Below are positions 1 through 64,000 of a DNA stretch of 64,000 nt, in pieces. Below the pieces are notes generated by a model. It had not been told where the DNA came from, made no database searches, and was given only the letters and a program-made list of their open reading frames with translations. The translations under genes and the position numbers were made by a program. Numbering within the stretch: position 1 is the first letter of the stretch; the number at the start of each line of letters is the position of its first letter. The stretch comes from Hormiphora californensis (taxonomy: Eukaryota; Animalia; Ctenophora), in NCBI GenBank assembly GCA_020137815.1, contig CM035354.1, positions 4,960,001 to 5,024,000 of the forward strand. The letters are read 5' to 3'.

Positions 1-3000
1 AGAGACTTCTTACGCTGACCAGAGCAAGTTGGTCCTTCAGTGTAACAATACCAACTATAACTTCACCTCGGAGTCCTTCAACACGGGTGTCATACCAACA
101 TGTTACGGTAAATCACAGCTGGAGTAAATTAGTATAGTGATAGCAATAATAAGTATGATGATATTGAATGAATAGTAGTACCGGGAACCAAAACTGTAGA
201 CATACATGCCTGACATAATTATATATTTTCCCGATAACTAAAATTTAATACAATACTTTTAACCTAAGATCAGGAGTGACATCTAACACTAACCTAAATT
301 ACAACTTCTCTCCCTAACTTAATAAAACACACAGATTTATGCGGGTTCAGCAGTTCCCAAAGTTATAAAAACGTCGACACGTCAATCACATCGGTCGTGG
401 TCGGTGATCCAGCCTACGAGGGTCAAGACGTATCCGGTAGCAGTTACGACGTAGCGGCGTATACCAAAGTACTAACAATATATAATCCTGCAGCATGATC
501 ATATCTTGCAGATACGTGTGCCTTGCGAACTACCAATGCGCTGAACATTGGGGAGATAACATGGCTTGTCGGAGAGACCCGGTCCCTCACCAACAATATG
601 GCAATGAGACCTGGCGAGAAAGTGAGTCACACACACAATAAAATGTCCCACTGTACACAATACATAATACACAATACACAACTGGAAGTAAAATCACAAA
701 AAACACACTACACAATCATACAGTACCAGCTCATGGTTCATGATCACCAATTTTAATTGACAATCAATTAGAACAACTGTAAAACATACACAAACGCTTG
801 AGAGTTCAAAGAGTACAAAGAGAGAGTATTCAGGGTTTATTGATTGACATTTTGAGGGTTCTGGGACCGTCCGACAGGTATCTTGCATCTCTGCTAGCAA
901 CCCCTCACACACAATCTATCTTCTAGCTATACCTTCCACTAGCTAATATAGCTATCTAACTCTCTCTATCTTTGAGCTATTACCGAATGTGATATGAAGC
1001 TGATATAAACAAATGCTAATCTGATATTTGAAGCTAAACTAACCCATATGAAGCTCGACTATAATCCCAACTTATCTGATACTGAGCTGTCTCCCTCTCT
1101 GCATGTACACAGCTATAACACTGATAATGACCGCATGACCCTGCATGAGCACATCAACCCGGGGGTTGTCATGTCTCCCACACTGCCCGGGACATGTCAA
1201 CCCCTCCTCTCTACATCTCCCCTCCCTCTCAACTAACTAACTCTGTTACCTAGGTAAAACTATCGTGTAATGACACGTCCCTGTACACCGTCAAAGGAAC
1301 GAATCTATCATACGCTGAGTATGAGTGCAACACTGATGGCGACTCTATATCCGTTCAGCCTTGCTTCAAGTACTGCAGTGTAAGTGATCAATTGGTGTTG
1401 TAACGATCTGTCCAATTATCGTGTGAGTGGTGCAGTGTGAATAGTTAAGTGTGTGACATGAGATGTGTGACATGACACCCTCTCTCACTTGGTCTCACCA
1501 CCCTCCCCTCTCCAGATCTCCGATCTGACAATGAATACCAACACCAACACGGAACCCAGTGGCAAGGCTGGGTATGGCCAGACTGTTACCTTCACCTGCT
1601 CTGGTGACTACTATCTAGGATCTAGTACGGGAGAGCAGTTCACATCCACATCTAGTGAAAATATTAGGTGCAAGTGGGCTGATAGTAGCGTCCAGGATGA
1701 TGTGGTCTTCTCCGAAACCACTGTCGCATCTACCTCTCTGTGTTATGGTACGTTTATATTGTGCTGATCCTAGGTTATAATATAGGCTATAACACTCTTC
1801 TCTCTGTTTATTATGTGGATGATCTAGTTAGGCTAATCTAGATAGTTGTTCGCTCGCGATATTCAATACTCCTGTAGTATGACGAATAATCCTCTTCTCT
1901 TTCTGCAGCTGCCCTCCAGTCGGTGTCCTCTGTGCCTGATGGTGATGGAACCTTTGTAGTCACAATCACCATGCCCAGTGACAGAGACACGTAAGTTATC
2001 ATGGCAACCAATGGAATAAGTGTTATAACAGATTCACCAACTATATTTGTGGGATATGTTAAACTAACTGTCCTGATCTCGTTTCAGGAGTGAGACTATT
2101 GACTACATCACTCTCTACACCTCCTCCGGAACTAGTCTGGGTAATGCCAGCCTGACCAGCCAAACGAGCTCTAACTCCTTCACAGTATCATACACGGATA
2201 CCAGCGATTACTCCACCCTCGATGATGCTTATGCCACCATCATTTACGCTGATGACCCCACCTACAATTCTTCTACTCTGACCTTAGTCAAGGGACCTCC
2301 CTCTGCAGATGTCTGTAAGTGCAGTTACTTCAGTATGTTACTTCAGTAGTTCGCAGTTACTTCAGTACTGTTTGATGCTGGGAACTGGTGACGACCTTTT
2401 TGTTACTCAATGCTAGTAGTTAAGGTGGATGTGCAGTAGTTGGAAACTGAAAACATGGTCCTTCAATTTTCCCTAACAGTCAACTAACCCCAATATTCCC
2501 CTTCCAGCCGTGACCTCATTCTGGTGTGGGTGTAGTGACTGTGACAATTGACAATGAAGCCGCCCTTTCATCCTATGTCTCCACTACAGACCTGTCCTAT
2601 TTCCCTGTCCGCTACAGCCACAAAAAGCAGCAAAAAGAGGAGCAGCGACTCATCAACAGTCAGCACGTGTAAGTGTGCGAGAGAAAGAAATTATGAGAGA
2701 AAGTATAGTTTTATGGCACTTTGGCCTTCTTTTTTTTATTATGACAAAACCATAACAATTCTTCTTCACATTTTACAGCGTACGTGAGTGGAACAGATAC
2801 CTACACTCTCGACTTCTCCGGACTCAGCTCCCTCTCATCATACTCTGTCGCCATGACCGTTGATGTTACTGTTGATGGTACCAGCTACAGTGGTGGATCT
2901 ACCTCCTTCGATTTCGACACCGGTAATTAACACTTTTCAAAGCTATTCTACCTGAGATGTTACTCTAGAGTTCACTGCTTTCTTGTTTGCCTACATCTTC

Positions 3001-6000
3001 ATTTTTCACCTTCTATCATCCTCACTACTTCACTATTTCACTATTTCTTCACAAGTCCAAGTGTGCAGTCAACTAGCTGTGGTTGCGCCCGTCTCCCCCA
3101 GACCTAAACCATACCCCTCTCTAATGGTTTTTCCTAGACGAGACGATTACCTTTTTATTATTTTTAGGTTTGAAATCTGTGAGGGGTCCCTTAGCTGCAG
3201 CTTTCGCTGTGTGGGACCCCTGGGTGTGTGTGATGATATTTGAAAACAAGTTTATTATAAATGTTTCCCACCCAAAATAGTTCGACCCAATAAAATTAAT
3301 TACTAATTAGATGAGGGTCAATACTACTACTAATGGGAGGTTGACCAAATCATATTTTTGAGACGTCCCCGTGCTAACATTTGTCACTCCCTCATGTGTT
3401 ACACGCCACCCTAACATGTCTCTCTCTCCCCTGCCAGGATTCCCCACACCCAGTGTCAGCACCAGTGTAACATCATCTACCTCCAACACCTTTACCATCA
3501 CCATGGGTGGCAGCCTCACCCTCAGTGGAGACTACAACACCACCGTGAGTTATATCATGGGTGATATAGTAGTTACCATGGGTGATATAGTTACCATGGT
3601 TACCGCCATGGTTACTATGAAGTGTGTTACACTAACTCAATACCCTCCCCAGATTGATGGAACTACCTATGAATTAACCTACACTGATGGAGTGGCTACT
3701 AAACTCCTGACCGACCTCACAGCCCTGGAATCCTACACCTATGACGTCACCATGACCAGCACCACTGATGTCGTGTCCGACGCTGTTTCAGTGACATTCA
3801 CTCAGGGACCCACTGAGCCTAATGTGACAGGCAGCACAATCACTGATACCAGCTTCAACATTGTATGGATACATACTAGCGAGAATGCTTATTCTCTTAC
3901 AATCTACAAGAAGCTAGACACAGGTATTATTATACGGGTGACATAAACATATTAGATTGACTCATGTCTCGTGTGGGCTGTGGGGAGATGTATTTATTTA
4001 CAGATGAAACAAAACAGGGCATGGTATTCTATAGCTGCTTTTATACACCTCACATTTCCAGGTGATTACTCCGAGGTTGGATCTCACTCTATCTCCGCTA
4101 CCGAGACGATCAATACCCACACTTTCACCGACCTCGAGGCTGGGGAGACCTACAAGATCGTTATTGACGCTGAGATGGAGGTCAGCGGGGTCAACATCAA
4201 GAGCGCAGAGACGAGCATCGAGGAACAACTATGTAAGTATTATAGACACGTCCCTCAATCAGACGGTTACCATGGTTACCAATCAGATATTAGTTACCAT
4301 GGTTACCGGTGGATAGCAGTTACCCACTCACATATTGCCATCATAATGCATATTATGTTTTCACTATTAGATCCTACAACTTACCATACTACCCCTGTAT
4401 CTAGATTCGTGTACTCGTGAAGATAAGTCTGCGTACACCCTGTACTACAAGAACGGCGGTCAGGTGGTCACTGCGGACTACTTCTACGCTGATTCCAGTG
4501 TCATCTACATTGTCGAGTGTCCGGTAAATATATACACGCCTTTTTTACTGCTAACCCCTCACTTGGATGGGTTGAACTGTACTCTTGGGATGCTGGACCC
4601 CCTCACTTCATCTAATCCACGATAAAAGCTGTTCAAACTCATCGTTACCATGGTTACAACATTATCCTTTCAGGCGAACCAGTCCTTTAAGACAGTGGAC
4701 TCCACCTACGACAACGAGACTTCATGTATCGGGGCCGAGAGTTGGTCCACTCATAGTGATTGTCAGGATACCGCAGGTATAAATGAAATGAGCGAGAGAT
4801 GGAGAGAGATATAATTGAGATGAATTATATCTAGTGGTTACAGGAGAGATCATATCCAGATTAAGATCTAACCCACTTGATCAACCCACTCTAACAACAG
4901 CTAACACACATACTATAGAGCCGGAGAAGGTGATTGATGAAGGGTCTGATGTGGTTGTTGGCATTGTGTTAGGTATCCTTGCAGTGCTTATCATTGTAGG
5001 AATCATTCTGATCCTCATATACAAGAGAAACAAAGAGTAAGTGTGTGTGTTGTGTTTTATTAACGCACACACACACGCACAAGAGAGATAGGGAGTCAGA
5101 GTGAAGTTTGGGATGCTAAAAAACTTACTACATAAAACGTCATGTCGTATTGTAGTCAAATAATGAATTGTAACAGGAATAAGTTGTCTATAGTAAAAAC
5201 TAATAAACTAACAGTAAATCTTATAGATGAGGTATCAAACCCGACGGATAATACTGCAACTGTAACTGGAATAATAATAGCGATTATAGTAATTCTGATA
5301 ATAATTATCATCATAATTATCCTAATTAAAAGAAGGTTAATTAAGTAACATGTAAACTGCATGTGTTAAACAAAATGTCAATGTGCCCGTGCCGTTCTTT
5401 TAACTGTGCTATTAACTTACCATCTGACAGACAAACAAATAAACAAACTTACCATCTGACACGACTGACAGACACTTATTCGACCTTCTCTCTTCGAAGG
5501 GCTAGAACATGCAGACACAATTATACAGCTTAGTAAATCTGATACAACCTTGCGAACTTACTCAATACCTACTACTTACACGATAACTATAATAAAGTAC
5601 TGGCCATGCTTTACCTAGTTGACACGTCTCCTTAGGATTGGCGCTAGGATTGTATAGACCACCATCTTTCTAGGTAGATCGACTGATAGACATAGCGTAT
5701 AGTTACAATCTAAGCTACTAGGCATCACACAAGGACTCAGTGTGTCATTTGTAAAAGAGATCAATGAGCAAATAAATTAATATTTTGATTTTTGGCAGTG
5801 ATCACACAAATTCGCACTATATAATTTGAGTTGTTCACGTATACATGATTTGTTACACATGTCCCCACATTGCTTCAGAAGCGTCTACCAGTGATTCTGG
5901 GAATGCGGCAGCAGTGACTGGGATTATAGTAGCAATTATAATATTGCTAATATTCCTTGTCGTCCTAATCGTCCTAATTGACCGAAGAAGGTTTTTAAAC

Positions 6001-9000
6001 ATGAAGATAATGATGGTCATGTATAATCTTCGCATGTCGATATATATATATGTGTGGATGTGTGTGTCTTTGAGTACCCATGAAACATGATTAGGAGTAG
6101 GTCCGCAACTACAGGATACCGGGTTTTAGAATATCAAAATCCTATTCGCTAGATTTAAGATAACACAAACACTGAACAAAGCATGTAAAACACTTTTAAA
6201 ATTTAACATTTCAGCAGCAATGAGCTCTGGTGAAGTAGCGGGGATAGTGGTCGGGGTTGTATTGGCAATAGTTGTCATTGCCTTGGTCGTACTGGCCATT
6301 GTAATCATGATTAGGTAGATAGAACACAGCACAGGATCTATACAATCTCTATTATAGCCTGGAATCTATACAACTCTCTCTTATATAGGCGCAAAGTTTA
6401 CTAAACTATAATATACCTGGGGCTCTTCGACGAAACTTTAAACACACTTAATAAATAAGCTCTCTTTAGAGTTACACAAGGAAAATTTTTCAGACTTGTC
6501 TCGAGAGGGGTGTCGTCGAACGCTTTCCAAAACCTCACTTTAGGTCCTTGGTGTGAACCACGTGTATACCACGTGAATCCCCGGATCACCCCTCGTGTAT
6601 GGGTGTAGAAAACCAATCAGGGGATCGAAAATGGACACGTGATAGGATTTCCATTACATGGGTTTACACAGGCGTCAATTTGGTCACGTGTAGGGTTCAC
6701 CAGCCAATAGTGTTAGCGAGATATCACACCAGATTGGGCGTGAAGAAGAAGTTTGACTTCCATTTCTCAAGATTCAAGAAATTTCAAATCTTCAAAACTC
6801 TGTGTACTCTTACAGTAGCTGGCAATGAATGTTATAGCGGACAAATAGAGATCTAACATTGATTGTTCGCATTTTGAAAAATCAATAAACCTATACACTA
6901 ATAACTTAAGCAATATTATTTAGGCCGGGTGAGATGAATAGATAGGCTGCTAGATGAAGAGATAAACAGTGAAAGTATAGTAGTAGTTCACTGTTCATCT
7001 TGTCCTGCCAGAAGGAAAACAACTGAATTCATCCACATCTTATCTGACTGTGAGAGTCTAATACAGATGGTGTATGCAGTATGGGCTTGGCTGAAACCCC
7101 AAACTAGTGCCTCAATATTGTGGTTGAGTAGAGATAGCTAACTGGGGGACAAGGAGTGCCATTTTATCTTTTTTCTACATGCGAGAAGCAAAATATACAC
7201 TGTTTTGTTGCATTTTTTACTTGCCAGCGCTGTCTTGTCTACCATTAAGTCTCCTCTGGAGGAGACTTAACAAATCTCACTTTTCTCGATATTTGAGTGA
7301 GATATTGCGTGAACTATGACGTCATTGTCGCTTCAATTTGGCCCAAATCACGTGATTTTACCACGTGATTAGGGGGTTACGCAAGGTTTGGAGAGCTTGT
7401 GTAAAACTTCACTTACTACCCCTCAATTTTCACTAAGCAAGATTTCTAAAAAGTTTCGTCGACACAAACCATGCTTAAGGGGTGTGAAAATCAATTAGAA
7501 GGTGTGAAAGGAGAGTTACGCAACGTTTTTAAGTGTGCTTAAAGTTTCGTCGAAGAGCCCCTGATCAGTACTCTATCCTGATCAGCACTAACTTTTAAAA
7601 ACTTACTGAACAATTTGGCCAATTATGGAGTCAACGAATTCTTGGGCTTGATGATCTTCTAATAGGAAATATATTATCGTTTATTCAACAGACGAAATTG
7701 ACTAATTGATATCTGACTGGACAATTATATCTTTACATATTTGCATGGTGTAATGTACACTGTTTGTATATCTTGTATCTGTTTCAGCATCTGAACTTTG
7801 AATGTTACTACTTTTCTTGACAACATGTTGTCAGATATATGGGTCCTATCTCCAAATATCTGACAATATCAAATGAGCATGCCCAAACAACTTCTCTCTC
7901 TCTTTGTCTTTTCTTGTGCGTGTGTGTGCGTGTTGTAGGGGGACTTGACATAGTGATGTTAAAGTTCCCCCCGGCATGTGACAAGAATCATGGGACTCTT
8001 GATCCTATAATTCTTACTGAGAATAGCATGAACAAAGGCCGTGGTTGCTGGTCTCTGATTTTCTCTCAAGACCTTTCATTTGCCCCCTCCCTCCCTGTCC
8101 CTCCCCCAAGATCTTGCAAGATCACACCCCACGGCCACCCTCTACAAGACACCATGGTAACCCCAAGACGCCATGGTAACGGCCCACTCTCTTTAAGAGA
8201 CCAGCCCAACCCCTCTTCAAGAGACCAGCAACCATGTCAACTGACAATCACGCTCTACCCAGCACACCCAGTTACACACTTTATTGGATCCCAATCATAG
8301 ATCTGATAAGTCTGTAACCATGGTTACCACTCACTCACCCCTGTATAACAGCTGAGTGAGTGGTACTGCTGCAGGAGGGTACCATATATCTTTCAGTACA
8401 TCTAATGTCCCTCCCCCTCTAAACAGGAAAGGAAACCCCAACTCCAATGCATACTCGCCCCGAGATGAGGAACGCAACCAAGAGTAAGTTAAACTTAAAA
8501 TACTTTTTTGTACTTTTAATTCTGGTGTACTTTATGTACTTTTAGTTGATTGAGACTGCTGCACGATGTACTTCTGGTTTGATAAGAGTGGTTGCCATGG
8601 GCGTGCACTGCACCATGTAACCATGGAAACCGTTGATTAACCGTTGCATCCCCTGGTAACCATGGAAACCACGGATTAACCGTTGCATCCCCCTGTAGGG
8701 TAGAGGGAGGTGAAGCCTGGAAGAACCCCTACTACCACGAAGACGATAACAAGTAGGGAAACTGTTTGTTTTTGTTTGTGTTAAGCTGCGTCCATTAATC
8801 ACCCATAATTATCCCTCTAGACTAGACCCTATCTCTTTATTTGTGTTTACTGTTTATGCATAAACACGATTTGTGCATCCAATCACCCTTTAAATGGTAT
8901 AGCTGTTATAGTCCGTATCTAGGTAGCTGTAGTTTATGAGGATGTGTGTGAATGCGTTGTGCGTGGAGCATTATCTAGCTTTGTGGCCTCATAACAACTC

Positions 9001-11003
9001 GGCAGCACGATTGTGTAATAATTAGTTGGTTTCCTAATTAATTAATTAATTGTCTAATAACACACCAGGCCCATTAATGAGAATGAAGTGATTTTAACCT
9101 CACTAAGAGAGGGTAATAACGGATACGGCACAGCTCCGTATAATAACGAACAGTCGGCTACATTTGAGTGTGACGACACTAGCCTCCCTCTCAGGGAGGA
9201 AGAGGAGGAAGATAGAGAGTAAGGGCAGCTGCAGTGACTGCTAGCTGGGTGCAGCATAATAGAGAGAGTGCTACAGATATGCAGGGAGTCAGAATTGTCA
9301 TTAAGAAGCATATTTAGCGGCTATAAAGCGGTCATGAATCATTCCAATGCTCAGGCTACTAGCTAATCAATTAACATTAGCACAGGAGCTGTCCCTGATA
9401 AAATTAATAAGTGCCGTATATGTGTGTGAAACAGCTATAGGTGGCGAACAACCCTAATTCTTAAAAAGGGAAACCAGTGCCCCAAAACACTATATCCTCT
9501 CAACTGTGTGCTACACCCCCTCTTTACCGTGTGCTACACCCCCCCTCTTTACACTACTCAGGAAGGAGCCTGAAGATGTGCCCCTACCCATGCCCGAGTA
9601 CAATACCCCAAAACCCCCGCCCCCGGTGGAGTACAATGAGGTCGCTGAGCTGCCTCCACCTGCCCCTGAAGAACCTGAGCCTGAGCCTGAGCCTGAATTT
9701 GAACCGGTCGTGAAGTAAGGGCCCCACCCATGATGTGATGCATGGTCTGCATGGTGCATGGAACTATAATAGGGTCATTATTATACCACTGACTCTATAG
9801 TATTTGGCCCCGCACAGAGTCAGAAATTAACATGACCTGCGAACCCCCCCCCCCTTCCCCTCAGAGTTTTGACAACTACATCCTGACAACTAAATTACAT
9901 TTAAACAATTTGACAATGACTGACAATGACATACTTGATCCTACGCAGGTCCAAGATCAGTAGTATTGTTGACTTGACTGACTATGACGACAGGGTGTTA
10001 ATTAACCCCAAAAAGACGTAAGAACATCGAGAGAGATTTGAGACCCCATTCCCAAAAAATATTACTCTTTAGTATTTAGTTTGGTAACATCTCTCCTTGT
10101 GCACGGAAAGGCACCCCATTACTAAGGGACCTGCTAAAACACACTAGATACTGGCATGCTATATTGAACCCTATAGTGGCTGAGATTAGATATCCTATCA
10201 ATGCGCCTGTTAACAGACATATATTCTCGAAGGAGCTTTATACATTCTGAACCTGCATCCCCCATGTATTGTGATGTTCTCACTGGGCTGCATTATGATA
10301 TCCCCTAACAACATATCCCCTTCACCCAGGAGTAGTCCAGATATCCCTGCAGTGCCTGATAATAGGGAGGCCCCGGACACGCCGCCACCAGCCCCTCCTG
10401 CCGATAACGTATCACAGGTTAGTACTATATAATAGTTCTATCTTTTTACCCTCTCACTCCGCGCTCCTCTTTTACAAATGTAAAGGAGGGTCACCATATC
10501 AGTGCGAACTAGTTCTATCTAGGAGCTGGGCCTCTGTGATCACGTCCCCCTCACACAGGGCCATGGCCAAGTTCTATATCTTCTAGACAGGGCTGCTCTG
10601 AGTCTGCTAAACGTGTAGCTCTTAGACTGAGGCTGGAAGACGTGTTTGTTTAGCACAGCCCATGATATCTCTAGACGACATTCTATCTGATCTAATTTCA
10701 AAGACGGCATTTAGTCTGAATTCCGAATATGATTGCATTTCGAATTCACGCTGAATTTCTGCTAGTTCTGTTGTCTCCTTCCCCGCTCTGTCCCCTCTCT
10801 AAACCCCATTCTACGCCTCTCTCTCCCCTCTCTAAACCCCATTCTACACCTCTCTCTCCCCCTCTCTAAACCCCATTCTACACCCCCCCAACTCCCCTCT
10901 CTAAACCCCATTCTAAACCCAGGGAGGTGAGATGACGTTTGATGACGACGAGCCAGAGGCCGATACCGTCATAGAGAACAGAAATGCAGGGAACAACGTG
11001 TAA
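1..11003 (+). CDS. Multi-exon type-I transmembrane receptor (5' end outside window): Sushi/CCP-like repeats, 3-4 FN3-like beta domains, a membrane-proximal Sushi-like domain, TM and a Tyr/Pro-rich cytoplasmic tail
   Basis: Hand-assembled GT-AG exons: <1-107, [335-468 or 512-621], 1254-1379, 1516-1747, 1909-1990, 2088-2314, 2508-2668 (2 apparent extra T), 2779-2922, 3438-3544, 3653-3923, 4062-4232, 4405-4523, 4674-4776, [TM 4919-5036 / 5227-5335 / 5879-5990 / 6215-6314], 8427-8483, 8699-8752, 9069-9218, 9562-9714, 9949-10017, 10330-10417, 10923-11003 (..NAGNNV*). Phases are consistent except at 2508-2668. Sushi-like motifs: GQTVTFTC..IRCKW..C and PGEKVKLSC. FN3-like motifs: FTDLEAGETYKI, LTDLTALESYTY, FSGLSSLSSYSV. 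Confidence 0.85.
335..468 (+). CDS. Alternative Sushi N-half exon a (DLCGFSSSQSYKNVD...YDVAAYTK)
   Basis: acacag| acceptor, AAA|gtacta donor, phase 1 to 0, 134 nt; joins in frame to the VKLSC exon at 1254. Confidence 0.7.
512..621 (+). CDS. Alternative Sushi N-half exon b (DTCALRTTNALNIGEITW...MRPGEK)
   Basis: ttgcag| acceptor, AAA|gtgagt donor, phase 1 to 0, 110 nt; gives PGEK-VKLSC with exon 1254. Confidence 0.75.
4919..5036 (+). CDS. Alternative TM exon A (EPEKVIDEGSDVVVGIVLGILAVLIIVGIILILIYKRNKE)
   Basis: ctatag| ... GA|gtaagt, phase 1 to 2, hydrophobic helix plus basic stop-transfer residues. Confidence 0.85.
5227..5335 (+). CDS. Alternative TM exon B (DEVSNPTDNTATVTGIIIAIIVILIIIIIIIILIKRR)
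   Basis: ttatag| ... AG|gttaat, phase 1 to 2. Confidence 0.75.
5879..5990 (+). CDS. Alternative TM exon C (EASTSDSGNAAAVTGIIVAIIILLIFLVVLIVLIDRRR)
   Basis: cttcag| ... AG|gttttt, phase 1 to 2. Confidence 0.75.
6215..6314 (+). CDS. Alternative TM exon D (AAMSSGEVAGIVVGVVLAIVVIALVVLAIVIMIR)
   Basis: tttcag| ... AG|gtagat, phase 1 to 2; not in the supplied + strand ORF track. Confidence 0.8.
6417..7563. mobile_element. Non-autonomous TIR DNA transposon (~1.15 kb, hAT-like CAGGGG termini) in the intron after the TM cluster
   Basis: ~33-bp inverted termini C(T/A)GGGGCTCTTCGACGAAACTTTAA.CACACTTAA; no clear TSD and no transposase ORF. Confidence 0.7.
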
Positions 11004-11504
11004 CACTCCACACAGACCATGTTGTTTAGTTCGCATCATATCAGCTCTCTCTGCAGAGATATATATCTAGATAGTGAGAGAGTCAGTGCTATTCAGATAT
11101 ATATATAATCGGGACTGTCTGTCTGTCCGTTTGTCTGTTCGTGAGGTGTCCGTTGAAAATGTGTTCTGGTTTTTTGTAACTTATTAAGCAACACAGCTTA
11201 CACATAACTTTGTGTAGATGTGTCGGATGACGTGTTGAAAAAAACCGAAAAAGCCATTTGATCTTAACTAATTAAAATTTTGACGAATCAAATATATGGA
11301 GAGAAATATTGAGTGATATGAAGATATAGCGGTTTGATTTTGTTTGTCGGGTTATATTAAATTTGTGCATAAAATAATGCATTCTGTCATGTGTGTGTAT
11401 GTGTGATCCTGTGGTTACACAGTCACGTGTATCTCTGGTAAATTTCCTATGTTTTTCTTAGTTTTTAGAGTTTTTAATTGTGTCAGTGAGTCAGAGATGA
11501 GGAT

Positions 11505-11647
<143 letters not shown>

Positions 11648-12391
11648 CATACTGTATAGTAAATATCTTTGTAATGAGTTCAGAAATTCCTGTGATTTGA
11701 GATGAACGCGACATAAGAGACGCAAGATGCGGTGTGTGAGAGTTTATAATTATAGTTTTCTACTAAGCTGACTATAAGAATTAATAGTATAGTTATCCCA
11801 CCGCGTGTCCTGAACAATATGTCGGTTGTCAAGACGATTATAAATTCTCCAATTCCATATTGTCATAATGATCTCTGTTCTGTGTATATCGGGTATCAAT
11901 ATAAATATTAACACGTTGTGCAGTAACCGCATTGCTTTCTGTCTATATTAGACACTACGGTAGCTTTCTACACCGTGGTTGACATAGTCCGATATTATCT
12001 TGTCCGTCTCGCCGCGACCTGTTTTTTCATTTTGAAGTATGAGTTTTGAGTTGTTATAAAAATAGACTCCAGCTCCGGACAACTATTGTATTCTTTATTT
12101 TAAATCATCGTGTTTTCATTTGTTACAATTACGGAACTTAAAACTGTCAAAAATCTCAAAAAACCCAGTGGCTTAAAAAATGGTACGCGCAAATCATGAG
12201 CCGCGCGTTAAAAGGTCGCGCGGCGTGCGCGTGTCGATCACGAATATTGAATTTGAAATAAATTCGTGAAAAGTTTTGCATTTTCACACACCGCGGTCCG
12301 GGCCAGCATTAAAACTTAAAATCTGGGTGTTTTGGGAGTGCTAACAAACGGTTTTTTAGGGTTAGGGCTAAAGTAGGGTTAGGGTTAAGGT

Positions 12392-12469
12392 TTGGTATCC
12401 AAGACACCTTCGCGGCCTTCGTTTGGCGCGCTTCGCGCGCCGGCAAGGGAGGGGTAACTTCGTTACCAA
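12392..12469. mobile_element. Tiny palindromic element (TTGGT..CGTTACCAA) embedded in TTAGGG-like repeats; relatives at 23626-23690, 27768-27851 and 31960-32029
   Basis: Shared TTGGT(G/T)ACG / CGT(C/T)ACCAA-type termini, imperfect in some copies, and an internal GC-rich hairpin such as GCGC-TTC-GCGC. Confidence 0.55.
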
Positions 12470-13769
12470 GCCCCAAGGTTAGGGTTGGGGTTTGGGTTGG
12501 GGTTAGGCCTTGAAATTCCCTACCAGATAAACTTTGAATCAGCCAAAACGGTTGAGTGGTTTGGCGGTTAGAGCCATTTTAGTCAATCAACTTTTTAGGG
12601 AGCGCGCACCTGTAAACAGGCCTCCAAAAGGCTGTGGGAAAGGCTGTGTTGTGGTGAAGTCTCGGATGGGAGGTCTTTCCTTTTACGTCCTACATTCCTC
12701 TGCTGTGCTACATTCCTATCATTACTACATTCCTATTTTGACTACATCCCCTATAACTACATCATCATCTGAAGTCCTTTCCTCCAACATATGAGTAGAG
12801 TAGGGGTCTGATATCATGTCAAGAGTGTCGAGTTTTTTGAGTATATTTTCTGGTTGTATTGTGACAGTGTGTGTCGAGTTTCTTTCCTTTCTGGCTAGAG
12901 TAGAGTCATAGGTTCTTTGAGCGAACGAGTGAGCCAGCCTGAACAATGATCAGTGAACATCACGGAGGGTATTATGTTCTCGAAGACATCAAGACGATAA
13001 TCATACATGGACTTTTTACGAGTGTGTTTGGAGAATAGACTCTAGAGTTTCTAAGTTGGGCAGCTCTTAATTTTATATCTTCTCTATCCTAGTTACCTTA
13101 AGATTACTTTAAATTAGAACCTAAATACTTACGTCTAGTACAGTTATTTATCTTACAGCTTACTATAACTAGCTTAACGTTTTATCGTACATTAAATTTT
13201 AAACCCAACCGCATTAATTAACTTATTCTGACTGGCCATTGTACTGGTCTCCTGCCTTTTTATTTTTTATCGCTCTAATTAATTAATTTATTAACAGCTT
13301 TGTATTTAACCTATCTGACTGACCTCTGGTCTCTTGCTTTTTATTTTTCTACCTCGTTATTCATTAATTTATTACCAGCTTCTTTAGAATTTTCCATAGG
13401 CCATTTATTAGATCATAACCTTATATAGCAATTAATATGGTTAGTGTGTATTACCTTATCGGTTATCCTGTTACAGTTACTTTATCCATTAACTTATTAC
13501 TTAGCTATTCGCCTCCTTTTTAGATCACTAGCCTTTTACTTGAATTAATTATTAAACTATACTACTTACTTAGTATTTACACTATGTACTTATTAATCAA
13601 CAGTTAATTATCTAACTAGTTAATTATCTAACTAGTTAATTATCAATTATCTAACTAGTTGATTTCTCAATTATCTAACTACTTAATCACTCAACGAATT
13701 AAATACGCTATTTCTTAATTATATATTTTATAACCCTTATTTTCTACATACATTTATATATATTATATC

Positions 13770-13960
13770 GAATGACTGCCGACGGTTTTTTAAGGCCTTT
13801 AGGATCTTATAATCCTATAAGAGCCGCTTTAGAAGGCTTGTTAGTGGTGGGCGCGTTGCTTCAATCGACTGATTGAAACGGCGTCCTCCTAGCACTAACA
13901 ATGCATAGGCCCAAAAGCGGGATATAAATTATAATTGTATTTGTATTTGTATTTGTATTT
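13770..13960 (+). mobile_element. Probable LINE/SINE 3' end: long stem-loop followed by a (TTGTAT)n tail
   Basis: Hairpin 13838-13901 (TTGTTAGTG...TTCAATC-gact-GATTGAA...CACTAACAA) and a tandem tail at 13935-13960, after an AT-rich UTR-like tract. Confidence 0.5.
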
Positions 13961-14804
13961 AAACACGTCCGTGCCAACCTTGGAATTCGCTGCAGCCCCC
14001 TCATCATGCCCGCACCCGCCAAGCGCCAACCTGATCTCGTCTGATGCCCAGCGATCCATTGTCGCCTGTAGGCTCGGTTTGTTGTTTCTTTAGGACCGTA
14101 TCGGGAAACTGGAAACATTTCAAGTCTGGGTTGAAAAGCACTGCACCGGGACGGCGCTGGGCCTTTACCCTTTGGCCCTGCAACACCCTGAATGTCGAGT
14201 GTCCGGATCCATTGCCAGGGACGGCAGCTCTGGTCAGGGGGTATTGGGGTAAAATCCCCCACTACAGTGATCCAGGAGCGCAGCCCCGGCGGGAGATAAG
14301 AAGGCAAAGAATTATCTAGCGCTCCTTATACCTCGTTAGTCGTAAAACTGAACGGTGCAGAGTGCAGTGGGAGCCTCGCAAACTTTGCTAAAACCAGAAA
14401 AACTTATAACATTATACTAACATTCTGCATTCATGCACGGTTTAGGCCTGGGGAGAGGGTGAACTTTGCGCTTGCCAGCACAGTGATGTGTTTTAGAAGT
14501 CTTACATCTCCTTTATACCAATATCAGAAGTCGTTTAGAAGAGAAGTTCACAAGAGACACCCCTTAGTCGCACAAACAGCACAAATTCACTCAATAAATG
14601 ACCCCCTTACCCATGCCTAAATCGCAAAAGTTACCTGTCAAAAAGTTCCCCAGACTTTTTGGCAGATAAAATAAATAGTTAGCTACCCAGACCTAAATAA
14701 TTCAATCATCACCAGATACTTACGTTACCGGATTGCCAGAATCCGGATACTTACCAAACCATTTGTATAATAACCGAATACTTCTTCACTGTATTCCTAC
14801 TTAC

Positions 14805-15736
14805 TCAGTTTTCTGCAAAACGGGGCTTCATCAGTCCATATTACGTCGGTATTACAGGTCCTCTCAGAGACACCGTCTAGCACGTGTTTCTTCTGGCAGT
14901 TGATGGTCACCGTCTCTCCAGGATCAGTATCGTCCCAAGTTCCTTGGACAGATCCATCAACGGTAAACCCAGGACACGCTGATGATCAAAAGAAATGGTG
15001 TTTAGATATTGTAGGATACAGCTAATTGTCATAATCATTGAATAGCTAGGTACTGCATGAAGTGAGATTAATAACTACTTCGTACCTGTTGGCATTGCAC
15101 GGTAGCTGTCTGATGCATTGTCATATGCTGTGTTGGAACTAAATTGTATCTTCTCCACAACATCTCCCCTCCACCTTGGTTCACATGTTTTGTCAGTAAT
15201 GTCACTGAACTTGTGGTGCAGGACCTCCACCTCGTTACAAACTATGATCAGATCAGTAGCTGTCTTTCGAATGGTCCAAATCTTGTCCACTTCATCTGGT
15301 GGTTGTACTGGGAAGGCATACCAGCTCATGTCACAGTAGCCGATGAAGTATTTGATGGGTGAGTGGAACTTCAATCGTACTCCTCCAACTAATCCCTGTT
15401 CTGTTTCATCTTTAGTATGGGTAAACATCACGAAAAGATCCCCGTCCCCGGTAGTAGAGTCGGTTTTTATTTGAAAGGGGTGCTCTCTAGATCATGTGTG
15501 ATGAATGTACCGCGTTCAACTGGAATCCACACTGAAACAATACATAGGAGTGTAATTAACCTTACTCGATCGAATAATTTCGATTTACACTGAACTACGT
15601 GAACACTGAATTAACTACGTGAGCTATGAATTACCAATAGTGAACATATAATGGATATTTGCAAATACTTGTACCGACCTGTTGGAGTGACAGAATGAAT
15701 CAGCAGAACAACAAAGAGCAATCGCTTGAGAAACAT
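14805..15736 (-). CDS. Secreted protein: signal peptide, uncharacterised beta-rich domain (DLES.P.QIKTDS...DKIWTIRKT...CNEVEVL...ASDSYR) and a Sushi/CCP domain; last exon(s) not resolved
   Basis: Exons 15736-15679 (MFLKRLLFVVLLIHSVTPT), 15531-15086 (1-nt frameshift near 15475) and 14978-14805 (CPGF...PGETVTINC..HVLDG..RTC..W..APFC); all introns phase 1. Confidence 0.75.
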
Positions 15737-16947
15737 CTTCAGGAAAAGCTACAGCAAAATGGATGCAGATAGATATAGATCATTTATTAGAGAGGTGTAC
15801 ACGTGCCACCCCTTTCCGTTAACTGTTTTCATTGAGACCTTATGAGAAACGTTCCAACTTTTTTTCCATTGGCTCCCGGAATGATGGCAGCACGTGTGTC
15901 AATTACAAAGTTCTATAGAAATAACTATATCTGTTATGTAAAGAGGAGGTGTCGCGACTCGCGTCGTTCGTTCAGTGCGTTGTTAAGCAACAGTGCTCCA
16001 TCATAAAATGGACCCAAACAAGTAAGGCTTATTTATTTAATAAATATTTTTAATTAAATTTCAACAATTTTGTTCAACAACAAAAAAAATTCGGTCGTCA
16101 TATTTACCGCTTCAGTTACCATGGCAATCATAAAATTGGCGTATAAGTGGTAAAAAAGAGGGCCATCCGGCGGAGCCGGGTGGGTTTGTCATCAGCACAT
16201 GCTTGAGGCACACCCGGTGTTGAGATTGAGCTAGCAGTGTTATAGGGAGAGAGGACACAGCGTGTGTCACTTGTCCACATTATCAGTGACTATCCATGTT
16301 TGATGTGTCTGTGTTTTGAGAGTACTCCAACAATTCTTTGATTATCTCTCCATTCTCTCACATGTTTCTCACTCAAGAAGGTGTACCAGAGCTAATGGTC
16401 TTGTTGTTTTTCAAATATTTATATCGGACAGATTTCTGTCTCTATCTCTGTCTCTCTCTGTCTCTCTCTCTCTCCTCTCTCTCTTCTTCGTCCTCTATTA
16501 TCAGGGATTGAGGGAGTGATATGGGTGGAACAAGAAGAGAGTGAAGTAGGAGAGAGATGTTGGGACAGATCGAAATACTGAGTAAAAAGGAGAATCATAT
16601 GACTGGTGGTTATATGAGAGAGAGATGTGTGACGTCACGCATCATTGCATTTTACACTGCGGGTAAATTTCCGGGTGTGTTATCACTGTGTAAATATGTG
16701 TGAGTGTATGAGAGGGAAATGGATTAGTTGAAAGGATGCCTTGTATGTGAGAGGAAGAGGAAAGAAATGTAAACTTGTGATTTGAGTTCTTCAATTTCGA
16801 CTTTTGCATTGAGAAACACACTATGTTTATGAAGAAAATGCTGTAGAAAAAGATGAACAGGTTAAAAAATGAGAGAGATCAGAGAGGGGAGAGAAAATGA
16901 GAGAGAGGAAAGAGACGGAATTAGAGAAAGAGAGAGTTAGAGAGAAT

Positions 16948-18354
16948 TTATAGAGAGTTGCCTGTTGCACGGTAGATGTAATCCAATACAGCTAGGATGT
17001 AAAATCCTCGCTGCCTTTTCTCTACTGCACACTCACGTTGCCTTATTGCAAGACACGCGGGGAACAAACAAGCAAATATCTCCCATTCTATATGGAATTT
17101 ATATCTCTAGCTACTCTCTTCTTCTTCTTCTTCTTCCTCTAGACTCTGTCTATCTCTTTCTCCTCTTGTCTAATTCACACAAAAATAGCCTCTTGTTAAA
17201 GGCAATCACACACACATTCTGGTGATGAGTAGATCTGTTTACATGACTTCTAAATCAGGTATCTATCATTATAACGTGAAAAGGACAGAGAAAACAAGAT
17301 TGATGGAAGACAGAGAAGTTGTAGTGATAGAAAAGACGTAGAGGAGAGGGTTTGGAATGTCATAGAATCTTGTATAATGTATCTTTTCCATGACAGACCT
17401 TTTTAGTTTTCAGCAAAATATGTCGGAATCCTATCACACTATCTCTCTCTCTTCTCTCTCTCTCCTTAGCCTATCTTTTTGACACTCCCACCTACCAGCA
17501 TTACATGCTTACCCCTATCCAGAAATAACTTGAGTTTTAAAACTCAAGGTATTATTGGGTTTCCTTGCTGCAAGCTGTGCAGTACAGTACAGGTCTGGAA
17601 CTTTCTACAACAAAAGTAGTCAAGCAACCTTTTAAAAAAACTCTGGTCGACCAGGACAAAAAGAGACAGCCAGGATTTCAGTAATTTACTGCTCGTACTG
17701 TCTCTGCAATCTCGATACAACAAGGCTGCAAATAGCACTGCAGCCGCTCTAACCAACCAACCAACCACTCTAACCACTCCAACCACTCTAACCCCTCAAA
17801 CCAACCAATACAGTATATACCTGGTTGCACTGATAGTGTTGAGTACTGCAATGGTGCTGCGGGGGCAGGTGGAGGGGGCGCACCACCAGACCTGACATCG
17901 TCATATATCGGCTCCTGAGAGGGTGGGAGATATTAGGGTGGTAGCTGTTAATTTTAGAGTTGTTTCTGTTATGTAGGTAATGTATTTTCTCTGGGCAGTG
18001 AATAAGAGTTGGTTAGAGCGAGCAGGGTAATGTAATAGAGACGGATGGAGGGTGTAGGCTCCTGGTGTGAGGATGGAATGAGAGGGGTGATATTGCAATA
18101 TTATATACAGGGTGGGAGGGAGAAATGGGTGGGGGATCGGGGGCAGTGACAGATTGAGTAAAGACTAGAAAAGTAAGGATGCAGAGTTAAAGGAAGGAAG
18201 GAAGGAAGGGAAGAACAATGATAGAAATGAGAAGAAAAAGAAGAAAAAGAAGAGGAACGAGAGGGAGGGGATGAGGCTGGTGACACAAATCCGGCCATCA
18301 CAATAATATCGGTATGTGTCATCATCTTTGCTTCACAAACATTAAAGAGAGATA

Positions 18355-18453
<99 letters not shown>

Positions 18454-21400
18454 ATAGGAAGGTAGTATAGAGTTACATTAAAATATGCTACACACAAATT
18501 TCTTGTCACCATGGAAATGGGCTTGCGGTGGAAATGGGAAGATGTTTTTTTTGGAAGTTTGTTTACTTTTGACTGATTGATCAGTATGTAAGGTATGTGA
18601 TTGATTGTGTGCTTGATGATGTCCTGTTTGTCCGTGTGTGTGTTTTACCATGAGTGTGTGTATTGTGTGTGTGTGTGAGATTGTTTGTCTTTGTCCGTGT
18701 GGCAGTGGTGGCATATTTCATCTTCCAATGGTAGGGTCATAACCATCACGTTGTGGTGATTGGTTGGTAGGGTCAAGTATAACAGTGTTATAACCACTAT
18801 ATGACTATCTGTCAGGTGTGTGTGCCAGGTTGAACTATTGTCAGTTAAGGTAGCTAATGGGTCTGTTTAGTGTGTCAGTCATTGTGTGTCAGTTATTGTG
18901 TGTCAGGTGTGTGTCAGCTGTATGTGTGTCAACACGCTACCTCGGAATGATATGAAGGAGGGACTGCGTAGTGATCTTCAGGGGGCCTAGGAGCAGGAAC
19001 ACTCGGCTTGTGTAACCCAGTCAGTTATTGTGTGTCAGTCATTGTGTGTCAGGTGTGTGTCAACACGCTACCTCGGAATGATATGAAGGAGGGACTGCGT
19101 AGTGATCTTCAGGGGGCCTAGGAGCAGGAACACTCGGCTTGTGTAACCCAGTCAGTTATTGTGTGTCAGTCATTGTGTGTCAGGTGTGTGTCAACACGCT
19201 ACCTCGGAATGATATGAAGGAGGGACTGCGTAGTGATCTTCAGGGGGCCTAGGAGCAGGAACACTCGGCTTGTGTAACCCAGTCAGTTATTGTGTGTCAG
19301 TCATTGTGTGTCAGGTGTGTGTCAACACGCTACCTCGGAATGATATGAAGGAGGGACTGCGTAGTGATCTTCAGGGGGCCTAGGAGCAGGAACACTCGGC
19401 TTGTGTAATCCTTCACCTGTCTAAGAAACATAACTTTCAATGACTGTCTGTCTGTTTGATGTTTATTGATGTTGATGTCTATTGATATCACTGGTGTTGA
19501 GATCACCATGTCTATCACATTGTGAGTTACTATCTGTATGTTACTCTGTTTGTCTGTTTGTCTGTTTGTCTGTTTGTCTGTTTGTTTGTCTGTTTGTCTG
19601 TGTATACCTCGTTTTTGACACTGTGTAACCGGCCACGTGACTCCCCGCTGGTTAACCTCGAGCCTGGTGGAGGCGCAGGGGCCGCTCTTCGGGGCTGGAG
19701 CTTCAACGACTAGGGGGACAACACACACTTAGGTTACAATGCTTCAATTATAAAATCAAATACGACACATGATGATCTCTGAAGAGTTCCAATCTCACAC
19801 AAACATAGGCTGGGATAATATCACAGGGACGTGCGAATATAAAATACATCATGCATACATTATAAGTAGAGAGATAGGGAACATGGTGAGTCTCTAATCA
19901 GAACTCCTGCACATGTAACTCTCTTGAGATTCCATAGAGACGCAATCACAGATCACACATGCACCCACACACACACATAGAACCTACTGAAACACTCCGT
20001 TGCACGGAGGCTTTACGGGACTGAGATATTGCTTCACTCTGAAAAAACGTGCACCGGCATGTAACACACCCACTACTACACAATACAACGTGCCCACCGG
20101 CCTGTAACACACCCACTACTACACAATGTGCTGTACTGTTACCAGTGCTGTACTGTTACCAGTGCTGTACTGTCACCAGTGCTGTACTATAATTCTAGAC
20201 TTTTATTATAAATTACAATAGCTAAAATGTGTACTACATACTACTATAAAAAGTATAGCACAAAGGGAGATATATATTTATTAGCAGCATTGGTTTTGTA
20301 TGTCCCCCCAGGCCCCACATACAAAGCGAACCCCCCCCCCCCACACGGTGTACCCCACGGCCCACCCCTATCTAACACACAAAGTGTACCCCGTTTTCCT
20401 ACCTTGGAGCTAGTGACAGAAGTAAGGGAGGTGATAGAATTACACCGGTTCATGGCCGGACTCAGACTTCCCTGACGTATATCCACAGAACTAGCGGACA
20501 GACGGTTCGGAGCTATCTCTGGGAGAGGGATAAGAGAGTTATTCTAAAAAGGGAGAAGAGAGTTGAATTTTTGGAAGTAGAACAACTTGGAGTTTACTTC
20601 TACTTGGAGTTTATTTGAAATGCCGGTCAACTTGACAAGTCGGTTTCCATGGTAACGGAAGTGAGAGGGGGAATAACGGAGGTCAGAGGTGAGAGAACCA
20701 GGGGAATATATACATTTTCAACTCACGTGGCGAATTGAGGGTAGTGCTAGTTGCACTTGACAGGGATAACTGAGATGCACTGTTAATGTTAATAGGTGCT
20801 GCATGCTGCATTTCTTCATAGAAATCCTCGTTAAATTCGTCATCACCTACATCTCCACCTGTTACGAGGGGGAGGTGAGATTTTAGCATTCCGGGAGGGG
20901 GAGGGAGTGTTATTGATCGAGTTTTCTTGTATATCATGATTCAGTGAGTGATAATTAGGATGACAAGTTATGTGTTATCTCTCACCTGTCACTAGACTGA
21001 TCTTGTCGTACTTAGCATAGCTTAACTTCTCCCATTTTCCCTCCCCTCCCTTAGGCTGCGTTATGTTCGGGGGTCGCCCTATTCTAGGCTGACGGTTTGG
21101 AATGTTGGCAGGAGGTAGTCTAGTATGTAGATCCGCTCTAAACGAACAACACGTCGACTTCTCAAGATATGCCGTGGCGGTGAGGGCTTTGTTTTCAATG
21201 TCTGACAGTTTGTCCGCCTGATCGTCCAGGAGTTGCTGGAAACATCCTGCCAAGTTATAGATCCTCTTGCTGACATCAACTAGACATGTTACAGCTTTAT
21301 CTCTAGCTTCTATCGTCAAGTCGCTCCTGTAAACAACACGATTGAGAAAAGGCGAGGTAAATTATAATATAAATGTCTGACAGGGGAACACGGATGAGTA

Positions 21401-21631
21401 ATTAGTCACAATTACACCGTACTATGCTTACCTTTGCTCAACTTTATCAATATAATCCTGCTGGTACATTTCAGCTACATTGTTTAGTTCATCTTTGAAA
21501 TCGAGAAGTTGCCTCCTAAACTCGGGAAGCTGCTCCTCAGCATTATCAAATTCCAGCTGGTCCTTAGTGCTACCATTGTGTATGGATCCCGTATCACTGG
21601 ATACGTCTTGTAGGTCGGAAGTGGAAACCAT
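16948..21631 (-). CDS. ABI: Divergent Abl-interactor (ABI)-like protein, a WAVE/SCAR complex subunit family member
   Basis: Exons 21631-21432, 21326-20986, 20858-20727, 20518-20403, 20038-19988, 19709-19608, 19416-19334, 17914-17821, then a terminal exon at 17725-17544 or 17087-16948. The N-terminus EEQLPEFRRQLLD..LNNVAE..QDY..CLVDVSKRIYNLAGCFQQLLDDQADKLSDIE aligns by eye with ABI1 [57 protein letters not shown]. A Pro-rich middle follows. One phase conflict at 19608/19416. Confidence 0.7.
18910..19410 (-). repeat. 131-bp tandem repeat (~4 copies) containing the 3' part of an ABI exon plus its donor site
   Basis: ctacctcgg recurs at 18937, 19068, 19199 and 19330. Confidence 0.9.
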
Positions 21632-22131
21632 CCTCTCGCATCATCTACCTACACATGGGGCTTGGATCAGTGTTTCTATTCAATGAACCACAACACACAT
21701 CACAAAATGTAGCCTTTTCTTTGGTAAATCATTATTGTCTTTTTATTGAGAATGAAAAAAAGCTCTCCTAAATCTCTACTCTCACAATCCAGATAGATTC
21801 CCACGTTAAAACCAGTCAAGAGGCCGAAATGGGTAGTAACTCGGACATTGGATATATGGTGTGGTGCTTGCTGCTTCCTTGTGCTTTACAGGCAGCACCA
21901 AGCACAGTAGGAAACAGCAATCCGACACCGGGGTCTCAGATAACTCGAAACAGTGGTTTTATTTCCAACAACTTCACGAGATCGAGATAAGATAATATGA
22001 ATGATGTAAAATCACGATGCATTAACATGTGACGCGCGAACATTTTATAAGTTACGCTGCATTTGCTCGACGCGCGATCAATTTTTAATTTGTTCGGAAA
22101 AAAAAATCTCAAAATTTTTTTTACTTTTTTC

Positions 22132-22365
22132 CTAAAGCACACCCCAAACTACTATGTCCCTCACTCGGGTTTTGTGAAATTTCCCACGGTCATAACTCCA
22201 CTGCCTGATGAGATAGAGACTTGAAATTTGTTTTGTATGAAGAACTCGATATGATCCCGTTACAAAACAAATTTTAAGTCTCTATCGTATCAGGGGGTGG
22301 AGCTATGGCCGTCTAAAATCCGGTCGCGCGCAGCAAGGGACATAGTAGTTTGGGGTGCGCTTTAG
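22132..22365. mobile_element. MITE (~234 bp) with ~29-bp TIRs and an inner inverted repeat
   Basis: CTAAAGCACACCCCAAACTACTATGTCCC ... GGGACATAGTAGTTTGGGGTGCGCTTTAG. Confidence 0.75.
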
Positions 22366-24509
22366 TCAAAGTTTGTTGGAATGCGCTGCAGCCCCCTCAT
22401 GCGCGCACCCCCGCAACGAGGGGACTGAAGGGAATGCCGCGCGCGCGTTTGGCCTGAGCCCGGCTGGGTCGAAGATAACTTTGCGGTCGAAAAAACGGCG
22501 GTGCTTATAACTTTGGCTCCTGTAGTCCGTTTGACTTGATTCTTTCACCAGTTGTTAGATCTGACGATTATCTACCTTGCTGTTTTTGAGAGAAGTTAAT
22601 TGGACTTAAGGAGGCTGAGCAATAGCCGTTGAAAGATGGGTTGTTTTCAAAAAGTGACGTCACAGATTCCTGCAGGGACACCTTTTTTTAAATTTCATTC
22701 AAATTTCGATTTTACCGCACTCGATTTTGCGGAGTTTGGTTCATATCTCCTGTTCCTGATAAGATAGAGACCTGAAACCGGTTGCATTTAAAAGCTCTTA
22801 TCTTCCTCTTTCCAACGCTACCAAAACGATTTCTGTACCTTATCTGGAACCGGAGATATGATTGATTATGTATTCCCCCCCAGCGCGGTATTCCCTCCAG
22901 GCCCCTTATATTATATTATAAGGGGCCTGCAACGTATGCCAACAAAGTTTGAAAAGCGCTGTCTTATCCCGCGCTATCGGTAATCGGGGGCCAGCAGCGT
23001 TTGCCAAAGTCAAAGTTAAAATCTGGGTGCCTTTCGTTGCTAACAATTCATCGACTTTCGCGGTCAAGACGGGCTAAGGCTGCCCGTTAGTCTGGAAATT
23101 ATTGTAAACAGATTTAATAAATAGTCTGGAAATGAGGTCTTTGAAACCTCTGCTCAATTTGAGCATTTGGTGGGATCGTTAGAGGGGTCCATTCTGATTA
23201 CAATGGCGTTGAGAAACTCTTGTTAAGAAATTTTTCCCGGTCAAGACTCAAGCTGGATTGTCCCCTCCTCGCCTTTGGTGCAAGAGCCGTGTGTGATGAC
23301 TGATGACTGATGAAACTGCCGATCTTAAATATGGGGAAATAGAAGTAGAACTTGTGCAGTTCAAATAAACGGACAGTAAGGAGCGGACTAAATACTAATT
23401 TAATGTTAATTTCGATTATAATCAAAATCGTTTTGTTCAAACCCATTTTGGGAAAGAGACGGTCGAATAAGGCAAAATCAGAGGGTTGAGGGGGAAGAAG
23501 AAGAGGGATAATCCTCGTCTCCAACTGCTGTGATCCAAGCACGGGAGTGACAGGAATTCACATGTGTGAAGTGACCAAGATTTCTATAGATTTTAGATTG
23601 AAGAAGCATCAGTTAGGGTAAAGGGTTGGTGACGCAGGCTTCGTTTAGCCGCACTGCGCGCGGCTAGTGTAGGGGTGGCTGCGTCACCAACTGTTGGGAA
23701 CTGTTTCCCAACTAGCTTGTTGACAAGGTTTACCCCTCAAACCCCTTTGATATTTTGATAGCGCTCCCGTAACTAAACCTTGTTGCTGAGAAATGAGAGT
23801 AACTATTTAGCATTGAAACATGCAAATTATAAATATTACCAGGGTATTGCCAGGGTATGTTAATTATTGTTTTTAAAGCGTTATTTATCATAATTTAGAG
23901 GATCGATGACTTGAAGGACGTAATGGAACTGATTCTGTCGCCCCTGGCACAGGGCTACGGAGTGTGCAGACCAGATGGGGTAATACTGATCCCTGAAGCA
24001 AGTGGGTCTGTTCCGTCTTACTCCGCCGTTGCCAAGGTAATAAACTCGGGGAGGTTTTCAGTTTTTAATCCTGATCTCAGTTCTCATTCACGATATAATA
24101 ATAAGTTTTCAGTATTATATTACTGCAGTCCTTGAAATCAGTCCCTAGAACTGTCTAAAAGATTTAATACTAGCGGATATGATACATATCGTATCGATGC
24201 TGCATGAATCATGACCACTCACGTGCAGTACTACTATAGACATTGGGCACGGCCACCAATGACATATCTACCTAGTGATGATGATCAGAGTCACCTACAA
24301 TGTTCTAGCTATTATAGATGGCGCTTACTTGAGATATTAGACAATCTTACTTAATAGACTTACTCGAGACAATCATTCGAGTGGTCTGGTTCCGGTATCC
24401 TCATTTTCAGCGTAAGCTGTCGCTAGTGATACGATAATTATGCTTGAATGATGCCGCACCGCTCCTTTTTCAGATCAAATTTATTCATACTACTCATTTT
24501 TAATACATG

Positions 24510-24585
<76 letters not shown>

Positions 24586-25971
24586 ACACACATACTCTCT
24601 CTCCCACTCCATCTCTCTCTTTTCTCCAAAATCTGTGCACTTGACAACTATCACGTGTGATAAATCTTTTCATTCATTAGGTCACGCATCACTTAGAATA
24701 CTAGATGATGGACAATACTATAGCTACCTTAGCGAGAGAAAGAGAGATAGAGAGAGTGATAGAGTGATAGATATAATGAGAGGGGGAGAGAGAGAAAGAG
24801 AGATAGAGAGATAGAGAGAGATAGGGGGATAGAGTGAGAGAGAGAGTGATAGATATAGTGAGATGGGAGAGAGTGAGAGAGTGAGAGAGAGAAGTAGGGG
24901 GCTGCCGGCTGTCGCTGTGACATGCACACATGCATCCTATTGATGTAACTACATAGTGTGTCAGCCGCAAAAAAAACATATTCGATGTGATGATACTTAC
25001 AAAAATCCTGTGGTTAGGTCTTGGACAAGACAGCTCCACAGTCCACATGAAGTCATGAAAAACTTTGAAACGAATCTGAATCCGAATCCTAGAATTAAAT
25101 GTTCATCGATATCCCCTGGATGTGAGTAACAGCAGCCTCGTATTATCGGTTGTAATTACACAGTCAAACACGATTAGATGTAAAAGACAGACAGGATGGA
25201 TCTAATGATTCCAGAGTTCCTACACAACATAATGATTCCTGCACGATGGTGTAACAGTAGCCGGGTTTTCTTCTTTTAGTAAAGCCTGGTTACCATAGCG
25301 ACCACACCAAATATTTTCTTACTTTCTCCTCTTTATCGGCTTCCTCCTTTTTACCCTTCATACCTCACTGATTTGTTGTTACATTACACCCCCAAGGATC
25401 CCGGGACGGCCGTGACTCCATGTTGTTACCATGGTTACCACAGTAGACTCTTACAGTAGGGTATCAGTACTGCTACACCCGTCTCCCCTAGCAATACGAC
25501 ACCTGCCTCATCCCTCGTGTGTGTGTTGGTGTATCATGTCAGGTGGGGGCTGTTATAGGGCGGCAAGTCATTATGACACAATATAATGGTACCTATCTCC
25601 TTATTGTATGATATATCGATTATTCCTGCATGTCTGAGTTCCCTGTTACATTATCCTTGATCCTTTTTTATACCAGCAAGCTCTGATTTGAATTATGTAA
25701 TCCTCTTTTTAAACGTGGAGCTGTGGGAACCTTACTGCGTGTGACGTGTATGCCATGTATACTCTTTGTCTTCTCCTTCGCCCCCTCCTTCTTTATCTAT
25801 CTATCTCTCATCATCTATCTCTATCACCCTCCCCCTCGCATCATCTGTGACATCATCAATCGATATCGGAGGAGAAAGATTCCAGTTCGGTACTGGTAGT
25901 CTTTTAAAATGATCAACTCTACCGACAAAGAGGCATCACCTAGATTTGTACTGATCTATATCTCTATCATT

Positions 25972-26036
<65 letters not shown>

Positions 26037-26294
26037 TCTCTCTTTCTCTCCCTCCCCCTCTCTCAATCTCTCTCTTGCAACGCTTTTGGGGAGTCTGGTC
26101 TCAGGAATCGCTACATTAGAGTGCATAGTTCCAAGTTAATGGTAGCGCTGCATTAATTCCCCTCCCTCCCTGACGTTGTACCCCAATCTTCATTCCTTTG
26201 CCTTGTTTTTATCTTTGTTTCTTTCCTTCTCACTCGCACAATATATTGATCAGTTCTAGTTCCCAGCTTTAGCCTCTAATTATAGTCCCAGACA

Positions 26295-59408
<33,114 letters not shown>

Positions 59409-61304
59409 GTATGTTAGATCACATGCTCCCAGCCCCCAGCCTCACAGCCGTCCCGTTACACCTCGCATCAGGCCCAGGTATGTTAGATCACATGCTCCCA
59501 GCCCCCAGCCCCACAGCCGTCCCGTTACAACTCCCATCAGGCCCAGGTATGTTAGATCACATGCTCCCAGCCCCCAGCCCCACAGCCGTCCCGTTACACC
59601 TCGCATCAGGCCCAGGTATGTTAGATCACATGCTCCCAGCCCCCAGCCCCACAGCCGTCCCGTTACAACTCCCATCAGGCCCAGGTATGTTAGATCACAT
59701 GCTCCCAGCCCCCAGCCCCACAGCCGTCCCGTTACACCTCGCATCAGGCCCAGGTATGTAAGATCACATGCTCCCAGCCCCCAGTCCCACAGCCGTCCCG
59801 TTACACCTCGCATCAGGCCCAGGTATGTGAGGTTTAGTATATAGTCGCCTATAGTGGCCTAGCAAATGGCCCTAATAACGGGAAATACATTTCTATCTTA
59901 TTAAGAAGCATTGCCCTGCAGGAACCTTCAATTGTGCGTGCATCTACATGACCGATCACAGCTGCCATTGTCGCTACATACATCTGAAAGGTTTAGTTGT
60001 ATGCAGCGAGTGGTGTAGAGCTTACTAGGTGACTGGGTGAAAAGATCGGAACAAGCACACATCAATAGAACGCATAGGAATCTTTCTCAAGGATTGAGCA
60101 ACTAGAGCGATAGAGTGGATCTAAGATGTAGCTTAGACGTCATTCGAGCGTGATCAGCCAAGTATATCGTGAAACATCTTTTTTTGGTCAAAACTTGATT
60201 GTGCAATATTCAGCTATTATAGCTGTGCTTCCATGGAATCTAGCACAAAAAGCCTTTGATCAGTTTTTTTTTGTATTTGCAAACTGAAGCTGTAGGTTAT
60301 ACCTTACTCTCGTTAATTAAGCTCGTATATTTCAAGAAACTTTTAAATAAGAAACTTTTTTTCTAGGAAACTACAGGTGTAGGCAATCCAAAAACAAAAA
60401 GAATTTCTCCTTTATCAAGAAACTAAACAAGTTAGGGGTGTTCTATTTTATTGTGGTGTCTGTGAATTGTGTGATTTACATTTGAAAAGTTTCTTATAAA
60501 AAAGTTTCTCACTAAAGCGTTTCTTAAAAAACGAAAGTAAGGTATGTTATGTTGCAAAGGGGTGCGGAGAGAGAGAGGGTCTAAAAAGACAAAGCTGTAG
60601 GTCAGCGTCAGCGTCAGCACTCAGCAGGTCACGGCCTGATCTTAGATCTATGTCCAAAGATGTGAAAAAACCAAACTACAGCGCGTCGACACATGCAGTT
60701 TGGTTTTGTTACTCTCGAACAAATAAAGTTGCTAGATAAGAGTTAGAAGTGCCCTAATTTCAAATTTTGACTTAAATCTCAATTCGAGTAATATTTCGGG
60801 TATAATATGCGTATGCACAGTCTCGCCGGCTAGGATTCATAGTTGGAGATAATATTAATATCAGGCTTATGAGCTTAACCGTTGTTGATGACCGTTTAAA
60901 AGTTGAATCTTATTGAGGACACTAGTTATTGCAATATAAGACCAATAATCTCGAAGTCGAACAATAGTGATTTACAGAACAAATTGGCAGTGCGGCAAAT
61001 GAGATAATCTTATTGAGATTAGGCAAAAAGTCAAGTATAATATTGGTAGTATCAAACCTCAGTTCCTTTTTCGCCTGACTCTTCTTGTTGAGAAGAAACT
61101 TTAGCTGTCTCGTAACATACAATGCACAGCAAATAGCCCATGTAACGTTATTACAGGAGCACGTATAATATATTGCTCCACCGGTATTTAATAAATCAAG
61201 ACCGCGGTAATATATTAACATGTGCGCTACACACCTGTCTCTGTTACCCAATATAAACCTAGAGGCCTCAATGGATCGATCATTACATGTTGTCATCAAC
61301 ACAC

Positions 61305-61454
<150 letters not shown>

Positions 61455-61469
61455 TCTCTCTCTCTCTCC

Positions 61470-61525
<56 letters not shown>

Positions 61526-62825
61526 CTCTTTCACATACAAACTCTCTCCATCTATCTAACTCTATATCTCTCTCACTCTCGGATCTCCCTACATCTTTCG
61601 CTTTCTCACGCCATTATCATATTTGTCAGCTGAGATTCAAGCTCTAAGCTGTATGCGGAAACACGTTGCCAAAGTATCACATTGGCATGGGTGTTTCAAG
61701 GCAATTTCAGCTGTCATCTAGCAATCGGATACATAGCTCTAAGGTATTATCAAATAACTATCAACAAGAACGATTCGTTACTATATCATGATCTTGATCC
61801 AACCAGTCGGCCAGGTCCTAATTCCTACACAGCTGTCAACAGAATAGAAATTATGATCACGATCATAAGATATACTATATGTTTGTGCCCTATTTAATAT
61901 TTATAGATATTACGTGAGGATATTGCACCATATCCTAGCTGTCGGCTTGACGTGACTCAAAATATTACTCATACTCAAGAGAATTTAAAACTGGGAAGCC
62001 TAAATATTCGTTACATGCTGTCATTTTGGGTAATATGTAGATGTCAGTTTATCAATGAGGCAAAACTGCGGGCTCCATTACGACAGAATATGTTATCCAC
62101 TTAACTATATGATAGAGATCCCTCTGAGGAGCTCTGAGATGCAGCCATTACATAACACTGTCGCAGAAACAGAGTAGCTAAGAACGTACAATATTCCTCC
62201 ACTATAATACCTACCCTACTAAAATATAGTTCGACGCGACGCGACGCGCGATCGATGAACGATCGATAAACGATCGATAACAGGGTGTGAACTGCATGTC
62301 GTGTTTGCTAGTCGCGAGCGCGCTTGCGAGACAAGCAAACACGTCAAGGTTCATTAACAAGCATGCTGCTCAGTCATTTTAGATTTAATACACAATGTAA
62401 GGATACCATATAATAGGTGAGACTCTTGCCGTCACCCTCGTTCAAGTCCCGTGAAAAACGGAGCAGTACACGCAAACTGATGCCCATTTTCCTCGCGTGA
62501 CCCCGATTCAGCAGTTTGAGACACCAACTCTTTAGGGGGCCATATCTCAGGAACCAGACAAGATAGGAAAAATCGCCGTCTAACGAGGCGTACAGTTTTT
62601 AATCTAGTTTACCACTGTACCGGCCGTTTCACTCTCCGACCTAAAACAAAAATCGCAACCCCACAAAACTTCAAAATAATGAAATTCGCATCTCGCATGT
62701 CGTGTTGCATGTCGTGTCATGTTATTGACGCGCTCGCGTTCAACTCTCACACAGCAGCTGCAGAACATGGCGGGAAACATCGAGGAGTAGAGAGAGGGTC
62801 GGTGCCGAATCAAATATTTCTTGAT

Positions 62826-64000
62826 CTTGATTTACTCCATCTCTCAGCTTACCTACATCCCATTTACTCCATATCTCAGCTTCCCTACCTCCCATTTACT
62901 CCATCTCTCAGCTACCCTAGGGAAGCTGAGAGATGAAGTAAATGGGAGGTAGGAAAGCTGAGAGATGGAGTAAATGGGTGGTAGGGTAGCTGAGAGATGG
63001 AGTAAATGGCAGGTAGGGAAGCTGAGGGATGGAGTAAATGGGAGGTAGGTAAGCTGAGAGATGGAGTAAATGGGAGGTAAGGTATTAGGGAAGCATAGAG
63101 ATGGAAACGATTAGGGGTAGGGAATCCCTATCCATAATCGTTTCCATCTCTATGCTTCCCTAGCCCTCATCAACTCCATCTTTCAGCTACCCTACCCCTA
63201 ATCTAGTCCATCTCTCCGCTACCCTACTCCTCATCTACTCCATCTCTCAGCTTCCCTACCTCCCATTTACTCCATCTCTCAGCTTACCTACATCCCATTT
63301 ACTCCATATCTCAGCTTCCCTACCTCCCATTTACTCCATCTCTCAGCTACCCTACCTCCCATTTACTTTATCTCTCAGCTTCCCTACCTCCCATTTACTC
63401 CATCTCTCAGCTTCCCTACCTCCCATTTACTCCACCGCTTACCTTCCCTACCTCCCATTTACTCCATCTCTCAGCTTCCCTACCTCCCATTTACTCCATC
63501 TCTCAGCTACCCTACCTCCCATTTACTCCATTTCTCAGCTTCCCTACCTCTCATTTACTCCATCTATCAGCTACCCTACCTCCCATTTACTCCATCTCTC
63601 AGCTTACCTACCTCCCATTTACTCCATCTCTCAGCTTCCCTACCTCCCATTTACTCCATCCCTCAGCTACCCTACCTCCCATTTGATCCACCTCTCAGCT
63701 TCCCTACCTCCCATTTACTCCATCCCTCAGCTACCCTACCTCCCATTTGATCCATCTCTCAGCTTCCCTACCTCCCATTTACTCCATCTCTCATTTATCC
63801 TAACATTCCTACCCCTGAGAGATGGAGTAAATGGGAGGTAGGGAAGCTGAGAGATGAAGTAAATGGGAGGTAGGAAAGCTGAGAGATGGAGTAAATGGGT
63901 GGTAGGGTAGCTGAGAGATGGAGTAAATGGCAGGTAGGGAAGCTGAGGGATGGAGTAAATGGGAGGTAGGGAAGCTGAGAGATGGAGTAAATGGGAGGTA
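62826..64000. repeat. 32-bp minisatellite with three strand inversions
   Basis: Unit TACTCCATCTCTCAGCTTCCCTACCTCCCATT; orientation switches near 62917, 63125 and 63812. Confidence 0.9.

Follow-up and report, generated by a model that had tools for sequence, protein, structure and literature searches.

A Sushi/FN3 surface protein gene with three layers of splice choice in the ctenophore Hormiphora californensis

The ectodomain of Drosophila Dscam1 is built from ten Ig and six FN3 domains, with alternative exon arrays at exons 4, 6 and 9. Splicing yields 19,008 ectodomain variants (PMC10325099), and the choice of transmembrane (TM) exon in Dscam directs the protein to dendrites (TM1) or to axons (TM2) (PMC2566808). 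The Alr proteins of Hydractinia, a non-bilaterian, are described as single-pass proteins with V/I-set Ig domains, an Fn3-like domain and ITAM/ITIM motifs, encoded by 41 clustered loci; in two of these, Alr1 and Alr6, the TM segment and the tail are likewise encoded by alternative exons (bioRxiv 2022.03.04.482883). CD55 is described as having four mutually exclusive exons in one cluster, and an intron too short to be spliced is among the described classes of mechanism for exon exclusion (PMC5740500). It is mainly among bilaterians that exon skipping is reported to be frequent, and ctenophores show it at a milder level (PMC6142364).

The gene described here lies on the forward strand of Hormiphora californensis, across positions 1-11003 of the window (the whole stretch of 64,000 nucleotides that was analysed), with its 5' end open at the window start. 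The window covers the 3' part of this gene, whose product is a single-pass surface protein without a catalytic domain: Sushi-like repeats in tandem are followed by FN3 domains, a cysteine module, a single TM helix and an acidic tail. The mRNA extends at least 898 nt beyond the window start (nt 899 of an RNA contig corresponds to position 1), and about 720 residues are expected from this upstream part. No paper on this gene was found in a literature search covering articles without their supplementary files. The features are as follows, with Sushi-like repeats numbered after the ortholog in Bolinopsis microptera.

1..107, + strand: partial coding exon, truncated at the start of the window, C-terminal half of Sushi-like repeat 5
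335..468, + strand: ectodomain exon A, first of two alternatives, 45 aa forming the N-terminal half of Sushi-like repeat 6, phase 1 to 0
469..511, + strand: gap between A and B, 43 nt, the shortest of 24 gaps (the next is 97 nt)
512..621, + strand: ectodomain exon B, second of two alternatives, 37 aa forming the other version of the N-terminal half of repeat 6, phase 1 to 0
1254..1747, + strand: exons 1254-1379 and 1516-1747, remainder of repeat 6, then Sushi-like repeat 7
1909..4232, + strand: FN3 region of seven exons (1909-1990, 2088-2314, 2508-2668, 2779-2922, 3438-3544, 3653-3923, 4062-4232)
4405..4776, + strand: exons 4405-4523 and 4674-4776, membrane-proximal four-cysteine module, end phase 1
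4919..5036, + strand: TM exon 1, GxxxG motif, RNA use judged from depth
5227..5335, + strand: TM exon 2, aligning with TM exon 3 over 86 nt at 72% nucleotide identity
5879..5990, + strand: TM exon 3, RNA contig from sample X1 at depth 5.13 with a difference at 5929
6215..6314, + strand: TM exon 4, with the shortest stalk of the TM exons
8427..8483, + strand: tail exon T1, likely constant, YSPRDxE motif kept in three species
8699..8752, + strand: tail cassette T2, W-x-NPYY (NPxY-type motif) in three species
9069..9222, + strand: tail exon T3, GT donor (9218) doubling as an in-frame TAA (9220-9222)
9562..9714, + strand: tail exon T4, rich in Pro and Glu, spliced to T2 in X1
9949..10017, + strand: candidate tail exon T5, a prediction based solely on splice sites and reading frame
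10330..10417, + strand: tail exon T6, PDIP...REA matching both orthologs
10923..11003, + strand: predicted last coding exon T7, acidic, TAA end

All 25 exons have AG/GT borders wherever the window shows them. RNA contigs from two samples of one study (X1 and X2) give 20 splice joints, and all of the 15 that are listed agree with the exon model. The joints 107>335 and 468>1254 of exon A are found in both samples and the joint 621>1254 of exon B in X2, so both A and B are spliced onto 1254. In the tail, the joint 8752>9562 in X1 skips T3 (9069-9218). The use of TM exons is read from depth, with predicted bin depths of 3.01, 1.51 and 2.57 against 2.98, 1.53 and 2.60 observed, which indicates that TM1 and TM3 are both in use in RNA; the TM joints lie outside the 15 listed. 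TM2, TM4, T5, T6 and T7 are without RNA cover in X1 or X2, which does not indicate that they are silent.

An exon scan of the window recovers two ectodomain alternatives and four TM exons and no further alternatives of either kind. The reading frame is kept in all 256 combinations with a single choice at each position. In contrast, each of the six double or empty choices tried (A and B together, neither, two pairs of TM exons, all four, none) runs into an early stop, and the choices are mutually exclusive by frame. The 43-nt gap between A and B is likely too short to splice, which would enforce their exclusion. A fifth, non-TM exon at 7939 (AG, open frame) was left out of the model, having neither RNA nor ortholog support.

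The ortholog in the ctenophore Bolinopsis is LOC134814785 (RefSeq XP_063679083-103, 'uncharacterized', isoforms X1-X16), where both matching proteins belong to one locus. The similarity within the orthologous group is colinear through ectodomain, TM and tail motifs (BLASTP E 1e-44 and 5e-39). A further ortholog, P0003, is also colinear, with 33% identity over 576 aa (E 2e-80). Exon B, TM1, T1 and T2 are all matched in the orthologous group. The 16 Bolinopsis isoforms use two ectodomain exons, four TM exons and optional tail exons in five tail forms. The three splice layers proposed in the initial annotation, with two ectodomain and four TM exons, are thus borne out by RNA, by frame and by a distant ctenophore. 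The first 753 residues are identical in 16 of 16 Bolinopsis isoforms, and therefore no larger upstream exon bank is annotated. Four of the eight possible ectodomain-TM pairs are modelled in Bolinopsis, where B occurs only with TM d and TM d only with B. The ectodomain and TM choices thus look coupled, the B/TM-d pairing coming from automatic annotation models of two isoforms. The Bolinopsis locus, known from such models, differs in having an extra tail cassette, an acidic repeat and a furin-like RRKR in FN3-4, all three without a match in the window, and in lacking counterparts of T4 and T5.

Exon B shares 12 identities with Bolinopsis exon B (z 9.2, 0 of 1000 shuffles). The Bolinopsis exon at the position of A is present in 14 of 16 isoforms and has no detectable sequence similarity to A. 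The seven exons in 1909..4232 encode about four Ser/Thr-rich FN3-like domains, and the membrane-proximal module has Sushi-like cysteine spacing; with a home-made repeat profile, the A-form and membrane-proximal modules did not score above shuffles (25/200 and 72/200). Pfam matches are weak on the window exons (Sushi E 0.082, fn3 E 0.013) and better on the orthologs, where fn3 is above the cut-off (E 2.2e-9) and Sushi below it (E 0.0035). The ortholog repeats are of the four-cysteine Sushi-like type, an assignment that applies to the protein beyond its N-terminal 290 residues, and its best matches in a PDB search are CCP proteins (CD55, E 8e-5). Sushi and FN3 modules are accordingly present, as first proposed. 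Among Ig profiles, Ig_2 matches the full-length ortholog best, at E 0.4, and both Sushi and fn3 score better.

The likeness to CD55, CD46 and CR1 is at the level of tandem CCP domains only; these complement regulators are not known to contain FN3 domains. By features, the closest Atlas clusters are of SUSD1 and RPTP-type proteins with FN3 (+Sushi) domains (scores 0.81-0.87), which are leads only. Pfam reports neither EGF repeats nor a phosphatase domain in P0003, P0006 or P0009, and the tails, at most 216 aa long, contain no such domain. The protein has no catalytic domain and fits no named family, as first proposed. A homolog search from 3440-3919 returned 0 of 4878 candidates, a PDB search with P0003 gave no matches, and a follow-up homolog search returned P0003 alone, which is the query itself. 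P0001 (93 aa) is a close relative of one exon only, while P0002 and P0004 were discarded as chance matches to repetitive proteins. The single-sequence fold of P0003 (pLDDT 37) was not used.

Conservation is uneven among the TM exons. TM1 matches one of the Bolinopsis TM exons without a single difference over 31 consecutive residues, compared with 31% identity (192/624) in the ectodomain. This invariant stretch comprises the helix and its basic flank, with no charged residue inside the helix. The other three TM exons have at most 18 identities with any ortholog TM. TM2 and TM3 look like a lineage-specific, recent-looking tandem duplicate. Because of this, and because TM1 is the only clear one-to-one match, the four-way count may be partly coincidental between the species. 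A common docking-site mechanism for the cluster is unsupported, with a clear complement only in the intron after TM1. A metagenome scan with the TM1 pattern gave one AT-rich, out-of-frame chance match, and one with the NPYY pattern gave none.

The tail was originally seen as five freely combined cassettes. Optional exons are confirmed by the skipping of T3 and by the T2 counterpart, present in 9 and absent from 7 of the 16 Bolinopsis isoforms, but free combination is not: T1 has a counterpart in 16 of 16 isoforms and in P0003, and the likely counterpart of T3 (z 3.6, 9 of 1000 shuffles) is an alternative last exon in all three isoforms carrying it. Neither T4 nor T5 is matched in the orthologs. 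With one tail exon likely constant, another likely a last exon and ectodomain-TM choices that look coupled, the proposed upper bound of 256 isoforms is an overcount.

Taken together, the protein made from this gene probably acts as an adhesion or sorting receptor of Sushi and FN3 modules. Its three splice switches are conserved, and its isoforms are likely set by cell type and not at random. Rather than mark self, the switches likely determine the destination of the protein and the partners it encounters from one cell type to another. Choosing A or B swaps half of one Sushi repeat and would probably alter a binding surface or the geometry of the stalk. By analogy with Dscam exon 17, the TM/juxtamembrane exon likely sets the membrane destination or a lateral partner, and the invariant TM1 helix likely binds a conserved membrane partner or itself. 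The W-x-NPYY cassette carries a putative PTB/FERM adaptor site, and its inclusion or omission probably switches this site on or off for uptake, recycling or cytoskeletal linkage. The short A-B gap and decay of frameshifted transcripts likely keep the choices exclusive.

The self-recognition or immune function first suggested for this gene is not supported by the data. A Dscam1-like self-avoidance code, with stochastic exon choice and cell identity read by isoform-specific homophilic binding, shares the splice logic in outline: a half-domain alternative exon, mutually exclusive TM exons and tail skipping, in a single-pass non-catalytic receptor with FN3 domains. The likeness holds for the TM exons (four here, two in Drosophila Dscam1) but not for an Ig ectodomain, replaced here by Sushi, or for large exon arrays, as both the window and the 16 Bolinopsis isoforms have two ectodomain alternatives. 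At most eight extracellular forms result when the short stalks are counted, with four modelled in Bolinopsis, and beyond the stalk TM and tail choices cannot add extracellular identity. Given also the constant 753 residues and the coupled choices, such a code is very improbable. An allorecognition or immune receptor of the Hydractinia Alr type, with a polymorphic ectodomain and ITAM/ITIM tails, could draw on the resemblance of Sushi modules to complement regulators, on the alternative TM and tail exons of some Alr proteins and on high silent polymorphism (pS 0.074). However, RNA and window differ at 37 synonymous and 3 non-synonymous of 697 codons in the two samples, mapped at an 88% threshold below which alleles would escape. 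The resulting pN/pS of 0.025 (0.067 if five further differences were all replacements) means that the protein is under strong purifying selection. ITAMs are absent from four of four tails, and the single ITIM-like match is confined to the window, absent from the orthologs and at chance level (333/2000 shuffles). No paralog occurs in the 64-kb window, and individuals of Bolinopsis, Mnemiopsis and Pleurobrachia are reported to fuse readily (PMC11565835). An Alr-like role is consequently very improbable. The initial annotation set low polymorphism against an immune role, and low protein polymorphism is what was found; a single dominant isoform, or orthology to a known constitutively spliced adhesion gene, was not.

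A run of invariant residues limited to one TM helix with its basic flank, and an ectodomain common to all TM alternatives, would also suit an auxiliary subunit that mainly escorts polytopic membrane proteins (a channel, pump or transporter), each TM exon choosing a client. Basigin-type proteins are escorts of this sort. The very long ectodomain and the conserved tail motifs suit a receptor better, and the TM1 helix contains no charged residue, which leaves this role rather doubtful. There is a small chance that the splice variety is mostly neutral, with interchangeable duplicated TM exons and tail skipping as tolerated noise. The recent-looking TM2/TM3 pair, the unmatched T4 and T5 and the ability of symmetric exons to skip at no cost agree with this, but exon B, TM1, T2 and the switch positions are kept across species despite the low ectodomain identity.

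In a bolder reading, less likely than not, ctenophores would have independently evolved a Dscam-like three-layer splice program in a receptor of their own. The four helices would form a partner code, with a different membrane protein or membrane domain docked by each, TM1 would be frozen by an ancient partner and the coupled B/TM form would mark a cell class such as neurons. Whether cell-type-specific isoform programs and sorting encoded in the TM segment have an independent origin in comb jellies can be put to a concrete test in this receptor, whose three conserved layers of splice choice include a four-way TM switch and one invariant helix. Its exons offer markers for PCR and in situ work, and a search for a partner could use the invariant helix as bait.

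Within exon 2508-2668 the window carries two surplus T letters, each a single insertion (at about 2519 and 2596), that are missing from the RNA contigs, and as a result translation of the window as it stands ends at about residue 317. These are likely assembly errors, or possibly a null allele.

A single plus-strand gene with 25 coding exons occupies 1-11003 of the window, and its start lies upstream. Spliced contigs from two RNA-Seq assemblies (X1 and X2), both of seawater and from a single study, agree with the exon model at all of the joints listed (15 of 20), and one RNA contig extends 898 nt past the window's first base. The RNA-backed joints are as follows.

1-107 through 4674-4776, plus strand: exons joined as a chain (X1/X2 contigs)
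468>1254 and 621>1254, plus strand: ectodomain joints, both present (X1/X2 contigs)
8483>8699>9562, plus strand: tail joints (spliced contigs)

The initial annotation proposed a choice between two ectodomain exons, which is confirmed by RNA. These are A (335-468) and B (512-621), each coding for the N-terminal half of Sushi-like repeat 6 and each spliced to 1254. The gap between A and B is 43 nt compared with at least 97 nt in the other 23 gaps; mutual exclusion is known to arise where donor and branch point lie less than 50 nt apart (PMC5740500). The four proposed transmembrane exons, TM1-TM4 (4919-5036, 5227-5335, 5879-5990 and 6215-6314), are frame-exclusive and use of TM1 and TM3 could be fitted from depth, but the RNA joints listed include no TM joint. 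TM3 contains a difference carried by a contig at depth 5.13, and bin depths are consistent with splicing from exon 4674-4776 into either TM1 or TM3, the two branches merging again at 8427 (predicted 3.01, 1.51 and 2.57, observed 2.98, 1.53 and 2.60, with the TM1 depth fitted from TM1's own bin).

Exon 2508-2668 has two T letters that are missing from RNA contigs, the first contradicted by X1 and X2 and the second by X1, the sole run with cover there. Taken literally, the window letters give a stop at about residue 317. With the extra Ts removed the reading frame is open in all 256 single-choice combinations, while an early stop results from A+B, neither A nor B, TM1+TM2, TM1+TM3, all four TMs or no TM. 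Scanning for further alternatives revealed neither a third ectodomain exon nor a fifth TM exon.

An HMMER search across 1.84 billion proteins returned four matches, of which one, P0003, is a real full-span relative (33% identity across 576 residues; tail T1-T2-T6). P0003 as query led to LOC134814785 in Bolinopsis microptera (2 matches among 1519 candidates), the ectodomain of which is identical to that of the window at 192 of 624 positions; the most likely origin of the window is therefore a ctenophore only distantly related to Bolinopsis. The Bolinopsis proteins (1574-1648 amino acids) have a signal-peptide-like start and about 290 residues without domain assignment. After these come a six-cysteine unit with trefoil-like spacing and seven repeats of four cysteines each; about four FN3 domains lead to a further four-cysteine module, and the protein closes with a TM helix and the tail. 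The Sushi identity is based on a Pfam match below cut-off (E 0.0035) and on CD55/CR1 matches (E 8e-5 to 1e-4), and the FN3 identity on E 2.2e-9 in P0003 and Atlas look-alikes. Against a profile of Bolinopsis repeats 1-5, window repeats 6B and 7 outscore 200 of 200 shuffles; 6A and the membrane-proximal module did not exceed all 200. Two of the Bolinopsis proteins (P0005/P0006) carry at about residues 1280-1360, within the last FN3 domain, an acidic 8-residue tandem repeat and then a furin-like RRKR site, whereas the window and P0003 have neither.

All 16 Bolinopsis isoforms, which are annotation models and not independent samples, are identical in their first 753 residues. Exon A is found in 14 and exon B in two, with the switch at the same position as in the window; each isoform has one of four TM exons, and there are five tail forms. 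Exon B is orthologous between the species (z 9.2), and no sequence similarity was detectable between the window and Bolinopsis versions of exon A. The most surprising feature is the invariant TM1 helix, with 31 consecutive identical residues; the other window TMs share at most 18 identities with ortholog TMs, to which composition contributes in part. TM2 and TM3 are 72% alike in DNA. In the tail, T1 (8427-8483) is present in all 16 isoforms and T2 (8699-8752; W-x-NPYY) in nine, and an exon like T3 (9069-9222) ends the protein in all three isoforms carrying it. If T1 is taken as constant and T3 as terminal, the ceiling for the window drops from the 256 isoforms first suggested to about 80, of which at most 8 are extracellularly distinct. 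Four of the eight ectodomain-TM pairs are seen in the Bolinopsis models, with B paired always and solely with one TM exon.

The gene and its splice switches are real, conserved and unstudied. The Bolinopsis isoforms are already in RefSeq as automatic models. No literature was found on the locus or three of its protein accessions, in a search covering few subscription papers, and topic searches brought up no paper on such a gene, as judged by titles and the beginnings of abstracts. It is not described in the passages covered of the Mnemiopsis genome preprint (10.1101/2024.01.21.574862) or, likewise in part, of a wiring-receptor review (PMC10084454).

The gene product is probably a receptor for adhesion or sorting, with isoform programs that depend on cell type. 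By analogy with FGFR IIIb/IIIc, where a half-domain swap changes the binding surface, the half-Sushi swap would likely do the same. The NPYY cassette in T2 resembles the PTB/FERM adaptor-site consensus and would likely turn such a site on or off. The choice of TM exon likely decides where the protein goes or which lateral partner it meets; in Dscam, forms with exon 17.1 are sent to dendrites and those with exon 17.2 to axons (PMC2566808). In Bolinopsis, two TM exons contribute extra cysteines, within the helix or next to the membrane, that could be acylated. A role as an auxiliary subunit of a membrane protein is unlikely, and neutral splice variety is more doubtful still.

The gene was initially read as a combinatorial self-recognition or immune receptor, and an immune or allorecognition role now appears highly improbable. 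RNA contigs differ from the window in 40 codons, with 3 replacements against 37 synonymous changes (40 listed of 45 differences, plus 2 from a second table; pN/pS 0.025, 0.067 at worst), and no paralog lies within the 64-kb window. The same samples contain contigs that match the window exactly and others that diverge from it by about 5%, so there is much silent polymorphism, with the protein itself kept constant. No ITAM was found in the tails examined, and the single ITIM-like match, in T4 (9562-9714), is equalled by 333 of 2000 shuffles and absent from the orthologs; the tail motifs YSPRDxE and W-x-NPYY are kept in all three species compared. The Hydractinia Alr genes form an Ig family of 41 loci whose tails carry ITAM/ITIM motifs (bioRxiv 2022.03.04.482883), and chimeras form readily in three ctenophore genera (PMC11565835, in the section covered). 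A Dscam-like code is the least likely reading, with 19,008 Dscam1 ectodomains (PMC10325099, covered in part) compared with two alternative ectodomain exons and at most 8 extracellularly distinct forms here.

Within the gene, 5062-5084, in the intron directly after TM1, is complementary at 21 of 23 positions to 7912-7934, in the long intron before T1. The window has no other match as good, though the pair is CA/TG-rich; its pairing would loop out TM2-4. A contig from a third RNA-Seq run (X3) aligns with 7892-7926 over 35 nt with 3 differences and 1 gap, which may be a chance match. Another X3 contig (depth 239) matches 35 nt at 4148-4182 in an FN3 exon and runs on in related but different coding-like letters; it likely derives from an orthologous or paralogous gene that is expressed in a different ctenophore sample. 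The intron after TM4 holds a 1.14-kb MITE-like element (6419-7561) with 36-nt terminal inverted repeats (94%), and no second copy was found in the window. Seven of nine phase-2 donors in 4919-10017 (TM1, TM4, T1-T5) give an in-frame stop one residue into the retained intron, so intron retention would yield clean truncated tails.

Elsewhere in the window, a multi-exon minus-strand gene with a signal-peptide-like start lies at about 14700-15740, and tandem 128-bp copies at about 18900-19410 apparently overlap one exon of a gene on the minus strand. By eye, a 7TM-like hydrophobic reading frame without introns was seen at about 36300-37090 (minus strand). Likewise by eye, a region at about 40200-44900 (plus strand) resembles a non-LTR retroelement, with endonuclease, RT and RNase H-like reading frames and a break at about 41280-41930. 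Units of about 63 bp form a tandem array at about 45750-46650.

Follow-up and report, generated by a model that had tools for sequence, protein, structure and literature searches.

Locus and host gene

The window, by which we mean the whole 64 kb stretch of DNA that was analysed, contains a receptor gene whose features are collected in Table 1. The gene starts upstream of the window, and one contig of RNA data set X1 extends 898 letters before position 1. Its ectodomain is comprised of Cys-rich Sushi-like units, then FN3-like units and finally a four-Cys Sushi-like unit near the membrane; 11 ectodomain joints are seen in RNA contigs. A candidate exon at 512-621 was rejected since the RNA joint 468-1254 bypasses it. 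In the upstream exon 2508-2668, the window carries extra single letters at 2519 and 2596 that are absent from an RNA contig. Once these two letters are removed, every isoform reads as a single open frame (837-843 aa) with an incomplete N-terminus. The cytoplasmic tail is without a catalytic domain and contains NPYY, five Tyr and nine PxxP motifs; its joints 8483-8699, 9714-10330 and 10417-10923 are seen in RNA contigs.

The original prediction described a Sushi/FN3 receptor. The FN3 part stands by way of the homologue P0012 (Pfam fn3 37.8 bits, cut-off 25), whereas the Sushi part is only weakly indicated (Pfam E 0.082, four-Cys spacing and an atlas lead below 0.9). No Ig-set family rose above threshold when 16 exon peptides and P0012 were compared with Pfam, the N-terminus of the receptor lying outside the window. 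Purifying selection on the gene is indicated by comparison of the RNA with the window, in which 32 of 35 changed codons are synonymous among 39 coding differences (counted from the 40 listed of 81 differences). With a neighbouring GPCR gene at 81% identity, the source is likely a Pleurobrachia-like ctenophore.

Table 1. Features of the receptor gene and its introns (window positions)
Feature	Position	Strand	Basis or remark
Ectodomain exons	1..4776	+	RNA joints, open frame, Pfam, Cys positions
Ectodomain exons 1-6	<1-107, 335-468, 1254-1379, 1516-1747, 1909-1990, 2088-2314	+	
Ectodomain exons 7-13	2508-2668, 2779-2922, 3438-3544, 3653-3923, 4062-4232, 4405-4523, 4674-4776	+	
Transmembrane exon A	4919..5036	+	118 nt; sequence; RNA depth in X1 only
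Stem 5' arm	5062..5108	+	inverted repeat; starts 26 nt past exon A donor
Transmembrane exon B	5227..5335	+	109 nt; sequence; X2 contig 10
Transmembrane exon C	5879..5990	+	112 nt; sequence; RNA depth in X1 only
Transmembrane exon D	6215..6314	+	100 nt; sequence; RNA joint to 8427 in X2
MITE-like insertion	6419..7561	.	within the D-to-tail intron; terminal inverted repeats of 36 nt (94%)
Stem 3' arm, candidate docking site	7889..7934	+	493 nt upstream of tail acceptor
Cytoplasmic tail exons	8427-8483, 8699-8752, 9562-9714, 10330-10417, 10923-11003 (stop)	+	RNA joints; P0012

Four transmembrane exons

A cluster of four transmembrane (TM) exons, A to D, lies between the last ectodomain exon (end 4776) and the first tail exon (start 8427), as had been predicted. 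Their AG acceptors and GT donors, phase 1 to 2, 3n+1 lengths, peptides and coordinates were all re-checked and agree with that prediction. As a check against chance, pseudo-exons (YAG..GT, 3n+1, stop-free, hydropathy of at least 2.8) were sought on both strands throughout the 64 kb; five sites were returned, four of which are exons A-D. The hydrophobic cores of A, B, C and D measure 23, 25, 25 and 26 aa, with a best 19-residue hydropathy of 3.6-4.3. The register of stalk and helix hardly varies among the four exons. In A, B and C, 18 residues separate the last Cys from the first helix Gly and 20-21 separate that Gly from the first charge. Stalk chemistry differs strongly. Exon A has an acidic stalk, GIVLG in the helix and then KRNK; the helix of B is Ile-rich; the stalk of C is of Ser/Ala type; and D has the shortest stalk, which is polar, followed by a GxxxGxxxG helix.

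Some details of the original prediction need amending. Basic residues had been placed after every helix, but exon D itself encodes none; in its isoform an Arg is created at the splice joint and a Lys is supplied by the tail exon. In C, an Asp is the first charged residue after the helix. The contrast in packing motifs is as described for the GxxxG of A and the zipper of D, but B and C do not have GxxxA only, as AxxxG and other small-xxx-small motifs are also present. The likeness of B and C is borne out, with 72% identity over 86 nt, ungapped. The four exons share the marks of duplicated exons, namely mutual homology, common phases, similar length and an open frame for single exons, and 8-16 residues are identical per pair. 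On sequence grounds, the common ancestry of the four helices can be regarded as established, and the copies are old.

The reading frame imposes a strict rule. When all 16 inclusion patterns were translated, four remained open, all of them with a single exon, which upholds the claim that inclusion of none or two breaks the frame. The full skip and all 11 multi-exon patterns lead to an early stop, which in each of the 11 falls at most six codons past the first included exon. Productive mRNAs carry one TM exon, and the frame rule alone is no mechanism of choice. Since the introns within the cluster (190, 543 and 224 nt) are too long, steric exclusion is not expected. The acceptor pyrimidine tracts of A-D score 11.0/20 vs 14.4/20 in 16 other exons (p 0.012). 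Exon A combines a weak acceptor tract with the consensus donor GTAAGT.

RNA evidence

Two studies, X1 and X2, offer pooled seawater samples as contigs, from which isoforms per animal and an isoform ranking are not derivable; the divergence of this RNA from the window is several per cent. Among the junctions proposed for checking, D to 8427 is directly seen (X2, depth 8.27, GT..AG), while for A and C we infer the joints from depth. Contig 10 of X2 (177 letters) contains the whole of exon B with four other letters, plus 38 letters before and 30 after it. Exon A (depth about 3.4) and exon C (depth about 5.2, divided between two bins, as this exon should be) are covered in X1 only. A model of X1 in which the A and C contigs each overlap the tail exon predicts a bin depth of 1.82 against 1.84 observed; without these overlaps, 1.13 is predicted vs 1.84. 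A model of X2 with B and D predicts 3.30 vs 3.38 observed. On this arithmetic, the depth of the upstream exon is 7.7, close to the 7.97 of the exon next to it. Depth is zero in intron bins 6661-8140 in both X1 and X2, and none of the X1 contigs continues into dissimilar sequence. All four TM exons are covered by spliced RNA contigs, with the joints of A and C, and the upstream joint of each of the four, indirectly deduced. No exon-to-exon joint within the cluster was found among the 15 of 27 joints listed, in contigs that drop rare forms. A and C occur only in X1, B and D only in X2, a split that gives a weak hint of regulated use.

A predicted long-range stem

The introns that flank the cluster exons contain an inverted repeat predicted to form a long-range stem of 43 pairs (38 Watson-Crick and five G.U) with one A.C. 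With its arms paired, exons B, C and D would lie in the loop. The duplex is valued at -58 kcal/mol, and none of 200 shuffles was equally strong. Among 2200 control windows, seven matched its strength, and these were the stem itself and six GA/CT simple repeats; the arms are themselves partly simple sequence (CA/TG, GA/CT). On the opposite strand the stem is weaker (-47.8 vs -58.6). A 112-letter contig of X3 matches 7892-7926 in the 3' arm with three other letters and one gap, the orthology of its locus being unproven.

One strong long-range pairing that would loop out variable exons is predicted. Several selectors competing for one docking site were not found: selector-like pairing to the docking site after B, C or D was no better than in shuffles (p 0.59-0.78), and a wider scan gave no second strong duplex. 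Without such pairing for B, C and D, a full docking/selector system is not established. Derivation of the stem from a transposon end was rejected, as it has no visible target-site duplication and its mismatches lean to G.U by 5:1, compared with 0:2 in the ends of the MITE-like insertion. That insertion is probably unrelated to the switch. Whether the modelled stem would be functional we consider evenly balanced.

Relatives of the receptor

A full-library protein search gave four matches. P0010 is a 93-aa piece with 89% identity; P0011 and P0013 are repeat-rich proteins and were set aside as chance matches; and P0012 is a distant homologue (569 aa aligned at about 32% identity, with E between about 1e-73 and 1e-76) in which the first two tail exons are conserved. 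P0012 has one helix at the place of the cluster, in register with all four of A-D. Its match to A, B, C and D beats core shuffles (share of 5000 shuffles as good: 0.005, 0, 0 and 0.0002). Assignment of this helix to one exon failed, with 9, 16, 15 and 11 of 28 residues identical and scores of 60, 87, 78 and 81. The GxxxG of this helix resembles that of D, and its core resembles those of B and C. Given this mixed helix and the near-equal helix geometry, the motif contrast among the exons is less sharp than was claimed. The suggestion that these motifs tune dimerisation is weak.

Word-indexed protein searches, which are weak as negatives, found no relatives of the FN3 stretch among 4875 candidates of 283-2000 aa and no longer relatives of P0012 among 761. 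In metagenome contigs, the tail motif had no matches, none of 82 matches to the P0012 pattern was confirmed and no second genomic locus with the exon cluster was found. No named sequence homologue of the receptor and no solved structure of a relative were found, only P0010 and P0012 being related at the sequence level. A structure predicted for P0012 from its single sequence was too poor to be informative (pLDDT 37). Judged by these alignments, the gene is conserved across distant relatives at about 32% identity, and it is unnamed. A comparable make-up, with Sushi and FN3 units, a lone helix and a short tail, occurs in SUSD1-like proteins (atlas leads 0.79-0.87, all below 0.9), but this likeness is by atlas lead only and no sequence-level relationship was found.

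Comparison with known systems

Tandem mutually exclusive TM exons are known from arthropod Dscam1, as exon 17.1/17.2 (TM1/TM2) and, in Penaeus monodon, exon 32.1/32.2 (PMC8787164, PMC6851185, PMC8042237, PMC1397879). TM1 is described as dendritic and TM2 as dendritic and axonal (PMC7685093). As here, the exons are internal and supply the only TM helix of a receptor that contains FN3 domains and lacks a catalytic tail. Unlike here, Dscam1 has a choice of two in each species that the cited passages name; our receptor has four, with no Ig domains detected and no ectodomain arrays in the part within the window. As the gene is unrelated and the phylum distant, the switch would be convergent with that of Dscam1. 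N-cadherin exons 18a/18b are likewise a mutually exclusive pair containing part of the TM domain, and the cited account reports graded adhesion of the isoforms in S2 cells and the same localisation in vivo (PMC2655722). That choice is two-way, with exons of 68-70 aa that include EGF-like sequence. The four-way choice of the receptor is double that of insect Dscam1 and N-cadherin.

In human LAMP2, three 3' exons code for the TM segment. The LAMP2 A/B/C forms and NECTIN2 resemble the receptor in that duplicated exons exchange the anchor of a single-pass protein (NECTIN2: PMC8373072), but these exons are terminal and the tail is swapped too, whereas here four internal exons share one tail. Human homologous exons, in the part of the survey cited, are almost only paired, and its five three-way genes are all 5'- or 3'-terminal (PMC8373072). 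Docking-site/selector RNA pairing is described for the Dscam1 exon 4/9 clusters and PGRP-LC (PMC8042237, PMC6191721). There too an intronic element that follows a variable exon base-pairs with one beyond the 3' end of the cluster, so that the remainder is looped out; in the receptor, exon A alone has a strong partner, and neither multi-selector competition nor covariation is established. In ctenophores, exon cluster-0 of Mnemiopsis leidyi Mhc2 is a predicted mutually exclusive cluster (PMC3912159), which differs in having two exons, in a myosin motor domain, and no membrane anchor. A literature search, largely confined to the main texts of freely available papers, returned no description of the receptor gene and no single-pass receptor with an internal TM cluster of more than two ways. 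Two-way TM switches were already known; the stem past exon A goes beyond the original prediction.

Interpretation

Alternative single use of A-D is highly probable, and the gene likely gives rise to four receptors distinguished by nothing but the anchor. We consider the following explanation as a whole to be probable. The TM exon of a single-pass Sushi-like/FN3 receptor gene was duplicated in tandem to four internal copies, of which the spliceosome probably selects one for each productive mRNA, placing the same ectodomain and tail on four anchors. The choice may be set by weak alternative splice sites together with the long-range stem, which would loop out B-D and favour exon A, while splicing factors would choose among B, C and D. 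Mis-spliced mRNAs would be cleared by nonsense-mediated decay; stable mRNAs of the A+B type, if they occur, could possibly yield a tail-less anchored decoy. By analogy with Dscam1 TM1/TM2, the isoforms would serve to sort the receptor, or to handle it at the surface, according to cell type or stage, and not to change its ligand. That the isoforms differ in sorting or shedding is plausible, if slightly short of an even bet.

It is also conceivable, though on the unlikely side, that alternative use is real and the four proteins are interchangeable. The duplicates would then persist as a means of regulation (output that varies with stage or tissue, or a link to decay) or through near-neutral redundancy, an argument made for the N-cadherin exons of arthropods. 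The conserved stalk/helix register of A-D, their similar helix lengths and the like localisation of the 18a/18b isoforms agree with this, but the copies are old and yet all intact and expressed, stalk chemistry is strongly different among A, C and D, and pure redundancy would be expected to let copies decay. The split between X1 and X2, together with the divergence of the RNA and the pooling of samples, would also be met if the exon used depended on genotype or species, each allele or population using a fixed subset with the rest as silent leftovers. We find this improbable, as one haplotype holds all four exons intact with splice sites, two exons are seen in each run, and exon B in X2 differs at 4 of 109 letters, on par with constitutive exons. 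Least credible by far is serial joining of the exons into an anchor with several passes, or their membership of separate, truncated paralogous genes. The early stops in all 11 multi-exon patterns refute a multi-pass product, D is spliced straight to the tail and P0012 has a single helix. A tblastn search with an isoform and P0012 found a single ectodomain and a single tail in the window, in line with the prediction of one gene.

Preferring regulated single use of the four exons, we can extend it, speculatively and against our own expectation, to an independently evolved, Dscam-like anchor switch of ctenophores. Such a four-way switch, guided by RNA structure, would route one conserved receptor to different membrane domains or cell types by exchanging its helix and stalk alone, and flip between A/C and B/D by stage or tissue. 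The locus offers a natural experiment on the single-pass helix and its stalk, in which ectodomain and tail stay constant and the anchor takes four forms, in a lineage remote from the arthropods. If the stem works, RNA pairing that chooses among duplicated exons would have arisen in ctenophores too.

Gene Structure and Frame Rule

Contigs from two public seawater runs of two studies (X2, recorded as RNA, and X1, presumed RNA) splice the receptor gene with GT..AG joints between positions 107 and 10923, and the long intron has zero depth in them. The gene contains four tandem transmembrane (TM) exons, A to D (see table). Their predicted places, AG acceptors, GT donors, phase 1 to 2 reading, and lengths of 118, 109, 112, and 100 nt are all confirmed on the sequence. 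Each encodes a stalk and a hydrophobic core of 23-26 residues. It had also been predicted that including none or two of them breaks the frame. When all 16 inclusion patterns were translated between exon 4674-4776 and the tail, which starts at 8427, only the four single inclusions read open. With all four skipped, the frame shifts and a stop falls in the second tail exon, and every pattern with at least two TM exons meets a stop at most six codons past the first of them. Premature stops lead to nonsense-mediated decay, and both classes of mRNA would be likely targets. The cluster is not due to chance because A to D make up four of the five hydrophobic pseudo-exon sites that a scan found on the two strands of the window.

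An X1 contig lacks single letters that the window has at 2519 and 2596 and that break the reading frame in its exon 2508-2668. These are likely assembly errors since both are doubled letters. Without them, each isoform (the receptor with one TM exon chosen) is a single open frame of 837-843 aa that starts upstream of the window. Among the 40 of 81 RNA-versus-window differences that were listed and scored, 39 are coding; they fall in 35 codons, 32 of them silent. The encoded type I protein comprises Cys-rich Sushi-like units, FN3-like units, a membrane-proximal four-Cys unit, a helix, and a tail with NPYY, five Tyr, and nine PxxP, without a catalytic domain. Exon 2508-2668 encodes a KKRSS stretch, which could be a convertase site and is absent from P0012, a distant homologue.

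The tail of P0012 aligns with 65.5 bits without exon 9562-9714 and 54.7 bits with it, and X2 depth is ~15 on the preceding exon and ~9 on this one. This proline-rich exon is probably skippable. A candidate extra tail exon, if read on, encodes 23 residues, among them a DYDD motif, before a stop (an alternative end); alternatively, it spans 48 nt up to a GTTAAT donor. X2 depth over 9621-10360 exceeds what known exons account for, and the joints listed include none for this candidate.

RNA Use and Origin of the Cluster

All four exons are present in spliced RNA, two (B, D) displayed in contigs and two (A, C) deduced from depth, as the joints listed are 15 of 27 and those of A and C lie outside them. 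The original prediction proposed counting junctions, and that from D to the tail is seen in an X2 contig at depth 8.27. Exon B lies within a 177-letter X2 contig with 38 letters ahead and 30 behind. The depth bins of X1 cover A and C with zero on B and D, while those of X2 cover B and D with zero on A and C. Bin arithmetic for X1 gives depths of 3.4 for A and 5.2 for C. Given a 30-letter overlap of each with the tail exon, the tail bin is predicted at 1.82 (observed 1.84; 1.13 without overlap). For B and D in X2, 3.30 is predicted vs 3.38 observed, and the resulting depth of the last ectodomain exon is 7.7, with 7.97 for the adjoining exon. No X1 contig continues into unlike sequence. The split of A/C from B/D is only a hint of regulation, since contig depth reflects expression poorly and both runs are pooled samples; it could also reflect genotype.

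Separate paralogs are excluded in the window, where a single ectodomain and a single tail are found by tblastn. The metagenome contigs searched yielded no further genomic copy of the cluster. A full-library protein search identified P0012, an unnamed 578-aa protein on a 1785-letter JGI/IMG contig. Its alignment with each isoform is 31-33% identical across 569 aa and takes in both the membrane-proximal Cys unit and tail exons one and two; the protein has a single helix in the equivalent place. Anchored at the first post-helix charge, this helix fits all four exons better than core shuffles, so A to D are descended from one ancestral TM exon. Core alignment does not assign it to any single exon. 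Additionally, the flanks of a highly covered contig of a third run, X3, look like a diverged FN3-exon homologue. Judged from one neighbouring gene, the GPCR at 35838-37082 (see table), the host is probably a cydippid ctenophore.

Features of the window
Feature	Position	Strand	Remark
TM exon A	4919-5036	+	
TM exon B	5227-5335	+	
TM exon C	5879-5990	+	
TM exon D	6215-6314	+	
Predicted stem 5' arm	5062-5108		inverted repeat, 26 nt past A donor
Predicted stem 3' arm	7889-7934		inverted repeat, 493 nt ahead of tail acceptor
MITE-like element	6419-7561		36-nt terminal inverted repeats; no second copy within window
Candidate extra tail exon	9949-10021		follows AG acceptor
Presumed Abl-interactor (ABI) gene	about 17600-21700	-	resemblance of exon peptides
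Rhodopsin-type GPCR gene	35838-37082	-	intronless; 81% identity to Pleurobrachia bachei protein, weaker matches in Bolinopsis, Mnemiopsis
Presumed non-LTR retrotransposon	41822-44898	+	long frames resembling reverse transcriptase + RNase H
Tandem repeat array	about 45700-46600		downstream of 41822-44898 frames
Rhodopsin-type GPCR gene	about 50050-51092	-	intronless; apparently split across two frames

Exon Choice

Steric exclusion among the TM exons is unlikely because introns A-B, B-C, and C-D (190, 543, and 224 nt) exceed the shortest constitutive introns of the gene in length. The pyrimidine tracts of the four TM acceptors are weaker than those of the gene's 16 other exons (p 0.012), and the donors of B, C, and D are weaker than that of A. 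The predicted intronic stem has 38 Watson-Crick and 5 G.U pairs with 1 A.C, at ~-58 kcal/mol; the opposite strand is weaker. None of 200 shuffles reaches this strength. Seven of 2200 control windows of equal spacing are as strong, one being the stem itself and six GA/CT repeats. With the arms paired, B, C, and D would be hidden inside a loop and the intron of A would be cut to ~519 nt. The layout is similar to that of Dscam1 exon 4, with its downstream docking site, as outlined in the accessible text of PMC8042237. A full docking system for A to D is counted against by the introns following B, C, and D, which pair with the 3' arm site no better than shuffles, and by simple sequence in parts of the arms. 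Across 35 letters, the 3' arm is matched by a 112-letter X3 contig, a hint that the arm may be conserved, at a locus that is perhaps not orthologous. At the end of this arm, a TAG at 7939 resembles an acceptor. Its use in tail phase would give a stop after two codons and a tail-less form; this candidate has no RNA cover in X1 or X2.

Possible Roles and Known Systems

Ectodomain and tail are common to all isoforms, and stalk chemistry differs among A to D. Stalk-dependent shedding is known for the ErbB4 JM isoforms. In A, B, and C, 18 residues separate the last Cys from the first helix Gly, and the first charge follows after 20-21 more; in D, the polar stalk is shorter and the helix about one turn longer. 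The GxxxG contrast drawn between the helices turned out to be weak: in the single P0012 helix, a D-like GxxxG precedes a core of the B/C type. The rival explanation is that A to D are redundant and their expression is regulated, as the available part of PMC2655722 reports for N-cadherin 18a/18b. Changed sorting or surface handling would be the likeliest effect of the anchor swap, by analogy with Dscam1 TM1/TM2 in the accessible portions of PMC7685093 and PMC6379420.

The original prediction knew of no described case in a Sushi/FN3 receptor, and a search of the literature, taken without supplements, likewise turned up no single-pass receptor with a four-way internal TM cluster. NKCC2, a multi-pass transporter, has three-way internal exons for one helix. 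Dscam1 has two TM variants in flies, beetles, mosquito, honeybee, and shrimp, as far as the source texts extend. In the accessible text of a human catalogue, duplicated exons are nearly always pairs; the three-way genes number five, all with the duplicates at 5' or 3' ends (PMC8373072). Excerpts on ctenophores report a predicted two-exon cluster in Mnemiopsis myosin (PMC3912159) and exon skipping in M. leidyi that is comparatively high among non-bilaterians (PMC6142364). No such TM cluster is described in the available parts of a Mnemiopsis immune-gene preprint (10.1101/2024.01.21.574862) and the Strigamia genome paper (PMC4244043). Exons A to D are a real, RNA-supported four-way version of a known type of two-way switch, with a candidate RNA stem, and such a four-way TM switch is apparently undescribed.

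What the first reader, a model, noticed from the sequence alone, without database searches (positions are those of the whole stretch)
8427..10017. Modular cytoplasmic tail of five symmetric phase-2 cassette exons carrying different Tyr motifs
Seen: exons of 57, 54, 150, 153 and 69 nt are all multiples of 3 and phase 2-2, so any can be skipped in frame. They encode NSNAYSP, WKNPYY (NPxY), GYGTAPYNN plus an acidic stretch, EYNTP (YxxP) plus VEYNEV and poly-Pro, and TDYDD. VEYNEV fits the ITIM consensus (I/V/L/S)xYxx(L/V). The length pairs 57/54 (NAYS vs NPYY) and 150/153 hint at further either/or pairs. Inference: endocytic/PTB, SH2/SH3-adaptor or phosphatase-recruiting outputs can be chosen by splicing.
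Basis: partly seen in the sequence, partly recalled or inferred. Interest (0 to 1): 0.7.

Follow-up and report, generated by a model that had tools for sequence, protein, structure and literature searches.

The report
Receptor choosing among four membrane anchors
A marine animal's cell-surface receptor gene splices in one of four alternative membrane anchors and skips some of its tail segments, which likely changes where the receptor goes and which partners it recruits; only part of the proposed five-module tail holds up.

Summary
They are not five free cassettes. RNA contigs from two marine runs join the first two exons (A, B), and a 39%-identical relative keeps both, with the NPxY motif conserved, so they are a fixed core and not an either/or pair. 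C is skipped in both runs and E in one; neither was seen included. C looks coding, E does not. D, with the ITIM-like match, is included, but is absent from the relative's transcript and probably skipped in part of one run. The ITIM match has a 17% chance rate. The stronger feature lies just upstream: four transmembrane exons, each joined in RNA to the same upstream exon and to A, never to each other; any two together give an early stop. Predicted intron pairings fit a docking-site mechanism, untested. It works like the membrane and tail end of arthropod Dscam, with four anchors instead of two, in a fibronectin-III/Sushi-like receptor not shown to be a Dscam. Lineage is probably ctenophore (recalled, not tested).

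The parts
1..4776 (+). Ectodomain exons (Cys-containing Sushi-like units and fibronectin-III-like repeats); the gene starts upstream of the window. The last common exon before the cluster is 4674-4776.
   Evidence: RNA joints and pieces; X1 record 1 has 898 letters before window position 1; weak Pfam Sushi E 0.11 and fn3 E 0.037; relative P0002 fn3 E 2e-9
4919..5036 (+). TM1, alternative transmembrane exon, 118 nt, phase 1-2
   Evidence: one X1 contig spans upstream exon, TM1 and A (record 2); phase
5227..5335 (+). TM2, alternative transmembrane exon, 109 nt, phase 1-2, Ile-rich
   Evidence: X2 joints on both sides, record 7; 4 of 4 listed RNA differences synonymous
5879..5990 (+). TM3, alternative transmembrane exon, 112 nt, phase 1-2
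   Evidence: one X1 contig spans upstream exon, TM3 and A (record 3)
6215..6314 (+). TM4, alternative transmembrane exon, 100 nt, phase 1-2
   Evidence: X2 joints 4773-6212 and 6312-8425
5041..5109 (+). Predicted switch element behind TM1: a local hairpin next to the TM1 donor, or a selector pairing with 7887-7936
   Evidence: hairpin -26.7 kcal/mol, z -3.4; long-range duplex -61 to -64 kcal/mol; prediction only
6316..6362 (+). Predicted proximal docking site pairing with 5041-5062 (behind TM1) and 5640-5661 (behind TM2)
   Evidence: -23.2 kcal/mol each, 0 of 25 shuffles; behind TM3 not significant, 5 of 25; site chosen after looking
7887..7936 (+). Predicted distal docking site; pairing with 5060-5109 would loop out TM2-TM4
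   Evidence: best of 78 intron pairs; best of 145 tiles; 2 of 122 matched null pairs as strong
8427..8483 (+). Tail exon A, 57 nt, phase 2-2; present in every RNA path seen; conserved YSPRDEE
8699..8752 (+). Tail exon B, 54 nt, phase 2-2; present in every RNA path seen; conserved W-x-NPYY (NPxY)
   Evidence: 3 of 3 RNA differences in its last 28 letters synonymous
9069..9218 (+). Tail exon C, 150 nt, phase 2-2; skipped in both runs; probably a rarely included cassette (YxN motif, acidic end)
   Evidence: joint 8752-9562 in X1 and B letters before 9562 in X2; coding-like
9562..9714 (+). Tail exon D, 153 nt, phase 2-2; included in RNA, probably optional; Pro-rich with two EYN sites, the second fitting the ITIM consensus
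   Evidence: absent from P0002; internal 24-nt repeat at 33-nt spacing
9949..10017 (+). Candidate tail exon E, 69 nt, phase 2-2; skipped in X2; doubtful
   Evidence: joint 9714-10330; codon score not above intron null
10330..10417 (+). Tail exon F, 88 nt, phase 2-0, Pro-rich; partly conserved in the relative
10923..11003 (+). Last coding exon G with stop; the RNA contig runs on to 11368
   Evidence: joint 10414-10920 and record 12

Best explanation
This single-pass receptor gene splices in exactly one of four transmembrane exons, follows it with a core of exons A and B that was present in every RNA path seen, and likely varies only the middle of its tail (D often in, C rarely, E perhaps never), which would tune where the receptor is sorted and which adaptors it binds. 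Shown: one-of-four anchor choice, the A-B joint, skipping of C and E, conservation of YSPRDEE and NPxY. Inferred: D skipping in this species; exclusivity enforced by the reading frame (any two anchors give an early stop) and helped by competing intron pairings with docking sites behind TM4; NPxY as a constant PTB/endocytic signal; D as an optional SH3/SH2-adaptor platform rather than a phosphatase-recruiting ITIM; anchors differing in length and small-residue motifs as a sorting or dimerisation choice, by analogy with Dscam TM1/TM2.
For: All 8 possible flanking joints of the 4 TM exons are among the 12 joints listed, and 0 of 6 possible TM-TM joints. All 11 combinations of two or more TM exons and the no-TM form stop early. 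A-B joint in 2 of 2 informative runs; B-D in both; D-F in X2. P0002, 39% identical over 406 aa, aligns best as A-B-F for all 4 TM choices. Both ends of the X2 contig over D (28 and 28 letters) match a competing B-F path and none of the other 4 alternatives on either side. 35 of 38 codons touched by listed RNA differences are synonymous. The duplex behind TM1 is the best of 78 intron pairs, and 2 of 122 null pairs are as strong.
Against: Only two runs, both assembled contigs of mixed marine samples; each joint rests on one contig, three have a side under 30 letters, and likeness was set to 85-90, where the tool warns of other organisms. Each TM exon was seen in one run only. No B-F joint is listed; the end of the D contig is also explained by a minor allele (table 5c), and the same geometry failed at the starts of the TM2 and TM4 contigs (40 letters seen, 30 expected). 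P0002 may lack D in its genome. C was never seen included. The distal duplex is partly simple repeat, both stronger null pairs were microsatellites, there is no significant selector behind TM3, and no covariation could be tested. No binding or localisation data.
Confidence: 0.6

Rival explanations
1. One reading: five independent cassettes with either/or pairs choose between PTB, SH2/SH3 and SHP-phosphatase outputs.
For: All five are frame-neutral and motif-bearing; C, E and probably D are skipped; PECAM-1 exon 14 and crustacean Dscam tails give precedent (passages). Two shallow runs could miss rare A or B skipping.
Against: A joined to B in both runs and in the relative; none of the 15 tail exon pairs is alike; ITIM chance rate 17%, YxxP 77%; E not coding-like.
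Confidence: 0.12
2. The tail is essentially constant (A-B-D-F-G) in this species; C and E are unused pseudo-exons, the symmetry is a by-product of a disordered tail, and only the TM cluster is regulated.
For: A-B-D-F-G is the only tail path directly joined; no cover of C or E; three frame-neutral exons in a row is about a 1-in-20 event at the 37.8% 3n rate reported for unskipped Mnemiopsis exons (passage; my arithmetic).
Against: C scores as coding above 748 of 748 null windows, with in-range splice sites; the contig geometry points to a B-F path; the relative's transcript lacks D.
Confidence: 0.2
3. The four TM exons are redundant tandem duplicates chosen at random or by haplotype, with no functional difference between anchors.
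For: TM2 and TM3 are close in sequence; different runs show different pairs of anchors, and the X2 contigs branch 10 letters earlier than expected, as a haplotype link would give.
Against: All four keep open frames and splice sites and are expressed; 6 of 7 listed differences in them are synonymous and the seventh is Val to Ile; in X1, TM1 and TM3 branch exactly at the shared exon end.
Confidence: 0.25

Closest known systems
Arthropod Dscam1 membrane and tail region (Drosophila exon 17; Penaeus monodon exon 32 and optional tail exons)
   Same: Mutually exclusive TM exons followed by included-or-skipped tail exons with SH2, SH3 and Tyr motifs (PMC6851185, passages). Drosophila TM1 and TM2 target dendrites and axons (PMC9880076, passages).
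   Different: Four TM exons here against two. No Ig domain or Ig exon array found in the part of the gene inside the window. The ectodomain is Sushi-like and FN3-like.
Downstream docking-site/selector clusters (14-3-3zeta, Mhc, MRP1, Dscam exons 4, 9, 17)
   Same: A site behind the last exon is predicted to pair with introns behind earlier exons and loop out those between (PMC6071210, passages).
   Different: Only predicted here, from one genome, with two candidate docking sites, a hairpin beside the TM1 donor and no clear selector for TM3.
PECAM-1 cytoplasmic exons
   Same: Tail built from short exons; skipping exon 14 removes SHP-2 binding (PMC5664058, passages of a review).
   Different: PECAM-1 has dual ITIMs and an Ig ectodomain; here there is one consensus match, in an exon absent from the relative's transcript.
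Hydractinia Alr proteins
   Same: Non-bilaterian single-pass receptors with an Fn3-like fold, alternative TM-plus-tail exons and ITIM consensus matches (10.1101/2022.03.04.482883, passages).
   Different: In Alr the alternative TM comes with a different tail and a shorter ectodomain; here four anchors share one ectodomain and one tail.
SUSD1-like and PTPRU-ectodomain-like FN3/Sushi proteins
   Same: Nearest Atlas look-alikes of P0002 (scores 0.81-0.87, leads only).
   Different: No phosphatase domain: the tail ends at the stop at 11003. No orthology shown.

Membership tests
Mutually exclusive exon cluster (TM1-TM4) | Each exon joined to the same flanking exons, never to another member | tested here: met
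   8 of 8 flanking joints, 0 of 6 TM-TM joints; contigs of two runs only
Mutually exclusive exon cluster (TM1-TM4) | Same phases, similar length, similar sequence | tested here: met
   all phase 1-2, 100-118 nt; pairwise scores reached by at most 2 of 1000 shuffles, though any two hydrophobic runs would score well
Mutually exclusive pair A/B | Never together in one transcript | tested here: not met
   joint 8483-8699 in both runs; both present in P0002
Mutually exclusive pair C/D | Homologous exons, each used alone | tested here: inconclusive
   no likeness (225 of 1000 shuffles); D used without C, C never seen
Cassette exon C | Both skipping and inclusion joints | tested here: inconclusive
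   skipping in 2 of 2 runs, inclusion in 0; coding-like
Cassette exon D | Both skipping and inclusion joints | tested here: inconclusive
   inclusion shown; skipping only indirect and in the relative
Cassette exon E | Both skipping and inclusion joints | tested here: inconclusive
   skipping in X2, inclusion not seen; not coding-like
ITIM-bearing inhibitory receptor | [ILVS]xYxx[ILV] consensus in the tail | tested here: met
   one match, in D; 17% of 20000 shuffled tails also match
ITIM-bearing inhibitory receptor | A second ITIM or ITSM | tested here: not met
   no ITSM and one ITIM in the full tail
ITIM-bearing inhibitory receptor | Motif conserved in orthologs | tested here: inconclusive
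   the one relative found lacks D in its transcript
ITIM-bearing inhibitory receptor | Phosphorylation and SHP/SHIP binding | not testable with these tools
   needs pull-downs
NPxY PTB/endocytic motif | NPxY conserved under divergence | tested here: met
   W-x-NPYY kept in P0002 at 39% overall identity; binding untested
Dscam | Ig domains with variable exon arrays | tested here: inconclusive
   no convincing Ig hit among 18 window frames (best 'Big_14' E 0.022) or in P0002; the 5' part of the gene lies outside the window
Dscam | FN3 repeats before the membrane | tested here: met
   fn3 E 2e-9 in P0002, weak in the window; not specific to Dscam
Receptor tyrosine phosphatase | Cytoplasmic phosphatase domain | tested here: not met
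   216-aa low-complexity tail at most, ending at 11003, last exon confirmed by RNA
Docking-site/selector mechanism | One docking site complementary to a selector at every variable exon | tested here: inconclusive
   TM1 strong, TM2 moderate, TM3 not significant
Docking-site/selector mechanism | Compensatory changes across species | not testable with these tools
   no related genomic DNA found (one search gave one bacterial chance hit)

The most novel reading that the evidence does not exclude
A comb-jelly-grade animal independently evolved a Dscam-like back end: a four-way membrane-anchor choice run by a bistable intron RNA switch, multiplied by optional tyrosine-motif tail modules (up to 4 x 8 forms), that sorts one receptor to different cell types or membrane compartments.
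Probability: 0.25. Interest if true: 0.75.

Novelty: new variant of a known kind. Interest (0 to 1): 0.52.

Why it matters
The papers my searches returned describe two alternative membrane anchors, in Dscam. A four-way anchor choice backed by RNA joints, in an unrelated receptor of a probably non-bilaterian animal, would show that anchor switching and docking-site splicing arose more than once or very early. It also gives a small minigene (about 4 kb) in which both can be tested. The tail on its own is more ordinary: frame-preserving skipping is already reported as enriched in a ctenophore (76.9% against 37.8%, PMC6142364).

Tried and rejected
No whole genome is held for this window. Three word-index protein searches found nothing. 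Of 6 hits in the representative search, P0001 is a close fragment, P0002 the useful relative, P0004 and P0006 generic FN3 proteins, and P0003 and P0005 look spurious. P0001 and P0002 are single-member clusters without names. A pattern scan for exon B in metagenome contigs gave 1 locus, a bacterial chance match. Run X3 laid only 1 repeat-like record and was dropped from the second laying. Lack of cover over C, E and 512-621 is weak alone; only the joints across them count. No PDB sequence hit for P0002. Its single-sequence fold failed (mean pLDDT 37, only the TM helix confident), so no fold search was run. The Atlas gave no lineage clue for an ORF at 15075-15488. No notable pairing flanks C, D or E (about -26 kcal/mol). 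One search lost the frame at exon 2508-2668, so later translations start at 2779. Earlier-findings look-ups by place and by sequence were empty. The Dscam exon 17 paper PMC3917985 is not held; PMC12962786 gave only a reference line. Rejected: A/B either/or; tail exons as tandem duplicates (0 of 15 pairs alike); receptor phosphatase.
Full report
What is in the sequence. The region is the 3' part of a spliced animal gene on the + strand. F (10330-10417) and G (10923-11003, stop) follow. All 32 inclusion patterns read open, which follows from the geometry. The motifs are present: NPxY in B, YxN in C, YxxP and one ITIM consensus match in D. Upstream, four exons each encode a 23-26 residue apolar run: TM1 4919-5036, TM2 5227-5335, TM3 5879-5990, TM4 6215-6314. 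Each is phase 1-2. All 11 combinations of two or more, and the form with none, stop early.

RNA evidence. One search listed 3 runs; X1 and X2, marine samples of two studies, were informative, X3 was not. All are assembled contigs, so they show presence, not rates. Over 4660-10430, 12 joints were listed. Eight are the flanking joints of the four TM exons: TM1 and TM3 in X1, TM2 and TM4 in X2. None joins two TM exons. In X1 single contigs span the upstream exon, the anchor and A. A joins B in both runs. B joins D in X1, and in X2 the contig over D begins with 28 letters of B, so C is skipped in both. D joins F in X2, so E is skipped. C and E have no cover. Limits: each joint rests on one contig, three have a side under 30 letters, and likeness was relaxed to 85-90. 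The RNA differs from the window by a few percent, so it comes from other individuals or a close species. Of 38 codons touched by the differences I could read, 35 are synonymous; the tables were cut (50 rows not shown), and only 2 of 5 differences in D were listed.

Is D optional? No B-F joint is listed. The X2 contig over D starts with 28 letters of B and ends with 28 of F. With 31-letter words this is what a competing B-F path gives, and none of the 4 other alternatives on either side gives 28. The same arithmetic fits both ends of the TM1 and TM3 contigs and the end of the TM2 contig, but not the starts of the TM2 and TM4 contigs, and a minor allele of D also explains the 3' end. I put D skipping in this species at about 75%.

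Relative. The representative search gave 6 hits. P0002 (578 aa, one contig of 1785 nt) is 39% identical over 406 residues to the membrane-near part of this gene. Its tail reads A, B, then F; for all 4 anchors the A-B-F form aligns best of 6 tested. YSPRDEE in A and W-x-NPYY in B are kept; the residues before the Tyr of A are not. So A and B are an old core, and C, D and E are either skipped or absent there. No other relative was found.

Are C and E exons? With splice matrices from 21 donors and 21 acceptors, C and E score within the leave-one-out range. C's codon score exceeds all 748 overlapping stop-free null windows; E's is reached by 16% of 3368. A candidate with C's splice scores arises in 1-2% of 300 simulated introns, with E's in 4-9%. 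C is probably a real, rarely used cassette; E is open.

Motif chance. In 20000 shuffles of the 216-residue tail an ITIM match appears in 17%, NPxY in 12%, YxN in 57%, YxxP in 77%. Only NPxY has conservation behind it. The two EYN sites of D lie in a 24-nt repeat 33 nt apart, next to several PxxP sites. That this fits Nck/Crk-type adaptors better than SHP is recalled knowledge of SH2 preferences and comes from no call. None of the 15 tail exon pairs is alike, so the length pairs are not duplicate pairs.

How the anchor may be chosen. Among 78 intron pairs the strongest predicted duplex links the intron behind TM1 (5060-5109) with the last intron of the cluster (7887-7936). It is the best of 145 tiles (-61 against a mean of -28 kcal/mol); 2 of 122 matched random pairs are as strong, both microsatellites. 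Pairing would loop out TM2-TM4. The same element can fold back next to the TM1 donor (-26.7 kcal/mol, z -3.4). A second site at 6316-6362 pairs with stretches behind TM1 and TM2 (0 of 25 shuffles each) but not clearly behind TM3 (5 of 25); I chose that site after looking. This fits the downstream docking model (PMC6071210, passages) but is a prediction.

Protein family and lineage. Pfam gives only weak Sushi and fn3 hits on single frames and a firm fn3 hit on P0002. Atlas look-alikes are FN3/Sushi proteins, all under 0.9. There is no phosphatase domain. I read the animal as a ctenophore from recalled traits (intron repeats, intronless GPCRs, a domain at 15075-15491); no call confirms this.

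Comparison with print. Shrimp Dscam has two TM variants and 7 optional tail exons (PMC6851185, passages). Drosophila TM1 and TM2 go to dendrites and axons (PMC9880076, passages). PECAM-1 loses SHP-2 binding without exon 14 (PMC5664058, passages). Hydractinia Alr genes have alternative TM-plus-tail exons and ITIM matches (bioRxiv 10.1101/2022.03.04.482883, passages). A two-exon cluster is described in a Mnemiopsis myosin (PMC3912159, passages), and skipped Mnemiopsis exons are mostly frame-preserving (PMC6142364, passages). Searches for a ctenophore TM cluster or for more than two alternative anchors (listings only) found none; the 5 papers were seen as titles and abstract starts, at least 3 of them on Dscam. 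The library lacks most subscription papers, and I read no supplements.

Verdict. The tail is a fixed A-B core with one probable and two unproven optional exons; the ITIM reading is weak. The four-way anchor choice just upstream is directly supported and is the part worth following. New variant of a known kind; interest 0.52.

Noticed in passing
window 2508-2668: This ectodomain exon has two single letters more than the X1 RNA contig (near 2520 and 2596), which breaks the frame in the window: an assembly error or a broken allele.
   Followed up: partly
window 512-621: A 110-nt AG/GT-flanked Cys-containing stretch is skipped in both runs (joint 468-1254); its codon score is not above null (13%), so it is a doubtful ectodomain cassette.
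   Followed up: partly
window 6419-7561: A 1.14-kb element with 36-nt terminal inverted repeats (94%) sits in the intron behind TM4, between the two predicted docking sites; looks like a non-autonomous DNA transposon.
   Followed up: no
window 9697-9714: A minor X2 contig has 11 letters in place of 17 at the end of D, an in-frame 6-nt length polymorphism in the Pro-Glu stretch.
   Followed up: no
window 9949-10017: Candidate exon E holds an IVDLT stretch that resembles a SUMO-interacting motif (recalled consensus, not tested).
   Followed up: no
window 7940-8318: A stop-free stretch of about 125 codons (counted by eye) follows a strong pyrimidine tract and AG in the intron behind TM4; the same tract is the predicted distal docking site. 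No RNA cover.
   Followed up: no
window 40113-44901: Three consecutive frames that read like endonuclease, reverse transcriptase and RNase H parts of a non-LTR retroelement (by eye).
   Followed up: no
window 35835-37109 and 50047-51092 (- strand): Intronless-looking rhodopsin-type GPCR frames; the first hits 7tm_1 at E 1.6e-11, the second lies in two frames.
   Followed up: partly
window 15075-15491 (- strand): A 138-aa frame without Pfam hit; Atlas look-alikes are unnamed bacterial clusters at 0.92-0.93 with low shared-feature counts.
   Followed up: partly
window 45734-46879, 59194-59858, 63164-63841: Tandem repeat arrays that give long repetitive frames.
   Followed up: no
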